Positions 1 through 64,000 of a DNA stretch of 64,000 nucleotides are shown here, piece after piece. Each line of letters opens with the position of its first letter. The stretch's first letter is position 1. Made by a program: the position numbers and the translations under genes. The stretch lies in contig CP060227.1 of the NCBI GenBank assembly GCA_023898525.1, positions 645,836 through 709,835 of the forward strand, read 5' to 3'. The notes under the pieces were generated by a model that saw only the letters and a list, made by a program, of their open reading frames with translations, did not search any database and had not been told where the DNA came from. Source of the stretch: Candidatus Nomurabacteria bacterium. Lineage in GTDB: Bacteria > Patescibacteriota > Minisyncoccia > Phycocordibacterales > UBA918.

Positions 1-393
1 AGTCTGTAGTCCATAGTTAAAGGCGGTTCCTGCGCCCAGTCCGAGGATGACGGTGTCTATTTTGTTGGTCCTGCCTACTTTAGCGTTTGTTTGTATTTTA
101 TATTCATCGCTGGCTGGAATATATGAGACTGTAGTGGTTGCTATGCCGGCCACTTCAGTGATAACGCTGTTAGTTAATGTTTCGCCGTCCATTAACCTAA
201 AAGTAGCATCTTCCAAAGAAGATTCGGATGAGAGGTAAGTTTGTTTGGCTGAAGATAAGGAGCTGACTGCCAGCATATCACTTGTGATTGATCGACTAAG
301 CAAGAAGGTTAAAGCGCTAGAAGCCATTACAAAAAACATTATAAAAAGTAACATAGCTGCCCCGGTTTGTGATTGTTTATTATGTACTTGCAT
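1..393 (-). CDS. hypothetical secreted/pilus-associated protein (partial, runs off window start)
   Basis: Minus-strand ORF with ATG at 391-393 (MQVHNKQSQTGAAMLLFIMFFVMASSALTFLL..., hydrophobic N-terminus) that continues past position 1; heads the pilin/pilC/pilB cluster. Not in the supplied ORF track because it is open at the window edge. Confidence 0.3.
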   Translation of the reverse strand, partial: MQVHNKQSQTGAAMLLFIMFFVMASSALTFLLSRSITSDMLAVSSLSSAKQTYLSSESSLEDATFRLMDGETLTNSVITEVAGIATTTVSYIPASDEYKIQTNAKVGRTNKIDTVILGLGAGTAFNYGLQT

Positions 394-901
394 ATGAACC
401 TCTGATTATAGCGCCACCGCTCACTGACCATGTCTCGGTTTGGTTACCGATATTGGCTTCTAAATCCAGGCGAACTCGGATCAGTTCCTTGTTGTTTAAG
501 GTATAGTGATAAAAAGTTGACCCGACTACGTCTACATTGGCTGTAGTTAGAGTACTTTCTAAAACTCCATTTTTGTAGAGCTCTAATTGAGTGCCGTTTT
601 TCATAATTTTAGTACTGTTTGCATCCTGGGTTAAAATTATTACACCAGCGGTAGATGAGGCGAGTACACTTCCGGCTAAGGTAAGGGTGTCAGCCTGCCT
701 GGCTTCAATTAGTATTCTTTCTATAGCAGCTGTACCAGAAGCTAGTAATTCTTGTTTTAATTTATATTGCAGTAACAAATCGTTAAGAGAAAAAAGTAGA
801 CCAATAGCACCACCGCTAATCAAGACAAAAATAAATATATAAACTAAACTTTCTATTAAGGTAAAGCCGGCTTTGTTATTTTGTTTTAGATGTAATTTCA
901 T
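380..901 (-). CDS. prepilin-type N-terminal cleavage/methylation domain protein (pilin/pseudopilin)
   Basis: N-terminus MKLHLKQNNKAGFTLIESLVYIFIFVLIS: class III signal (G|FTLIE) followed by a hydrophobic helix, the hallmark of type IV pilins. Confidence 0.75.
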   Translation of the reverse strand: MKLHLKQNNKAGFTLIESLVYIFIFVLISGGAIGLLFSLNDLLLQYKLKQELLASGTAAIERILIEARQADTLTLAGSVLASSTAGVIILTQDANSTKIMKNGTQLELYKNGVLESTLTTANVDVVGSTFYHYTLNNKELIRVRLDLEANIGNQTETWSVSGGAIIRGSYAST

Positions 902-913
902 AGGCGGTGTTTA

Positions 914-1396
914 TTATGGAGTAGGCAGATTAGCTAGTAATGCCTTGTAAGTGGTGGTAGATTTTCCATCAGACACATAAATAAAAACCTTTCTCATATC
1001 TACGTCAGCCGTTGCTCCCGGGGTGGAAGAGGCCACAATATCGTTTGAACCGTCACGGTAAGCATATTGTAGTGAGAAACTGCGAGTGTAGTCATTGTTG
1101 ATTATTTCTGGAGTTCCAGAGATTGCTAAGGTAGTGGTTGATATATCAAGAAAATATGTAGTATCTAGAGACAGGCTGCTAATATTGGTCCAAGTTTCAT
1201 CCCGTAGAAGTCGTATTATTTCGTAGCCTTCTTCTGCCAAGTATATTTTTTTTGTTTCACTCAAGATAGTGTTTCTTGTGCTGGAAAATTGTGTGACAGA
1301 TAATCCAACAAAGATTCCAATTATAGTAATAATTGACACACCCAATATGACTTCAATTAATGAAAAGCCATTGTTATATTTTGTGGTCCAGTTCAT
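914..1396 (-). CDS. prepilin-type N-terminal cleavage/methylation domain protein (pilin/pseudopilin)
   Basis: N-terminus MNWTTKYNNGFSLIEVILGVSIITIIGIF matches the GFxxxE prepilin motif plus hydrophobic helix. Confidence 0.75.
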   Translation of the reverse strand: MNWTTKYNNGFSLIEVILGVSIITIIGIFVGLSVTQFSSTRNTILSETKKIYLAEEGYEIIRLLRDETWTNISSLSLDTTYFLDISTTTLAISGTPEIINNDYTRSFSLQYAYRDGSNDIVASSTPGATADVDMRKVFIYVSDGKSTTTYKALLANLPTP

Positions 1397-1401
1397 TTCT
1401 T

Positions 1402-1842
1402 TTATTCTACCAGACCAGCTTCCTGAATAGTGATGGTGGTGGTGGAATTTAGAGCAGTGTCTCCCACTGCTATCGTGCCGGTGGCACTAGGAACACCGGT
1501 TAAGCGGGCAAACATAATATCGCTAGAACTATCTGATAACTGTGTCAGGAGATTGGTTCTCAAAAAAGTGAAAGTTAGATTGTTTGGGTCTGACGGGTTA
1601 TATGAAGCACCTTCAAATACAGTAATGCTACTAGTTGCAACATGGACACCGAATTGTGTATCGGTTTCTGCCGAGAGAGTTTTTTGTCTAGCCTCTTTAA
1701 TTAGAGAAGAAATTTCTAAAGCATTGGAGCGGGCTATTTGCAAATCTCGGTATTCTTTTAAAGACGAAAAACTCCAGAGAGCCAATAGAGTCATTAAAAG
1801 AAGTGTTACCAGCAGTTCAATTAATGTAAAGCCATTTTGCAT
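1402..1842 (-). CDS. prepilin-type N-terminal cleavage/methylation domain protein (pilin)
   Basis: N-terminus MQNGFTLIELLVTLLLMTLLALWS, a canonical type IV pilin leader and helix. Confidence 0.8.
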   Translation of the reverse strand: MQNGFTLIELLVTLLLMTLLALWSFSSLKEYRDLQIARSNALEISSLIKEARQKTLSAETDTQFGVHVATSSITVFEGASYNPSDPNNLTFTFLRTNLLTQLSDSSSDIMFARLTGVPSATGTIAVGDTALNSTTTITIQEAGLVE

Positions 1843-1852
1843 AAGTTAAGGT

Positions 1853-3085
1853 TTATCCGCCAAGACCATCTGAGATTGAATAGATAGGAGATATAACTGC
1901 TAAGGCAAAGAAGCCAACACTGGCACCGATTACAACCATTAAAAGCGGTTCAATAATAGTCGACATGTCTTTAGTTTTTCTTTCCACCTCACCTTCATAA
2001 AAAACAGCTAACTCGCCCATCATGCCGGATATTTTTCCAGTTTCTTCACCCACCAAAATCATTTCTCCTACTAAAATAGGGTATAGCTCGGAATGTTCAA
2101 TAAATGTGTCGGATAAAGCAGAGCCCTTTTCAACCGAATCGCGAGCCTGTTTGATGACTTTTTTGTAGTATACATTTTGAATAACATCAGTTGTTATTTC
2201 AAGTGATTGCACCACATCTACACCAGAATCAAGAAGAGAAGCTAAGGTCCGAGCGGTTTGGGCAGAGTTGGCCTCCTTAGCCATGGTACCGATAAGTGGT
2301 AGTCTGACTACGGTCCAAGAGAAAATCTTTCGACCGATTTTGGTTCTAAGAAAATAAATTACTCCCGCTACTAAACCTATTAAGCCTCCGATTGTAAGAA
2401 GAATATTGTTGTTAATAAAATTACTTAAAGCAATAAAAAACTTTGTTGAGGCCGGTAGTTCCATATCGCCATTCTCAAAAACAGAGAGCAGAGTTGGCAT
2501 TACATAAATCATCATCAAGATTCCTATGACCACCATGATGGAAATAACAATAGCCGGGTAGATCATGGCACTTTTTATTCGTTTTTTCAGACTGGAAGAT
2601 CGCTCCATCTGTATGGCAAGAGTTTGTAGTGCCTCAGCCAGTCGCCCGCTTTCCTCTCCGGCCCGCACCATGGCCACGTACATGTCGTTGAAGGTCTCTG
2701 GAAACTCTTTAAGAGCAGCATTAAACTGGTCACCATTGTTTATTTTTTCTACCAGTACCGCGATTGTTCCTTTTAAGCGCGGATTGTCTGTTTGTCTCTG
2801 GATAACTGACAATGATCTGGTTAGGGTTAATCCAGCAGTAATCATTGAACCGAGGTTTCGTGTGACCATGACCAACTCGTCAGCGGAAACTCGGCTAAGT
2901 AAGTAATTTATCTTTTCAATATTTAGCAATCTAACCAATTTTAAGGAAGATTCTTCTTCGATGCTTGCGACTTTGTGGCCGGCTTGTCTAGCTATATCAT
3001 AAACAGCGTATCGGTCGTCAGCGGTAACGGTTTCGGTTACGTTTTTGCCCTCCTCATCTTCACCGGTGTACTTAAAGGTCGGCAT
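1853..3085 (-). CDS. pilC: type IV pilus assembly platform protein PilC / GspF family
   Basis: 410 aa with polytopic membrane segments and two GspF-like repeats; directly downstream of the PilB ATPase in the same operon. Confidence 0.85.
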   Translation of the reverse strand: MPTFKYTGEDEEGKNVTETVTADDRYAVYDIARQAGHKVASIEEESSLKLVRLLNIEKINYLLSRVSADELVMVTRNLGSMITAGLTLTRSLSVIQRQTDNPRLKGTIAVLVEKINNGDQFNAALKEFPETFNDMYVAMVRAGEESGRLAEALQTLAIQMERSSSLKKRIKSAMIYPAIVISIMVVIGILMMIYVMPTLLSVFENGDMELPASTKFFIALSNFINNNILLTIGGLIGLVAGVIYFLRTKIGRKIFSWTVVRLPLIGTMAKEANSAQTARTLASLLDSGVDVVQSLEITTDVIQNVYYKKVIKQARDSVEKGSALSDTFIEHSELYPILVGEMILVGEETGKISGMMGELAVFYEGEVERKTKDMSTIIEPLLMVVIGASVGFFALAVISPIYSISDGLGG

Positions 3086-3088
3086 ATT

Positions 3089-4909
3089 TTATTCATTGAT
3101 TACTCGTAGAACTTCCTCAATACTAGTGAGTCCACGAGCTGCTTTGTAGATACCGTCTTCTATCATAGTTAACATCCCTTCTTTCCGAGCTTGTTTTTCT
3201 ATATCGTCACTGGTTTTTCCGGAAATAACCATTTCTTTTATGGTTGGAGAGACTTCAAGTACTTCATGTATACCCATGCGTCCCTTGTATCCATCTTCTG
3301 TTTCGCCTTTTTCTTTAGGTCGGAAAAATTCTACATCATTCCAAGTGGCATCATCTTTGATTATCTTTTCTTCTTTTAGAGTGTTAAGAACTATGTCCAT
3401 GTCTACTCGATCGGCTAGTTCTGAGCGTTCTGATTTTGATAAAGTGTATGGAATTTTATCATCAGCTAATTTGCGGACTAAGCGTTGTCCAATCGCAACC
3501 CGTAGAGTTGAAACTAATAAGAAAGATTCAACCCCCATATCAATCAAACGAGCCACTGTTCCGGAAGCTGAATTGGTGTGGACGGTCGCTAGCACCAAAT
3601 GTCCAGTCAAAGCGGCGTTTATGGCTAGGCTAGCAGTTTCCTCGTCACGAATCTCCCCTACCATAATAATGTCTGGGTCCTGACGCATTAGTGACCTGAG
3701 TCCAGCGGCAAAAGTAAAACCAATATCCGGCTTAACCTGGCTTTGGTTGATTCTAGGCATTTGGTATTCAATCGGATCTTCAATGGTTGAGATATTAACT
3801 TCTGGAGTGTTAAGTAAATCAAGTACGGTATACAAGGTGGTAGATTTACCGGAACCAGTTGGACCGGTTACCAATATAATACCGGTGGTAGCTCGGGTTG
3901 CTTTATGGATTCGATCCAAGGTAGAGCCGTGAAATCCAATTCCTTCAAGTGAAAAACCGCTACGGTTTTCTCTAAGTAGACGCATTACTATTTTTTCTCC
4001 GTAGAAAACCGGTAGCATAGAGACACGAAAAGCCACCTTTTGCCCGTCCATTTCCATCTTAAAGCGACCGTCTTGTGGTAAGCGCTTTTGGTCCAACTTC
4101 AGGTTAGACAAAACCTTTATTCTGGCCGCAATGGTGCCGGCGGCATGTTTTGGTAGCTTCATCGCGTCGCTTAATATACCGTCGATCCGATAACGTACAA
4201 TCACCTCTTCCTCATTTGGTTCAATATGTATATCAGACGCACCTTGAATAATGGCATGTCTTAGTAAGGTGTCAACAATTCTCACTACCGGTAAATCTTC
4301 AGCGATTTTCTTGAGGTCTTTTTCACTCAACTCTTCCCCGTTCTCTTCCGCGATTACTTTTAGCGCTGAAGCATCTTTCATAATAATGTCACCAAATTCA
4401 TCTTTTAGATTTTTCTGGTACTGACGCAGAGCAGTCCGCATTGATTCGGTGTCAGTGAGGCGTGGGAGGATTTTAAAGCCCACTTTCTTTTTAACAAAGT
4501 CAATCGCTGGTAGATCGTTGGTATCAAGCATGGCCACCTCAAGCTCCTTGTCGGTTTTTTTGTAAGCGATGATGTTGTGATTTCGGGCGACTGGCTCTGG
4601 TATCAGAGAAAGAATTTCAAAATCAATTTTAACGTTTTTAAGTGAGATAAAAGGAATACCAAGGACATACGACTCAATGCGTCGCATATCGTCTTCGGTC
4701 ATATAGCCTTGTGAAATAAAGGCTTCAGCCAAAGTCCGACGCTCATCCTTGGCGACTTTTTCAGCAGACGCAATATCAGCCTTCTTGATGAGACCGGCAT
4801 CAAGTACAAAACGTTTCAGTTGTTCATCTTGTATACGCACAACAATTCCCAAAGAGCTTTTAGGCCTCTTATGGTTCCATTGTATCATCAAAAAATTTTG
4901 TCTTAACAA
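3089..4909 (-). CDS. pilB: type IV pilus assembly ATPase PilB / GspE family
   Basis: 606 aa; Walker A LVTGPTGSGKSTTLY, Asp/His boxes, and C-terminal Cys-containing region of GspE/PilB secretion ATPases. Confidence 0.9.
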   Translation of the reverse strand: MLRQNFLMIQWNHKRPKSSLGIVVRIQDEQLKRFVLDAGLIKKADIASAEKVAKDERRTLAEAFISQGYMTEDDMRRIESYVLGIPFISLKNVKIDFEILSLIPEPVARNHNIIAYKKTDKELEVAMLDTNDLPAIDFVKKKVGFKILPRLTDTESMRTALRQYQKNLKDEFGDIIMKDASALKVIAEENGEELSEKDLKKIAEDLPVVRIVDTLLRHAIIQGASDIHIEPNEEEVIVRYRIDGILSDAMKLPKHAAGTIAARIKVLSNLKLDQKRLPQDGRFKMEMDGQKVAFRVSMLPVFYGEKIVMRLLRENRSGFSLEGIGFHGSTLDRIHKATRATTGIILVTGPTGSGKSTTLYTVLDLLNTPEVNISTIEDPIEYQMPRINQSQVKPDIGFTFAAGLRSLMRQDPDIIMVGEIRDEETASLAINAALTGHLVLATVHTNSASGTVARLIDMGVESFLLVSTLRVAIGQRLVRKLADDKIPYTLSKSERSELADRVDMDIVLNTLKEEKIIKDDATWNDVEFFRPKEKGETEDGYKGRMGIHEVLEVSPTIKEMVISGKTSDDIEKQARKEGMLTMIEDGIYKAARGLTSIEEVLRVINE

Positions 4910-4960
4910 AATTTACACAGGATAAGAAAACAGCTTACTTTTACTTAAGTAAGCTGTTTT

Positions 4961-5320
4961 TCATAAGACGAAAACCAATAACAAGTAAGAGGTCAAAAGT
5001 GGAATAACCACACTCCATGGCGTCAGTACTATTGTAAGAGCTATTACTGCAAGTACAGTAACAAAAATAAGAGCTAGGCACCCGGCAACTATAACTAAAT
5101 GTTTATCGCTTACATGATGAAACCACAATCTCCCTCCTGTACCATAAAAAACATATACAGCTTTTCCTAAACTTTCTCGTAGATGTTTATAGAAAAAGAT
5201 TTTAAAGTTGTGAAATTTTTCGCAAACCTTAAAGTTAAATTTCCAAATCAGATCATAAATAAAGAGACTTACTCCCCATCTTTTAAGGTCGACAAACATA
5301 TCTTCAATAATTTTTCTCAC
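4961..5320 (-). CDS. hypothetical small membrane protein
   Basis: 119-aa ORF with a strongly hydrophobic C-terminal half; no recognisable domain. Confidence 0.35.
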   Translation of the reverse strand: MRKIIEDMFVDLKRWGVSLFIYDLIWKFNFKVCEKFHNFKIFFYKHLRESLGKAVYVFYGTGGRLWFHHVSDKHLVIVAGCLALIFVTVLAVIALTIVLTPWSVVIPLLTSYLLLVFVL

Positions 5321-5455
5321 TTATTTTCTCCTTAAAATAAAAGGACATGAGTCAAAAGCAAAACGATTCGTATTAAAGCATTTAAATAAATAAAAGCAAC
5401 AAATTTTCCTAAATTTATACTAATCTGTAAAAACCAATGTTAAAATAACTACTAT

Positions 5456-5755
5456 ATGAAAGAATCTATACCAAACAATCAAGAAAATCTTACCCAAAAT
5501 CAGACCTTTAGGTACATTTGTGGTTTGGTAGAAAAAACCCCAACAGAAATGTTGCGAATTTTAGAGGAAAAAGATACTGATAACCAAATATTAAATTTAA
5601 TTACAAATTTAATGTCAGAATATGAAAAGAATGATCCTAATAGTCAACCTGTTAAGAATAAAGGGGGTATGGCTATTGCAGAGGCAATAAAAATGCGGAA
5701 AGAGACAGAAAACCAGTTTGTTGCGGTACTTGAATCTATACTACAGAAAGAGTAA
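5456..5755 (+). CDS. hypothetical protein
   Basis: 99-aa ORF in an otherwise ORF-free stretch; no recognisable motif. Confidence 0.4.
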   Translation: MKESIPNNQENLTQNQTFRYICGLVEKTPTEMLRILEEKDTDNQILNLITNLMSEYEKNDPNSQPVKNKGGMAIAEAIKMRKETENQFVAVLESILQKE

Positions 5756-5794
5756 TCATACATTTTAGCTACGTAGCTTTACATTCCCTCAATC

Positions 5795-5845
5795 TGGTAT
5801 ATAATACAACCACTGATTGAATGCTCGGCGTCCGCCGGGCATTCT
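5795..5845 (+). promoter_or_regulatory. putative extended -10 promoter plus GC-rich leader hairpin upstream of nusA
   Basis: TGgTATATAAT around 5795-5805, then hairpin gaatgctcggcg..cgccgggcattc (5818-5845) about 80 nt before the nusA start. Confidence 0.25.
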
Positions 5846-5926
5846 TCGTGAGGGTGAAATTATGTTGATAATAAAGGATGTTTTATCCATTGAAATTAGT
5901 TTTTAAAAGATAATCAAAGAAATACC

Positions 5927-7318
5927 ATGTTTGACTTAAAAGTTATAAACTCGGTCTTGGCTGAACTTGAGGAAGAAAGAGGAATTCCTAAAGAAAGAAT
6001 GATTGATGCGATCGAGCAGTCGCTCGCCACTGCCTACAAAAAGGAGTTTGGGAAGCGTGGGCAGATTATTACCGCTGACTTTGATCTGAATACTGGTGAT
6101 GTTACTTTCAATCAGGTTAAGATCGTGGTTGATGAAAGTATGTTGAAGCCAGAGGCTAGTGAAGATGAAGAGGAGGTTGAGGCTGAGGTGGAAGAAACTG
6201 AAAGTGAAGAAGATACTAGAGTTCGGTTTGATGAAGAGAAGCACATAATGATCAATACTGCACGTATGATCAAGAAAGATGTTGAGTTGGGCGAAGAGTT
6301 GGTCTTCCCTCTTGAATCCAAAGATGAGTTTGGTCGAATTGCGGCTCAGACGGCTAAGCAAGTGATTGTGCAAAAAATGCGGGAAGCAGAAAAAGAAGCT
6401 GCTTTTGCTGAGTTTGGACAGAAAGCTGGCGATATCGTGGTTGGTCAGGTGCAGCGTTTTGAGCGCGGTAATCTATACGTGGATCTTGGTCGAGTGACTG
6501 CTCTCATGCCTTACGAAGAGCAAATTCCTAAAGAAAGATTTAAGCCGGGAGAGCGGATTCGCGCTATTTTGCTGGCTGTCGAGGAAACTCCGCGGGGTAT
6601 TTTCTTGAAACTCTCACGTTCTCACCCTGATTTCCTTACTGGGCTATTTACCATTGAAGCCCCTGAGCTTCAGACTGGCGCTGTCGAGGTAAAGGCGGTT
6701 GCACGTGAAGCTGGTTCACGTTCTAAGATTGCTGTCTACGCTCAAGATCAACACATTGATCCGGTTGGTTCAATGGTTGGTCAGCGGGGTGTACGAGTAT
6801 CAACTGTGATGAGTGAGTTGGGCGGTGAGAAGATCGATATCATCGAATGGTCACCAGAACCAGCTGAGTTTATTGAGGATTCATTATCACCAGCTGAGGT
6901 TATGGAGATTCAGATTGTGTCTGAACCTGATGAAGAAGCTGGTGAACGAGGACATGCGATTGCTATCGTTTCTCCTGATCAGCAGTCTTTGGCGATTGGT
7001 CGCGGTGGACAGAATGTTCGATTGGCGGCCAAGCTGACCGGTTGGAAGATTGATATTGTGTCAGCGCAAGGTGGCGAGGAACTGGCTACAGCAGACGAGA
7101 CCGGGCACGTTGAGATTGAAGCTCCGGCTGACACTCCGGTTGGTGAGGACATTGATGTTTTGGAAAACGAAGATGCTACCACCACGAAAGAAGAGTTATC
7201 AAGCGATGATGAGCCAACTAAAGATCGTGACGTAAATCCTGATGATGAAGAGTTCGATGAGATTGACACACCGGAGGAGGCCGAAGCTGAATTAGCAGAT
7301 ACAGAAGATAAAAAATAA
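5927..7318 (+). CDS. nusA: transcription termination/antitermination factor NusA
   Basis: N-terminal domain MFDLKVINSVLAELEEERGIPKERMIDAIEQSLATAYKK, S1 and tandem KH regions (GQRGVRVSTV..., IGRGGQNVRLAAKLTGWKIDI); acidic insert and acidic C-terminal tail. Confidence 0.9.
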   Translation: MFDLKVINSVLAELEEERGIPKERMIDAIEQSLATAYKKEFGKRGQIITADFDLNTGDVTFNQVKIVVDESMLKPEASEDEEEVEAEVEETESEEDTRVRFDEEKHIMINTARMIKKDVELGEELVFPLESKDEFGRIAAQTAKQVIVQKMREAEKEAAFAEFGQKAGDIVVGQVQRFERGNLYVDLGRVTALMPYEEQIPKERFKPGERIRAILLAVEETPRGIFLKLSRSHPDFLTGLFTIEAPELQTGAVEVKAVAREAGSRSKIAVYAQDQHIDPVGSMVGQRGVRVSTVMSELGGEKIDIIEWSPEPAEFIEDSLSPAEVMEIQIVSEPDEEAGERGHAIAIVSPDQQSLAIGRGGQNVRLAAKLTGWKIDIVSAQGGEELATADETGHVEIEAPADTPVGEDIDVLENEDATTTKEELSSDDEPTKDRDVNPDDEEFDEIDTPEEAEAELADTEDKK

Positions 7319-7323
7319 TTTTT

Positions 7324-7851
7324 ATGAATCTACTACATGATATAGACCCGGGAAATAAGGAAGCAATGAATGTTATTGTCGAAATTCCTAAATTTTCTAA
7401 GAACAAATACGAAATCGACAAAGAAACCGGTATGATCGCTCTTGATCGGGTGATGCACACAGCTCAGGACTACCCTTTTGATTATGGTTTTGTACCACAG
7501 ACTTTGTTCGATGACGGTGATGCACTGGATGTAGTTTTGCTTACTACTTACCCACTGGCTCTGGGGATCTTGGTAAAGGCGCGTCCGGTCGGAATTATGG
7601 AAATGGTTGACGGGGGTGAACGTGACGATAAGGTGTTGGCGGTACCAGTAGACGACCCACGGTTTGATGAAGTACGAGATTTAAAAGACGTAAACAAGCA
7701 CTTTGTCAAAGAAATGACTCACTTTTTTGAAACCTACAAGAAGGTGCAAAATAAGGAAGTGTCAGTCGGAGAGTGGCGTGGTAAAGAAGAAGCTATGCAA
7801 GCCTTTGAAAAGAGTCGCGAAATGTATGAGGCTGATAAAACCAAGGCGTAA
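7324..7851 (+). CDS. ppa: inorganic pyrophosphatase
   Basis: Family I PPase motifs: EIPKFSKNKYEIDKETG, DGDALDVVLL, and overall 175-aa length. Confidence 0.9.
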   Translation: MNLLHDIDPGNKEAMNVIVEIPKFSKNKYEIDKETGMIALDRVMHTAQDYPFDYGFVPQTLFDDGDALDVVLLTTYPLALGILVKARPVGIMEMVDGGERDDKVLAVPVDDPRFDEVRDLKDVNKHFVKEMTHFFETYKKVQNKEVSVGEWRGKEEAMQAFEKSREMYEADKTKA

Positions 7852-7921
7852 ATTATTGCGTAACTTAGCTTTTGTGTATACCCCTGTTTGCCTACGGCAA
7901 ACAGGGGTATACTAATATTTA

Positions 7922-8617
7922 ATGACTACCAAAAGTGCCTTTCTTTCTTCAATTATCGTATGTATAACCAGTATTCTACTAGTAGTGTTTTTTACCAGCT
8001 CGGTTGCAATAGCGCAGACTGGTGAAGAAGAAATGTCTTCAGCCACTACTACGGAAACTTCTTTAGAAGACGAAACTGCAAGTGTATCTACAACCACTTT
8101 AGCTACGACGACGAGTGTAAATTCTGGTACCAGTTCGTCGGTTGAGTCGGCGGCTGCTTTAAATCCATCAACTGTTACTCCCTCAGAATTTACTCTTAGC
8201 AAAAGCAAGCAACAACGTGTAACCAATCTTGCAGCCAATATAAGTAACCGGATGGAGGCCGCTATGGCAAGACATGAAAATATTATTAAGCGGTTAAATT
8301 CTCGCCTGTCAAAAATGGAACAGTCTGGGTTAAATACAGATGCTGCTAAGGTGCAGTTAGAGACCGCAGTCAATACATTGGCTGAAGCAAAATCAAGTAT
8401 TCAAGATATCGATAAGCTGGTTTACAACACTGTCACCTCGGTTACACCAAAGGTGGAGTGGTTGTTGCTTCGTGATACATATGTAAATACAGCTGAGTTA
8501 ATAAGAGAAACCCAAGCGGAGCTTTCGGATACGGTGACGATGTTAAAAACAGCTACTCTGATACCGGATGAAGTCGATGACAACAGCTTGTCTTCGTCGA
8601 CAGAGTTCATTGAGTAA
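7922..8617 (+). CDS. hypothetical secreted protein with Ser/Thr-rich low-complexity region
   Basis: N-terminal hydrophobic signal-anchor (FLSSIIVCITSILLVVFFTSSVA), S/T-rich stretch, coiled-coil-like C-terminus. Confidence 0.5.
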   Translation: MTTKSAFLSSIIVCITSILLVVFFTSSVAIAQTGEEEMSSATTTETSLEDETASVSTTTLATTTSVNSGTSSSVESAAALNPSTVTPSEFTLSKSKQQRVTNLAANISNRMEAAMARHENIIKRLNSRLSKMEQSGLNTDAAKVQLETAVNTLAEAKSSIQDIDKLVYNTVTSVTPKVEWLLLRDTYVNTAELIRETQAELSDTVTMLKTATLIPDEVDDNSLSSSTEFIE

Positions 8618-8626
8618 TAATATTTT

Positions 8627-8956
8627 ATGAAAGAAAAACCAGACTTACCTATCGCTAACATTACTATACCCAAGTATTTTTTTCTGACTGTCTTGATATT
8701 GGTGATGCTGGGTCTTGTTGTGGCTTGGTACTTATCGACCAAGCCGACGGGGGTAGCTGATATAGAGATAGTGCCAGCTCGTCCAACTGCAGAGGTAAAC
8801 AAGGAGCCGGAGAGTGCAACCGCCTACGCTCAAGTACAGAGCTTTGGTGTGATGAGTACATCGGACGAGCTTTCGGCCATTGAAGCTGATCTTGAGAGTA
8901 CCAATCTAGATGCTTTGGTTTCGGAGTTGAATGCGATTGAGGCGGAGCTGGAGTAA
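8627..8956 (+). CDS. hypothetical membrane-anchored protein
   Basis: Single TM (YFFLTVLILVMLGLVVAWYL) then acidic helical tail; co-directional with the upstream gene. The overlapping minus ORF 8664-9035 has aberrant composition and is rejected. Confidence 0.45.
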   Translation: MKEKPDLPIANITIPKYFFLTVLILVMLGLVVAWYLSTKPTGVADIEIVPARPTAEVNKEPESATAYAQVQSFGVMSTSDELSAIEADLESTNLDALVSELNAIEAELE

Positions 8957-9012
8957 AATAAACCACCGCTTTGCGATAGCGGTGGAATTTCATTACAAAA
9001 TCTATGGCCGTG

Positions 9013-9282
9013 TTAAATGTCGTTAAAGTGAACATTTAAACCATAGTATTCATTTATTATTTTTTTGAAGAATGCAGTCAGTGCTTCAAAGGCCCGACTG
9101 TCTCTTTTTTGATACGCGTTATTTACCAAGACGTAAAGTAGCGCGATCTTTTTATTACTGTCCAAAATAGCGCACAACGTTTCTGGCAAACCAGCCTTAG
9201 CTTCTTCTATATCAGACTCTGATATAGAGTTAAGTGTACGCACTAAGTCTCCGCTAAAAACTAAAGGATCATAAGTCTGCAT
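9013..9282 (-). CDS. hypothetical protein
   Basis: 89-aa ORF, no motif. Confidence 0.35.
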   Translation of the reverse strand: MQTYDPLVFSGDLVRTLNSISESDIEEAKAGLPETLCAILDSNKKIALLYVLVNNAYQKRDSRAFEALTAFFKKIINEYYGLNVHFNDI

Positions 9283-9407
9283 TTTCGTTCTCCCAAAAAT
9301 TCAGTTAGACAGACTGATAGTCTAACACTAAAATATAGATTGTCAATAGCAAAAAACCTTTGTTTTAATTTGCATTTATTTCAGATATCCGTACACTACC
9401 CCATACT

Positions 9408-10598
9408 ATGTCTACACATTCACATAATCACAATATAGATTTTAAGACTGCTTTTACAGTCACTAACGAAGAAAAATCACAGGTAAAGATTACCGGTGAA
9501 ATCCCTTATGAGGAACTGGCCAAGGAAAGATTAGCGGCTATTAAGTCACTAGGAAAAAATGTTGAAATAGACGGCTTTCGAAAGGGTCATGTACCCGAAG
9601 CTGTTTTGGTAAAACACATTGGTGAAATGGCTATTTTGACCGAAATGGCTGAACGTTCTATCTCCCACATGTACCCTCATATATTGGAGGAGCATAAGAT
9701 CGACGCGATTGGTTACCCAAAAATCGAAATTACTAAGATTGCTCCCGAAAATCCACTGGGCTTCACGGCTACCGTAGCGATCATACCGGAGGTTGGGTTG
9801 CCTGACTACAAAAAAATCGCTACTGCTCACAATGCAGAGAAGGGGTCAGCTGATGTGACTGATACGGAGCTAGAGGACAAGATCAAGGATATACTGCGTC
9901 AAAAAGCAGCTTATGAGCGATTGCAGAAAAAAGCTGCTCAAAAGCCTGATTCGACCGAAGTAACCGACCTTCCTACTCCGGAAACTGTGAACAAGGAAGA
10001 TGAAGAGCTTGATATTGCGGAATTAACCGACGAAGTAGCTAAATCGCTTGGTCAGCCGGGACAATTTACTGACGTGGCTGATTTCAAGGCTAAGTTGCGT
10101 GAGCATTTAGAAATAGAAAAAAAGCGTGAGGTAGCGGCAAACCATCGAGCAAAACTAACTGACGCTATTATTGAAATGAGTACTATCGAGTTGCCGCAGA
10201 TCTTGATTGATTCTGAGCTCAACCAAATGTTTGCACAGATGGAAGAAGATTTGAAGCGGTCTAATCTCAAAATGGAAGATTATCTAAATCATATTAAGAA
10301 GACTAAAGAAGAAATCCAAAAAGAGTGGACTCCAGCCGCCGAAAAAAGAGCAAAACTACAACTAATCTTGAATGAAATTGCTAAAAAGGAAAAGATTATA
10401 CCTGATGCGGAATTGGTAGAAAAGCAGGTAAAAGAATTATTGGAAATGTACAAAGATGCAGACGAAATGAGAGTTCGTACGTATGTCGGTACAATTTTAA
10501 CCAACGAAGCAGTTCTGGCGATGTTGGAAGGAAGAGACGACGAAAAGAAAGAAGATAATAAAGATAAAAAGAAAAAGGATAAGGAGGAATCGAAATAA
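9408..10598 (+). CDS. tig: trigger factor (ribosome-associated chaperone) with Lys-rich C-terminal tail
   Basis: N-terminal ribosome-binding domain signature GFRKGHVPEAVLVKHIG; trigger-factor-like three-domain length. Confidence 0.85.
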   Translation: MSTHSHNHNIDFKTAFTVTNEEKSQVKITGEIPYEELAKERLAAIKSLGKNVEIDGFRKGHVPEAVLVKHIGEMAILTEMAERSISHMYPHILEEHKIDAIGYPKIEITKIAPENPLGFTATVAIIPEVGLPDYKKIATAHNAEKGSADVTDTELEDKIKDILRQKAAYERLQKKAAQKPDSTEVTDLPTPETVNKEDEELDIAELTDEVAKSLGQPGQFTDVADFKAKLREHLEIEKKREVAANHRAKLTDAIIEMSTIELPQILIDSELNQMFAQMEEDLKRSNLKMEDYLNHIKKTKEEIQKEWTPAAEKRAKLQLILNEIAKKEKIIPDAELVEKQVKELLEMYKDADEMRVRTYVGTILTNEAVLAMLEGRDDEKKEDNKDKKKKDKEESK

Positions 10599-10607
10599 TA
10601 TGTGGTG

Positions 10608-10643
10608 AAAAAACTGGGCGTCCGTAGGGCGCCCAGTTTTTTC
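10608..10643 (+). terminator. intrinsic terminator after tig (GTAG-loop hairpin)
   Basis: ctgggcgtcc-GTAG-ggcgcccag followed by tttttt. Confidence 0.7.
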
Positions 10644-10678
10644 TTTACGTTCGCTCTAAATCTGCTAACATAATAACC

Positions 10679-11287
10679 ATGGAAAATAAATCACAAACAG
10701 AAAAAATTCAATCTACCTTGGTACCGATGGTAATCGAAAAAACCCAAGGTGGTGAGCGAGCTTTTGATATTTATTCACGCTTACTCAAAGAACGAATCAT
10801 ATTTATAACCGGTCAGATTGAAGACCATATGGCTAATCTGGTGGTGGCGCAGCTTTTGTTTTTAGAGGCTGAAGATCCTAAAAAAGACATAATTATCTAC
10901 GTCAATTCCCCAGGCGGTAGCGTAACGGCGGGTATGGCTATTATCGACACGATGCACCATATCAAGCCGGACGTGGCGACAGCTTGTGTAGGTATGGCAG
11001 CTTCAATGGGTTCCATGATTCTTTCTCAAGGAGCTAAAGGCAAGCGCTATATTCTGCCAAATGCTGAAGTGATGATTCATCAGCCAATGGGCGGCGCTTA
11101 TGGGCAGGCTACGGATATCGATATCACAGCCAAGCATATCTTGAAGACTAGAGATCGTTTAAACAGAATGTTGGCCAAAGCTACCGGTCAAAAACTAAGT
11201 AAAATTGAGCAAGATGTTGAACGAGACTTCTTTATGGATGCTGAGGAAGCTAAAGCGTATGGTTTGATAGATCAGATTTATAAATAA
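10679..11287 (+). CDS. clpP: ATP-dependent Clp protease proteolytic subunit
   Basis: [54 protein letters not shown], the ClpP catalytic Ser region (GMAASMGS) and His motif. Confidence 0.92.
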
Positions 11288-11469
11288 TCTATCTTTCATG
11301 AAGTAAAACAATAAAGGGCCGCGAGCTTCGCTCGTGGCCCTTTATTGTTTTACTGTCTCGTTTTATGTTTTACAACCTGCTATAATTTTGCTAAGGTACG
11401 CTCGCCTATCAGTCACGGTTGAAAAGACATTGATTTTACGAATATTTAGTAATTATATAAACACAGACC

Positions 11470-12999
11470 ATGCCATCATTAACTACTGTGCTTATGCTCA
11501 TTGCAATCCTTGGGCTAGGCATAGCTGCTGGCTACTATCTGCGCTATCTCCAGGCTCTGTCAAAGAAAACATCGATAGAAATAGAAATTAAGGAACGCCT
11601 AGTTGAAGCAGATAAGCATGCCATCGAAATAATCGAGAAGGCCGAGGAAAAAGCGTTAGTAATTGAGGAAGAGGCCAAAAAAGAAAGAAGGAGTCGAGAA
11701 GAAAAACTGGCTCTCAAAGAGGAACACCTTTTAAAAAGAGAGGATCTTTTTGATAATCGTCAGATTGATTTAGATTCACAACGTGAAGCTTTGCAAAGTA
11801 AAATCCAGGAAGTTAAAAGTATTAAACTTCAATTAGACGAAAGAAAAAACGAGATTGAAACTAAGTTTGAAGAAGTTGCTGGTCTATCTAAAGATGAGGC
11901 CTATAACTTAATTATCAGTAAAGTTGAAGCGGAACGGGCTGAAGATCTACGTCAACATATAGAAAAGATAGACCGCTTGGGTACAGAGAAGTTTGAGGCG
12001 GAAGCCCAGAATATTCTCCTGGCTGCTATTCATCGTCTTGGCAACAATATGCCTACTAATGTCATGACTTCGCACGTAGAGATTCCGAGTGATGACCTAA
12101 AAGGTAAGGTTATTGGTAAAGAAGGTCGTAATGTTCGAGCCTTTGAGCGAGCAACTGGAGTCGATGTTTTGATTGATGAAACACCCGGTTATATTGTTCT
12201 ATCTTCTTTTGATCCGATTCGTCGTGAAATCGCTCGGGTTGCGCTTGAGGCTCTACTCAAAGATGGTCGTATCCAACCAGCTAAGATTGAAGAGTCAGTA
12301 GACAATGCCCGCAAGGAAGTGGCTACCATAGTAAGGAAGATGGGTGAAAAAGCCACTTATGACGCTGATGTGCCAAATCTTCACCCAGATTTAGTTAATA
12401 TTGTCGGTCGGCTACATTTTCGTACTAGCTATGGTCAAAATGTGCTCTGGCATTCAGTGGAAATGGCTCATATTGCAGCGATTATTGCAGAGGAGGTGGG
12501 TGCTGATGTGGCGGTAGCTAGAGCGGGAGCTCTACTGCATGATATTGGTAAAACAGTCAGTCATGAGGTGGCAGGTACTCATGTGGAGATTGGTATTCGG
12601 ATTCTACAAAAATACGGGGTTGATGAAAAAGTCATTTTGGCGATGCGAGCCCATCACGAAGAGTATCCATATGAAACCCCTGAGTCGATTATTGTTCAGG
12701 TGGCTGACGCCATCTCAGGGGGAAGGCCTGGGGCTAGACGTGACTCGATTGAAAATTATGTCAAACGCTTGGGAGATTTAGAGACCATTGCCACAGCCAT
12801 CAAGGGGGTAGATAAAGCGTTTGCCATTGCCGCTGGACGGGAGGTGCGGGTTTTGGTAAATCCTGAGTCACTGACTGATTTTGAAACTCATACTTTAGCT
12901 CGCACTATAGCGACAAATATAGAATCAAAACTACGTTATCCTGGTGAAATCAAGGTCCACGTGATCCGTGAGACCAGAGTCATTAGTTACGCTAGATAA
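11470..12999 (+). CDS. rny: ribonuclease Y
   Basis: N-terminal TM, coiled-coil, KH domain (KGKVIGKEGRNVRAFERATGVDVLIDETPG) and HD domain (HSVEMAHIAAIIAEEVGADV...LLHDIGK). Confidence 0.9.
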   Translation: MPSLTTVLMLIAILGLGIAAGYYLRYLQALSKKTSIEIEIKERLVEADKHAIEIIEKAEEKALVIEEEAKKERRSREEKLALKEEHLLKREDLFDNRQIDLDSQREALQSKIQEVKSIKLQLDERKNEIETKFEEVAGLSKDEAYNLIISKVEAERAEDLRQHIEKIDRLGTEKFEAEAQNILLAAIHRLGNNMPTNVMTSHVEIPSDDLKGKVIGKEGRNVRAFERATGVDVLIDETPGYIVLSSFDPIRREIARVALEALLKDGRIQPAKIEESVDNARKEVATIVRKMGEKATYDADVPNLHPDLVNIVGRLHFRTSYGQNVLWHSVEMAHIAAIIAEEVGADVAVARAGALLHDIGKTVSHEVAGTHVEIGIRILQKYGVDEKVILAMRAHHEEYPYETPESIIVQVADAISGGRPGARRDSIENYVKRLGDLETIATAIKGVDKAFAIAAGREVRVLVNPESLTDFETHTLARTIATNIESKLRYPGEIKVHVIRETRVISYAR

Positions 13000-13006
13000 A
13001 TCTTCT

Positions 13007-13038
13007 TTTAAGTAATAAAAACCCCACAGCGTAGCTGT
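13007..13038. terminator. bidirectional terminator between rny and pheA-like gene (GTAG loop)
   Basis: aaaa-ccccacagc-GTAG-ctgtgggg-ttttt between convergent genes. Confidence 0.7.
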
Positions 13039-13048
13039 GGGGTTTTTA

Positions 13049-13606
13049 TTACTTTTTCGCCACGACAAAAGTTGTGTAATTAAATTTTAGATCTTGAATT
13101 GACTCTTCAATAATATCTAAGTCGTAGAGTTTAGCGCATTGTTTGGCGGCGATGATGGCGGTTGTTTCTGGTAGTAGGCCAGCCTGTAAATCAATGGCAG
13201 CTTGCGCTGTATCAGCATATGGCACTATATCCACTTCCGGCCACTTACGCTTTATGTACATTCGGCATTGTTTTAAGGCTTGATCGTGAGAAGAGATACT
13301 GTTTATTTGTGAGGCGGTAACCCCCTTTTTTACCAATAGAGTGTGGTGGATATCGAGTTCAAACATTTCTTCAATCTGGAACTGATATTTCGCCATAGCG
13401 TACACGGCTTCGATTACAATACCACCGTTACTATTTTCGATTGGAAATACACCGCGCTCAATGAGCCCTTCGTTTAGTTGATTCAAAACATTCTCGGCTG
13501 AAACAAGCGGCAAAATCACCCCTTCAGGTAAATTGTGCTTCTTTAAATACATCTCTCCGGCCTGCTCTGAAAAGCTGCCAGAAGCTCCCATTACACCAAT
13601 TTTCAT
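13049..13606 (-). CDS. pheA: prephenate dehydratase catalytic (PDT) domain protein, no ACT domain
   Basis: MKIGVMGASGSFSEQAGEMY..., FPIENSNGG, HHTLLV, SHDQALKQCRMYI, YTTFVV align along the PDT domain of PheA; 185 aa ends before the regulatory ACT domain. Confidence 0.6.
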   Translation of the reverse strand: MKIGVMGASGSFSEQAGEMYLKKHNLPEGVILPLVSAENVLNQLNEGLIERGVFPIENSNGGIVIEAVYAMAKYQFQIEEMFELDIHHTLLVKKGVTASQINSISSHDQALKQCRMYIKRKWPEVDIVPYADTAQAAIDLQAGLLPETTAIIAAKQCAKLYDLDIIEESIQDLKFNYTTFVVAKK

Positions 13607-13795
13607 ATCGCCACATCATAACACAACCTAACCTGGAAAAAGTTTCAAAAAAATTACAGCACAAAAAATGTAAACAGGTAAGACGTGGCAGCTTATATAG
13701 CTTGCTATATAATGTAGACAAGCCATTTTACAGGCGCGTGTGAGTAAAACCTCTACACATTTTAATCGCTCTAAAAATATAATTTTTCAGAATCT

Positions 13796-14068
13796 ATGAA
13801 TAAAGCAGACATCATCAGTGCCGTACATGAAGTACTTGGTTCAACAAAGGCTGATGCAGAGCGCGCAGTTGATAAAGTTTTTAGCAGTATTGAAGCAGCC
13901 ATGAAAGATGGTGACGCTGTATCAATCGCTGGCTTCGGTATATTTGAAGCTAAGCTTCGAGCTAAGCGTGAAGCTCGTAATCCACGAACTGGTGAAACAG
14001 TTATGGTGCCAGCAATGCGAGTGCCAAAGTTCCGAGCTGCTAAGGCTCTAAAAGACTCAGTTAAATAA
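13796..14068 (+). CDS. hup: DNA-binding protein HU
   Basis: 90 aa, MNKADIISAVHE...GFGIFEAKLRAKREARNPRTGETVMVPAMRVPKFRAAKALKDSV, the classic HU/IHF fold signature. Confidence 0.9.
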   Translation: MNKADIISAVHEVLGSTKADAERAVDKVFSSIEAAMKDGDAVSIAGFGIFEAKLRAKREARNPRTGETVMVPAMRVPKFRAAKALKDSVK

Positions 14069-14085
14069 ACCTGAGTGTAATAAGG

Positions 14086-14123
14086 AAAAAACTGGGCGCC
14101 CCGTAGGGGCGCCCAGTTTTTTC
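14086..14123 (+). terminator. intrinsic terminator after hup (GTAG loop; near-identical to the tig terminator)
   Basis: aaaaactgggcgcccc-GTAG-gggcgcccag-tttttt. Confidence 0.75.
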
Positions 14124-14302
14124 CTTATCCACACTAGTATCAGTAATCTAGTCATGATAAAATTACTAACGTAGCGGAGGTAATACGCTATGTGGAAATA
14201 CGAAGTATTCCTCGCTATTTCCCATCACAATTGTAAAAATCCCCTCAGCCATGGGGATTTTTACTTTCCAACCTCTAAACCCCTTCATGTTACTATTAAT
14301 TT

Positions 14303-15115
14303 ATGTTTACAGTTATTATCAACGACTGTCGCGATGACAATGCGCGAGCTCGCCAGACCAGTCGGGTTGGATCACTGGCTTCAACAAACATCTCCTTTAT
14401 TGGAGTGGATAGCGACCTAGAGGCTGGCATGCAACTAATTGACGTTCTTGATGCCACTACCGGCCGTGAAGGCTTGGTATTGGTTAATGTGGCCCCTCGT
14501 GGAGACCATGCCAGTAAATGGGAAAACGGCACCCCTTTTGCTTATTTTTGGTACAAAAAAACTCTAGTCATTACATCTGTCGATGGATTTGCTTTATCAG
14601 CTGTTAAAAAATTAAATTTAACGAACCAAATAAATTTGTTAGATATCCACGAAACTACAGAGGCTATGTTGAAGGCCAATTTTATTACAGAGGCAGAGGC
14701 GAAGCGCATTCCCTACAGTCAGTTTCGTAGTTTTGATTTTACTCCCAGAGCCGGTGTATTTATGATGCAAGGAAATCATCTGCCAAGTGCAAGTTTTGAT
14801 TTAGATGACGTACCGGATTTACCAAGGGCTGTCTGGGCCATTGATAATTTTGGCAATTGTAAGACAACTCTAACCCCTGAAGATATAGATACGAACAAAG
14901 AAACGCAAACACGCTATGGCTCACTTCCCTATTTTGAAAAATTACGTGATTTATCTGACGGAGAAACAGCCCTTGTTAGAGGCAGCTCAGGCCTAGACGA
15001 TACTCGTTTTCTGGCTGTAATTACTCAAAGACGCAGCTTTGCTAAAAATAACAACGTAATGATTGGTGATGATGTTTTCGAAGATAAGTCCTATTTTAGA
15101 CAAGCAACAGAATAG
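14303..15115 (+). CDS. hypothetical protein (weak resemblance to the DUF62 / SAM hydroxide adenosyltransferase fold)
   Basis: 270-aa ORF; N-terminal hhVhINDCRDDN...G and central GLVLVNVAPRGDH resemble the DUF62 layout, but the match is weak. Confidence 0.4.
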   Translation: MFTVIINDCRDDNARARQTSRVGSLASTNISFIGVDSDLEAGMQLIDVLDATTGREGLVLVNVAPRGDHASKWENGTPFAYFWYKKTLVITSVDGFALSAVKKLNLTNQINLLDIHETTEAMLKANFITEAEAKRIPYSQFRSFDFTPRAGVFMMQGNHLPSASFDLDDVPDLPRAVWAIDNFGNCKTTLTPEDIDTNKETQTRYGSLPYFEKLRDLSDGETALVRGSSGLDDTRFLAVITQRRSFAKNNNVMIGDDVFEDKSYFRQATE

Positions 15116-15123
15116 AGATAATA

Positions 15124-15348
15124 TTATATTAAACCACCAAATGAAACCATATAAGTATTTATAAAAGCTGGGATAACAAAAGCCAGTCCTATCATCGGCA
15201 GTACCACAACCGCTATAGTGGTCCACATAGTTATTAAAAAATACTTCCTTGTCTTTTCTACCGACTCATAAATAGCTTCTATTTTCTCTCCTTGTTGATC
15301 TAGTTGTTCTTTGATGGATCGTTCCATAATTAAAATATATTGTAACAT
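15124..15348 (-). CDS. small membrane protein
   Basis: 74 aa with two hydrophobic helices after a charged N-terminus. Confidence 0.35.
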   Translation of the reverse strand: MLQYILIMERSIKEQLDQQGEKIEAIYESVEKTRKYFLITMWTTIAVVVLPMIGLAFVIPAFINTYMVSFGGLI

Positions 15349-15420
15349 TGTGTGTCATTTTTAAGCAAAAATTATAGGCGCAATTTTTAATTGCGCCTAT
15401 ATAAAACATATACAATTCTT

Positions 15421-15948
15421 CTATGAAACTTTTTTAAGTATAAAGAAATGTCCAGAACTATAACACGATGTTTCTTGATTAGTGCGGGGCTTGATATCAT
15501 AAATACTTAAGCCAGAACCATGTAATGATTCTACATGAATTGTATATCTGCAATTCTCTTTTGTTATGATTTCAAAATTAAGCACAGCTAACATATTACC
15601 AAACTGGTCTTCAGTGTCAGCCAAATATAAGAGAAAAGCTAAGGCTTCCCCGGGTGACAAAAAGGCTAAATCTTCCTCTGCTCCCTCCTGGAAAATGTCT
15701 ACGTCGTTTTTAGAACTCACTTGATTTGAATTTACAGTAACAAGTAATGGCTTAAATTTCCTACATACAGCATCCTCTTCGATAAGACCAAAAAAAGTTT
15801 CCAATATTTGTAACGGAGGGTATGATCCAAACCTTGGTTGCACCAAGTTATCAAAGACGTCAATCCCAGATATGTTTAGTATTTTTTTTAAATCATCAAC
15901 TGAGTCCGGTATAGATATCAGCTCAAGAGTTTTAGTCATTATTTCCAC
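15421..15948 (-). CDS. hypothetical protein
   Basis: 175-aa ORF, no motif. Confidence 0.45.
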   Translation of the reverse strand: MEIMTKTLELISIPDSVDDLKKILNISGIDVFDNLVQPRFGSYPPLQILETFFGLIEEDAVCRKFKPLLVTVNSNQVSSKNDVDIFQEGAEEDLAFLSPGEALAFLLYLADTEDQFGNMLAVLNFEIITKENCRYTIHVESLHGSGLSIYDIKPRTNQETSCYSSGHFFILKKVS

Positions 15949-16047
15949 CTCTCAAAAGTTATTTGTCGAATTTACACTAAATCTAGCAACTCTTATATCA
16001 CAAAATACAAGCACTCGCTACAGCCATGTAGCGAGTGTGATATGAGG

Positions 16048-16731
16048 TTAAGCAATATTCCAGATAACCGCTCCTCTTCTAGCCTTTTCTTTTACAAACC
16101 GCCAGATCTTGGCATCATAAAAAGGAGCGGAGGGATACGGAGGGTATTCTCTAGCCACTTCCTCGGATTTTTCAATGACCGTGTACTCTACATCATGTAG
16201 CAAAAAACCCAAACTGACTCCACATACTTTAGTCTTTGGCCAAGCTTCTTTTAAACAGCCAAAAGTAGTCCCAGAACCAACCGCTACCCACACTTCTTCG
16301 GGAGAAGTAATTGTTTCTTTCGCCAATTTTATCAATTCAGTCCGAAATAACTCACAATTAAATCCGATTGGTAAGTGGAAGGCTTCATTCTCTCTAGCCC
16401 AATTTTTCACCAAGTTGCCCACTTCATGTTGTTTTCTGACTTTATTAGCAAAATGAAAGAAAACATTCGGAAAATCTTTTAGATACTCAGTTACGTATGT
16501 ATATCTTGGGTTACCAGCTAAAAATATATGCGCTTCTTTTCCCATCTTCATCGCAGCTATAGCTAAAGCCAGACCAGAGTGACCATACTCATGGACCGCA
16601 CAAGCTATTTTAATTTCTGAAATATGGCGCAAGGCCTCTTCCAGTGCCAAATGTTTAATTCCACCGGGAACCAAATCACCCCGTACCACCCTAAAACCAT
16701 CTATTTTATGAACCGATAATTTATTCATCAT
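16048..16731 (-). CDS. PLP-dependent fold-type II enzyme-like protein (ACC deaminase / D-cysteine desulfhydrase-like, short)
   Basis: VVRGDLVPGGIKHLALEEAL fits the GGNK(PLP-Lys)xRKLE motif; later glycine-rich VWVAVGSGTTFGCL loop; only 227 aa, so a truncated or minimal form. Confidence 0.45.
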   Translation of the reverse strand: MMNKLSVHKIDGFRVVRGDLVPGGIKHLALEEALRHISEIKIACAVHEYGHSGLALAIAAMKMGKEAHIFLAGNPRYTYVTEYLKDFPNVFFHFANKVRKQHEVGNLVKNWARENEAFHLPIGFNCELFRTELIKLAKETITSPEEVWVAVGSGTTFGCLKEAWPKTKVCGVSLGFLLHDVEYTVIEKSEEVAREYPPYPSAPFYDAKIWRFVKEKARRGAVIWNIA

Positions 16732-17146
16732 CTTCTCCTACTAAAGTTAACCTACTTTTACTTCCTTCTGCTCTAAAGTCGTTGCCAATAGCTATAATTA
16801 CTAACTCTGATAAAGCATCAATGGCATGTGGTACATTACTGGGAATCAAGTATATAAGACCGGCTTTCAAGTCAATCTTGGTATCAAGATAAGTCAAAAT
16901 ACCAAGACCGTATGTCACCACCAAAATATGCGATCCAACATGAGTATGAAGACCGACTTTTTCACCAGCGGCAAAGCGTATCAAGCTAGCACCAAAGGGT
17001 TTATCGCCGCTTTGGTCAAAAATTAACGACAATGCTGTTGCATCACTCTTTACCATTTGAATTGGTTGCTCGCCTTTCATCGGTGTTAGTACCCTATCCT
17101 TCATCTCTGCCCAAGTAGCTGATTGAAAATTATTAAATGCGTTCAT
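16721..17146 (-). CDS. cupin domain protein
   Basis: GEKVGLHTHVGSHILVVTYGLGILTYLD...LIYLIPSNVPHAID, the two cupin motifs; start moved to MNAFNN (17146) because the longer ORF would overlap the divergent TrmB gene. Confidence 0.55.
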   Translation of the reverse strand: MNAFNNFQSATWAEMKDRVLTPMKGEQPIQMVKSDATALSLIFDQSGDKPFGASLIRFAAGEKVGLHTHVGSHILVVTYGLGILTYLDTKIDLKAGLIYLIPSNVPHAIDALSELVIIAIGNDFRAEGSKSRLTLVGEDDE

Positions 17147-17249
17147 AATTCTATTCTTGACTTTAAAACAGTCCACCAATATACTTACAAATAAATAACG
17201 AGTGGCAAATACCACCACAGAGTGATAAGGGTCACCATAAATAGCAAAT

Positions 17250-18011
17250 ATGGAATACCAAGAAATACTACAGACATTAGGCTTAGCCAAAAATGAAGCC
17301 AAGATTTACGAGACTTTGATTCGTCGCGGAAATTCTTCGGTTAGTACAATATCTGAAAAATCAGGGGTACATAGACGCAACGTCTATGATTCTTTAAATC
17401 GTCTTATGGAAAAAGGATTAGTTATTGAAGTAGTAGATTCCAAAGAAAACATTTATCAAGCAGTCGAACCTAGAAAATTACAAGAAATTTTAGCCGAAAA
17501 AACCAAGCAACTTGAAGCCGCCCTCCCCTCTCTCGATAAACTTTACTTTAGTACGCCATCTGAATACCGAGTACAAACCTACCGTGGCAAGGAGGGTTGG
17601 AAACAATACATGAGAGACATACTGCTGGTAGAAAAGCCTTTCTATTCAATTGCTGCTCAAGGAGCCTGGCTTGATGAACGAGTAACCAACTTCATCCCCG
17701 GATTTCTCACCGGGTTAAAGAAAAAGAAAATAAAAATGTATCATTTATTTGATTATGAAGTAAAAGCAGCTAGCCACCCGATTATTCAGCATGTAGGTAA
17801 ACATTATAAGTTTTTACCAAAAAAGTACGCCACTACTTCCGGTATCGATATCTTTGGCGACCGAGTAAATATCATGCACCATCAATATCTCGGTCAAGTC
17901 GGTGAAGTTGATGAGATCATGTTTACTGTTATTCAAAATCAAAACCTAGCCGACTCTTTCAGAACCTGGTTTCAGTACATGTGGGACTTTTGTCCTGAGA
18001 TTAAAGACTGA
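17250..18011 (+). CDS. TrmB-family transcriptional regulator
   Basis: N-terminal winged HTH LGLAKNEAKIYETLIRRGNSSVSTISEKSGVHRRNVYDSLNRLMEKGLV plus C-terminal TrmB-like domain. Confidence 0.75.
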   Translation: MEYQEILQTLGLAKNEAKIYETLIRRGNSSVSTISEKSGVHRRNVYDSLNRLMEKGLVIEVVDSKENIYQAVEPRKLQEILAEKTKQLEAALPSLDKLYFSTPSEYRVQTYRGKEGWKQYMRDILLVEKPFYSIAAQGAWLDERVTNFIPGFLTGLKKKKIKMYHLFDYEVKAASHPIIQHVGKHYKFLPKKYATTSGIDIFGDRVNIMHHQYLGQVGEVDEIMFTVIQNQNLADSFRTWFQYMWDFCPEIKD

Positions 18012-18027
18012 TTAATATAAATAACAA

Positions 18028-18462
18028 TTACCATCCAAACTCTGAATAAGTAATATTATTCCTATAATTTTCAATACCGGCTTTCATGAAGTCAATTGTG
18101 TTGTCTGGTAAATTATCTAAATCAAACCAATCAAGACCATCACATTTATGTGGCTCACAGTTTTTTATCTCGCCCTTGTATGATTTTGTGGTCATAAAAA
18201 AATCTACACGTACATCTTTCTTATTATCCCTATACATCACATGAACCACTTCCAGATCTTCTGGTTTTATATCAATTCCAATTTCTTCTTTTGTTTCCCT
18301 GGCACAGCCTTCCTTGGCTGTTTCGGCGTTCTCTATGTGTCCAGCGGGAACTCCATAAAACCCATCCATAAAACCGGTTTTGAAACGACGCCCTAATAGA
18401 ATCTTATTGTCTTTAATTAACAGTAAGTATACTGAACCGACGCAAGTAAAATCTTTTTTCAT
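18028..18462 (-). CDS. NUDIX hydrolase
   Basis: Nudix box GVPAGHIENAETAKEGCARETKEEIGI (GX5EX7REUXEEXGU). Confidence 0.8.
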   Translation of the reverse strand: MKKDFTCVGSVYLLLIKDNKILLGRRFKTGFMDGFYGVPAGHIENAETAKEGCARETKEEIGIDIKPEDLEVVHVMYRDNKKDVRVDFFMTTKSYKGEIKNCEPHKCDGLDWFDLDNLPDNTIDFMKAGIENYRNNITYSEFGW

Positions 18463-18547
18463 TTCTACAAGTGTAGCAAATGCAAAACTTGAAGCAAGTT
18501 GCGCACAATACGGGTGTACTTTGGTTAACTTTTAAAGGTACATTATT

Positions 18548-19041
18548 ATGAAAACAGACATTAACAAAGAACCATCATTCAGAGGAACTGGAGAAGACAT
18601 TCCCCACGAAGGTGCGGAAATAATTGAAAGAAATGCCATCAACGCTGTCGTTTGTAACCCAAAAACAGGTAGATATATGCTATTAAAATGGAAAGATCTA
18701 CCTTGGATAGCTTTTGTTTCAGGTGGAATTGAAAAAGGACAGACTGCCGAAGAAGCGGTCAGAACTGAAGTCAAGCAGGAAACCGGTTACATAAACCTTA
18801 AACTCATAAGCGTATTACCTCGCTACAATGCCTTGTTTTGGCACGGAGGAAAAAAGGTGAATTGATTAGCTAGATTTCAAATTTCTTATTTGAACTAATA
18901 GATTACGAAAAGGTTGAGGTTGATTCAGACGAACTGGCTCGTCATGAGGAGATTTGGCTAACTTTGGATGAACTTAAGAAAACAGATTTACAAGAAGGTC
19001 CACGATTCCTTTTGGATCATATAATTCAACAAGGATTGTAG
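18548..19041 (+). pseudogene. NUDIX hydrolase, apparently frameshifted (two reading-frame segments)
   Basis: 18548-18865 encodes the Nudix box AEEAVRTEVKQETGY then stops right after a GGAAAAAAGG homopolymer; the C-terminal-like segment (DYEKVEVDSDELARHEEIWLTLDELKK...) continues in a different frame from 18874 to 19041. Confidence 0.45.
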
Positions 19042-19119
19042 CCCGCCTATCTGACACGATAAAACCCGCACGGTAGTAGATTGTGCGGGTTTTTGCTGGA
19101 TTAGCTTTAGTTCATTGAG

Positions 19120-19623
19120 TCAAGCTCTAATAAAGATGTGATGTGTCGAATCACCAAAAGTATAAACTTGGATAATCTGATATGTTTTAAACGCAATTAT
19201 TTTGCGATAAATCAGACACTTATACTTATCTGGTAATCCAAGCGGCTTTTCTTCTACAGTAAAATTATGGTGCCAGGTTATGATGTTCTTGTAGAATTTA
19301 TCTAATAAAAGAACACTGGTTGGTAAAAAGACTATAAGCAAGGTTTTGGTCAGTGATAAATCACTGAAAAAATACAATGTTAAGGTACCCACGACCAATA
19401 TTTCACACAGCCACCAAAATAACCTAAACCATCTAAAGTTTCTGAGCTCTATTATGAGCCTCAGCCACCCTGGTGCCACCCTGTAAGTAAAATATTCATA
19501 GCAAGTATCTGCAGGATGTAACCTTAAACTTTCCAAGTACACCCATTCTTGATCCAATTGCTCAGCTAATATAGCAGCTTCCGTTCTGGCCTCTTCTGTG
19601 TCTACATGTTCTGGTATACCCAT
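19120..19623 (-). CDS. hypothetical membrane protein
   Basis: 167 aa with 2-3 TM helices and W/F-rich segments. Confidence 0.5.
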   Translation of the reverse strand: MGIPEHVDTEEARTEAAILAEQLDQEWVYLESLRLHPADTCYEYFTYRVAPGWLRLIIELRNFRWFRLFWWLCEILVVGTLTLYFFSDLSLTKTLLIVFLPTSVLLLDKFYKNIITWHHNFTVEEKPLGLPDKYKCLIYRKIIAFKTYQIIQVYTFGDSTHHIFIRA

Positions 19624-19772
19624 TTTTCACTTCTCCTATTAGAAGTTAAAGAAAAAACAAATTACTACGTCTACTGACTGAGATTATACTATTTTGAGGG
19701 TTTGTAAAGATACAATGGCCAATAATAAAAAGAGTGTGAATCACGTTTGAAACACACTCTTTTGGTTTATTA

Positions 19773-20060
19773 TTAGTGATGATGGTGAAGGCCTCCGGAA
19801 ATTAAGCCAAAGGTAATACCACTAAGAATAGCTGACCAAATACCAAAAAATGGATCATAGACAGTGCCATACCCTGGGTAGGGGTCAGCAAATATTATCG
19901 GATCATTATAATATCCCCAGTAACCAGGCTGTGGCGGTATGTTGTATCCGTAGTCATAATAACCACCCATTCCTCCATAATAAGGATGAGGTGTAATAAC
20001 ACAGGCTGATGAAAATGACGCCATTATTAACACCGTAACAACAATTATTAATTTTTTCAT
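19773..20060 (-). CDS. small secreted Tyr/Gly/Pro-rich protein with C-terminal HHHH
   Basis: Signal peptide MKKLIIVVTVLIMASFSSA, YGGMGGYYDYGYN...PGYWGYYNDP low-complexity core, hydrophobic segment and terminal His4. Confidence 0.5.
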   Translation of the reverse strand: MKKLIIVVTVLIMASFSSACVITPHPYYGGMGGYYDYGYNIPPQPGYWGYYNDPIIFADPYPGYGTVYDPFFGIWSAILSGITFGLISGGLHHHH

Positions 20061-20155
20061 GATGAAACCTCCCGTAAAAAGAAACGTTTAGAACAATTTT
20101 ATCTTTATTTAATAGTTTAGTTTGGAAGAATTGTCAACTCATGTCTTTGAAATGA

Positions 20156-20590
20156 TTAGTAAGTGTTACTTTTTTTATGGTGATTAGTTTTAAACATTTC
20201 CGCCAACTTTAAAACACTGGGAAATACATCAAGCTTCCTACAATCTTCCAAGTCAACAAAACGAAGTTCTGTACACTCGTCAGATGGAGTGAAGTTTAAA
20301 TCTTCTAATGTAGTTTCGTATAAAACATTAGCAAACCTAACACCATCACTCTCTCGCCTATCTGTAAGAAAGTAACTGGGTGTATCCGCTACAAAAGTAA
20401 CCTTAAGTCCTGTCTCTTCTTTAATCTCACGTTTTAGATCTTCTTGTGCTGACATACCCCAATCTAATCCTCCGCCAAGTAGTTCCCAGTTACCGTTTTC
20501 TTCTTTGGCAACAAGAAATTTGTTCTTGGTCTCATTTAGAACCAACGCCTTTACACTAACACGATAAAAACACTCGGGTATTGAACTCAT
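20156..20590 (-). CDS. NUDIX hydrolase
   Basis: Nudix box GGGLDWGMSAQEDLKREIKEETGLKV. Confidence 0.8.
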   Translation of the reverse strand: MSSIPECFYRVSVKALVLNETKNKFLVAKEENGNWELLGGGLDWGMSAQEDLKREIKEETGLKVTFVADTPSYFLTDRRESDGVRFANVLYETTLEDLNFTPSDECTELRFVDLEDCRKLDVFPSVLKLAEMFKTNHHKKSNTY

Positions 20591-20689
20591 ATGAAAATAT
20601 TTAGGTTTTTAAGAGGTGCCAAGACGCGTTGTCTCCGGCTCTGTGTGAAGATAGTTTACTTGATTTGATAGAAGATAGCAAAATTGTTT

Positions 20690-21246
20690 ATTCAAAGAAT
20701 ATACCCCACCTTTCAAGGTGGGGCTATTTCGATACAATAGTAGGTAATGTCACCAATTATAAAAAAGTCACACAGTGCTAGTGAACTAGTCTACCACTTT
20801 GTTTTCCCTGTGAAATACAGAAGAAAGATATTTACCGAAGAAAACGAACCAACCCTGAAGGAGTTAGCTTTGGAATTAGAAAAACGTTACGAACTCCACT
20901 TTTTAGAGATAGGTATAGATAAAGATCATGTTCACTTTCTTATCCAAGCAATTCCAAGCTATGCTCCTTCGTATATTGCCAATACTGTTAAAGGAAACAT
21001 TACTAAACGTTTTTTCTTGGCTCATCCAGAGGTAAAGATCTTTCTCTGGGGTGGTAACCTTTGGACTGATGGCTATTACGTTAATACTGTCGGTAACGCT
21101 AATATGTCTATTGTTAAAAACTACGTACAGAATCAAGGTTTACCTGAATACAAACAATTACACCACCAAACTCTCTCGTTGTTTTAACTTAAAACTCTCT
21201 TCATGTGCCACTGATACCCCGTGTCTTCAGGCCGGGGTAGTTCATT
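20690..21246 (+). mobile_element. IS200/IS605-family insertion sequence, copy A (557 bp, identical to 27229-27785)
   Basis: 557-bp exact repeat with subterminal hairpins (ccccacctttcaaggtgggg at the left end; accccgtgtcttcaggccggggt at the right end) enclosing a Y1 transposase. Confidence 0.8.
20747..21187 (+). CDS. tnpA: IS200/IS605 family transposase TnpA (HUH Y1 transposase)
   Basis: 146 aa; HUH motif DHVHFLIQ and catalytic Tyr region TDGYYVNTVGN; 100% identical to 27286-27726. Confidence 0.85.
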   Translation: MSPIIKKSHSASELVYHFVFPVKYRRKIFTEENEPTLKELALELEKRYELHFLEIGIDKDHVHFLIQAIPSYAPSYIANTVKGNITKRFFLAHPEVKIFLWGGNLWTDGYYVNTVGNANMSIVKNYVQNQGLPEYKQLHHQTLSLF

Positions 21247-21299
21247 GACCCTATAAACCCCCAGCACAGCTGGGGTGTACATTTAAAGACAACGTCGTA

Positions 21300-21860
21300 T
21301 TACGATTAAGTCCTCCCTGACAAGGGAGGACTTAATCGCTTAATACATAATACGTATGTCATATCACAAACGTACCATTAGAACATTATCACACTGTTTC
21401 TACGATCTGATATATCACATCGTCTGGACACCTAAATACCGAGGTAAGGTACTGGATAAACCAAAAGTAAAACAAGAAGTCAGTCGCACCATAGGTCAAA
21501 TATGCAAATGGAAACAGTGGGAAATAATAGAGTTAAACATCCAAGATGATCATATCCATCTTATACTTTTAACTTCACCACGTTACTCCATATCGTATGT
21601 GATGCAAATAATCAAAGGAAAATCATCAGCTTGGATGAAGAAGAAAATCAAAAACACCGATAAACTCTATGATCGAGGTTCACTCTGGGCCAGAGGTTAT
21701 TTTGTATCAAGTATTGGTCTAGATGAACACCTGATACGTCGCTACGTACGTCATCAGTACGATAAGAATCAACTAGAACAACCATCGTTGTTTAATCTCT
21801 TTAAGTGATGCTGGCATCGCCAGCTATTATGAAGCCACTGGACCTTAGTCCGGTGGTTTG
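21300..21860 (+). mobile_element. second, divergent IS200/IS605-family element
   Basis: Left hairpin ttaagtcctccc-tgacaa-gggaggacttaa (21310-21339), right-end hairpins (gctggcatcgccagc, ccactggaccttagtccggtgg) flanking a distinct TnpA; boundaries approximate. Confidence 0.6.
21356..21808 (+). CDS. tnpA: IS200/IS605 family transposase TnpA (second, divergent paralog)
   Basis: YDLIYHIVWTPKYR..., HUH motif DDHIHLIL, Tyr region WARGYFVSSIG. Confidence 0.8.
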   Translation: MSYHKRTIRTLSHCFYDLIYHIVWTPKYRGKVLDKPKVKQEVSRTIGQICKWKQWEIIELNIQDDHIHLILLTSPRYSISYVMQIIKGKSSAWMKKKIKNTDKLYDRGSLWARGYFVSSIGLDEHLIRRYVRHQYDKNQLEQPSLFNLFK

Positions 21861-22132
21861 TCACTTCCTGATGTAAATTTGTATAATTTTCTGTCGTCTG
21901 ACCAGGTTTCTAATGTGCACTGAATATCACTAAAAACAATTATATACTCCCCTATCAAGGGGTACATATTTTTCATATATTTATAGTTTGGATATACTTC
22001 TGGTTCTTTTTTATTAGTCATAAAAGGTTGGGTATATTTATCATATATAAAATAATTCCAACTTAAACATGAGGCCACAATTTTACAGATTATTCTATAG
22101 AAATATCTTCTGGTTTCCAAAAACATCTGCAA
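21845..22132 (-). CDS. hypothetical protein
   Basis: 95-aa ORF overlapping the 3' end of the next gene by about 40 nt; weak. Confidence 0.25.
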   Translation of the reverse strand: MQMFLETRRYFYRIICKIVASCLSWNYFIYDKYTQPFMTNKKEPEVYPNYKYMKNMYPLIGEYIIVFSDIQCTLETWSDDRKLYKFTSGSDKPPD

Positions 22133-22560
22133 TGTTTACTTTTACAATCTCTAATATGAGCATTATTCATGACAAATGAAATTTCTTTAGGAGTAGAAAA
22201 AGGATATGCTTTTTGACTCATTTCCTTACATATGTCACAAACGTACTCATCCTCTGCAGTAAATAATCGAACGCTTTTTACAACTCCTGATTGTGACATA
22301 TGCCTTATGTTGTTTCTAGCTTCATGTAGAGAACCCTCATAATCTTGACCATTATTTTTTAATGCCCATTCATGCATAATAAAAGGTAAATCTGATTTCT
22401 TAACCCATTTCTTTTCTCCAGAAACTAAAGTTCTTGCATAGATATCCTCACCACATTTTGGACATTTTTTCTTTCTTGTTGGATTACTTACGTCCGTATT
22501 GCAATAAGGACAATTTGTATATGTTTTTAAAACGGTTTCCTTTTTGAATAAGCCAAACAT
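22090..22560 (-). CDS. hypothetical zinc-ribbon protein
   Basis: Start reassigned to MFGLFKK (22560) because the longer ORF reads through the repeat element; CPYC..CPKC N-terminal zinc ribbon and C-terminal CDIC...CKSKHCRC cysteine cluster. Confidence 0.5.
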   Translation of the reverse strand: MFGLFKKETVLKTYTNCPYCNTDVSNPTRKKKCPKCGEDIYARTLVSGEKKWVKKSDLPFIMHEWALKNNGQDYEGSLHEARNNIRHMSQSGVVKSVRLFTAEDEYVCDICKEMSQKAYPFSTPKEISFVMNNAHIRDCKSKHCRCFWKPEDISIE

Positions 22561-22580
22561 TATATATTGATTATAACAAA

Positions 22581-22735
22581 GCGGGTGAGAAGAATCGGTC
22601 ACCTTCGCATCAATATTTTGTTCGACCAAGGGTCTCCAAAATATTGTGCTACGCGACCCCGTCGCTTCATACCGAAGCAAAAAGTGTTTTGCTTCAGGCT
22701 TCGCATGAAGCTCTTTTCGATTCTTCTCACCCGCA
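22581..22735. repeat. tRNA-Gly(TCC) 3'-end-associated structured element, copy 1
   Basis: Termini are a direct 17-nt copy (gcgggtgagaagaatcg, identical to 30607-30623 inside tRNA-Gly-TCC) and an inverted copy (cgattcttctcacccgca) of the tRNA 3' end; ~120-bp core shared with 43461-43608, with compensatory changes in three stems. Confidence 0.7.
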
Positions 22736-22786
22736 CAAATGGCCGGCCGAAACGCGAAAGCGTTTCGGCCGGCCATTTGTGCGGGC
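22730..22786. other. perfect GC-rich inverted repeat (26-bp arms)
   Basis: cccgcacaaatggccggccgaaacgc-gaaag-gcgtttcggccggccatttgtgcggg, starting inside the inverted tRNA-end fragment; lies just 3' of the minus-strand CYTH gene. Confidence 0.6.
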
Positions 22787-22849
22787 TATTCAACGATGTT
22801 CGAACTTTTTTAATGAAAATGACCACCCCAAATTGAGGTGGCCAAGGAA

Positions 22850-23455
22850 TTATTGGAATGGATTTTCCATTCCAAAAGTAATTAAAGGTGTTCCGTTATT
22901 GATTACATCTTTTGAAACACCGTATTTATCTTCATAGAGCTGGTCTACCGCGCAAAACTTTGCATCAGACCACTGAAACCCCAGTTTTTCAGACACTGTT
23001 CTCACAACATCCTCTGAAACACCCTCAACCTCCACGAATGAATCGAGAAATGGCCATGTGTCTATTGTCACTTCGACACCATCAAGCAACCAAAGCTCCC
23101 TCAAGGTTTCTTGATAAGCCTTTCGTACACACCCAAGCGACTCGAGCAAGAGTTCAGCGTTTTCGAATGAGTCCACTTGTACACAGACCTCTTTTTGGTC
23201 ATGTATAGCATCACCTCCTACTGATTTAACACTGACTGTGATTTTATCTGACTCGTCTCGTACACGAGCCCATCCATTTACCACCTGCGAGGTTGCTGGA
23301 AGATTGAAAACACTTCTCTTCTGCAAGAATTCACTCTTTTGAAGTTTCGCTCCAGCAGATGAAAGTTTTTCTCTGATTATCTCTTTATCCACCTTAACAA
23401 AGGTAGCTTCGTATTCGATTTGCATATTTTCTCCAACTGGTTTCAAATTCTCCAC
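22850..23455 (-). CDS. CYTH-domain protein (triphosphate tunnel metalloenzyme / class IV adenylyl cyclase-like)
   Basis: N-terminal MQIEYEATFVKV (ExE-type strand) and C-terminal acidic strand VTIDTWPFLDSFVEVEGVSED typical of CYTH; paralogous to the next gene. Confidence 0.6.
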   Translation of the reverse strand: MENLKPVGENMQIEYEATFVKVDKEIIREKLSSAGAKLQKSEFLQKRSVFNLPATSQVVNGWARVRDESDKITVSVKSVGGDAIHDQKEVCVQVDSFENAELLLESLGCVRKAYQETLRELWLLDGVEVTIDTWPFLDSFVEVEGVSEDVVRTVSEKLGFQWSDAKFCAVDQLYEDKYGVSKDVINNGTPLITFGMENPFQ

Positions 23456-23497
23456 AAAATTTATATCACAAATATTGTGTTTGTAAATATCTAGAAA

Positions 23498-24049
23498 TTA
23501 TTCGCACTTATCGAATGTAAAGTAACGGAAGTTCGACACATCGTAACCATAATTCTCAATAATTTTCTTTGGGTCTATAAAAAGCGCCTTGTTCCAATCT
23601 AATCCTAACTTTTCAGCAATATCTTTGACGTGTTGCTCTGTATCTCCCTCAATTTCAAGCATTGGTGGTATTTTTGGCCAAGAATCAATATCTAATACCA
23701 CGCCATCAAACTTAATCTTTCTCCTCTTTTTCTGCTGAACTCTGAAAGGTATAAGTTCCATTTTTTCTAAAAAGGCTTTGAGCTGCTCTGGCTTATCTAC
23801 TGTAAATTCTATTTCTTCTGCACCATCAATTGTATCTGCTGTGATTTGCTTGTGGGTAAAAATGTGTTTTCCATCATAGCTTCTAATACGTGCGTATCTT
23901 CCAGTAGGACTCCAAGTCAAATCCTTATCATAAAAAATTGTCTCCTCGAGCAAATGTTCACCCAAATCAACACCGCCAAGTGAAACAGCTTTTGCAACAA
24001 TCTCCTCGATGTCTATCTCAATAAATCTTGCTTCTATTTCAGTTACCAT
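23498..24049 (-). CDS. CYTH-domain protein (triphosphate tunnel metalloenzyme / class IV adenylyl cyclase-like)
   Basis: MVTEIEARFIEIDIEEI (ExExK/R motif), RYARIRSYDGKHIFTHK, VVLDIDSWPKIPPMLEIEGDTEQ, the CYTH signature strands. Confidence 0.75.
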   Translation of the reverse strand: MVTEIEARFIEIDIEEIVAKAVSLGGVDLGEHLLEETIFYDKDLTWSPTGRYARIRSYDGKHIFTHKQITADTIDGAEEIEFTVDKPEQLKAFLEKMELIPFRVQQKKRRKIKFDGVVLDIDSWPKIPPMLEIEGDTEQHVKDIAEKLGLDWNKALFIDPKKIIENYGYDVSNFRYFTFDKCE

Positions 24050-24057
24050 ATATCTCT

Positions 24058-25098
24058 TTAATTATCTCTTCTAATAACCATCATTTGTTTTGTGTCTCTA
24101 ATACCAGCATTTGTCATACTGTCCATAAATTGACTGTACTCTTTGCGTTCAACAGATTCTGAAGACTCAATCACCAAAGATTTTTGTTCGTCTGAAAGCG
24201 AAACCACCATTTCTATCATTTCTCCAAGACTACGATAAGTATAAATTTCAGACCCCTCCCTTCTTTGCCAAGCGTCAAAAATAAAAGATTCCTGACCTAG
24301 TTCTTGAATAGCAGACTCAAGTCTTGACTGCTCGTACGCACCAGACTCGATTTCACCTAAAATATGTTTGAGTGATTCTCCATATTTTTGAAGTAACGCA
24401 TAATCTAGAAAAGAAACGACGTGTCTCTGCATTTCTCGATGGTAGTGGACTGAAGCAACAGCCTCTGCTCCCTCTCCAATATTCCACATTTCATCAGATA
24501 CCTGATTTACCTTAAGAAATTTCTCTCTAAAGCCACTATCAAAATTTTTTAAGAAGTCTATTAGCGCCGGATTATACTCACCAGATAACAACTCTTGTGA
24601 ATTATCAGGCAGTCCAACATCACGATAAAAAATACGACCACCTTCAGTTAAGTGTGCCGTAAGCTTATCAAAAACTTCTCTCAAGTAGTCACTAACACTT
24701 ACAGTTCCTTCAAGAAAATCTTTATTGTATGAGATAACTTCGTGAATAACCGCAGAAACATTTATCGCAGAAAATGACCTTTCCGCAAACGGAAGCGCTG
24801 TTAAATTGGCAGCTACTCCAAACACTTTATCTTCTGGCTTATGAACACGTCTAACTAATGGTTCTAGAATATCAATTGCATACACTTCTAAATCAGGGTC
24901 TTTTATATCACGTTTTATTTTTTCAACCCCTTGACCACCACCAACACCAACCTCCATAACCCGAACCGTTCCGTCAATCCTGGGTAGCGACTCAGAATCT
25001 AATGCTTTAATGAGCATTCCAACCTTTTCATCAATACCGCCTTTAAGCTGTTCAAGATATTCCGTGTCACCTTTTTCGTTTTTTGAGAAAGTTTCCAT
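24058..25098 (-). CDS. class I SAM-dependent methyltransferase with large uncharacterised C-terminal domain
   Basis: Rossmann motif I VMEVGVGGGQGVEKI, acidic motif II (VYAIDI); start set to METFSK (25098), which follows a terminator hairpin; about 200 aa of unassigned C-terminal sequence. Confidence 0.7.
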   Translation of the reverse strand: METFSKNEKGDTEYLEQLKGGIDEKVGMLIKALDSESLPRIDGTVRVMEVGVGGGQGVEKIKRDIKDPDLEVYAIDILEPLVRRVHKPEDKVFGVAANLTALPFAERSFSAINVSAVIHEVISYNKDFLEGTVSVSDYLREVFDKLTAHLTEGGRIFYRDVGLPDNSQELLSGEYNPALIDFLKNFDSGFREKFLKVNQVSDEMWNIGEGAEAVASVHYHREMQRHVVSFLDYALLQKYGESLKHILGEIESGAYEQSRLESAIQELGQESFIFDAWQRREGSEIYTYRSLGEMIEMVVSLSDEQKSLVIESSESVERKEYSQFMDSMTNAGIRDTKQMMVIRRDN

Positions 25099-25127
25099 AA
25101 AAAAGCAGAGGGTACTAGCCCCTCTGC
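25099..25127 (-). terminator. intrinsic terminator between tmk-like gene and methyltransferase (minus strand)
   Basis: gcagagggtactagcccctctgc hairpin followed by a T-run on the minus strand. Confidence 0.55.
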
Positions 25128-25148
25128 CCAATCATACTATGCTCATCA

Positions 25149-25694
25149 CTAGAATGCCATTTTAACGACCATTTCTGTACATTGCTCAACTGAAAAACTC
25201 TTAGTGTCGAGCGAAACAAATGGCTGCTTTTCAAGAACCAAATTCCTGAACAAAGCTTGTGTTAAATCAAACTGTTTATCCAGAACTCTTTTGTCACCAG
25301 CATCCATACCTCGAGCAACTATCCGCTGGATTTGTGTGTCGGCGTCAGCCACCAAAAGTACAGTCAGGTCTGGTTTAAGAATGGTTGCAAAATCATCGTC
25401 AGTGACCGTTGCACCCATTACCTGATGATAAGTGAGTGTGCTAATCCAGTAGCGGTCACATATCACGTGTTTACCAGAACGCACTAACTCGGAAACCTCT
25501 TCTGAAGCATCCTGAATTGCATTCCGATAGAAAGCATAGTGTTCATCAGCACTAGCATCTCTATGCAACTTTTCGCTGTATTTTTGATACTTCTTCGGCG
25601 GCGTAGCATATGCAACCCCGCCAACCTTATCAGCGATACGTGTAACTAGCGTGCTTTTTCCTGTGCCATCAGCACCTTCAAGTACAAGGAACAT
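25149..25694 (-). CDS. tmk: thymidylate kinase-like P-loop kinase
   Basis: MFLVLEGADGTGKSTLV P-loop, DRYWISTLTYHQ (Tmk DRY/NMP-binding-like), lid-like RIVARGMDAGDKR; 181 aa, shorter than typical Tmk. Confidence 0.7.
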   Translation of the reverse strand: MFLVLEGADGTGKSTLVTRIADKVGGVAYATPPKKYQKYSEKLHRDASADEHYAFYRNAIQDASEEVSELVRSGKHVICDRYWISTLTYHQVMGATVTDDDFATILKPDLTVLLVADADTQIQRIVARGMDAGDKRVLDKQFDLTQALFRNLVLEKQPFVSLDTKSFSVEQCTEMVVKMAF

Positions 25695-25748
25695 TTTTCA
25701 CCTCCAGATTTAAGGAAAATTTGCTAGCGTAAAAATAGTACAATAATT

Positions 25749-26300
25749 TTAATATGTCAATGTTTGTTTCTCAATCTCAGAAAGGACAGTTGAGACGGAG
25801 ATTTTAAAATTGTCACCAACCTGAACCCTATATAAAGGTAGTTCAGCATCTTCAAACACATCATCTACAAGTTGGTCGCGTTCCATACGGCTAGGCTTGT
25901 TGTGTGAACTTCCATCCAGCTCAATTGCAATTAGTGGTGTCATCTTGTCGTTACAAATCAAAAAATCAACGTGTTTAGGTAGTATCTGGTTACGCCTCTG
26001 ATAGTAACCATTTCCGTTCACTACATCCACTATGTCAGCTATACGCATTTTAGGAAAAATAAATAAATTGTCTGGTAGGCCAGATAGTAAAGATTGAAAT
26101 AGAGCCATTTCACTATCGTTCATGACCACTGCTTTCTTTTTGTATTCACGTTGCTTTTCAATAACCACTTCTTTAACCACCTTTTGTTTAAAGGGCGAAA
26201 TTAACTTAAAGAATAGCCACTTAATGAACAAAGCACAAAGCAGCAAGAAAATGACCAGAAAGACCAGATTGAAAAGTAGTTGTAGTAAGTTAGTTTCCAT
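25749..26300 (-). CDS. membrane-anchored DUF2726-domain protein (restriction-endonuclease-like fold)
   Basis: N-terminal TM, then ALFQSLLSGLPDNLFIFPKMRIADIV...VDFLICNDKMTPLIAIELDGSSHNKPSRMERDQLVDDVFEDAELPLYR, matching the DUF2726 pattern (VDFvlcD...PllaIElDdssH...R). Confidence 0.6.
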   Translation of the reverse strand: METNLLQLLFNLVFLVIFLLLCALFIKWLFFKLISPFKQKVVKEVVIEKQREYKKKAVVMNDSEMALFQSLLSGLPDNLFIFPKMRIADIVDVVNGNGYYQRRNQILPKHVDFLICNDKMTPLIAIELDGSSHNKPSRMERDQLVDDVFEDAELPLYRVQVGDNFKISVSTVLSEIEKQTLTY

Positions 26301-26355
26301 ACCTGCTAACTATAGTATGTAGAACCAGAGGTAGCAATTACATACGCTGTGTGTA

Positions 26356-26562
26356 ATGAAACCACGGTTACTAGTTAAGTTTGGAAATACAATCCGTAAA
26401 CTACGAGAGGAGCGTGGTTTGTCCCAAGAACGGTTAGGTGAGATAGCCAAAGTTCACCGCACCTATGTAGGAATGATAGAGCGTGCAGAAAAGAACATCA
26501 CTTTCACAAACATTGAAAAATTTGCAAAAGCCCTTAAAGTAGACATCAAAGACTTATTTTAA
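26356..26562 (+). CDS. XRE-family helix-turn-helix transcriptional regulator
   Basis: 68 aa; NTIRKLREERGLSQERLGEIAKVHRTYVGMIERAEKN, canonical HTH_XRE; divergent from the DUF2726 gene. Confidence 0.8.
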   Translation: MKPRLLVKFGNTIRKLREERGLSQERLGEIAKVHRTYVGMIERAEKNITFTNIEKFAKALKVDIKDLF

Positions 26563-26564
26563 GG

Positions 26565-27320
26565 ATGGAAACTGCAAATATACTAGACAGAAAACTTGCT
26601 GCTATAGAAACCAGTCAGACTGACACTGACTGTTTTAAGCATATCCACGGCTACATAAAATACATACTCGAAACACCAGAGCTGAAAGCAATTCTTGATA
26701 CTGAAGAAAAAGATTTCTACAGAAAAGTTAAGTTCACAGATGACAATATCAAACTAGAACAAGCTAATTATTATCAAGCGTATTTTGTTGCATCGTACGT
26801 CCGTATTTATCTCCCAATCGAACACTACTGGAACAGCAACGAACAAGATGAAAAACAAGACCCTGTTGCACTGCTTTTAATTTGGGGGCCAAAACACCCA
26901 CGAACTATGAAATGGGTGAACGGTCATGATTTCTTTTCTAAAAGAGAACAGCTCAAACAACTTAAAAGCTATTGGCAGTGGTTTGATGGTCAGCGTGATT
27001 TTTACATCAGTGAAATCAAAAACCTACACCTTGCCTTGATTACAGAATTATCTAAACAGAAAGCATTGCCAACTGTGGCCGATGAAAAGCCAGATGTTTT
27101 TCAGATGAACTTAGAAACAGGCGACTTTAATCTTGGTGGTGTTACTGGAACGTTGAACATAACAACCCAAGAATTTAGAGTGATGGCAAAATTATATACA
27201 GCACCCAATCATCGTATGCCATATCTTGATTCAAAGAATATACCCCACCTTTCAAGGTGGGGCTATTTCGATACAATAGTAGGTAATGTCACCAATTATA
27301 AAAAAGTCACACAGTGCTAG
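26565..27320 (+). CDS. hypothetical protein; C-terminal ~25 aa encoded by the IS200 left end
   Basis: 251-aa ORF immediately after the XRE gene; its last residues (...NIPHLSRWGYFDTIVGNVTNYKKVTQC) come from IS200 copy B, suggesting IS insertion into the gene's 3' end. Confidence 0.5.
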   Translation: METANILDRKLAAIETSQTDTDCFKHIHGYIKYILETPELKAILDTEEKDFYRKVKFTDDNIKLEQANYYQAYFVASYVRIYLPIEHYWNSNEQDEKQDPVALLLIWGPKHPRTMKWVNGHDFFSKREQLKQLKSYWQWFDGQRDFYISEIKNLHLALITELSKQKALPTVADEKPDVFQMNLETGDFNLGGVTGTLNITTQEFRVMAKLYTAPNHRMPYLDSKNIPHLSRWGYFDTIVGNVTNYKKVTQC

Positions 27321-27785
27321 TGAACTAGTCTACCACTTTGTTTTCCCTGTGAAATACAGAAGAAAGATATTTACCGAAGAAAACGAACCAACCCTGAAGG
27401 AGTTAGCTTTGGAATTAGAAAAACGTTACGAACTCCACTTTTTAGAGATAGGTATAGATAAAGATCATGTTCACTTTCTTATCCAAGCAATTCCAAGCTA
27501 TGCTCCTTCGTATATTGCCAATACTGTTAAAGGAAACATTACTAAACGTTTTTTCTTGGCTCATCCAGAGGTAAAGATCTTTCTCTGGGGTGGTAACCTT
27601 TGGACTGATGGCTATTACGTTAATACTGTCGGTAACGCTAATATGTCTATTGTTAAAAACTACGTACAGAATCAAGGTTTACCTGAATACAAACAATTAC
27701 ACCACCAAACTCTCTCGTTGTTTTAACTTAAAACTCTCTTCATGTGCCACTGATACCCCGTGTCTTCAGGCCGGGGTAGTTCATT
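27229..27785 (+). mobile_element. IS200/IS605-family insertion sequence, copy B (identical to 20690-21246)
   Basis: 557-bp exact duplicate including both terminal hairpins. Confidence 0.8.
27286..27726 (+). CDS. tnpA: IS200/IS605 family transposase TnpA
   Basis: Identical to 20747-21187. Confidence 0.85.
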   Translation: MSPIIKKSHSASELVYHFVFPVKYRRKIFTEENEPTLKELALELEKRYELHFLEIGIDKDHVHFLIQAIPSYAPSYIANTVKGNITKRFFLAHPEVKIFLWGGNLWTDGYYVNTVGNANMSIVKNYVQNQGLPEYKQLHHQTLSLF

Positions 27786-28149
27786 GGTTAGATGCCTGAA
27801 AACAAATGCCACAGAGGCTTCAAAAACAGATAAAAGAATGCTTGGTACAGTGATTCGTAACATTAAAAGACAGCTTGGTATTCTTCCAGAAGATAAACGA
27901 GTGAACGAGGACATCTTCCATAATGAAATGAAGTTTGGCTATCGGCTTGAAATAAAAGGTTAATTTCTTTTCCATAACATTTCCATATCTTTTCCGTACC
28001 CTTTCGAGGGTCTTTTTTATATCGTGCTGGCATGAGTTTCAGCCAAGGATTAGTAGAACAGTACCAGCGATACATGGAACGTCGTTGTGGGGTTTGTATT
28101 ACTCACGAACAGGCGCAGCTACACCTTGCTTCCTTAGCACGACTCTATA

Positions 28150-28262
28150 CAGCAATTTCTTTTTCGCAAGACTCTGGCGGTGGTCGCGTGCGGCTTTCGC
28201 CTCACCCTCACCCCGAGGCGGGGTGAGGCGAAAGGCCGCGTCGCGGCCTTTCTGCGCAGCAG
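28150..28262. promoter_or_regulatory. GC-rich nested inverted repeats upstream of Rep: candidate rolling-circle origin
   Basis: cctcaccctcaccccgaggcggggtgagg and ggccgcgtcgcggcc hairpins in an otherwise AT-rich locus, 40-150 nt upstream of the HUH Rep start. Confidence 0.35.
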
Positions 28263-28303
28263 AAAGTGACTTGATTTTATATACACATAGTTCGACATCA
28301 TTT

Positions 28304-29146
28304 ATGAGTAGACCACGCACCAGTCATTACAAAATTGTTATTTCAGGACACATTGTTGAGGCAATGCAGTATGCCAAAGCAGTTGGCTACAGTCTTGAGT
28401 CAAGTAAAAAGCAGGCACCGTATCGCAAACGACGAGCTTTAGCTGAGCAAGAGATAACGGCTAGTTCACTCAGTCGGACAAAGAACAGGCTAATTCGATT
28501 GGTGAACGCTAATTGTTTTATGTGGACTGATATAGACGGACAGATAATTAAACCGCAGTTTCTGACCTACACTATCCACGAAAATATTAAGACAGTTGAA
28601 CAAGCTAACCCGCTTTTCACCAACTACATCAAACGACTGAATTACCATACCTACGGCACTAAAGCATCGGTAATTAAATACGTGGTTGTGCCTGAGTTTC
28701 AAAAACGTGGGGCAGTTCACTATCATGCAGTGTTCTTTAACCTGCCTATGATTAACTCGAGGAGAGAATATAAAACGGGTGAGTTTGCAAAAGTTTGGGA
28801 ACATGGATATATCAAAAAACGAAACATAAGCAAAGTACCAAATGTTGGTTTGTATATGACTAAGTATATGACCAAAGATGCCATGGATAGACGACTAGTT
28901 GGCAGAAAGAAATATTTTTCTAGTCGAGGCTTGTTAAAACCAGAGGTAATTACCTATGAACATTTAGCGGGGGATATGATGGACTACTTGTCAGAACTAA
29001 AACCAATGCACGCTTATATCACGTCACCTAATGATGAACGTCCGTTTGTTGAGAACCCTACTTTTTGCGCGACATACAATCTATCCACTGAACAGTTGCA
29101 TGATTTACGAAATTTCTATACCCTCGATAGTGCTAACTTAAGGTAG
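28304..29146 (+). CDS. HUH-superfamily rolling-circle replication initiator (Rep)
   Basis: HUH motif GAVHYHAVFFN and Tyr motif GLYMTKYMTKD (YxxKY). Start set to MSRPRT (28304); the upstream extension of the ORF spans the GC palindromes. Confidence 0.7.
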   Translation: MSRPRTSHYKIVISGHIVEAMQYAKAVGYSLESSKKQAPYRKRRALAEQEITASSLSRTKNRLIRLVNANCFMWTDIDGQIIKPQFLTYTIHENIKTVEQANPLFTNYIKRLNYHTYGTKASVIKYVVVPEFQKRGAVHYHAVFFNLPMINSRREYKTGEFAKVWEHGYIKKRNISKVPNVGLYMTKYMTKDAMDRRLVGRKKYFSSRGLLKPEVITYEHLAGDMMDYLSELKPMHAYITSPNDERPFVENPTFCATYNLSTEQLHDLRNFYTLDSANLR

Positions 29147-29149
29147 CGT

Positions 29150-30614
29150 ATGAAATACATCCTTTATTGTCGAAAATCACAAGAGTCAGAGGATAGACAA
29201 GTGCAGTCACTTGAGGCGCAAGAGCGTGAACTGAATGACTTTGCTAAACGTCATAGTTTGGACATTGTTGGTGTGTATCATGAGAGTCGGTCTGCTAAGA
29301 CGGTCGGTCGTCCAGTATTCAATGAGGTGATTAAGAAAATACAATCAGGCAAGGCTGATGGTTTGCTTTGTTGGAAACTAGACCGCTTAGCGCGTAATTT
29401 CATAGATGGTGGGCTTGTCATTGACCTATTGCAGCACTCAGTCATTAAAAGTATTCAAACCCCTGCTAAAGAATATCTACCAACTGACCCTGTATATCTG
29501 ATGGTGTTTGAGCTTGGCGTGGCTAATCAATTTTCTCGCGACCTGTCTGAAAACGTAAAGCGTGGCAATCGTGAGAAAATTCGCAATGGTGGCTGGCCTG
29601 GATTAGCACCTTTTGGTTATCTAAACGATAAGGCAGAGAAAACGCTTTATGTTGACCCCGACCGTGGGCCATACGTACAGCAGATGTATGAACTCTACGC
29701 CACTGGTTTGTATAGTCTTAAAGAGCTGTCCAATGAGCTTTATGAGCGAGGATTACGCACCAAGCAAGGCAACAAAGTCCATTGCGGTACCATCAGACAT
29801 ATTTTGCGTAACCCAATGTATCACGGCGTGATTCGCTACCGTGGCAGCTATTACCCAGCTAACTTTACTAGCATTACCACCAAAGACCTTGTACGACAAA
29901 AGCATGAACGTCATGGACGGTAGTGCAAAACCGCGGAAGCAAAAGCACCTCTTTCCCTTAACTGGATTGTTTACCTGTGGTGTCTGCGGATATGCCGTGA
30001 CCGCAGAGAAACAAAAAGGTTACACGTACTACCACTGCACTAACGGCAAGGGAATTTGTGACCAAAAGAAACTATTCATTCGTGAGGAAAAACTTGATGA
30101 GCAACTGGCACCAATCTTTGATGATGTTGCATTTGACGAGGAACTAATTGAAATGATGTATCAGGCGGCACTTGAGCAAATGGAACATGACGACCAGTTC
30201 AACACCGCAGCTATTGAGAAACTAGAAAAGGAATTGGCCGCAATCAAACTAAAAGATAATCGCTTACTTGATGCTTTCTTAGCTGAAAATATTGAAAAGG
30301 ATATTTACGATGCAAAACAGGCAGAAATAAAGCATGAACGGATTGCACTAGAGAAACAATTAGCTGGAATGCGCCAAAATCACCAAAACCCCTACGCAAC
30401 TATCGAACGGGCAAAAGAGTTGTTTTTGTTTAGTAATAGAGCCAAATCTGAGTATGCGAATGCCGTTCCTGAGCGAAAACAAGAAATCGCTTATGAGTTA
30501 CTATCGAACGCTTTACTGAAAGACCGAAAAATGGCTCAACCACAACTTAAAAGCCCTTACGATATGCTCGCAAGGACTCCTAAGAATGCTGATTTTGCAA
30601 TTATGTGCGGGTGA
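29150..30614 (+). pseudogene. large serine recombinase with apparent frameshift near 29860-29900; 3' end overlaps tRNA-Gly
   Basis: 29150-29923 encodes the resolvase catalytic domain (YCRKSQESEDRQVQSLEAQ...LDRLARN) and recombinase domain; the zinc-ribbon/coiled-coil part (HLFPLTGLFTCGVCGY..., LFDKV-like TLYDKSMNVMDGSAKPRK) is in a different frame (29841-30614). The TGA stop at 30612-30614 lies inside the tRNA-Gly 3' end. Confidence 0.6.
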
Positions 30615-30676
30615 GAAGAATCGAACTCCCGACTACTGCTTGGAAGGCAGTCGTTTTACCACTAAACTACACCCGC
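30606..30676 (-). tRNA. tRNA-Gly (anticodon TCC)
   Basis: Reverse complement GCGGGTG-TA-GTTT-AGTGGTA-AAAC-G-ACTGC-CTTCCAA-GCAGT-AGTC-GGGAG-TTCGATT-CTTCT-CACCCGC-A folds as a 71-nt cloverleaf with U33 and anticodon UCC; no encoded CCA. Confidence 0.8.
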
Positions 30677-30765
30677 AAATATACATTTCATTTTTTCCTC
30701 TTTTGCGTGAGAAACTATAGCATTTTTATCCTAAAATTTCCACAAAACCTGATATACTTGTCTCT

Positions 30766-31851
30766 ATGCATTATCTTGTCGACCTGGTTACGGCTGTACT
30801 TGTAGGATACTTGGCGTTTACTAATTTTTTGGCAGATAAACTAGAGGTTGTCTTTTTGGCTTCTGAGGAGATTACTATCCCGATAGAATATGGAGGAGAA
30901 ATCACCCTTCCCTCTTTACCAGCTCCGATTGAAGAGGCTGGCTTGTCCGATCTTCTTTTAAAGAGTAAAGAATACCAGCAAGCGGCAACGATCGGCTCAA
31001 GTGTTAATCGTACTATTACCGACCCAGCAAAAGCTCTGGTTAATATTTATTGTACATTTACCAGCTCTAGCACTATACGTACCACTACCGGTACCGGATT
31101 TTTTGTTCACAGTGATGGTGTCATTATGACCAATGCGCATGTAGCTCAATATTTATTGCTTGATGACACAGATTTATTTGGTGAAGCAGAATGTTTAATC
31201 CGCACTGGTAACCCTGCTAAAGCTGAGTATGTCGCCGAGTTGCTTTATATATCCCCGAGCTGGATACAAAAGAACGCCAGCACCATCGATTCCTCGTCTC
31301 CGAATGGTACAGGAGAGCGTGATTATGCTCTTTTGTATGTTACGAAGTCGATCACAAATACACCTTTACCGGCAAGGTTCCCAGCCTTGGCGGTTAATAT
31401 TGATTTACTGCCGGTCAGTTATCGGGGGCATAAAGTTCAGGCGGGTGGTTATCCGGCCACAGATCTATTAAATGGTGATACGAATAGCCCGCTTATACCT
31501 AAAATAGCTTCAACAACCGTTTCAGAGCTTTACACCTTCGGATCTAACTATGCTGATGTCTTTTCGGTTCGCGGTAGCGTGGTCGGGGCGGCGGGTTCCT
31601 CTGGTGGTCCAATCGTAGACGTAGACGGACGGGTTGTGGGTATGATTGTAACGCGTGGTGATGATAGTATTGATGGAGCCGGCAGCCTCAGGGCTATTAC
31701 CCTTTCACATATTCACCGAACCATAATGGACGAGACTGGATTTTCATTGGCCAGAAATCTTGGCGGTAATCTAGAACAGCGTTCGTTGATTTTTTCACAG
31801 ACATTAGCTCCTTTTTTGGTCAGAATACTTTCTGAGGAAATTAGTCACTAA
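30766..31851 (+). CDS. trypsin-like (S1 family) serine protease, membrane-anchored
   Basis: His active-site region TGTGFFVHSDGVIMTNAHVAQ and Ser active-site GSSGGPIVDVDGRVVGMIV; N-terminal hydrophobic anchor. Confidence 0.7.
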   Translation: MHYLVDLVTAVLVGYLAFTNFLADKLEVVFLASEEITIPIEYGGEITLPSLPAPIEEAGLSDLLLKSKEYQQAATIGSSVNRTITDPAKALVNIYCTFTSSSTIRTTTGTGFFVHSDGVIMTNAHVAQYLLLDDTDLFGEAECLIRTGNPAKAEYVAELLYISPSWIQKNASTIDSSSPNGTGERDYALLYVTKSITNTPLPARFPALAVNIDLLPVSYRGHKVQAGGYPATDLLNGDTNSPLIPKIASTTVSELYTFGSNYADVFSVRGSVVGAAGSSGGPIVDVDGRVVGMIVTRGDDSIDGAGSLRAITLSHIHRTIMDETGFSLARNLGGNLEQRSLIFSQTLAPFLVRILSEEISH

Positions 31852-31964
31852 TTCACAGTTTTTATTTGATGTTACATTTAAGTGACGTTAACATACATGT
31901 CTACATAACTTTTGTTATAAGTTATGTGTGTGTTCTTTTAAACAATTGATCATTGTTTTAAGGA

Positions 31965-31995
31965 AACCGCGAGTATTTTAGTACTCGCGGTTTTC
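31965..31995. terminator. bidirectional terminator between protease and glutamine amidotransferase genes
   Basis: aaaccgcgagta-ttttag-tactcgcggtttt. Confidence 0.6.
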
Positions 31996-32778
31996 CTATT
32001 GTGTTGTGCCTACATGCTTAAATTCGTCCGATTTCACTCTGTTTGCCACCATTTTACTAAAATTAAACAGTATCTTATTTGACTGTATGTCGTCTTTAAA
32101 TATTTCTTCTACAGCCGCACCGTCTGGTAAATACCCAGGAGATTCTTTTATTCTTCCCATCATATCGCCATAGGTTAGTTCTGGGTGAAATTGTACGGTG
32201 TAAATATTTTTCTTGTAGCGTAGTGCTGAAACTTCACACTTATCACCCCCGCTCATTAATAATACTGCGTTATCTGGAATCCGATCCAGTATATCTTTGT
32301 GCGCATAATGAGCATCAAAGGTATCAGGTAAATCAGTAAATAAAAAATACTCATTCTTATCAACTAAAAGCTTAACTTGGTGTGTACATGTCTTTTTCTG
32401 TTGTTCTGAGTAGCACACTTGGGCCCCGGCAAAAGCGCCTAGCAACTGATGTCCATAACAGATACCAAGGGTTGGGATATCATTATCAAAAATATATTGA
32501 AACAGTGGTCGTAATTGACCTAAAAGTTCGTAAGAAATACGTCTTTTTTCATCGTCTTCACAGCGATTACCATCAAAATCAAATTCTCCGGAACCACCCA
32601 AAATAACCCCATCATAGCCAGACATTATGACTTCCGGAAAATTCCAGTCGATAGTCTTATCTAGAGCGTCAATAAAGTCTACGTCTGTATTCCCTTTTAT
32701 TTCACGCCGTATACAAGTCTGCTCCTGCTCAATTGAAGCTTGGTTTTTTCTGAATTGTATACTAAGGATTTTTTTCAT
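31996..32778 (-). CDS. class I glutamine amidotransferase-like protein
   Basis: GATase1 catalytic Cys motif DIPTLGICYGHQLL and His region VQFHPE. Confidence 0.7.
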   Translation of the reverse strand: MKKILSIQFRKNQASIEQEQTCIRREIKGNTDVDFIDALDKTIDWNFPEVIMSGYDGVILGGSGEFDFDGNRCEDDEKRRISYELLGQLRPLFQYIFDNDIPTLGICYGHQLLGAFAGAQVCYSEQQKKTCTHQVKLLVDKNEYFLFTDLPDTFDAHYAHKDILDRIPDNAVLLMSGGDKCEVSALRYKKNIYTVQFHPELTYGDMMGRIKESPGYLPDGAAVEEIFKDDIQSNKILFNFSKMVANRVKSDEFKHVGTTQ

Positions 32779-32845
32779 GATAAAAATAAATTATAAACAA
32801 AAGTTGTGGTTGCGTAAAATCAAGGACTCTAAGTGACTGTTAAAA

Positions 32846-32880
32846 CAAAAGAACCGACCTAAAGGTCGGTTCTTTTGTTT
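32846..32880 (-). terminator. intrinsic terminator after MscS-family gene
   Basis: aaaagaaccgacc-taaa-ggtcggttctttt. Confidence 0.6.
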
Positions 32881-33055
32881 AAAGTATTCTAGCTACCTAC
32901 ACGCCAACCGACCAGCTTGTGTAGCTGAAAATCCAAAAGAGCACAATAGCAATAACTTGCTTTACTTCTGTATTTGGAACGGTTGTGGCAATAGCTTGCA
33001 TAATTTCAAGTATAATCAGTTTTAGTTTACTGTCAATTTTTGCTCAAAATAAAAC

Positions 33056-34165
33056 TTAGGTAATAGACTTTGTCAAAATAGTCTGGGTTGGGTAAGCAAA
33101 TTCTATCCCTAGCTTTTGGAAGCGCTCCATCAAAGAGAAGTTGAATATTTGTTGCACATTAAGGTAATCGTTGTGGTCTGGTGATTCAATGTAATAAACA
33201 ATCTCAAAGGTTAAAGAAAAATCGCCAAAGGTAGTGAAGTGGACTCTGTCTAATCTACCACCTTCCAGATTATTAAATATCTCTATCACTTCGGTTTCAA
33301 TTTGCTTTAATTTCCCGAGCGGTGTTTCATAAAGTACACCAATTTTGGTCACTATGCGGCGCTCCTGCATTTTCTTGTAGTTATTTACTCGGGCGGAAGT
33401 CAGCTCCATGTTGGAAATAACTAGTTCCTCTCCTTGTAGAGTCTTTATTCTGGTTGATTTGACGCCAATCTTTTGAATGGTACCAGAGTCGTTTCCTACT
33501 ACCACGAAGTCCCCAATCCGGAACGGTCGGTCCAAGTAAATAGAGAATGAAGCAAAAAGGTCAGATAAAATTCCCTGCAAGGCCAAAGCGACGGCCAAAC
33601 CGCCTATACCTAAGCCGGCCAAGAGTGAGGTAACCTCAATTCCTAGGTTAGAAAGTATAAATAGTATACCTAGTACCCATAGTATGATCCGTGCTGCCAG
33701 ATCCACCATATGAGAAGCGGTGGCTGATCCCGGATCTACTTCCCCATCACCGTCATTGTCTCTCTCTAGAAAGCGTGAAGAAAAGTAGCTCACAAATTTA
33801 AGAGCAATTTCTATCAACTGCCAGACGACTGCAAATAGAAAGACCGCGGTAATTGTTTTATCAAACCAATTTGGTACAGAAACCATTTGTAAGGCGAAGA
33901 ATAGCGAGGCGATAGTATAGACCCAGACTCTGATTCCCTGCACGGCAGCGATAACCACATCATCGATATCGGTGCCGGTCTTGCTTGAAAGTTTATGCAA
34001 ATGCTTTATCACTACATTGCGTATTACCCAAAAAGCAAGGGTGAGAACTATAAAAACAATAAAAGCCGCCAACCAAGAACCAACTTGTAGCTCACCTAAT
34101 ACAGGTAGAGTGTAGGTGGCATTGGACAGGGAGGCTAAAAAATTATTGGTATCAAACGGGTTCAT
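33056..34165 (-). CDS. mechanosensitive ion channel (MscS family) protein
   Basis: Multiple N-terminal TMs, then LGIGGLAVALALQGILSDLFASFSIYLDRPFRIGDFVVVGNDSGTIQKIGVKSTRIKT, the MscS TM3/beta-domain signature. Confidence 0.85.
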   Translation of the reverse strand: MNPFDTNNFLASLSNATYTLPVLGELQVGSWLAAFIVFIVLTLAFWVIRNVVIKHLHKLSSKTGTDIDDVVIAAVQGIRVWVYTIASLFFALQMVSVPNWFDKTITAVFLFAVVWQLIEIALKFVSYFSSRFLERDNDGDGEVDPGSATASHMVDLAARIILWVLGILFILSNLGIEVTSLLAGLGIGGLAVALALQGILSDLFASFSIYLDRPFRIGDFVVVGNDSGTIQKIGVKSTRIKTLQGEELVISNMELTSARVNNYKKMQERRIVTKIGVLYETPLGKLKQIETEVIEIFNNLEGGRLDRVHFTTFGDFSLTFEIVYYIESPDHNDYLNVQQIFNFSLMERFQKLGIEFAYPTQTILTKSIT

Positions 34166-34285
34166 AAATATGTGTAATATAAAAATTGAGTGTTAATTTA
34201 GTAACCCTAGCAAATACCAATAAAAATAACAACAAGCCACATCTTGTTGCTGATGTGGCCTTGGTTTAATTTAGTATAAGGGTTT

Positions 34286-34495
34286 TTAGTATGACTTCTT
34301 GACTTTCACGGGATGATCACTTATTCCTTCATGTTCGAAACATGGAAGTTTACGTTTACAGACACCATTGGTGTCAAAAAGTTTGTCACCTCCTTTTCCG
34401 ACCAGGCCTTGATCTATCTTTTCGTAGGTTTGATCTGAATGATTAAGCACTACACCACTCACAGTTGAATCACCTTTTTTATCTGACATTTGCAT
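34286..34495 (-). CDS. small hypothetical protein
   Basis: 69-aa ORF immediately downstream (minus strand) of repeat module A. Confidence 0.3.
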   Translation of the reverse strand: MQMSDKKGDSTVSGVVLNHSDQTYEKIDQGLVGKGGDKLFDTNGVCKRKLPCFEHEGISDHPVKVKKSY

Positions 34496-34570
34496 TCCCC
34501 TTCTAAAATTATTTAAAGGACTTTCCTCTTACCCCGCAAGGGATAAGTATATTTTCAATCTATAATCGTT

Positions 34571-34680
34571 GTGATTACGGACTGATGAAAAATTTTTGTA
34601 AGAAAATTTTTCATCAGTCAACAATTCCTCTCTACCAGAAACAAAACCGGCCCTTTTTGGGCCGGTTTTGTTTCTGGTTG
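34571..34680. repeat. palindrome + terminator-like hairpin module, copy A
   Basis: ttacg-gactgatgaaaaattttt-gtaa-gaaaatttttcatcagtc-aacaa (34579-34618), then ccagaaacaaaaccggccc-ttttt-gggccggttttgtttctgg (34634-34678). Confidence 0.7.
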
Positions 34681-35130
34681 TTCTAAATATATTTTTATAT
34701 ATTTGAACCGACAAACCGACCCTGATCGCTGACAATCCACCCGAGCACGAGAACAATCACTCGCATGGTGCGCTTGAATGAGTAAATGTTTGTCGAATTA
34801 CTCTGCATAAGTTTTAGTATATACCCATAAAGATGAGTGTCAAATATTTTTCCACTGCTTGATTATAAATATAACCGCACATGATCTGGTCGTGTGCGGT
34901 TATTGATTTGATAATATGGGAGTGCCTATTTGTCTCCATGGGTAGTCTCTCGTTGGATTATTTTTTGACGCGTTTCAATAAACTTTGCCATTATTTTTGC
35001 CCTCCTTAATCCTTCGTCAATAGGCTCTGTTGTGTCAGTTGGCAATTGGTTTTGAAATTGGTTAGTATCTTTTTTGTCCATTATCTTCCCCTTAAGTAGG
35101 ATTATATTAAAAGAACTATATTCAGCCGTT

Positions 35131-35240
35131 TGATTACGGACTGATGAAAAATTTTCTTAAGAAAATTTTTCATCAGTCAATAAATTGTGAAGTAGAACAA
35201 AAATCCGGCCAGTGGCCGGATTTTTGTTCTACTTCGCATT
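35131..35240. repeat. palindrome + terminator-like hairpin module, copy B
   Basis: ttacg-gactgatgaaaaattttcttaagaaaatttttcatcagtc-aataa (35139-35178), then gaagtagaacaaaaatccggcc-agtg-gccggatttttgttctacttc (35190-35237). Confidence 0.7.
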
Positions 35241-35392
35241 TTCTTATTTCATTAAAAACAAAACCGACCAGCTCATAAAGCCAATAATAATGCTAATAAT
35301 TGAAATAATTATTTGCGGTATAAAGCTATATGAAATGGTCGCTGTTTTCGCCCTCATCATTACAGTATATTTGGTATGTCTATTAGTGTCAA

Positions 35393-36475
35393 ATATATGT
35401 ACGATCTCACCACCTTTGAGACTCTATCTCATAATGTTCTCTATAATACTCCATGGGCGACAAAAGACCCAGTCCTTCATGCGGTCTCTCATGGTTATAC
35501 CAATACAACCATTCATTCAGTGAATCATTGAAGTCAGGAATACTATCTCGAAGCAGGGATCGGTGATAAATAATGTGTTCTTCTTGAACGGTACGATTGA
35601 ATCGCTCTATATAGGCATTCATCTTAGGACAACGTGGATAAGTGTGATAATGGTTGATGTTAAGAGTTAAACAAGCTTCGTGGAAGTATTTAGCGAATTC
35701 TGAACCATTATCAGTCTGTATCTCATCTATACTAAAAGGGGTATAGTGTATAAGTTGTTTTAGAAAGTCTCGAGCACTATTTGAAGAATGACTGGTATAA
35801 GTACGAGCGTAAGCAAACCGTCTTTCTATGTCTATGGCGGTGAGTATGTACCGTTTAGTGCCATCTATGTGTCTCACGATAGTGTCTATCTCCAAACCTT
35901 GTTTTTGTGGTCTTCTTTGTTTTTTAACCTTGGTTTTTCTTTGTTCTTTGTGTGTACCACTCTTAGCGTACCAAGAGAGCTTAACTGGATTCGGTAGTCT
36001 ACCTAGTTCTTTAAGATCACTGATACAGCGATTAACATAGGAAACTGACACCTTGAATCCTTCCTTCTTCAATAGCGGTACCAGCTTTTTCCCACCAATC
36101 CGTGGTCGCTTAGTACGCCAGTTGATAATAGCTTGCTCTAGTGGTGGTGATATCTGTCTCACTCTTCGTTTCTTAGGAGCAGTACTCTTGGGGTCTAGGG
36201 CTTGGATATTACCATTACTATCATTTAGTTCTTTTTGCCATCTAAATAAAGTTGGTCTAGATACGCCAAAAGCATCTTTGGTGGTATTAGTACCATGTTT
36301 TTGCCAAAACGTGAGTATTTTAACTCTTCTTTCGACCTCCTGTTTGTTTTTCATTGTCTGCCACTTTAGAGCACTATCAGCCGCTTTGGCAAACCCTCTG
36401 GTGTTCCTTAAAATGTTATGTATTCTCATTACTCCTTATTTAAGGAGTCTCATATGTATGTGAGATTATTCAATA
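35393..36475 (-). mobile_element. IS481-family insertion sequence
   Basis: Single 340-aa DDE transposase flanked by imperfect terminal inverted repeats (atctcac...tgagactc motifs at both ends); boundaries approximate. Confidence 0.6.
35407..36429 (-). CDS. IS481-family DDE transposase (integrase core domain)
   Basis: N-terminal HTH, rve core with D(LTAIDIERRF), D(QTDNGSEF), E(YIERFNRTVQEE) spacing. Confidence 0.8.
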   Translation of the reverse strand: MRIHNILRNTRGFAKAADSALKWQTMKNKQEVERRVKILTFWQKHGTNTTKDAFGVSRPTLFRWQKELNDSNGNIQALDPKSTAPKKRRVRQISPPLEQAIINWRTKRPRIGGKKLVPLLKKEGFKVSVSYVNRCISDLKELGRLPNPVKLSWYAKSGTHKEQRKTKVKKQRRPQKQGLEIDTIVRHIDGTKRYILTAIDIERRFAYARTYTSHSSNSARDFLKQLIHYTPFSIDEIQTDNGSEFAKYFHEACLTLNINHYHTYPRCPKMNAYIERFNRTVQEEHIIYHRSLLRDSIPDFNDSLNEWLYWYNHERPHEGLGLLSPMEYYREHYEIESQRW

Positions 36476-36532
36476 TAAAAAAGAAAGCCGCGAGATAAAT
36501 TCGCGGCTAAAAAGATACTGCAACACAATTGA

Positions 36533-37084
36533 TCAGGCGGTCGCTACAGATGTGGCTAAAGCCGTCTCTGCCGGAGGTGATACTTTTAAATACTCAATAT
36601 CACTTACAAATAGCCATTTTGCGTTATCTGCACATGAGTTATATAAGCCGAGATCTGGGTATAAGCCTATATCACCTTGACTGTTCCTGTAGAGTAGTAA
36701 TATGGACCCTTTTGTCGTCTTTAAGCCCTCAAGTTTGAAGGTATCACCGTATACAAAGTAGTTCTCATCTTGTAACAGGTATTTCTGCAAGATATCTGAG
36801 TGAACAGAACAGATGGCATACATCAGTCCGTCAGGTAGTTTTTGCAGACTGCATTTCTCTGCCGAGTCAAATACATCTCCTCTATTCGCGATATTATCCT
36901 CAGACAATTTCTTAAGCTCACCAATTGAAAGACACTTAATCGAAACATTGATTATATCGACATTATTAACATTACTTAGCTGAAAAATCTGTTTTTGATT
37001 TTGTAAAGAATCAGCTATTATTACAGGTTGACTTGTAGAACCTACTCCTAAATGAACTGTTATAATTGGCCACATAAAATTCAT
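36533..37084 (-). CDS. hypothetical protein
   Basis: 183-aa ORF downstream (minus strand) of repeat module C; no motif. Confidence 0.45.
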   Translation of the reverse strand: MNFMWPIITVHLGVGSTSQPVIIADSLQNQKQIFQLSNVNNVDIINVSIKCLSIGELKKLSEDNIANRGDVFDSAEKCSLQKLPDGLMYAICSVHSDILQKYLLQDENYFVYGDTFKLEGLKTTKGSILLLYRNSQGDIGLYPDLGLYNSCADNAKWLFVSDIEYLKVSPPAETALATSVATA

Positions 37085-37273
37085 GATCGTTCTCCTTTAA
37101 AATGCTGTTTAAAAAATAAATCTTTAATCACAGCCGTAGGTACTAATTTAAATTGTAAATAAGTAACTGCGGCTGTGATCAATAGTGCACATGGGAACGT
37201 CGATGTCTGATGATTGTGATAAGTTTTAAAGTACACTACTTCTTCCCTATCTGGGCAAGTTTTGGTCCGTCTT

Positions 37274-37376
37274 TGGTTACGGACCGGTGGAAAATTTTTA
37301 AGCTTAAAAATTTTCCACCGGTCAACAATCATAACTAACAAAAAAACCGGCTCTTGGCCGGTTTTTTTGTTAGTTT
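37274..37376. repeat. palindrome + terminator-like hairpin module, copy C (covarying stem)
   Basis: ttacg-gaccggtggaaaatttttaagcttaaaaattttccaccggtc-aacaa (perfect 42-nt palindrome, 37282-37323), then ctaacaaaaaaaccggc-tctt-ggccggtttttttgttag (37336-37374). Confidence 0.7.
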
Positions 37377-37520
37377 ACACTCACTAATTAAAACAACCGA
37401 CCGAGCCGCTCACCAAAAAACCAAAAATATACAAATGTACTCATTGGCTTCATGTTTACATCAGTTATTTTATTAGTCTGCATTGCCTTAAGTATATTCC
37501 CTTTTTAATAAGTGTCAAAT

Positions 37521-38942
37521 TTAGTTTCGTCGGTCTGTTGTTGTTGTTTGGTCTGATGATTCAGTATTCTTAGTACTGGTGCCGGTGTCTTCATCAATTT
37601 CCATCGGTTCTGAACTGGTACTAGTAGTGCTGGTGGTAACTTCAGTCGTTGTAGCCGTATCTGGTAAGCCCGTCTCTTTATCAGCGTTTATGAGTTTAAT
37701 GATTTTGTCTTCATCAGCATCAAGAGCTACCCAAGAATCTTGTAGTAGAGCGTGAATTTCATGAATTGATGATTCAGCTTCACCTAAGTCATACTCTTCA
37801 GATTCAGGATTCAAGTTGAGTGTGTCTAGCTTTTCTTCACTTTCCCTTACTACCTGACTAATTTTATCATTTATTTCTAGTGAATCACTCGTTTCCAAGG
37901 CTTTATTTATGTAAAGGATAAGTCTTTCACTTTCCTTGACCAAGGTTTGTACTTGCTCACGCCTTTCTTCTTCGGTAAGGGTTACAGGTACGATCTCATC
38001 TACGGTCAGAGTTTCTCTAACGTCAATATTGGTCATAAAGACAATCAGCTTCTGTATCTTCTGTAGCGTTTCAACTAGCCCTTCCCTAGTTTCAGTGGTG
38101 GCAGATTCTGGATCTTGGATCAAGGTTGCGGTTTTCCGTTCAATATCTTCTAATCGTCTTTTTATATCAGCTTTTTCTTCGTCAGTAGCATTTTCTTCAA
38201 TATTATTTAAAAGCTCATAAGCTCGTGTCGTTTCACTTTCTACCCTACCTATCAAGCGCTCATATGATGGTAATTCTTCTGACTCAGAAAGATGCGACAT
38301 AGCTAGAACATCTACAATCTTGTCGGTGTTATTTTTGGGTGTAGTGCTGGCTTTTTGAGTACTTTTCAGTGAAGTGGATTGGATATCCAGAGTAGTGTCT
38401 AGTTGAATGGTGGCTAAAATAGCTGCTTCTTCATCGGTTTGTTTTATGTTCTCTATTTCCTTTCTGGCGTTTTCGCTGTGTACACGAACCGCTTCTGCAA
38501 CACTTTCTTCAATTTCTTCAGTCATCTTTCCCTCACTAGCCAGCAGTCTTGCTTCGGCAATACGGCGGTTTAGACGCTCTGTTTCCCAAACAACCTTATC
38601 GTAAGAGCTTCTAGCTAAAGTGCCACGGACTTCTTCGTTAAGATTTACTTTGACTGAGTACAAAACATCACCTGGCACAGCTCTCTCAGCTACATATGGT
38701 ATAACCAAAACTAGGGTTGCCATCACTGCTCCAGACCATTGTAAAAACTTCCACTTATGAATATGTAAAGTCTTTACAACCATGTCTTGAGCAACATTTT
38801 CGGAAGAAATAACAGTATTTGTCTTAGGTAATGGATGGTATTCCATATACGAAACCAACCGCTCACGCAGCTCACGCTTTTCACCCTCTTTCATTTTGAG
38901 TGAGTCGGCTTTCTTATTTAATTGTTCGCTAAAGCGTTTCAT
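37521..38942 (-). CDS. putative anti-sigma factor-like membrane protein with long coiled-coil, Thr-rich extracytoplasmic region
   Basis: Directly downstream of, and 2 nt from, the ECF sigma gene; cytoplasmic N-terminus, single TM (WSGAVMATLVLVIPYVAE), long coiled-coil, Thr-rich C-terminus. Confidence 0.5.
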   Translation of the reverse strand: MKRFSEQLNKKADSLKMKEGEKRELRERLVSYMEYHPLPKTNTVISSENVAQDMVVKTLHIHKWKFLQWSGAVMATLVLVIPYVAERAVPGDVLYSVKVNLNEEVRGTLARSSYDKVVWETERLNRRIAEARLLASEGKMTEEIEESVAEAVRVHSENARKEIENIKQTDEEAAILATIQLDTTLDIQSTSLKSTQKASTTPKNNTDKIVDVLAMSHLSESEELPSYERLIGRVESETTRAYELLNNIEENATDEEKADIKRRLEDIERKTATLIQDPESATTETREGLVETLQKIQKLIVFMTNIDVRETLTVDEIVPVTLTEEERREQVQTLVKESERLILYINKALETSDSLEINDKISQVVRESEEKLDTLNLNPESEEYDLGEAESSIHEIHALLQDSWVALDADEDKIIKLINADKETGLPDTATTTEVTTSTTSTSSEPMEIDEDTGTSTKNTESSDQTTTTDRRN

Positions 38943-38943
38943 T

Positions 38944-39537
38944 TTATTTTTTTCCTTTTTTTATTACCTCACTTTTTTCTTCCATCTTATCTCTCAACAT
39001 CTTTAGCCCACGATGCAGTCGGACAGAAACCACATTTTCTGATTCTTCAATCAACTCACTTATCTCTTTTGGACCTAACCCATCCACAAACCTAAAGGTT
39101 ATAACTTCTCGGTACGTATCTGGTAATTCAGCAAGCAATTCAAAAGCTTTTCGACCGTCAATTGTTGCTGCCAACGCTTCGGTATTATTTTCGGTCAAGT
39201 CAGCAAACGAACCCTCGTCCACTCCCTCAGCTTCAAATAATGAATCCAGTGATAACTCTTTTTGCTTACGGTATGAGTCAATTATCAAATTATTCAAAAC
39301 TTTATATAAAAATGACCGATAAGCATCTATTTTGTGCCCTGCTCTAATGTATGTCCACACTTTAGTAAAAGTGTCTTGAACAATATCAATCGCTTTTTCA
39401 CGGTTGTTAACACGAATAACAGCGTGGCGAAACAGTGCATCGCTATATTCATCGAAAGCTTTTAAAAAACTATCCTCTTGGCTTTCAGTTATGTCGTCTG
39501 TCTGTTTTCGACCCGCCATATGAAAACCATTATACAA
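38944..39537 (-). CDS. RNA polymerase sigma-70 family (ECF-type) sigma factor
   Basis: Region 2 IVQDTFTKVWTYIRAGHKIDAYRSFLYKVLNNLIIDSYRK and region 4 HTH (EVITFRFVDGLGPKEISELIEESENVVSVRLHRGLKML). Confidence 0.8.
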   Translation of the reverse strand: MYNGFHMAGRKQTDDITESQEDSFLKAFDEYSDALFRHAVIRVNNREKAIDIVQDTFTKVWTYIRAGHKIDAYRSFLYKVLNNLIIDSYRKQKELSLDSLFEAEGVDEGSFADLTENNTEALAATIDGRKAFELLAELPDTYREVITFRFVDGLGPKEISELIEESENVVSVRLHRGLKMLRDKMEEKSEVIKKGKK

Positions 39538-39590
39538 GTAGACGTACCGATACCCTAATTCTTACTGACAACTTGAAAAATGATAAACTC

Positions 39591-40217
39591 TTAGTATTTT
39601 GATCTAATACCTTCTACTAATTCTGGGAATTCTGTTAATAGAAAGTGGTTTTTGTCCTCAAAAGACACAAGATTAGCCTCCTCTAGATGATTTCTGTAGT
39701 TTAAAAACTCCTCATAAGGCACTACGAAATCGTCTTTTGAATGCCATATATTCACCTCCTTAACCTGTTGACTTAAATCGGAGAGTTTGTCCATGTTAAA
39801 TAGAAAACTAGCACAGTCTTCCCCGCTCGAATGAGGCTTGACCTCCCCGCTTGGTGCTCCTAAGATATATAGTGATTTTATTTTGTGGGGAAATTTATTT
39901 TCACTTAGATATTTGGCCAAGAACACCCCTCCGAGTGACCAGCCTACTAAGGTTACCTCATCCCTAATAAACTCAAGATGTCGCTCAAACCATATTTTCC
40001 ACTCCTCATATCTGGCGTTTTGTTTGTTTGGCATGGAAGGTGAAAAAACCTCGAAATCGTCTCCTAAATCTTCAGCTAAAGTGGCCGGCCAAAAGCTTTT
40101 CGTTTCTGCACCAGGCAAATTCCTTATTGGCATTGTACGAAGTGCTTGGAGGAAATCCTCGTGTTTGGAGTATGAGTCACCGCCATGTATGTATAGTACT
40201 TGCTTTTTCATAACCAC
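39591..40217 (-). CDS. alpha/beta-fold serine hydrolase (YdeN/RBBP9-like)
   Basis: GxSxG nucleophile elbow VTLVGWSLGGVF; size and His/Asp placement consistent with small esterases. Confidence 0.65.
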   Translation of the reverse strand: MVMKKQVLYIHGGDSYSKHEDFLQALRTMPIRNLPGAETKSFWPATLAEDLGDDFEVFSPSMPNKQNARYEEWKIWFERHLEFIRDEVTLVGWSLGGVFLAKYLSENKFPHKIKSLYILGAPSGEVKPHSSGEDCASFLFNMDKLSDLSQQVKEVNIWHSKDDFVVPYEEFLNYRNHLEEANLVSFEDKNHFLLTEFPELVEGIRSKY

Positions 40218-41140
40218 TCATTTCTGCGGAACAATATCACTAATGAAATAAGCATAATGGTACTAAATCCTAAGATGATGAAAAACATGCTTGGATTGTC
40301 TTGCATTGGCAATGCAACATTCATACCGTACATTGAGGTTATAACTAGTGGTATGGTCAAAAGAATTGTCAAAACAGTAAGTATTTTTAGGGCGTTATTA
40401 AGACGGCTGGTCATGATGGCCTCAATTGAACCGCGAATATTTTGAATGGTGGTAAGAACTGATCGGGCGGAATTTACCACCTGACTATTGGCTATAACCA
40501 GGTCTTGCATAATCTCTAGATCTTCTTCAAAAAAATGCATGTAACTGTTATTGCCTGTCACCTTCTGTAGCCAGGTGTTGGTCGGGACTAAAGCGTCTAC
40601 CATATTATTGAGGCTACTTTCATATCCTACCAGTCTTTCGATATCCTTTGGTCCAATCCGACTAAGCCTTACACGGTCTTTGTGCACCGCTTTTTGCAGA
40701 CGCTTGAGCTCGCGATCAAAAGAATTAGTAAAAATGCTCATCAAATGTATGAAAAACTTGGTTTTTTGGGTAGTGTGAACTGTCTCATGACCGGAAATTA
40801 TTCGACTAAACTGAGGTACCTCTCGAATATGAATGGTCATGACAAAAGTACTGCCTACTACTATTAGTATAGGTGCGGTAACGTCAACCTGGTTTTGGTT
40901 CTCTGCTCGATACGGATACCTGGTAAAAAAGTAAGTAGCGTTGTCGGTCTTCTCCATTCTAGGTATTTCGTACAAGTCTTTAGCATCAGCCAAAATATCT
41001 TCATCTAGTGAAAACTTCTCTACTAGCTCACTCAACTCATTATCGGTAGGTTCTGATACATTGATCCAGACACCAGAACGTGGCTTATCGATTTGTTTTA
41101 GTGAGTCATCTTTAAGGGTACGGAAATAGTATGTGATCAT
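40208..41140 (-). CDS. corA: CorA-family magnesium/cobalt transporter
   Basis: C-terminal two TMs with signature YGMNV; ends at a TGA stop, overlapping the next gene. Confidence 0.85.
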   Translation of the reverse strand: MITYYFRTLKDDSLKQIDKPRSGVWINVSEPTDNELSELVEKFSLDEDILADAKDLYEIPRMEKTDNATYFFTRYPYRAENQNQVDVTAPILIVVGSTFVMTIHIREVPQFSRIISGHETVHTTQKTKFFIHLMSIFTNSFDRELKRLQKAVHKDRVRLSRIGPKDIERLVGYESSLNNMVDALVPTNTWLQKVTGNNSYMHFFEEDLEIMQDLVIANSQVVNSARSVLTTIQNIRGSIEAIMTSRLNNALKILTVLTILLTIPLVITSMYGMNVALPMQDNPSMFFIILGFSTIMLISLVILFRRNEWL

Positions 41141-41266
41141 CGTCTAATATAATGCCCTATTTAGAGGTATTTGCAAAATAGGTATCTGAATAAAATCTAG
41201 TTTAGAGAACATAAACACTCGCTTTTTTTTAAAATGAGTGTTATTATCATCGCACAAAAAAATAAT

Positions 41267-41302
41267 CGGGGTGTAGCATAGTGGTAGTGTACGCGGTTTG
41301 GG
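41267..41302 (+). repeat. 36-nt exact copy of tRNA-Pro 5' half (positions 1-36, through the anticodon)
   Basis: cggggtgtagcatagtggtagtgtacgcggtttggg, identical to 41407-41442; a further 11-nt copy (cggggtgtaagc) sits in a hairpin at 41337-41366. Confidence 0.8.
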
Positions 41303-41406
41303 GTTCTTTTTTAATTTCATAGCCTTTTTAGTTAAGTCGGGGTGTAAGCAAAAGCTTTCACCCCCGAGCTCGAAACTTAAATGCAGTTTGCGCTTAATTT
41401 CTCGCT

Positions 41407-41477
41407 CGGGGTGTAGCATAGTGGTAGTGTACGCGGTTTGGGACCGTGCGGCCCGGGTTCGATTCCCGGCTCCCCGA
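41407..41477 (+). tRNA. tRNA-Pro (anticodon TGG)
   Basis: CGGGGTG-TA-GCAT-AGTGGTA-GTGT-A-CGCGG-TTTGGGA-CCGTG-CGGC-CCGGG-TTCGATT-CCCGG-CTCCCCG-A; one U-U mismatch in the acceptor stem; anticodon UGG. Confidence 0.75.
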
Positions 41478-41592
41478 CTTAGCCTGAAAGGTTATGAAAT
41501 TAGAAAGGAATTAGTAATAGTAAACAAAAATTAACGTGACTCAAATAAAGAATTTGGGCAGTTCTTTATTTTAGTTTAAAAACAACAAAAAT

Positions 41593-41606
41593 GTTCCACG
41601 TGAAAC
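41593..41606. promoter_or_regulatory. GTTCCACGTGAAAC palindromic motif (copy 1), candidate operator
   Basis: Exact 14-mer repeated at 42147-42160, inverted copy at 41711-41723, CACATG variants at 41617 and 42078; flank the yraN-like gene. Confidence 0.35.
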
Positions 41607-41666
41607 ATATATTTATCGTTACACATGAAACGAAAATAAATATTTATACAATTATAATTGCAGCAA

Positions 41667-42092
41667 TTAATCCAATATAACATTCGGTATATATTTTACC
41701 GTAGAAAACTTTTCACGTGGAACAACTTTTACAGCCACAACATCAATTTGCCAGTCTAAATCACACTTATTTTCTGTTAACCAGGATTCTATAGTTCTAG
41801 CCAGCTTTTTTATCTTAAATTCATGAACATTATCCTCCGGACGCCAAGTTTCATGTGTAACACCAGTTATAAGATCGGATTTTGTTTTATATGAAACCGT
41901 TTTTACCTCAATGAAATGTATTTTATCTGTTCTACGTGTAACAATGTCAATTTCACCCCATTTTTTAAGGTAATTGTATTGAACTACCTTAAATCCTTTG
42001 TTTTCCAGGTATTTACCGGCTAATTTCTCTCCTAAGTAACCTATTTCTTTATTTTTCTGCTTTTTGCTTAGATTCCGTTGCACATGGAACAT
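41667..42092 (-). CDS. yraN: YraN/UPF0102-family endonuclease
   Basis: GYLGEKLAGKYLENKGFKVVQYNYLKKWGEIDIVTRR...IHFIEVKT, the UPF0102 Holliday-junction-resolvase-like signature. Confidence 0.75.
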   Translation of the reverse strand: MFHVQRNLSKKQKNKEIGYLGEKLAGKYLENKGFKVVQYNYLKKWGEIDIVTRRTDKIHFIEVKTVSYKTKSDLITGVTHETWRPEDNVHEFKIKKLARTIESWLTENKCDLDWQIDVVAVKVVPREKFSTVKYIPNVILD

Positions 42093-42146
42093 TATAGCAT
42101 TACTGCAAGTGTAATATTTCGTTTCTTATGGAACAATAATTATAAC

Positions 42147-42160
42147 GTTCCACGTGAAAC
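42147..42160. promoter_or_regulatory. GTTCCACGTGAAAC palindromic motif (copy 2), candidate operator in the yraN upstream region
   Basis: Exact duplicate of 41593-41606, 55 nt upstream of the yraN start codon. Confidence 0.35.
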
Positions 42161-42455
42161 GCTTAATATTTAGAAATAATTGTTACATATATAAAGGACG
42201 TTATTTAAAGCCATATATTGTTTTGTCCTTTATAAAAGACATTGTCCGTTATCCACCTATACACTGTCTTTTCCACAGAAATCGTTGTTATTTATTTGTT
42301 GTCTCGTCAGCAAATACATTTCCACTATTGCGTACAATTGTTGCTTTATTTTCTCTAAAAAATAGTTTATTGTATCAGTAAAGGTCCCCCCCCGATGACA
42401 AGAACCCCTGGGTTCTTCCGCAAGGATAGTCGGGGGGGTCATTGTTTTTATATAT

Positions 42456-43196
42456 TTAATAAAAATACTTTTCTCCGTTTCTAAAAATATCAAACTCACT
42501 CTTAACATTGTGCTTAATCTCGTTGTATGGACGTAATTCATTATCAGTCCATTTCTTTTTCATGGCCCAACAACAATAATCTGCTATTTGGCAATTAACA
42601 TCTGACTTAGTCGAATGAAAATACATGTAGGGAACTAAACCAAAATGTGATTTTATATATTGCTTGATAGACTTAGTGACAAATTCTCTTTTTTTATTAG
42701 GTAACGCTTGATCTAATACTACCACGACCTTTTTTATACCTAAAGATGCTCGAATTTTTAAATATCGGTGACAGACATACTTCAATAAAGTTTCACATAA
42801 TTGTTTATAAAATTTTTCGTGAACCTGTTCAGTTTTAATCTTTAAAAATCCAGTTTTACTACTTTCGGCCATAACTTCTTCATATAAAGTAAAATTGGCT
42901 TTTCTTTTCTCTGCTATAACACTATCTATTTCATAGTCTGGAAGATCTTTAATTTTTTCGTAAAACTTGTTGCGTACCACTTGTGCATCAACAGTGGCGT
43001 GAAAATATTCAATATTATAACCTTCACAAAGAAGTTCATAACGTGCAGAAAGAGGTAAGTCTCGTCTATTTAAAGGATGAATTGTACTAGCTGCGGTCAA
43101 TATAAAAAACTTACTTCCTTTGTTTGAAAAAGTAAAATCACCTGATTCATCAATAAATATATAAAGTATATTATCTTTTTTCTCTTGTTCTGCCAT
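42456..43196 (-). CDS. DUF3800-domain protein
   Basis: N-terminal NILYIFIDESGDF, the DUF3800 hallmark; start set to MAEQEKK (43196). Confidence 0.55.
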   Translation of the reverse strand: MAEQEKKDNILYIFIDESGDFTFSNKGSKFFILTAASTIHPLNRRDLPLSARYELLCEGYNIEYFHATVDAQVVRNKFYEKIKDLPDYEIDSVIAEKRKANFTLYEEVMAESSKTGFLKIKTEQVHEKFYKQLCETLLKYVCHRYLKIRASLGIKKVVVVLDQALPNKKREFVTKSIKQYIKSHFGLVPYMYFHSTKSDVNCQIADYCCWAMKKKWTDNELRPYNEIKHNVKSEFDIFRNGEKYFY

Positions 43197-43460
43197 AAAG
43201 ATTAAAACATTATAGCAGTTTAGTAGCACGCCCCTTAGAACGAAACTTATACAGGGAGAATCGTCCCGGAATAGCGGCTATTTTGTTTCGTTTCACTCAC
43301 AAAATAGACTCGCTTTCCTGGACGGCTTCTCCTCGTTTTGTTCGCTAAGAAAGCTCACAAAACATCGTCCGAAGCTTCGATTCTCCACGTAAAGCATGAA
43401 AATTTTGCTCTGGCCGTACGAACAAAAATGGCGCCAATTGTATCGATGTTTTTATAGAAA

Positions 43461-43608
43461 GAGGGAGAATCGGTCACCTTCGCATCAATATTTTGTTCGT
43501 TCTGCGAACTCCAAAATATTGTGCTACGCGACCTCGTCGTTCCGTTCTGATTCTTCGTACCTCAGAATCAGGCTTCGCACGGAACTCTTTTCGATTCTCC
43601 CTGGCCGC
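43461..43608. repeat. tRNA-Gly(GCC) 3'-end-associated structured element, copy 2
   Basis: Termini agggagaatcg (direct) and cgattctccctggccgc (inverted) match the adjacent tRNA-Gly-GCC 3' end; conserved core with covarying stems relative to 22581-22735. Confidence 0.7.
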
Positions 43609-43620
43609 TACCAACGGCAA

Positions 43621-43650
43621 AGGCCCAGAAAGTATCCACTTTCTGGGCCT
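43621..43650 (-). terminator. hairpin terminator immediately 3' of tRNA-Gly(GCC)
   Basis: aggcccagaaagt-atcc-actttctgggcct. Confidence 0.55.
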
Positions 43651-43659
43651 GCCGATTGG

Positions 43660-43730
43660 TGCGGCCAGGGAGAATCGAACTCCCGACTAATCCTTGGCAA
43701 GGACTCATTATACCACTTAACCATGGCCGC
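43660..43730 (-). tRNA. tRNA-Gly (anticodon GCC)
   Basis: Reverse complement GCGGCCA-TG-GTTA-AGTGGTA-TAAT-G-AGTCC-TTGCCAA-GGATT-AGTC-GGGAG-TTCGATT-CTCCC-TGGCCGC-A; anticodon GCC. Confidence 0.85.
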
Positions 43731-43739
43731 ATTTTATAT

Positions 43740-44420
43740 TTATTTTTGTAGGTCTTTTGAAGCTAACTCAAGCCAATGCATAAGCTTTTTCTTCAAAAGC
43801 GTACTGCCGATTATAGTATTACCAACGCCAAAATGCAACGCCTTTTTACTACCACCGTTAATAAATTGGTTTTTGTAAAATTGACTGACTGATAACTTAA
43901 TCTTTCTACTCCAATGTTTCATCGCTTTTACCTCATCCATATCAGGGTAGAGAAGTAACCAAAATCTAAACGATGATTTTTCTACTCCCAAAAACTCCGT
44001 AGCGAATTTTATAAAAATACTATGCAGTTCAGTTTGGCCAGTGGTAAGGCGGATAAGGTTCTTGTGTTTCATATCACCCTCACACCTATAGAGCATTAGG
44101 CCAGAGACAAACAACGGGGAATTAAGGTAATGCTTATACTCAGTCTCTGCCAAACGCAAAATCTCCTTATATTGAGCCGTTCTTTCGGCATTTCGTGCTT
44201 TGTTTACCAGCTTTATTCTTCCTACATTATCTTTATACGCTCTATCTAGATTAGTCTTGGCTATACGTTTAGAAAACCCTTCATCTTTAAGCCAATTTGA
44301 GACCGTGCCACGCGAAACATCACAGATCTTAGCAATTTCGGTGTAAGTAAAACCACGTTTTCTAAAAGCTATAGCTTGTTCATATGCTTCTTTTTTATAA
44401 GTTACGCGTGAATTTACCAT
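43740..44420 (-). CDS. hypothetical protein with N-terminal helix-turn-helix
   Basis: GFTYTEIAKICDVSRGTVSNWLKDEG resembles a sigma-70 region-4/Sin-type HTH; the rest unassigned. Confidence 0.45.
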   Translation of the reverse strand: MVNSRVTYKKEAYEQAIAFRKRGFTYTEIAKICDVSRGTVSNWLKDEGFSKRIAKTNLDRAYKDNVGRIKLVNKARNAERTAQYKEILRLAETEYKHYLNSPLFVSGLMLYRCEGDMKHKNLIRLTTGQTELHSIFIKFATEFLGVEKSSFRFWLLLYPDMDEVKAMKHWSRKIKLSVSQFYKNQFINGGSKKALHFGVGNTIIGSTLLKKKLMHWLELASKDLQK

Positions 44421-44487
44421 ACCAAAGTTTGTATATTATATACTACTACAGTTGTTCATTTTTAGGTTATAAACAATGCATCCAAAC

Positions 44488-44522
44488 AAAAAACCTCCCT
44501 ACACGAGTTTTCGTGAGGGAGG
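44488..44522 (-). terminator. intrinsic terminator after the 313-aa gene
   Basis: aaaaacctccctcacga-gttt-tcgtgagggaggtt. Confidence 0.6.
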
Positions 44523-44530
44523 TTGTAATA

Positions 44531-45472
44531 TTAAGAAAGATATAATTCCATAAATCGAATTAAGAGCTTTCTTTTTACATCCAAAACATCAGGCACCTTA
44601 TCGTAAAGTTCTTTCACCACCAGCCTATCCTTAGTAATTTCAGCTTCACGCAATACTAACTCAATAACCTTATCTTGCCAGATTTGTTGAGATTTTGTTC
44701 TCTTAGGTGATTCCTGATACTTTTTAAGAGCACTATCCAATGAAAGACATTCAGGAGCATTTCTTTGAGCATCTTCGTCAGCTAACTCAATCAGCCTATC
44801 ATTCCATATTTTATTGCCAACTCCTCCGCCATAGTACCTTTGTGTTTTTTTAGCCGCTTCTTCAATAGAAGTGCATAGCGGAGCTTGTATGCGCGCATCC
44901 TGTTCATAGAGTTGATTTATATTAAGATACCATACGTTAAGTATCTCAGCGGGCGGCTCGGCACTTCCAAGGCGTAAGTAACCCATACTCCAATCCGAAA
45001 GGTATTTAAGTAGAGCTTGCCTTATTTCTGGATATGACTTATAACCACTTGCTTCTTTTCTTACAAGATCTATAGCCATCTGCTTGAAGTAATCTGAGAC
45101 GTCTTTTTTTATACTCTTTAACCTATAGTACAAAATATAAGCTTCAATTGATTTGTCACACACATAATTCAATGGAAGTTCCAATAAACGCATTAAGGCT
45201 TTTTTACCAAGTTCTCCGTGTTCAATACCCATCCAAACTAATTCACGGGTATAAGAGAAAGGTATCTGTGGCAATACTCCGTCCACTTTCTGTGTACATA
45301 ATGTCTCCGCACGCTTAAACCAAACCGAAACAATACTACTGCCACGCGGAGAAATTCTTATTTCATTTATCACTTCCTTTATATCCTTACAAGCTTTAGC
45401 CTTGATTGATATTCTTACCAACAGTAACACTTCATGTAACGTAGCAATATAATTCTTAATATCATCAAACAT
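44531..45472 (-). CDS. hypothetical protein with internal tandem repeat
   Basis: 313 aa; repeated segment ...KIWNDRLIELADEDAQRNAPECLSLDSALKKYQ / ...QIWQDKVIELVLREAE. Confidence 0.45.
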   Translation of the reverse strand: MFDDIKNYIATLHEVLLLVRISIKAKACKDIKEVINEIRISPRGSSIVSVWFKRAETLCTQKVDGVLPQIPFSYTRELVWMGIEHGELGKKALMRLLELPLNYVCDKSIEAYILYYRLKSIKKDVSDYFKQMAIDLVRKEASGYKSYPEIRQALLKYLSDWSMGYLRLGSAEPPAEILNVWYLNINQLYEQDARIQAPLCTSIEEAAKKTQRYYGGGVGNKIWNDRLIELADEDAQRNAPECLSLDSALKKYQESPKRTKSQQIWQDKVIELVLREAEITKDRLVVKELYDKVPDVLDVKRKLLIRFMELYLS

Positions 45473-45880
45473 TTTAGTCTCCTTATTTTTAGAGAAATTT
45501 CACATTAACCACACAGCCATTTTCCGCAATTCTAATATCTAGTATTTTTACATATGACCGTTCTCTTATGGGTTTTATAATCATAAACGTATCATTCTTT
45601 GTTACTCTAATAGAATCGTTTATACCATAAGATCTGAATAGACGGGTGATGGTAACTGTTTTATTTTCATGACATCACGTAATCATCACTTGACTTATTT
45701 TTTCACCTATAAAGTTATAACCAGTATAAACACTACCTCCCAACCTCACTTCTTTAGTTTCACCCAAAGCCATAACAGGAAAGGTGAGCGCGAGTACAAA
45801 AAGAAATAACAGAAATTTAAGTTTCATTTTAGATCTCCTTCTTTTGTTAAAAACTCCAACATTTAAAGAAAATTGGAATT

Positions 45881-46159
45881 TTAGATTTTAGAATAGGCTA
45901 CTGTTAATACTAAAATGCACAACATTATCATCGCCATGACTAATCTTATTAGGAACCCATATTTACTCTGTTCAGCATCTTTTTCCTTCAGTATATCTTT
46001 CTCGCCAGACAATGCCGCATCAATTCTCTCGAAATAAATATCGATCGCTCTGGAAATAAGTCCTGAAAGCACAAAAGCTAGAACAAATAGACAGTATTTT
46101 ATAATATAAGCATATTCGGACATTTTTATCTCCTTTATTATCAATGAACCAGTCAACAA
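45881..46159 (-). CDS. small membrane protein
   Basis: 92 aa with two hydrophobic helices. Confidence 0.35.
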   Translation of the reverse strand: MLTGSLIIKEIKMSEYAYIIKYCLFVLAFVLSGLISRAIDIYFERIDAALSGEKDILKEKDAEQSKYGFLIRLVMAMIMLCILVLTVAYSKI

Positions 46160-46328
46160 ACTTCATGTATTGCTGACTTGGCAGTATTAGACCACGAAAT
46201 AGTGTTTTTGCGGCAAGTGTGCGACAAAATTTTATCCAATAAAAACCTAAATTAACGTTATATTTGGTATTGTGTATATTATGTCGGTTTATATCGACAA
46301 TAATTTGTATCAGTGCTATGCTTTCTCT

Positions 46329-47120
46329 ATGGAAAAAGAGAGATTAATAAAGACTATTCATAAAGCTGGACTGTCTGAAAAGGCGGCGGCTGTTTATGTG
46401 ACCCTACTCACCGAGGATGGCGCTTTTCCTTCTCATATAGCCAAACAAACCAAGATCAAAAGGAGTACCGTCTACGACATCTTACTAGAGCTTAGTATCA
46501 AAGGTTTGGTTAGTGAACTTAAAAAACGAAACAAAAGCTTTTATGTAGTAGAAAACCCCAAAAGACTTATCCGCCTAGGAGAAAAGAAGATAATTAACGC
46601 CAAAGAAGACCAGCAAATACTGCAGGATATCTTTCCGGAAATTGAAGGGCTTTATTCCGGAGTTACCAATCGACCAAAGGTTTCGTACTTTGAAGGAGTT
46701 GAGGGGGTAATGTCTATATACGGAGACCACTTAGCGACCAAAACAAAGTACGAGATGCTTGGGTTTGTAAATGTGGCTGAGCTAATGGAGTTTTTACCTC
46801 TAAAAGATTATCGGGAATACGTAAAAGCAAAAGAAAAAATCGGTATCACCACCAGAGGTATTATACCCGACACTAAAGAAGACCGTTCCTACGAAAAAAC
46901 CGTCTATTTAACGGCCAAGAAAAAGATTATTCCAACCGTACGATATATACCAAAAGCGGACTTCAATTGGAAAGCCGACCTTACCATCTATGACAAAAAC
47001 AAAGTCTCAGTGGTCACTTTTGATAAAGAAAGAATTACGGGCATCATTATAGAAAACGAGACAATTTACGGAATGATGAAAATGATCTTTGAACTGGCTT
47101 GGAAGGGAGCGGGGAAGTAG
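46329..47120 (+). CDS. TrmB-family transcriptional regulator
   Basis: Start at MEKERLIK (46329); HTH LSEKAAAVYVTLLTEDGAFPSHIAKQTKIKRSTVYDILLELSIKGLV plus TrmB-like C-terminal domain. Confidence 0.6.
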   Translation: MEKERLIKTIHKAGLSEKAAAVYVTLLTEDGAFPSHIAKQTKIKRSTVYDILLELSIKGLVSELKKRNKSFYVVENPKRLIRLGEKKIINAKEDQQILQDIFPEIEGLYSGVTNRPKVSYFEGVEGVMSIYGDHLATKTKYEMLGFVNVAELMEFLPLKDYREYVKAKEKIGITTRGIIPDTKEDRSYEKTVYLTAKKKIIPTVRYIPKADFNWKADLTIYDKNKVSVVTFDKERITGIIIENETIYGMMKMIFELAWKGAGK

Positions 47121-47256
47121 TTGGTTTATTTTCTTTATAAAAGACGAAAATCGAGTTTGTATTACATAAAAAATAACCGAGGAACGACCTTTTCCTGTCG
47201 CTACTCGCTCCTCTTTAAGGTCGCACCTCCGTTATTTTTTAACCACCCCTCACAAA

Positions 47257-48012
47257 CTACATAGAATCCCACAAAAGATCATAAACAAGCTTATGAAAAT
47301 CAGCTAATTCCTTGGATTCCATTACTATCGCCATTGATTCTTTCCATGAGGCAATTAGGACTTTGTTGTTGTAAACATTGATTTCCGGGCTAAAAGTCAT
47401 TTTTTCTTCCGGTAAGAACTTAGTAGTGCGCATTTCCTCGCTGTCTTTACTAGCGCGGTCAAAAGAAGCTTCATTTTGGGGAAGGATGGCTCTAATATGA
47501 ATATTCGCCTCAGCTCGGCGTTTGTAGTAATCGGGGAAGAAATTGGGGAGACCTTTGTGCATTTCCTCCACGTTGGCATAGGCTCGTATTAGTCCATCAG
47601 CTTGCAGAGAGTCTTCATAGGCCTCACGCATGCCTTTTTCACCCTCATAGAAACGGACTTTTGGCTTGTTGACCGAATGGAGATTTTGGATTGAGATCAA
47701 TTTTGGCATTATTTTACTGACTTTCTCTTTCTGAAGGTCAATTTTTTTGCTAAATTCACGTTTTTCTCGCTCCAGATAATCAATAAGCTTATCCGGAGAT
47801 AGGGCATAGTAGTAGGTTTTACCGGCTTTTTTGATCTTAGAAACCACCCCTTTATGCATTAGAGTCTCCAAAATATCATAAACCGTCGTTCGATTGACGT
47901 CGGTCTCTTTGGCTATCAGTGAAGCAGTAGCTTGATCGGACTTAATTATAGCTAAATATATCTCTACTTCTTTTTCAGAAAAACCTAATTCTTCTAATAT
48001 TTCTTTTATCAT
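47257..48012 (-). CDS. TrmB-family transcriptional regulator
   Basis: LGFSEKEVEIYLAIIKSDQATASLIAKETDVNRTTVYDILETLMHKGVV HTH; domain order as in 17250-18011. Confidence 0.75.
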   Translation of the reverse strand: MIKEILEELGFSEKEVEIYLAIIKSDQATASLIAKETDVNRTTVYDILETLMHKGVVSKIKKAGKTYYYALSPDKLIDYLEREKREFSKKIDLQKEKVSKIMPKLISIQNLHSVNKPKVRFYEGEKGMREAYEDSLQADGLIRAYANVEEMHKGLPNFFPDYYKRRAEANIHIRAILPQNEASFDRASKDSEEMRTTKFLPEEKMTFSPEINVYNNKVLIASWKESMAIVMESKELADFHKLVYDLLWDSM

Positions 48013-48195
48013 TACCTCATCTTAGCAGATTGTTGTGGATTTGTCACCGACAGTTATTTATTGATATTTAAGGAGTAAATATACAGTATTACCATATAAA
48101 TTTATATATACTCGACATTACTTAGTATTAAGTAATAAAATCATAATTAGTCAATAAGTTCTTTGACTAATTCTTACATCTAAAAGGAGACTGGC

Positions 48196-48480
48196 ATGAA
48201 TAATAAAGTATCTTCTTTTCCTTGGCCTTTAATGGTTTTGCTATTAATAACGGTTGGATTAGCGTTTTTATCAGATTATTACGACAACAACACCGAGCCT
48301 AGGAAAAGTTGTATTCCTAAAGAAACAAGAGTAAATATAACCTACTTCCCATGTACTGGCGAAAAACTCTTCGACAAATTAGAAGAGTTGGGTATTTCTA
48401 ACGTATCCTGTGTAAATTGCACAGCAAGGGGATGTTACGTGACTTTGAGCAAGGAGAAGAAAGATGATCAAGAAATATAA
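48196..48480 (+). CDS. small secreted Cys-containing protein
   Basis: Signal-anchor then six Cys; first gene of a three-gene small-protein operon. Confidence 0.4.
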   Translation: MNNKVSSFPWPLMVLLLITVGLAFLSDYYDNNTEPRKSCIPKETRVNITYFPCTGEKLFDKLEELGISNVSCVNCTARGCYVTLSKEKKDDQEI

Positions 48481-48754
48481 CTGGGTACTAAGTAAGGACA
48501 TAGAAGCATATCTTTTATTCGTGCAATTCTGCGTATTGATGACATGTCTATACTATGCCCCTCCAAAACCTATAGGGCTTATTCCTACAATAATCTATAT
48601 TTTAGGAGTAAACGCCACAGGATCATACGTTATGGCCGTGTTATTTTGGTTAGCCAACTGGAGAGAAAGGTTTATACCTCTAGTTATCTTTAGTGTTTCA
48701 CTCACCATACTCTTTGTTTTATTGTTATTTATCCAAGGAGGTTATCATGCGTAG
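48464..48754 (+). CDS. small membrane protein
   Basis: 96 aa with three hydrophobic helices; overlaps its neighbours by a few nt (operon). Confidence 0.4.
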   Translation: MIKKYNWVLSKDIEAYLLFVQFCVLMTCLYYAPPKPIGLIPTIIYILGVNATGSYVMAVLFWLANWRERFIPLVIFSVSLTILFVLLLFIQGGYHA

Positions 48755-49076
48755 TGAGGACTATTGGGAAGAAGAACAAAAAATAGACAGGATCTACAAA
48801 GTCTGCATATGGATATGGTGTATATTGCCATTTGTAATAGCGGTGTGTTTTAACTTTCTACCAGATAAGACTGTTGGGAAACCGACTTACTTTTTAGTCA
48901 CCGTATTGCTTATTGTGGCGATGCATACCTATTTCTTTGCCACAGTATCTCTCAAGGTGTATGTGTTTGATGTGCAAAGTAGCTCGTTAAAATGTCGCTT
49001 TATTGTACTCAATTGTATTAGTGTCTTGGGAACAGTTCTACTTTCTCTAGTATTGTTGTTGCTAAACTGGTTGTAA
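48747..49076 (+). CDS. small membrane protein
   Basis: Start at MRSEDYW, preceded by the Shine-Dalgarno aaggagg (48735-48741); three TM helices. Confidence 0.45.
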   Translation: MRSEDYWEEEQKIDRIYKVCIWIWCILPFVIAVCFNFLPDKTVGKPTYFLVTVLLIVAMHTYFFATVSLKVYVFDVQSSSLKCRFIVLNCISVLGTVLLSLVLLLLNWL

Positions 49077-49140
49077 TCAAAACCCAAGTTTGACCTTATA
49101 GTCAGACTTGGGTTTTATTTTGCCTCATATAGACTCTTGG

Positions 49141-49413
49141 TTAATCTTTCTCACCCATAACAAATTGACAACCATTTGGTCCGGCCGTGGTCGAATGCGG
49201 GGCATTGGCTGGAATATTTGCTCGATCTCCGGCTTTAAGTTCTTTTGTTTCACCGTTTATCGTCACTTCCAGCATACCTTCGGTTACAAAAAGCGCCACG
49301 TTATACGAATGAGTATGTGTTTCATGGGTAGCACCTGAAGCTTCACTTTCCTCGTAAATAGTTATGAAACCTTCTTTTTCTAGGGTTTGTATACAGCGCT
49401 CGGAGAGTTCCAT
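49141..49413 (-). CDS. cupin domain protein
   Basis: 90 aa; THETHTHSYNVALFVTEGMLEVTINGE...AGDRANIPANAPH, the two cupin motifs. Confidence 0.6.
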   Translation of the reverse strand: MELSERCIQTLEKEGFITIYEESEASGATHETHTHSYNVALFVTEGMLEVTINGETKELKAGDRANIPANAPHSTTAGPNGCQFVMGEKD

Positions 49414-49835
49414 GCTTTGATTCTACCACAAATAGCAAAGATTCTGTGTTTCACTTATAAAATAAACGTCTCAACGACTTTTTTGTTTAGTTTTAGTTAA
49501 AATACTGCTTTTCTACCTACCCCTATCGTGAGCGCTTGGGTAAAAAATTAAAGTTTCATAGGTGAGAAGAGGGTGAGGAACGGTTTATCTAAAAAAATAC
49601 AGAATATTAAGTCAACATTCAAAATATTGACCGGCTCCAGGAGCAGTTATATATTATAAATATGAACAAGAGCTCTACTAAAAAAACAAAAAAAATAGTT
49701 GATTCCATAGAAAAAAAATATGGTGTTGATTTGCAATACAAAACAGACAAAGAACTTCACGATCACCTAAAGAAAAGTGGTGTTCCGTCACTTTCTCGTC
49801 TTCTTAAAATAGTTCATCAGTAATAAACTTATTCC

Positions 49836-50372
49836 ATGGAGACTAACTTTATAGTCGATAATAAGTTAAGAAAACGCATAGAAGATTCGGTTGAATATAT
49901 TTTGTTTCTATACATAACTACCGAAAATCACAAAAGTAACACCTACAAATCAGAAACTAACCGAGTAATAGTTTTATATTGTGTTGCCATAATGGAAGCG
50001 TTGATGTTTCTAATATACGAAGAACAAGAGAAAAGGATACAAAAGTTGGAATATAAAGAAAGTATTATCGTACCTAAAAAGTATAATCATAAAGATTATA
50101 AAAATGGTGAAGTAGTAATATCGGTACGGTGTAGTAAAGAAAAAACTGAACCAGAAATCGGTTTTGTGGAACTATTAGATTTTCTCAAGGACTGTAAAGT
50201 ACTTAAAGAAGAAACTGTGACTAGAATTAAGAATATTAACCAGCAGAGAAATACGTTTCATCTTAGAAAGAATAACTTACCCGATTGTAGCAAAGAAGAC
50301 GTTGAAGAAGCTCTCTCACTTCTTTTTTTAACGATAGAACACACCCCACGGTTTATAAGAAAAGGTAACTGA
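49836..50372 (+). CDS. hypothetical protein
   Basis: 178-aa ORF, no motif; a 53-aa Lys-rich ORF (49662-49823) lies just upstream. Confidence 0.45.
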   Translation: METNFIVDNKLRKRIEDSVEYILFLYITTENHKSNTYKSETNRVIVLYCVAIMEALMFLIYEEQEKRIQKLEYKESIIVPKKYNHKDYKNGEVVISVRCSKEKTEPEIGFVELLDFLKDCKVLKEETVTRIKNINQQRNTFHLRKNNLPDCSKEDVEEALSLLFLTIEHTPRFIRKGN

Positions 50373-51050
50373 CTACACTTTTCTTAATTTCAAATTCAAG
50401 CGGCTGGAATACTCGCCATTTTTAGCATCATATTTAAGACAAAGTTCTTCAGGTATCATTGGTTTTGAAACTTCAACCACTTCAAAACCAACACTTCTAA
50501 ATATTCTTAAATATTCAGTCTCCGATCGGTGTACAGGATTTATCTTTATACCCGTATCGCCAATTTCGTCTTGATAACGTTTGTTATCAACACTTTCTAA
50601 AGAAAACTGTTTACAAATTTTGTCTGGATTAGGTACTGAAACAATTAAGAAACCATCAGTTTTGGTTATTTTATAAAGACGTTTCACAGTTGATTCCAAA
50701 TCTTCGATAAACTGAAGTGAAAGTTTTGCAAAAATAACATCGTATACTCCCAACTCATATGGAACAGAGTCATTGCCATCCCAAACCACAAACTTAACTT
50801 CCGGATTTTTAATTCTTGCCATATCTATCATGGGCGCTACGTCTGTTCCTATAACACTGTCTGCTTTTTCAGTTAGTAGTGAAGTAAATTCTCCTGTCCC
50901 ACAACCAAAATCCAGCATTGATCCAACATCGGCTGGCAATAGTTCCACAAGATCAGGAAAATTGACCTCGTACTCATACCAAGCCCAATCTCTATCAACG
51001 GCTTTTTCTGCGTACTCTGCAATAGTTTTGTTATCTAGCCATTCATTCAT
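50373..51050 (-). CDS. class I SAM-dependent methyltransferase
   Basis: Motif I MLDFGCGTGEFTSLL, post-I acidic residue (GTDVAP); start at MNEWLDNK (51050). Confidence 0.75.
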   Translation of the reverse strand: MNEWLDNKTIAEYAEKAVDRDWAWYEYEVNFPDLVELLPADVGSMLDFGCGTGEFTSLLTEKADSVIGTDVAPMIDMARIKNPEVKFVVWDGNDSVPYELGVYDVIFAKLSLQFIEDLESTVKRLYKITKTDGFLIVSVPNPDKICKQFSLESVDNKRYQDEIGDTGIKINPVHRSETEYLRIFRSVGFEVVEVSKPMIPEELCLKYDAKNGEYSSRLNLKLRKV

Positions 51051-51364
51051 GGGTTTATGGTAGCATGCAATCTTTTTGTTTGATATAAATTTCACTATAA
51101 AAAGAATCTTGCCACCAGGACTCGGCGGCAATTCTAAGTAAAATCTATAGTTTGAAATGCCATTTTCAAATTACACCACATAATTCATATACTGTACGTA
51201 TGTTGCAGGGGAAACTAGTTGATATAATACAAACACAAATAGCCTGCAGTAGTTGAAAATTACAGGCTGTTTGTAAATTTATTCAACGAGTGAATACTTC
51301 GAGTATACATCAAGTAAAAATTTGGTCAACGAGAGGTATTCACACATAAAACTTTGTAATAAAT

Positions 51365-51571
51365 ATGCAAACAAGAATACGAGGAAATAGAGATGGATTA
51401 AATAGACGAAACGAAAGTTACAATTTCAAAGGAAGGAATTATAGTAGATCTAAAATGGTAAAAAGGGTAGAGAGAGGACTTCATCCTGAAAATATGGTTG
51501 TAAAAATAAATAATCGTAAGTACGTTAAAGATAAACCAGATTCTTCAAAAAGGGATAATGTTAATCGTTAA
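51365..51571 (+). CDS. small basic hypothetical protein
   Basis: 68 aa, Arg/Lys/Asn-rich; no motif. Confidence 0.3.
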   Translation: MQTRIRGNRDGLNRRNESYNFKGRNYSRSKMVKRVERGLHPENMVVKINNRKYVKDKPDSSKRDNVNR

Positions 51572-51806
51572 GTAAAAACTTCCTTTTCGTATAATCAGGA
51601 ATTATTTGTGGTCACGAATCACTAAGTATATTTGTTCGTCTACGACTCCAAATCTACTAAGTGTTCTCGACCCGCCAGGACTCGCTCCTTACAGGAGCAG
51701 TACCCCAATTGGCTGGATTGGTTCGCTCCACTCCCAATCCAGCTCAATCGGGCTTCGAGTCGTGCTACGGCTTTTTCTTCCACTATCGTTTCAGAAAAAC
51801 CCTGCA

Positions 51807-51880
51807 CCTGGCGGGTGCACAGAAAATGTTAAAGACCAGCGTTTTAGCTGGTCTTTAACATTTTCTGTGCACCCGCCAGG
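51807..51880. repeat. perfect 34-bp-arm inverted repeat whose right arm is the tRNA-Arg 3' end plus 3' trailer
   Basis: cctggcgggtgcacagaaaatgttaaagaccagc-gtttta-gctggtctttaacattttctgtgcacccgccagg; direct copy of the tRNA 3' end (cccgccaggactcg) again at 51671-51684. Confidence 0.8.
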
Positions 51881-51939
51881 ACTCGAACCCAGAACGACTG
51901 ATCCGAAGTCAGTTGTGATATCCATTTCACCACGGGTGC
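51868..51939 (-). tRNA. tRNA-Arg (anticodon TCG)
   Basis: Reverse complement GCACCCG-TG-GTGA-AATGGATA-TCAC-A-ACTGA-CTTCGGA-TCAGT-CGTT-CTGGG-TTCGAGT-CCTGG-CGGGTGC-A; anticodon UCG. Confidence 0.8.
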
Positions 51940-52028
51940 ATCTATTTATTTGCTTCCGCTATCTTTCAGTGTCTAACATCATACGGTAAATATAGGAAAA
52001 AGCAACGATTTTCTGTTACAATGACCAC

Positions 52029-53504
52029 ATGATCAATCCTCAAGATATACCATTATTTGTACGAAGAGTTGGAGACGAGCTAGAAAAAGCTGGTTTTGAG
52101 GCTTATTTGGTAGGTGGTTGCGTACGCGACCTACTTTTGGGTAAAAAGCCAAAAGACTGGGACTTCACCACCAACGCTCACCCAGACCAAATTCAAGCTA
52201 TTTTTCCAGACAGTTTTTGCAATAATGACTATGGTACGGTCGGAGTGAAAAACAGTGATGAAGAAGCTGAAGCTAGTCTACAAGTAGTCGAAGTTACCCC
52301 GTACCGCAGCGAAGGGGAATACAGTGACAAAAGACGTCCAGACAGCGTTACTTTTGGTGTTTCTTTGGAAGAAGACCTAGCTAGACGAGATTTTACTGTC
52401 AACGCTATCGCTTACCGCATAAAAGACCAAAAAACCGTTGATTTATATGACGGAGTTGAAGATTTGAAAGCCAAACGCCTAAAGGCAGTCGGTGACCCAG
52501 ACAAACGTTTTTCAGAGGATGCTCTTCGTATGATGCGCGCGGTCAGGCTAGCGGCTGAGCTTGATTTTGTTATAGAAGGGGAAACTCTTGCTGGTGTTAC
52601 TAAAAACGCTGCATTACTCAAAGAAATAGCGATTGAAAGAATCACCACAGAGTTTGTGAGAATCATTGATTCAAACAACCCAATGCAAGGGATCGTCTTC
52701 CTAGAAAAGCTTAACTTACTTGAATATATCATTCCTGAACTACGAGAGGGGATTGGCTGTGAGCAGGGCGGTATTCACGCCTATGACGTCTTTGAGCACT
52801 TACTACGCACTATGCAAGCAGCGGCTGACAAGGGTTATTCCACCACCATGCGTATCGCCGCCTTACTACACGATGTAGGTAAGCCAGCCACTAGACGAAC
52901 TGGCGGCAAGAACAAAATGTATACTTTCTTTGGCCACGAAGTGGTAGGAGCGAGAATGACAAGAAAAATCCTAGACCGCCTTAAATATCCACGCGAAGAG
53001 TCACAAATTATCGAAAAATTAGTACGTTGGCACATGTTTTTTGCTGATCCGGACCAGATCACACTATCAGCAGTGCGTCGCACTATTGTCCGAATCGGAG
53101 AGGATCAGATTCAAAACCTCCTTAATTTAAGAGTTTGTGACCGTATTGGTACCGGTAGACCAAAAGAGCAACCATTTAGATTCCGTAAATACAAAGCCAT
53201 GGTAGACGAAGCGCTTCGTGACCCGATATCAGTCAAAATGCTGAAGATAAATGGCAACCGCATCATGGAAATAACCGCTGAAAAACCAGGGAAGAAGCTA
53301 GGTTATGTCCTCCATGCTCTTTTGGAAGAAGTGTTAAACGATCCTAGTAAAAACACCGGAGAATACCTAGAAACCAAGGTTTTAGAGCTCTATAAGCTAC
53401 CTGAGGAGGAATTAAAGGCGTTAGCCGACGCTGGCAAAGAAAAACAAGCCGAGGAAGAAGCTGAGGCTCTAAAGGAGATAGCGAGGGAACATAAAGTGGG
53501 GTAA
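52029..53504 (+). CDS. cca: CCA-adding tRNA nucleotidyltransferase (class II, with HD domain and C-terminal extension)
   Basis: Head motif GGCVRDLLLGKKPKDWDFTT, RRDFTVNA, HD region (LLHDVGKP); 491 aa. Confidence 0.85.
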   Translation: MINPQDIPLFVRRVGDELEKAGFEAYLVGGCVRDLLLGKKPKDWDFTTNAHPDQIQAIFPDSFCNNDYGTVGVKNSDEEAEASLQVVEVTPYRSEGEYSDKRRPDSVTFGVSLEEDLARRDFTVNAIAYRIKDQKTVDLYDGVEDLKAKRLKAVGDPDKRFSEDALRMMRAVRLAAELDFVIEGETLAGVTKNAALLKEIAIERITTEFVRIIDSNNPMQGIVFLEKLNLLEYIIPELREGIGCEQGGIHAYDVFEHLLRTMQAAADKGYSTTMRIAALLHDVGKPATRRTGGKNKMYTFFGHEVVGARMTRKILDRLKYPREESQIIEKLVRWHMFFADPDQITLSAVRRTIVRIGEDQIQNLLNLRVCDRIGTGRPKEQPFRFRKYKAMVDEALRDPISVKMLKINGNRIMEITAEKPGKKLGYVLHALLEEVLNDPSKNTGEYLETKVLELYKLPEEELKALADAGKEKQAEEEAEALKEIAREHKVG

Positions 53505-53546
53505 AAAAATCAGCACCCTCGTTTCTACAACAGAGGGTGCTTTTAT
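53505..53546 (+). terminator. intrinsic terminator after cca
   Basis: aaaaaaatc-agcaccctc-gtttctacaaca-gagggtgct-tttat. Confidence 0.65.
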
Positions 53547-54237
53547 AATGAATGAACAAATTGACTATAATAGGTAGTAAATACCTAGAATACCTATTAT
53601 AATCCCTACCACTAACCAAAACTTGACACCTACTCGATTTTTCTGAGCCATCTTTTCCTCCCGAATAAACTGGTATAAGTAATTACAATTATAACATCTG
53701 CATAGTTAAATTATACAAAGAAAAAAGGCCTGGGGGAATCGAGAGTGAAGATGTGGTTTGTTTCACTGCCGATGCCCTCAGGCCTTTGATTAAGATGAGC
53801 TTTATATTATTGGTGGGTATCGTACCCAAGTTGGCGCTTATTTAAAATTTGAAGCTAACCTTGATCCAAAGCTCTACGTTGTTGTTTTGAGAAATAAATG
53901 TCTCTTATACATTATTTTGAAAGAGTTGTTCTTCAAAATTTAGGATAAGGATATTTCTCTTAGGTGGGATGTTATGAACATTTTTTGTTTTGAGTTATTG
54001 GAGGTAATCTCAATTGTTTTTATAATGTACTCTTTAAGAGGTATCTCCAGAGTTTTGTTTCAAAATTCATTTTGATACAAAACTCTGGAGATTCCTGCTC
54101 GCCCTCTCTGGGCCTACGTATATAGTATGTCCTTTATAAAAGTCTGTAAAGGACAGATGTGTGTATAACTGGGGATAACATTAGGGGCATGTCCTTTATA
54201 AAGGACATGCCCCTGGCAACGTTGTAATTCAATGTTA

Positions 54238-55029
54238 TTACACAGCCAGCTCAATGGAGACCGGACAGTGATCTGAACCCATGACCTCAGCGTGTATCCT
54301 GGCGTATTTGACTAAGGGAACTAGGTCATTACTAATTAGAAAATAATCAATTCTCCAACCTACATTTCTAGCTCGGGCGTTGGCAAAATGAGACCACCAA
54401 GTGTAGTGACCGTTGTCCTTTTCGAATAGTCTTAGTGTGTCAACAAATCCACTTTCTACTATGTGGTCAAAACCGGTACGTTCCTCAGTGGTAAAGCCCT
54501 TTTTGCCCTTATTTTCCTTTGGTCTAGCGAGATCTAGTTCTGTATGGGCAACATTCAAATCTCCGCCAAAAATGACCGGCTTACTTTTTTGCAGTTCTAG
54601 TATATATGTTAGAAAAGCTTTATCCCAGGCTTCGCGCATGGGAAGGCGTGAAAGATCGTCTTTGGCGTTTGGGGTGTAGACAGAAGTGACGAAATAACCT
54701 TCAAATTCAAGAACAATTACCCGTCCTTCTTCGTTAGTGTCGCCGTATACATCTTTGAGGAAGAATTGTTTTTCTATATGTTCCGGTAGGCCGCAATAGA
54801 CTTCAAGGGGGGTGTGTTTGGTAAAAATAGCGGTTCCTGAATAACCTTTTCGCTTGGCTGAGCACCAATATTCTTCATATTCTTCAAAATCAACCTCGAT
54901 TTGGTCATGATTTGCCTTGGTTTCTTGCAAACATAGGATATCTGGCTGATGGTCTTTGATAAAAGCCTGCAAGGCTCCTTTTTTATAGACTGAGCGGATG
55001 CCATTTACGTTCCATGAGTAGATTTTCAT
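54238..55029 (-). CDS. xth: exodeoxyribonuclease III (Xth/APE1 family AP endonuclease)
   Basis: Start at MKIYSWNVNGIRS (55029); QETKAN, DILCLQE and C-terminal SDHCPV motifs of the EEP nuclease family. Confidence 0.88.
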   Translation of the reverse strand: MKIYSWNVNGIRSVYKKGALQAFIKDHQPDILCLQETKANHDQIEVDFEEYEEYWCSAKRKGYSGTAIFTKHTPLEVYCGLPEHIEKQFFLKDVYGDTNEEGRVIVLEFEGYFVTSVYTPNAKDDLSRLPMREAWDKAFLTYILELQKSKPVIFGGDLNVAHTELDLARPKENKGKKGFTTEERTGFDHIVESGFVDTLRLFEKDNGHYTWWSHFANARARNVGWRIDYFLISNDLVPLVKYARIHAEVMGSDHCPVSIELAV

Positions 55030-55122
55030 GGGTATAATATAGCATAAAGGTGGGGTTCGGTGCCGTAGGCGCCGAACAAACGGCTTTTCATAATGGTGAT
55101 TATTTAATATAATTATTGTTAT

Positions 55123-55518
55123 ATGGACAATAATCAAAATAACCAAGAAGCAGCTAGTGAAAATACTAGTAATACCACCAACACTGCGGAGAGAACAACG
55201 AGCAACGAATCATCCTACGTGTTAAATCACACTACCATGATGGCGTCTTTATCATATTTAGGTCCGCTGGTACTTATTCCGCTTCTAACTAATCGCGATA
55301 ACCCTTTTGTACTCTTCCATATCAAGCAAGGATTGATAATTATCGCGATTGGTTTGATTGCACATTTCTTCTTTATGATTATGTGGCTTTATCCAATATT
55401 AACGTTGATTGATATAGTCCTTTTTATCTTTTCCGTTATAGGTATCCTTAATTCTCTACAAAAGAAAGAAGCACCATTGCCGTTTATTGGGCAATTGGCG
55501 ACCCATATAAAACTATAA
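55123..55518 (+). CDS. small membrane protein (DUF4870-like)
   Basis: N-terminal polar low-complexity stretch, then LSYLGPLVLIPLL and three TMs. Confidence 0.4.
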   Translation: MDNNQNNQEAASENTSNTTNTAERTTSNESSYVLNHTTMMASLSYLGPLVLIPLLTNRDNPFVLFHIKQGLIIIAIGLIAHFFFMIMWLYPILTLIDIVLFIFSVIGILNSLQKKEAPLPFIGQLATHIKL

Positions 55519-55652
55519 TTGTCTCTTTACCCTTGTATTTAAATCTAATTATGATTTAATAACGGAAGCGAAACCAACTCCTTGAGGTAAGGTGTGAAAA
55601 CATTGATCAGGTGAAGTGACGTTTTGTAGTTAAAAAGTATAAATAAAAAATA

Positions 55653-55880
55653 ATGACAGGAACAATTGTTCGCAAGCGCGATAATGGTTATGGTTTTATC
55701 AAGCCAGACCAAGAGGGTGAAAAGGATGTATTCTTTCACGCTCAATCATTAGTAGATGTTGCTTTTGACGACCTACAAGAAGGAGACCGAGTTTCTTTTG
55801 ATGTAGAAGAAGGTCAAAAAGGTCCAGCTGCTGCTAATGTTCGCCGTAGCGATACTCCAGCTCCAACTCCAGCTGCATAG
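55653..55880 (+). CDS. cspA: cold-shock protein (CspA family)
   Basis: MTGTIVRKRDNGYGFIKPDQEGEKDVFFHAQSL, RNP1/RNP2 motifs of the cold-shock domain. Confidence 0.9.
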   Translation: MTGTIVRKRDNGYGFIKPDQEGEKDVFFHAQSLVDVAFDDLQEGDRVSFDVEEGQKGPAAANVRRSDTPAPTPAA

Positions 55881-55897
55881 TAGGGTTGAAAGCTAAT

Positions 55898-55934
55898 AAA
55901 CACAAAGCCGTGGTTTAACCGCGGCTTTGTGTTT
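55898..55934 (+). terminator. intrinsic terminator after cspA
   Basis: aaacacaaagccg-tggtttaa-ccgcggctttgtgttt. Confidence 0.65.
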
Positions 55935-55979
55935 ATTAGTTTGGATGAAAAACTATTTGGACGTGTATACTTATAGTTA

Positions 55980-56375
55980 ATGCTCTTTGTTTCGATCTTA
56001 CATCACTATTTATTGTGGCATTATTCTAAGGCCTTCGCGGAGATTTTTCATGTTTGGAATAACTTTTTTTGGTTTGTCGTTCACTTTTTTTCACTGCCCC
56101 AACTTGTCAAATCTTATTTTGCACCTTGGAAAAGGATAGTTGAAGATCGTGGTAAAAAATTTAATTTTGAAGATTGGGCCGGGTATATCATTATTGGCAT
56201 TGTTTCACGAATTATCGGGATTATTCTTCGTACGATAGTGATTCTGGTAGGAACAGCGTTATTGGTACTTCTTTGTGTTGGGATTGTTGTGGTTTATTTG
56301 TTTTGGCTTTTTGCTCCAGCTTTTTTGGTAGCTAGTTTGGTCTATGGTTTTGTTTTAATGTTTTCTTACTCATAA
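55980..56375 (+). CDS. small polytopic membrane protein
   Basis: 131 aa with four predicted TMs; immediately upstream of the Clp ATPase gene. Confidence 0.45.
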   Translation: MLFVSILHHYLLWHYSKAFAEIFHVWNNFFWFVVHFFSLPQLVKSYFAPWKRIVEDRGKKFNFEDWAGYIIIGIVSRIIGIILRTIVILVGTALLVLLCVGIVVVYLFWLFAPAFLVASLVYGFVLMFSYS

Positions 56376-56384
56376 TATTTAGGT

Positions 56385-58820
56385 ATGTATACTCTGGCTG
56401 AAGACATAAAAAAATATGCACCTGTACTTTCATTAGTAAAGATACTTTCAAGGCGTACTCTAAGTACGTTACGAATAATATTTTTTACTCTAGCTGTCAT
56501 CGCCGCTCTTGTAGCTGTCGGGTTTCATTACTTTATACCGACCGCACCAATTTCTTTGTTGTTAGGCATAAGTTTGATTTTTTCTGGTCTTTGGCTTGAG
56601 CAGCTTTTAATTTTTAGTTATCACAACAGCTACTATTTCTTTGGCCTCAATTCTATTATCGGTCTGGAAGATGAAAATATAGCTGGCGCAACTTATGAAG
56701 TGGCTGAGGCCATTGGTAGACAAAAAAACGACATTACTAAAGCCTTCTGCACTTCAAGGCTCGGGACTATTGTGCTTTTGCGGGCGGGGATTAGTGCCGA
56801 TATGCTTGACACTTTCTTTAGGTCTCAGAGAGCTCTTATTTCTACTGATATGGTACCACTTCCGTCTAATCAGATTTTTACTTTGATTACGCTTGGTAAA
56901 TATATTTTGCAGCAAGATAGTGCTTTTAAAAAACTGCTGAAGGAAAATGGTGTTGCCGACGAAATTTTTGTTGGTTCATTGGAGTGGGTTGTTGGTAGTC
57001 ACTTACAAGAAAAACGTCTTGAACGCTGGTGGGGTAAGGATAATTTGTCGAAAACTCAAGGAATTGGTCGCGAGTGGGCCTTTGGTACTGCTTATATTTT
57101 GCAAAAGTTTTCTCGTAGTCTACAGGTTGGGGCTGTTTACTCTGGTTTGTCTGATGGTGACTCAGCTTTTACTAATGAAAAAATTGAGGAAATTGAGGTT
57201 GCTTTAGCTAGAGCAAAGGCGTCCAACGTACTTATTATTGGTGAAGCGGGCGTGGGCAAGATTGACTTGTTGCTTGAGGTCAATAGGCGGATTCGTCTAG
57301 GTAAGTCACTGAGTGCGATTGAGAACAAACAAATGATCCTACTTGATACCAGTCGTTTATTTGCTACCCATCATGACAAACAGGCTTTAGAACTAACAAT
57401 CCTTCAGCTTTTTACCGAAGCAACAAAAGCCGGCAATGTTATTATGGTCATTGAAAATCTAAGCACTTTAATTCGTGAGGCTGAAGCAATGGGTGTATTT
57501 ATTCCAGAACTGATTGACCCTTACTTGGCTACGGACAACCTCCATGTGGTTGCTACTGACACGCCCGGTTCTTATCATACACATCTAGAACCGCTCGGGG
57601 CTTTCGCTAGACGTTTTGCTGAAGTGTTGATTGATGAACCAAATCTGGCTAGTACTACCAGAGTACTCCAAGGAGTGGCGCTCCAAAATGAAAACCGTTA
57701 TCAAACCTTGTTTACCTATGCCGCACTTAAGGCGGTCACTGAGTCGGCAGACCGCTATATTGTTGAAGGGAAGATGCCAGACAAGGCGATTGAGCTTTTG
57801 ATTGATATTGCCACCAGAGCCAATCAAGCTGGGGTTGGTGTTATCACAGATGACTATGTTTATCAGGTGGTTAGTGACAAAACTGGTATTCCAGCTGGTC
57901 CAATAGAAGAAAAAGAACGTGACTTACTACTTAATCTGGAAGACAGGTTACATGAGCGGGTGATTGGTCAATTGGGAGCAATTGATGCGATTGCTGGAAC
58001 AATGCGTCGGGCAAGAGCTGGAATTCAGTCAGCTGACAAACCAATTGGCTCCTTTTTGTTTCTTGGTCCAACTGGTGTTGGAAAAACAGAGACGGCCAAA
58101 GCCTTGGCCTTTGTCTTCTTTGGCGACGAAAATAAAATGCATCGTATTGATATGTCTGAATTTAGTGGGGAAGATGCCTTGGAGCGGCTTATTGGTAATG
58201 GTGAAGAGTCTGGAATATTACCAGACATGTTGCGTGAGCATCCTTACGCTGTACTTTTGCTTGATGAGTTTGAAAAAGGATCAAAGGCTGTGCATGATGT
58301 ATTTCTTCAAATATTGGACGAAGGGGTGTTTACTGACGCTAGAGGTGAGAGAGTAAATGCTCGAAATACCATTATAATTGCCACCTCAAACGCTGGCAGT
58401 CAACTAATCATGGACACAATTGAACAAAGGAAAGAATTGTCGACCCTACAGCAAGAAATTGTTGACCATATTATAAAAGAAGGTATTTACCGTCCTGAGT
58501 TAGTCAATCGTTTTGATAATACAATAATATTTGAACCTCTCAAAATTGAAGAGCAGGGACAGGTGGCTGGTTTAATGCTTAAGGGGCTTTATGAAAGAAT
58601 TAAGGACAAGGGGTACGAACTTGTTGTTACTCGCGATTTAATGGATGTCTTGGTGGAAAAAGGTTACGACCCGCAATTTGGAGCTAGACCGATGCAGAGA
58701 GTTTTGCAAAATCTGATTGAAGAAAAGGTGGCGGAAAAGATGATCAGCGGAGAGGTTAAAGAAGGTGATACTATTACTCTAACCAAGGCTGATTTTAGTG
58801 AGGCAGAGCTAAGTAACTAG
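56385..58820 (+). CDS. membrane-anchored ClpA/ClpB/ClpC-family AAA+ ATPase with degenerate first nucleotide-binding domain
   Basis: Three to four N-terminal TMs; NBD1 Walker A GEAGVGKID (no Thr/Ser) and Walker B IMVIEN (no DE); NBD2 canonical GPTGVGKTETAKALA, LLLDEFEKG, sensor RPELVNRFD. Confidence 0.8.
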   Translation: MYTLAEDIKKYAPVLSLVKILSRRTLSTLRIIFFTLAVIAALVAVGFHYFIPTAPISLLLGISLIFSGLWLEQLLIFSYHNSYYFFGLNSIIGLEDENIAGATYEVAEAIGRQKNDITKAFCTSRLGTIVLLRAGISADMLDTFFRSQRALISTDMVPLPSNQIFTLITLGKYILQQDSAFKKLLKENGVADEIFVGSLEWVVGSHLQEKRLERWWGKDNLSKTQGIGREWAFGTAYILQKFSRSLQVGAVYSGLSDGDSAFTNEKIEEIEVALARAKASNVLIIGEAGVGKIDLLLEVNRRIRLGKSLSAIENKQMILLDTSRLFATHHDKQALELTILQLFTEATKAGNVIMVIENLSTLIREAEAMGVFIPELIDPYLATDNLHVVATDTPGSYHTHLEPLGAFARRFAEVLIDEPNLASTTRVLQGVALQNENRYQTLFTYAALKAVTESADRYIVEGKMPDKAIELLIDIATRANQAGVGVITDDYVYQVVSDKTGIPAGPIEEKERDLLLNLEDRLHERVIGQLGAIDAIAGTMRRARAGIQSADKPIGSFLFLGPTGVGKTETAKALAFVFFGDENKMHRIDMSEFSGEDALERLIGNGEESGILPDMLREHPYAVLLLDEFEKGSKAVHDVFLQILDEGVFTDARGERVNARNTIIIATSNAGSQLIMDTIEQRKELSTLQQEIVDHIIKEGIYRPELVNRFDNTIIFEPLKIEEQGQVAGLMLKGLYERIKDKGYELVVTRDLMDVLVEKGYDPQFGARPMQRVLQNLIEEKVAEKMISGEVKEGDTITLTKADFSEAELSN

Positions 58821-58917
58821 TTTTTAAATATTTTAACACTTAAAAGTTAACAAGCTAATCATTATTTGATTAAGGATAATTAGTCAACCTTGGAGAACTA
58901 ACATATAATATGTATAT

Positions 58918-59859
58918 ATGAAAAATATTATAGTTATTATTGTAGTTGCATTATTGGTAATTGGGGGGGCGGTTTTTTATTTTTATTCTAATCAAGACGG
59001 TGCTTCTTACACTAAAGATGAAACAGAAAAAGTTGTTGTTCCGGATGTTGAGCCGGTAACATCTGATGACATGGTTGATGAGTCAGCTACTGCAGTTGAA
59101 GAAATGGATAGTCGAGGACCGATTAGTACTATTGGAAAATCAGCTGGTGGCGAGGATATCTTAGCTTATCACTTTGGCGACGGTGACCAAGAGCTAATTT
59201 TTGTTGGTGGTATTCATGGTGGTTATTCATGGAATACTGCCCTAATGTCTTTTGAGATGATTGATTGGCTGAAGAGTAATCCTAGCGTAGTTCCCGAAAA
59301 TGTAACAGTTACTGTTATTCCGGTACTTAATCCTGATGGTCTTAAAAAGGTAACGGGTACATCCGGTAAGTTTACCGCTGCTCAGGTTGTTGCTTCAGAT
59401 GCGGTAAAGACGGAAGGGCGTTTTAATGCCGACAATGTTGACTTAAATCGTAATTTTGATTGCGAGTGGCAGCCGGTTGGTACCTGGCAAGACCGAGAGG
59501 TTAGTGGAGGAAAAACCGTTTTCTCTGAGCCGGAGACCCAGGCTTTAAGAGACTATGTAAAGAAGAATCAGCCGACGGCAGTTGTTGCTTGGTATAGTGC
59601 GGCTGGTGGTGTGTATTCATCTAGTTGTAAAAATGGTATCTTGCCTGAAACTAAGACACTAACTAATTTATTTGCTAAGGCGGCTGGTTACCCAGCGTAT
59701 GAAGAGTTTAATTATTACGAAATAACCGGTGACATGGTTAACTGGTTAGCGGGACAGAATATTCCGGCCATTAGTGTTCTATTAACTACTCGTGAAAATA
59801 CTGAGTGGAGCAAGAACAGGGCTGGTATTGAAGCGGTCCTTAAGCACTACGCTGAATAA
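58918..59859 (+). CDS. M14-family zinc carboxypeptidase-like protein (paralog 1)
   Basis: Signal-anchor; FVGGIHGGYSWN, NPDGL, DLNRNFDCEW, FSEPETQALRDYV, the M14 zinc-binding and substrate motifs. Confidence 0.65.
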   Translation: MKNIIVIIVVALLVIGGAVFYFYSNQDGASYTKDETEKVVVPDVEPVTSDDMVDESATAVEEMDSRGPISTIGKSAGGEDILAYHFGDGDQELIFVGGIHGGYSWNTALMSFEMIDWLKSNPSVVPENVTVTVIPVLNPDGLKKVTGTSGKFTAAQVVASDAVKTEGRFNADNVDLNRNFDCEWQPVGTWQDREVSGGKTVFSEPETQALRDYVKKNQPTAVVAWYSAAGGVYSSSCKNGILPETKTLTNLFAKAAGYPAYEEFNYYEITGDMVNWLAGQNIPAISVLLTTRENTEWSKNRAGIEAVLKHYAE

Positions 59860-60785
59860 TGATAATGGATCAAGAACAAAAGAAATCACTGCCGCTAGTT
59901 ATCGTTCTAATAATTGGTGCGATTGCTATAGTGGCCGCTGGATTTATGCTGGTGGAAAAGAAAAAATCAACCTTGCCAGAAGTGTCAGATATAAGTACTT
60001 CGACTATTATCACTAGTGATGATACTGAGCCTTCTAATATAAGTACGGTGGGGCACTCGGTGGAAGGAAGGGTAATTGAAAGTTATTCTTTCGGCACGGG
60101 TGACACAACACTTTTGTTTGTTGGCGGTATACATGGCGGTTATGAATGGAACAGTACTCTTTTAGCTTATCAGTTTATTGATGAACTGGAGACCGATCGG
60201 ATTAAAGTACCAGATACATTGAAGATAGAAATTATTCCCGCTCTTAACCCTGACGGACTATATAAGATCGTTGGAAAAGAGGGACGTTTTACCGCCCAAG
60301 ATGTAATTTCTAGTGACGTTAATGTAATCGCTACTGGACGCTTCAATGCCAATAACGTTGACTTAAATCGTAACTTTGATTGTAAGTGGAAGCCAACTAG
60401 TACTTGGCGTGGCAAGGAAGTGGATGCTGGTGACAATGCTTTTTCAGAACCAGAAGCGGCTGCTCTTAGAAACTTTGTAGAAAAGACAGATCCAGCAGCT
60501 GTGGTCTTTTGGCACAGTCAGGCTAACGCGGTCTATGCTTCAGAGTGTGAAAATGGAATTCTGCCAGAGACATTATCTCTTATGAATACATACGCTAACG
60601 CTGCACTGTATAAGTCAGTTGATAGTTTTGATGCTTATCCAATTAGCGGTGATGCTGAGGGTTGGCTAGCTTCTATCGGGATTCCGGCCATCACAGTAGA
60701 GCTTAGTTCTCGTGAGGGAATGGATTGGTCTAAAAACAAAAAAGGTTTTGAGGCGGTGGTGGGGTTGTATAGTATAGCGAGGTAG
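59859..60785 (+). CDS. M14-family zinc carboxypeptidase-like protein (paralog 2)
   Basis: Same motif set (FVGGIHGGYEWN, NPDGL, DLNRNFDCKW, FSEPEAAALRNFV); tandem duplicate, start overlaps the previous stop. Confidence 0.65.
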   Translation: MIMDQEQKKSLPLVIVLIIGAIAIVAAGFMLVEKKKSTLPEVSDISTSTIITSDDTEPSNISTVGHSVEGRVIESYSFGTGDTTLLFVGGIHGGYEWNSTLLAYQFIDELETDRIKVPDTLKIEIIPALNPDGLYKIVGKEGRFTAQDVISSDVNVIATGRFNANNVDLNRNFDCKWKPTSTWRGKEVDAGDNAFSEPEAAALRNFVEKTDPAAVVFWHSQANAVYASECENGILPETLSLMNTYANAALYKSVDSFDAYPISGDAEGWLASIGIPAITVELSSREGMDWSKNKKGFEAVVGLYSIAR

Positions 60786-60804
60786 GGTGAAGAACGAATA
60801 AATT

Positions 60805-60839
60805 AAAACACCCCGCTGCCGTAGGCAGCGGGGTGTTTT
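60805..60839. terminator. bidirectional terminator (GTAG loop) between M14 paralog 2 and the large membrane protein gene
   Basis: aaaacaccccgctgcc-GTAG-gcagcggggtgtttt. Confidence 0.7.
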
Positions 60840-60846
60840 AGTTTAT

Positions 60847-63429
60847 TTAGACATCAAGATCGTCGGAGTTTTTACTGGTCTCTGAAGATGGTATGAAATC
60901 GTTTTTGTTATTTGGTGATTTATTAGTTAATCCTGCGTTTTGCTTTTCCAGTAGAGCGGTTGTGATAAACAGAACGCCAATTCCCAAGAAGGTAACGATA
61001 CGCCACAAGAGTTCCATGCTCCAGACGTCGATGATTACGAGTCGTGCTACCACAAATATCAACAAGGCTTGACCAGCTCGCTTGTAGTCACCCCTTTTAG
61101 TTCTCTTGCCATATTGGTATAAACCGAGTCCAATTACTGTGAAAACAAAGAGAGAAAGTGCCACTGCCTTGTCGGGATTTAAAAATGAATGTGTAAGTGA
61201 CCAAAAGTAGCCAACGGCAAAAAGTGAAGCGGTAATTAGAATGGTTTTGCTCCAGGATGTAACTTTTTCCCGATCTTCAGGGTTGGTGGTGCGATAATAC
61301 TTGCGTAGACCGACCCCGATTAAGGTCATGATTGTTATAACTATAAACAGACCCAGAGGTTTTATTACCTCAGATTGTTCCCAGCCAGAGAAGTCAAAGG
61401 AATCAAAAGATAATAATAATGGCAAAATTAGTGCCAGAAGAGCAACGCCAACCCACTTAAGATTAGTTTGCAGAATGGTAAATAGTGAGATAAGAGCATA
61501 AAGAATAATAATGTAAGAGCTGTAGGTTAAAACAGAACCAACAGGGTACGGTAACCAGCTATCAAAAATAGCTGACAAAGCAATGAATATATATGATATC
61601 GTAACCACAATCATTACACCCAACGAGCGCTTAAGAGATTGATTGTATTCGGCCGTGAATATTTGAGTAAAGAGTAGGGTGCTCAAAATCATTACACCAA
61701 ACATTACACCGACACCAAATCCGTGAATATGAAATATTCCCTCGCGCCAAGCTGGGGAGGTGAGGGAGGAAAGGCTGGCCATGATTGGAGGAATTAAGGT
61801 GAGACTGGTGGCTACAATTACTCGACTGGCTAGCTGACGATGAGTGGTGTAGTAAATTCCAGCGAGAGACATTAGTGCCCAAACAACATACAACATCACT
61901 AGGGCAGTATCGCCACTAAATATAGAAGAGGTGACTTGGGCTGACACACCTAAAGTGTAAAAATAACCAATGGCGCCAAATAGTCCGGCCAAGGGTCGGT
62001 TCCAGCGATAGACGGCCAAGGTTTTATTATGTGAAAGCCAAAGGGCACTGATGATAAACGAAGTCATAACTGAATAGAGGACAAAAGCGTCGGCGTGCAG
62101 GATTCCGTATTTCCAAGCGACTGTGTCGAAGGAAGAAAGAGAGGTGATGAGAGGTAATAGGTAGCCAAAAGCAACGAGGCGCATGACGCGTTCTGGTAAG
62201 CCAAGGTACGTGACGATAAAAAAGACAGCCGTAATTTCTATGGTGTAAGCTAAAATTTCTGTGAAGCCAGAGAATACAAAACTGGTGGCGATAAGGAGAC
62301 TGACCAGTGAAAAGGCAATATAAGTCGCGGTGATGTTGATTGGATAATTTCGTACCAAGGACAAATAAGCTACTCCCGCTAGAGCAATAGTTGCAATTGT
62401 AGTGGCCAATCCTGCACTAAGGGCAATTTGTGAAGCAAAGAAAACAAAAACCAGACCGGCAATAGCTAGACTAAGAACATCGGTGGTGCGTGCTTCCTTG
62501 GTTTTTATAAAACTCATGGTTACGCTAACGAAAAATAAAATAGTAAAGATGACAACAAAGAACCAAAGAACATTACCGTTCATGTAACTCAGAAGTCCTA
62601 ATTCATAAAAGCTGACACCCAACGTTAAGATCATCGACAGAGTTCGCCATTCTTGTTTGACGCCAACAAACAAAAGTCCAACCGATAAGATTAGTAGATA
62701 AGTGAGGATCCAAGCTCCTTCACCCGCGACTCCTACTAGCATTGGAATTAAGAGTCCGGCCAAGGCGGTCACGATTGCCAACCATTTGGTATTTGTTTGC
62801 CATGATACATATATAGTATAAACGAGACCAATGACAAGAAGACCAAGGGCCAATACTGGCGGTAGTGGTGTGGCGATAATTTTGGCAGTAAAAATGGTGG
62901 CACTGATGATTCCGGTACCAAGTGCGGTTAGTACTACATACTCAGTGGTTGATATACTGGCTCGATAAAAACCAACTAGATAGGCCAGTAAAGCCAAAAC
63001 AAAGCCAAGTAGAAGCAAAACCAGTGGTGAGAAAACGCTTTCTACCACCGCGTAAGTTACCAGCCAAACCGCGCCCAAGAAAAAGATGATGCTACCGATC
63101 TTGATTAGTGTGTTTTCTCTAAACCAACTGACGAGAAAGAATTCCTTGTCTTCTTCCTTAGATGCAACTTCATGTACAACTTTTGGTGCGTAGTCTACTT
63201 CAGTTGAAGATGCGAACTGGTCAGGTGTATTGTCAGTCTCGGTTTGGGCTGGTGGAGGTGGTGTAAGTGGAACGTTCTCACGTTGTTCACTTACCAGATC
63301 TTTTTCGTCGGAAGCAACAGCGGTGGAAATCAAAGGCTTTATTTTTTTCTCTAGCTCATTGAACCTCTCCTTAAGTTTTAAGTGTGATAAAAATAGCGCG
63401 AATAATAAAATCGTTAATATAAAAGTCAT
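60847..63429 (-). CDS. large polytopic membrane protein (DUF2339-like)
   Basis: 860 aa; N-terminal TM and coiled segment (ELEKKIKPL), then more than 20 predicted TM helices. Confidence 0.55.
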   Translation of the reverse strand: MTFILTILLFALFLSHLKLKERFNELEKKIKPLISTAVASDEKDLVSEQRENVPLTPPPPAQTETDNTPDQFASSTEVDYAPKVVHEVASKEEDKEFFLVSWFRENTLIKIGSIIFFLGAVWLVTYAVVESVFSPLVLLLLGFVLALLAYLVGFYRASISTTEYVVLTALGTGIISATIFTAKIIATPLPPVLALGLLVIGLVYTIYVSWQTNTKWLAIVTALAGLLIPMLVGVAGEGAWILTYLLILSVGLLFVGVKQEWRTLSMILTLGVSFYELGLLSYMNGNVLWFFVVIFTILFFVSVTMSFIKTKEARTTDVLSLAIAGLVFVFFASQIALSAGLATTIATIALAGVAYLSLVRNYPINITATYIAFSLVSLLIATSFVFSGFTEILAYTIEITAVFFIVTYLGLPERVMRLVAFGYLLPLITSLSSFDTVAWKYGILHADAFVLYSVMTSFIISALWLSHNKTLAVYRWNRPLAGLFGAIGYFYTLGVSAQVTSSIFSGDTALVMLYVVWALMSLAGIYYTTHRQLASRVIVATSLTLIPPIMASLSSLTSPAWREGIFHIHGFGVGVMFGVMILSTLLFTQIFTAEYNQSLKRSLGVMIVVTISYIFIALSAIFDSWLPYPVGSVLTYSSYIIILYALISLFTILQTNLKWVGVALLALILPLLLSFDSFDFSGWEQSEVIKPLGLFIVITIMTLIGVGLRKYYRTTNPEDREKVTSWSKTILITASLFAVGYFWSLTHSFLNPDKAVALSLFVFTVIGLGLYQYGKRTKRGDYKRAGQALLIFVVARLVIIDVWSMELLWRIVTFLGIGVLFITTALLEKQNAGLTNKSPNNKNDFIPSSETSKNSDDLDV

Positions 63430-63705
63430 GATAAATATAGATTATGCTTCTAGTATGAAACACGGATAAAGAATAGACAGTACTTTTTATCCCCAGTGAA
63501 AATGGAAAATGTGTGAGTTTGAAGTGTAAGGATGAAAAGCACCGCGCCTACGGCGCGGGACTTCCAAATAAAAATAACGAAGGTGCGACCTTGAGGAGAA
63601 GTCTGTGACGGAAAAGGTCGTTTTTTGGTTATTTTTATCAATATTCAATTCTTAGCACACATATCATATGTATAACCTTTTCAAAAATGCTATACTCTCG
63701 CCATT

Positions 63706-64000
63706 ATGGAAACTTGGTTTATTTTTGCGGTTGTATCCCTCGTCTTTTCCGGACTTCATATTTTTGGACAAAAAGTAGGAGTGGCCCGAAACTATAATTC
63801 TAATTTACTAAATGGTGTCAGCTCTGGAATAGCTTGAGTTGTTACTTTTATAATAGCTGGTTTCGTTGAAGGTTATAGTGAGATATCTTGGATAATCTTA
63901 GGTTTCGCTTTACTTAGTGGAGTAATATATCTATTTAATTCCAATTTACGCATGGATTCTCTCCGTTATATAGATACTACAATTGCTTTACCAATACATA
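63706..64000 (+). CDS. membrane protein (partial at window end) with in-frame TGA at 63835-63837; possible pseudogene
   Basis: METWFIFAVVSLVFSGLHIFGQK...GIA[TGA]VVTFIIAGFVEGYSEISWIILGF...; the hydrophobic frame continues through the stop. Confidence 0.25.

Follow-up and report, generated by a model that had tools for sequence, protein, structure and literature searches.

The window analysed here, a stretch of 64,000 nucleotides from Candidatus Nomurabacteria bacterium (contig CP060227.1), contains a tRNA-Arg(TCG) gene that is followed on its 3' side by an inverted and then by a direct copy of its own 3' end (Table 1). The inverted repeat comprises 34 nt per arm with 100% complementarity and forms the longest perfect hairpin within the 64-kb window, where block shuffles yield at most 9-12 bp. 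The direct repeat (ACCCGCCAGGACTCG) is exact over 15 nt (51670-51684 and 51871-51885, spacing 201 nt), the copy lying downstream in the sense of the tRNA. This order of tRNA, inverted 3'-end copy, intervening stretch and direct copy had been correctly seen in an earlier reading made from the sequence only, whose coordinates for the perfect 34-bp repeat with its 6-nt loop were reproduced; the direct copy, given there as 14 nt, is present but measures 15 nt. No credible ORF was found between the repeats, as had also been noted, and the 10-bp hairpin gctggattgg/ccaatccagc pointed out in that reading is helix P3 of the element described below. However, the ~180-190 nt between the repeats had been regarded as a spacer with a hairpin, and they turn out to be a conserved, covarying four-helix element that is found after at least 34 kinds of tRNA.

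Table 1. Positions of tRNA genes, repeats, helices and modules in the window
Feature	Position	Strand	Evidence or remark
tRNA-Arg(TCG), CCA not encoded	51867/8-51939	-	ARAGORN; Rfam tRNA 59.9 bits
Segment X of the tRNA-Arg gene (T-loop to discriminator)	51868-51887	-	
Palindrome arm 1: last 13-14 nt of tRNA-Arg plus 20-21-nt trailer	51847-51880		tRNA part 51868-51880; trailer 51847-51867
Trailer	51847-51867		also the 5' half of a terminator-like stem
Palindrome loop, 6 nt	51841-51846		
Palindrome arm 2	51807-51840		
Arm 2, inner part	51820-51840		complementary to trailer and terminator stem
X' in arm 2	51807-51819		reverse complement of the acceptor and T-stem 3' strands of tRNA-Arg; 5' strand of closing helix P1a
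P0 hairpin	51763-51806	-	separates the acceptor/T-stem portion of X' from its T-loop portion
Type-B module core	51664-51768	-	covariance model R1, 104.4 bits, E ~1e-32; covariation; fold z-score -8.1
P1b, 5' strand	51756-51761	-	
P2	51745-51752 with 51704-51711	-	
P3 hairpin	51712-51743	-	loop GAG..CGAA
Junction GUACUG	51698-51703	-	
P4 hairpin	51685-51697	-	loop UGUAA
X copy	51670-51684	-	repeats tRNA-Arg positions ~56-70 directly, from the T-loop through the T-stem 3' strand into most of the acceptor 3' strand; supplies the 3' side of closing helices P1b and P1a
tRNA-Gly(GCC)	43657-43730		followed by an imperfect long palindrome and two modules
First tRNA-Gly(GCC) module, type A	~43461-43608	tRNA strand	z = -6.3
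Second tRNA-Gly(GCC) module, another core type	~43252-43386	tRNA strand	z = -5.6
tRNA-Gly(TCC)	30605-30676		no module adjoining; 8 kb from the matching module at 22581-22735
Type-A module	22581-22735	tRNA strand	17-20-nt arms equal to the tRNA-Gly(TCC) 3' end

The palindrome and the direct repeat at tRNA-Arg are parts of one copy of this element, here called a type-B module, and provide the two strands of its closing stem. When read along the tRNA strand, the Arg module adopts a multi-branch fold (z = -8.1 versus shuffles) that is closed by pairing between X' and X: P1a pairs GCACCCGCCAGG with CCUGGCGGGU, and P1b pairs GACUCG with CGAGUC. P1 reproduces the continuous 3' strand of the tRNA acceptor/T-stem stack. 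That a chimeric or collapsed read created the palindrome, a caveat raised in the earlier reading, has a probability close to zero: chimeric library molecules can yield perfect palindromes, but this locus was recovered in both an independent Logan assembly and an NCBI MAG, and dozens of independent assemblies contain equivalent long hairpins that differ in sequence.

Three further modules, all on the tRNA strand and of types other than the Arg module, are found in the window; none was found at its tRNA-Pro. All four window modules (4/4) share a hairpin whose stem covaries and whose loop is GAG..CGAA. Two of them, the one at 22581-22735 and the first of the Gly(GCC) pair, have a near-identical core with compensatory changes (type A). 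In the Gly(TCC) module, X' contains AGAAG, the complement of the tRNA 3' strand, where the tRNA's own T-stem 5' strand is GGGAG. The sequence-only reading had described the Arg stretch as resembling a "Gly-module core" (ggcttcgag, gtgctacgg). Short motifs are indeed in common, but their order differs, and the Arg module does not share a core with the Gly modules: it is of type B, whereas those at tRNA-Gly are of type A and of another type. The single grammar proposed there for three tRNAs applies to Arg(TCG) and Gly(GCC), but the Gly(TCC) gene lies 8 kb from its module. A DUF3800 gene adjoins the Gly(GCC) module array and has its own weak DUF3800-IX-like RNA motif at 42386-42443.

Type-B modules constitute a widespread family of ~105-nt structured non-coding elements located 3' of tRNA genes in Patescibacteria/CPR. 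A search of metagenomes with a 22-nt core motif identified at least 120 matching loci (designated below by L numbers); among the matches listed, a tRNA on the same strand ends 75-350 nt upstream of the module in 88 of the 105 loci that have enough upstream sequence. At least 34 anticodons are represented. Type-B modules after tRNA-Arg(TCG) and tRNA-Gly(GCC) are also found in L133, a locus that was retrieved through a CCA-adding-enzyme homologue and not through the motif. The type-A core pattern has matches in six CPR genomes (Parcubacteria, Paceibacteria, Saccharibacteria, Nomurabacteria), and in five of the six the module lies directly 3' of a tRNA (Gly, Met, Val) with the same grammar. The suspicion that the pattern might be limited to the tRNAs of the window and lack conservation is thus contradicted by its wide occurrence in CPR genomes.

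The arrangement of modules along contigs varies. Some contigs (L067, L068, L046) have a module after most of their tRNAs, while L012 and L043 contain four to five modules each and no tRNA. A type-B module is followed in tandem by a type-A module in L003. Tandem arrays have X between their units, and the closing stem of some tandem modules is not derived from a tRNA (L124). Three scans of viral contigs for the module yielded no true match, and a viral origin was set aside.

The type-B module is organized in the order X', core (P2-P3, P4) and X, with conserved junctions AAG, AG, UACUG and UGUAA. Its 5' part consists of a complement of the acceptor/T-stem, which is not always present, an optional P0 hairpin and a complement of the T-loop, and is followed by AAG. 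P0-type hairpins like that of the window Arg module also occur in L099, and shorter ones in L003, L015, L070 and L092. P2 pairs CCCGAUUG with CAAUUGGG, including a conserved G·U, and encloses AG and P3; UACUG then leads to P4 (NNNC-UGUAA-GNNN), the 3' strand of which overlaps T54-C56 of X. The consensus fold pairs the T-loop bases of X with X' and P4. The junctions of the type-B core show conservation of riboswitch- or ribozyme-like grade.

This fold is borne out by covariation. Among 96 distinct sequences, 93.9% of the cells are paired, versus 78.5% in shuffles, with 445 double-change cells. In an alignment that incorporates motif-independent matches, compensatory changes are found at 31/31 pairs, including P2, and pairing falls to ~50% when the partners are slid by one column. 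The covariance model R1 also finds members that lack the search motif; fitting to the model biases the R1-based alignment in favour of the structure, but an alignment made with MAFFT leads to the same conclusion. When the helices are read on the tRNA-sense strand, they contain 124 G·U pairs versus 34 A·C pairs. Thus, the fold is selected on that strand, either as RNA or as sense single-stranded DNA (ssDNA), and the G·U bias fits these two equally well.

Several other readings of the structure were rejected. A hammerhead-like interpretation of the P3 loop (GAG..CGAA) fails because base pairs occupy the CUGA positions and no ribozyme of Rfam matches, and the strand order of the same loop does not fit a K-turn. 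A group I intron or an intron in the T-loop was likewise discarded, in the absence of a covariance-model match and because known Patescibacteria tRNA introns are located elsewhere in the tRNA, at position 35/36 of the anticodon loop (PMC13011429). The possibility that X' is a direct copy of the T-stem 5' strand is discounted since X' perfectly complements the 3' strand even opposite G·U pairs.

In the type-B family, X and X' always match the sequence of the local tRNA. Among the matches listed, and with the tRNA 3' end taken as 0, the direct repeat most commonly starts at -21 (G53/T54) and most commonly stops at 0 or +1, and the inverted copy mostly extends from -21 to -10, that is, over the T-loop and part of the T-stem. 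A subset that includes the window Arg module has an inverted copy that runs on through the acceptor strand and the trailer. An acceptor complement in X' is clear in ~30% of modules by an ungapped measure, most members having only the T-loop and a few T-stem bases; mimicry of a tRNA minihelix is therefore not universal. Opposite G·U pairs of the T-stem, too, X' is the Watson-Crick complement of the tRNA 3' strand; at the window Arg module, X' contains CCAGG, the complement of that strand, and the tRNA's own 5' strand reads CUGGG. CCA follows the X copy in 10 of 43 modules versus 4 of 43 tRNA genes. The direct and inverted copies show no positive correlation in their decay, which would have been the signature of an insertion scar.

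Comparison of orthologous loci, which were retrieved through homologues (75-84% identical) of the neighbouring CCA-adding enzyme, encoded at 52029-53504 in the window, revealed marked differences between relatives. The window has a full type-B module after tRNA-Arg(TCG) and type A plus another type after tRNA-Gly(GCC). At tRNA-Arg(TCG), L131 and L132 possess a terminator only, L134 has the palindrome and P0 only, L135 has a core with an internal deletion, and L133 has a full type-B module with a degenerate X. The tRNA-Gly(GCC) site is empty in L131, L132 and L134, is occupied by another core in L135, and carries in L133 a type-B variant with a covarying P2. Since orthologous tRNA loci may be empty, partial, decayed or occupied by another core, the turnover of modules by gain, loss and replacement is evidently rapid. 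Unrelated arms are found on cores that have 0-3 differences from one another, which would reflect either transposition with re-specified arms or gene conversion of cores within genomes.

The 3' ends of tRNAs are classic integration sites, and the repeats might accordingly be scars of an integrase island, with attL and attR left behind by a deleted island and a palindrome formed by a terminator that matches the tRNA end by chance. The region at ~44.5-51.1 kb, downstream of tRNA-Arg, is absent from relatives, and a hairpin at 51109-51131 includes 10 nt of X, both as would be expected from such an event. Yet the stretch between the repeats is a member of a conserved structured family and not a random remnant, a perfect 34-bp match to the tRNA end and trailer cannot be due to chance, and no integrase was detected in any of 85 neighbourhoods among the matches listed. 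Family-wide conservation and covariation effectively refute this explanation, which is very improbable.

Intrinsic (Rho-independent) terminators consist of a G+C-rich stem of ~5-12 bp, a short loop and a U-tract. In this lineage, tRNAs and genes end in A/T-extended, perfectly palindromic terminators of 17-23 bp, and relatives without a module have such a canonical hairpin after tRNA-Arg. The inner 20-21 bp of the window palindrome look like an ordinary terminator hairpin of this kind (inner stem GACCAGC/GCTGGTC, then TTTAACATTTTCT), and the outer 13-14 bp represent X against X'. A terminator consensus scan did not call the 34-bp hairpin; it called a 6-bp hairpin inside X' followed by GGGTTTTTCT (51819-51803). 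Across the family, 40 of 78 loci have a terminator-like hairpin and T-run that separate the tRNA from the module, so that co-transcription is not assured, and no promoter was found; a terminator-like site after X is present in only 19 of 117 modules. The hairpin made of the tRNA X, the trailer, the terminator and X' recurs with unrelated sequences, in L056 with 37 perfect base pairs and also in L031, L064 and L088. Because it recurs at other tRNAs with different sequences, the "swallowing" of the tRNA 3' end is a trait of the family.

X' thus has two alternative partners, namely the tRNA 3' end, with which it forms the outer part of the 34-bp palindrome here, and the X copy, with which it forms P1. 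The predicted fold of the full read-through RNA contains the long stem at -153.9 kcal/mol, versus ~-143 kcal/mol when the tRNA is kept folded, a difference of ~11 kcal/mol that agrees with the competition anticipated in the sequence-only reading. These values, together with the likeness of the inner 20 bp to the long palindromic terminators of the lineage and the presence of such a hairpin after tRNA-Arg in module-free relatives, would suit a cis control of tRNA 3' maturation or termination by the long stem, the rest of the module being incidental. The termination control envisaged earlier can nevertheless be upheld only for those inner 20 bp, which resemble the ordinary A/T-extended terminators of this genome. 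A cis-acting role as the whole explanation is improbable, as it leaves the covarying 105-nt core and the X copy unexplained, close relatives lack a module at the same tRNA, and modules also occur in tandem and without a nearby tRNA. A recombination-site role or an antisense function of the tRNA-Arg palindrome, as the earlier reading also suggested, is possible.

No recurrent protein family accompanies type-B modules: in Pfam searches of 85 downstream ORFs among the matches listed, the most frequent domain, NUDIX, occurs in 5/85, while recombinases, transposases, reverse transcriptases and DUF3800 proteins were found in 0/85. No recombinase was detected by a Pfam scan of the neighbours in the window. 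DUF3800 was rejected as a type-B partner, given this absence and the lack of any other DUF3800 protein in any locus by phmmer; four loci with DUF3800 homologues have neither a tRNA nor a module nearby and show only weak DUF3800-IX matches. A protein with HTH and LAGLIDADG-like parts lies beside tRNA-Gly in 14 loci but also in module-free relatives, and is taken to reflect synteny. The window contains IS200-like TnpA genes (20.7-21.8 kb); IS200/IS605 ends rely on 4-nt guide pairing and conserved hairpins, an end type unlike the locus-specific 10-21-nt arms of the modules, and these genes were dismissed as mobilisers.

Type-B modules are best described as protein-less elements, structured as single strands in the tRNA sense and most likely RNA, that are gained and lost at tRNA genes and close on a stem copied from the tRNA; we put the probability of this reading at about 0.5. 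The module would act as a single strand produced by read-through from the tRNA or from its own start. The X copy would give X' a partner, so that the folded tRNA is not unzipped, and X would provide the module with a tRNA-like end, reaching exactly to the discriminator and often continued by C or CCA, that could be recognized by RNase P, RNase Z or the CCA-adding enzyme. On short evolutionary time scales, modules would be gained, lost and exchanged at tRNA genes as non-autonomous mobile or duplicative elements anchored on the near-palindromic T-loop (TTCGAA). Their tRNA-specific X' arms would arise most simply from templated copying. One candidate route is a palindrome-perfecting template switch that proceeds outward from the terminator hairpin and is seeded by the anti-T-loop sequence of the module; in another, an enzyme encoded elsewhere would carry out site-specific recombination in the T-loop.

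In an alternative, DNA-level version, the module would be an integrative element with a folded single-stranded attachment site, in which the X/X' duplex mimics the tRNA gene from the T-loop to the 3' end. The unit [trailer/terminator hairpin - X' - core - X] would exist as a small single-stranded circle or replication intermediate, and a host tyrosine recombinase would exchange strands in X to give tRNA-hairpin-X'-core-X, repeated integration producing arrays. A single step would then account for the inverted and direct tRNA copies around the core and for X between array units, and the long hairpin would be one and the same helix as P1 in the circle. The T-loop-to-3'-end direct repeat is like the identity blocks of integrase att sites, presence and absence differ among relatives, and hairpins as perfect as these (34-37 bp) are more typical of DNA-level events than of selection on RNA. 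This version is nonetheless rather unlikely. No recombinase is linked to the modules, an att site needs neither the conserved junction nucleotides nor the conserved G·U, and the presence of one core type at more than 30 tRNAs would require both arms to be re-specified each time. In addition, no more than ~12 low-complexity nt of the tRNA-proximal trailer are alike in L133 and module-free relatives, a likeness that, if real, would place the insertion after the terminator and not in the T-loop.

The reading of the modules as single-strand-structured, tRNA-sense elements can tentatively be extended to a class of protein-less genetic elements: structured RNAs with several unrelated cores (types A, B and others) that would colonise the tRNAs of Patescibacteria by copying from the T-loop to the 3' end, this copy entering both strands of the closing stem. 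Members might be self-propagating as RNA or DNA through a new T-loop-directed mechanism, or they might be tRNA-specific minihelix RNAs that are processed, CCA-tagged and perhaps aminoacylated in the manner of the adjacent tRNA. Genomes of CPR/Patescibacteria are ~1 Mb in size and are thought to be stripped to essentials, and several contigs nevertheless have modules after most of their tRNA genes, sometimes in tandem. If selfish, the element would lack any protein gene of its own and spread by making use of the universal near-palindromic T-loop; if functional, it would represent a family of tRNA-specific structured RNAs that serve tRNA metabolism and are without counterpart in model bacteria. 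Either reading, if true, would be new biology. The family is a new, well-covarying fold, and it accounts for one class of the long palindromes and tRNA 3'-fragment calls seen in assemblies of CPR genomes.

The modules match no known RNA family in Rfam 15, at gathering or permissive thresholds, in the window or in 38 loci; the families covered included DUF3800-I to -XI, drum, skipping-rope, self-cleaving ribozymes, group I/II introns, tmRNA and RNase P. Only tRNAs reach the gathering score in the window, a search of 51100-51960 and 43200-43760 at E-values up to 10 gave nothing but spurious miRNA-type hairpin matches, and 34 related loci contain tRNAs and one unrelated group I intron only. No description of these tRNA-anchored modules was found in the literature searched in full text. 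Given these results, and since each of the closest systems fails at least one defining feature, the module family is apparently new. The orphan motifs with terminators surveyed by Weinberg et al. 2017 (DUF3800-I to -XI, drum and skipping-rope; PMC5737381) resemble the modules in being complex, highly conserved non-coding structures, partly from uncultured bacteria, with several unrelated cores apparently for one job. The modules differ in that they yield no covariance-model match to these motifs and that type B is not found near DUF3800 genes (0/85); the main text of that survey describes no tRNA-derived closing stem (PMC5737381).

Like tRNA-like structures (the tmRNA domain, viral TLS, mascRNA) and minihelices, the module has a closing stem that reuses the acceptor/T-stem 3' strand up to the discriminator, sometimes with CCA, and at the point where the tRNA body would branch off, a hairpin interrupts its 5' strand. 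A tRNA-identical acceptor helix ending at the discriminator is present in the window copy; the acceptor complement is clear in ~30% of members. In contrast to tRNA-like structures, the T-loop bases of the module are base-paired and form no T-loop, acceptor pairing is absent or weak in many members, and identity follows the adjacent tRNA.

Integrative elements at tRNA genes, including attL/attR pairs, CIME-type remnants and tandem accretion, share with the modules a T-loop-to-3'-end direct repeat that leaves the tRNA intact (at tRNA-Arg, 15 nt exact on both sides of the insert), tandem units separated by repeats, and a presence that varies between relatives. The modules have neither integrase nor cargo and consist of ~100-200 nt of conserved folded non-coding sequence; they also have an extra inverted copy, and one core type is found at more than 30 tRNAs. 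Integron attC and CTX-phage attP(+) sites would be comparable in that function would depend on an intrastrand hairpin recreating a double-stranded, target-like site with strand specificity, and a hairpin and a strand bias are present in the modules, but the modules have no linked tyrosine recombinase, their arms are copies of the host target, and they contain a large multi-helix core. In MITEs, the terminal inverted repeats are conserved from copy to copy and the target site is duplicated over a short, fixed length; in the modules, the arms vary with each copy and equal the local tRNA, and the duplicated ~21 nt coincide with the arms. Finally, quasipalindrome template-switch mutagenesis and REP/BIME sequences show similar features, namely long hairpins (perfect or perfected) next to terminators, many copies and an intergenic position, but REP elements have conserved arms and a RAYT partner, whereas the modules have locus-specific, tRNA-copied arms around a conserved core.

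One type-A module, remote from its matching tRNA gene, has arms of 17-20 nt that are identical to the 3' end of tRNA-Gly(TCC). The tRNA-Gly(TCC) gene itself (30605-30676) lies 8 kb from this module and has none beside it; in L003, one of the related loci compared, a nearly identical hairpin and module are found immediately 3' of that locus's own tRNA-Gly(TCC). In the window, a perfect palindrome of 26 bp (22730-22785) and a 'pseudo-X' (22779-22805; GTTCGAACATCGTTGAATAGCCCGCAC) come before the module. Two adjoining IS200-like (HUH Y1 TnpA-type) ORFs (20747-21187 and 21356-21808, plus strand) are located about 1 kb from the module.

Coordinates of modules and neighboring genes in the window
Feature	Position	Strand
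Type-A module with tRNA-Gly(TCC) arms, and flanking elements	22581-22805	minus
DUF3800 gene	42456-43199	minus
Tandem module pair 3' of tRNA-Gly(GCC)	43252-43608	minus
Second module of the pair (further core type)	43252-43386	minus
Type-A module of the pair	43461-43608	minus
HTH + LAGLIDADG-like protein gene	43740-44420	minus
Methyltransferase gene within the ~7-kb stretch	50373-51053	
Small DUF3892-like ORF within the ~7-kb stretch	51365-51571	

Module arrays without an upstream tRNA open with a pseudo-X, both at 22779-22805 and in five related loci (L006, L041, L055, L104 and L108). It consists of TTCGAAC and a constant 19-nt stretch whose final 6-10 nt coincide with the end of X in that array (X being the direct copy of the tRNA T-loop-to-discriminator segment); the tail of a real tRNA is 6 nt shorter. 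No tRNA-like or Rfam-like sequence was found upstream of the pseudo-X in these arrays.

Two modules follow tRNA-Gly(GCC) in tandem, and the closing sequence of both is the T-loop/T-stem of that tRNA, whose 3' end, with CCA encoded, falls within a palindrome that is imperfect and about 41 bp long. CCA is encoded in only 4 of 43 tRNA genes from the window and loci L003-L130; nevertheless, a C follows the discriminator in all 43, and the first two bases past it are mostly CA. Some hairpins of the module core (P3) carry a nested second GA...GAA loop motif (L019, L048, L066, L069, L104 and L115; for example, GAUCCUGAG...CGAAGGAGAA), which suggests a tandem G·A module that can be repeated.

The HTH + LAGLIDADG-like protein belongs to a conserved family of about 220 aa, present in the window and 14 other loci, whose members carry an HTH at the N terminus together with a LAGLIDADG-like motif such as LYxxEGD/GEGSK. 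Its gene is directly upstream of tRNA-Gly in many contigs of CPR bacteria, module-free relatives among them. About 7 kb (approximately 44500-51660) separate this gene from the tRNA-Arg module; this stretch is missing in five relatives, where less than 1.5 kb separates the genes on either side. Within the stretch, at 51109-51131, a hairpin resembling a terminator includes CGAGTCCTGG, which corresponds to 10 nt of X from tRNA-Arg; this may be an island boundary. The 60 nt directly past the tRNA-Arg module (51600-51665; GAACACTTAGTAGATTTGGA...ATATACTTAGTGATTCGTGACCAC) are also conserved in related locus L134 (about 2130-2200), a locus with no type-B core. This is a conserved block separate from the module.

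The Saccharibacteria contig L004 has a group I intron match (54 bits) at 6001-6203 on the minus strand, close to its cluster of tRNAs and modules. In the window, a sub-threshold match to the Rfam DUF3800-IX RNA (42386-42443, plus strand; 27 bits versus a gathering threshold of 36.8) lies on the strand opposite the DUF3800 gene, immediately beyond that gene's stop codon. Two related loci, L138 and L139, have the same arrangement of gene and DUF3800-IX-like match, at 30-32 bits. The match in the window is probably a divergent true member of DUF3800-IX.
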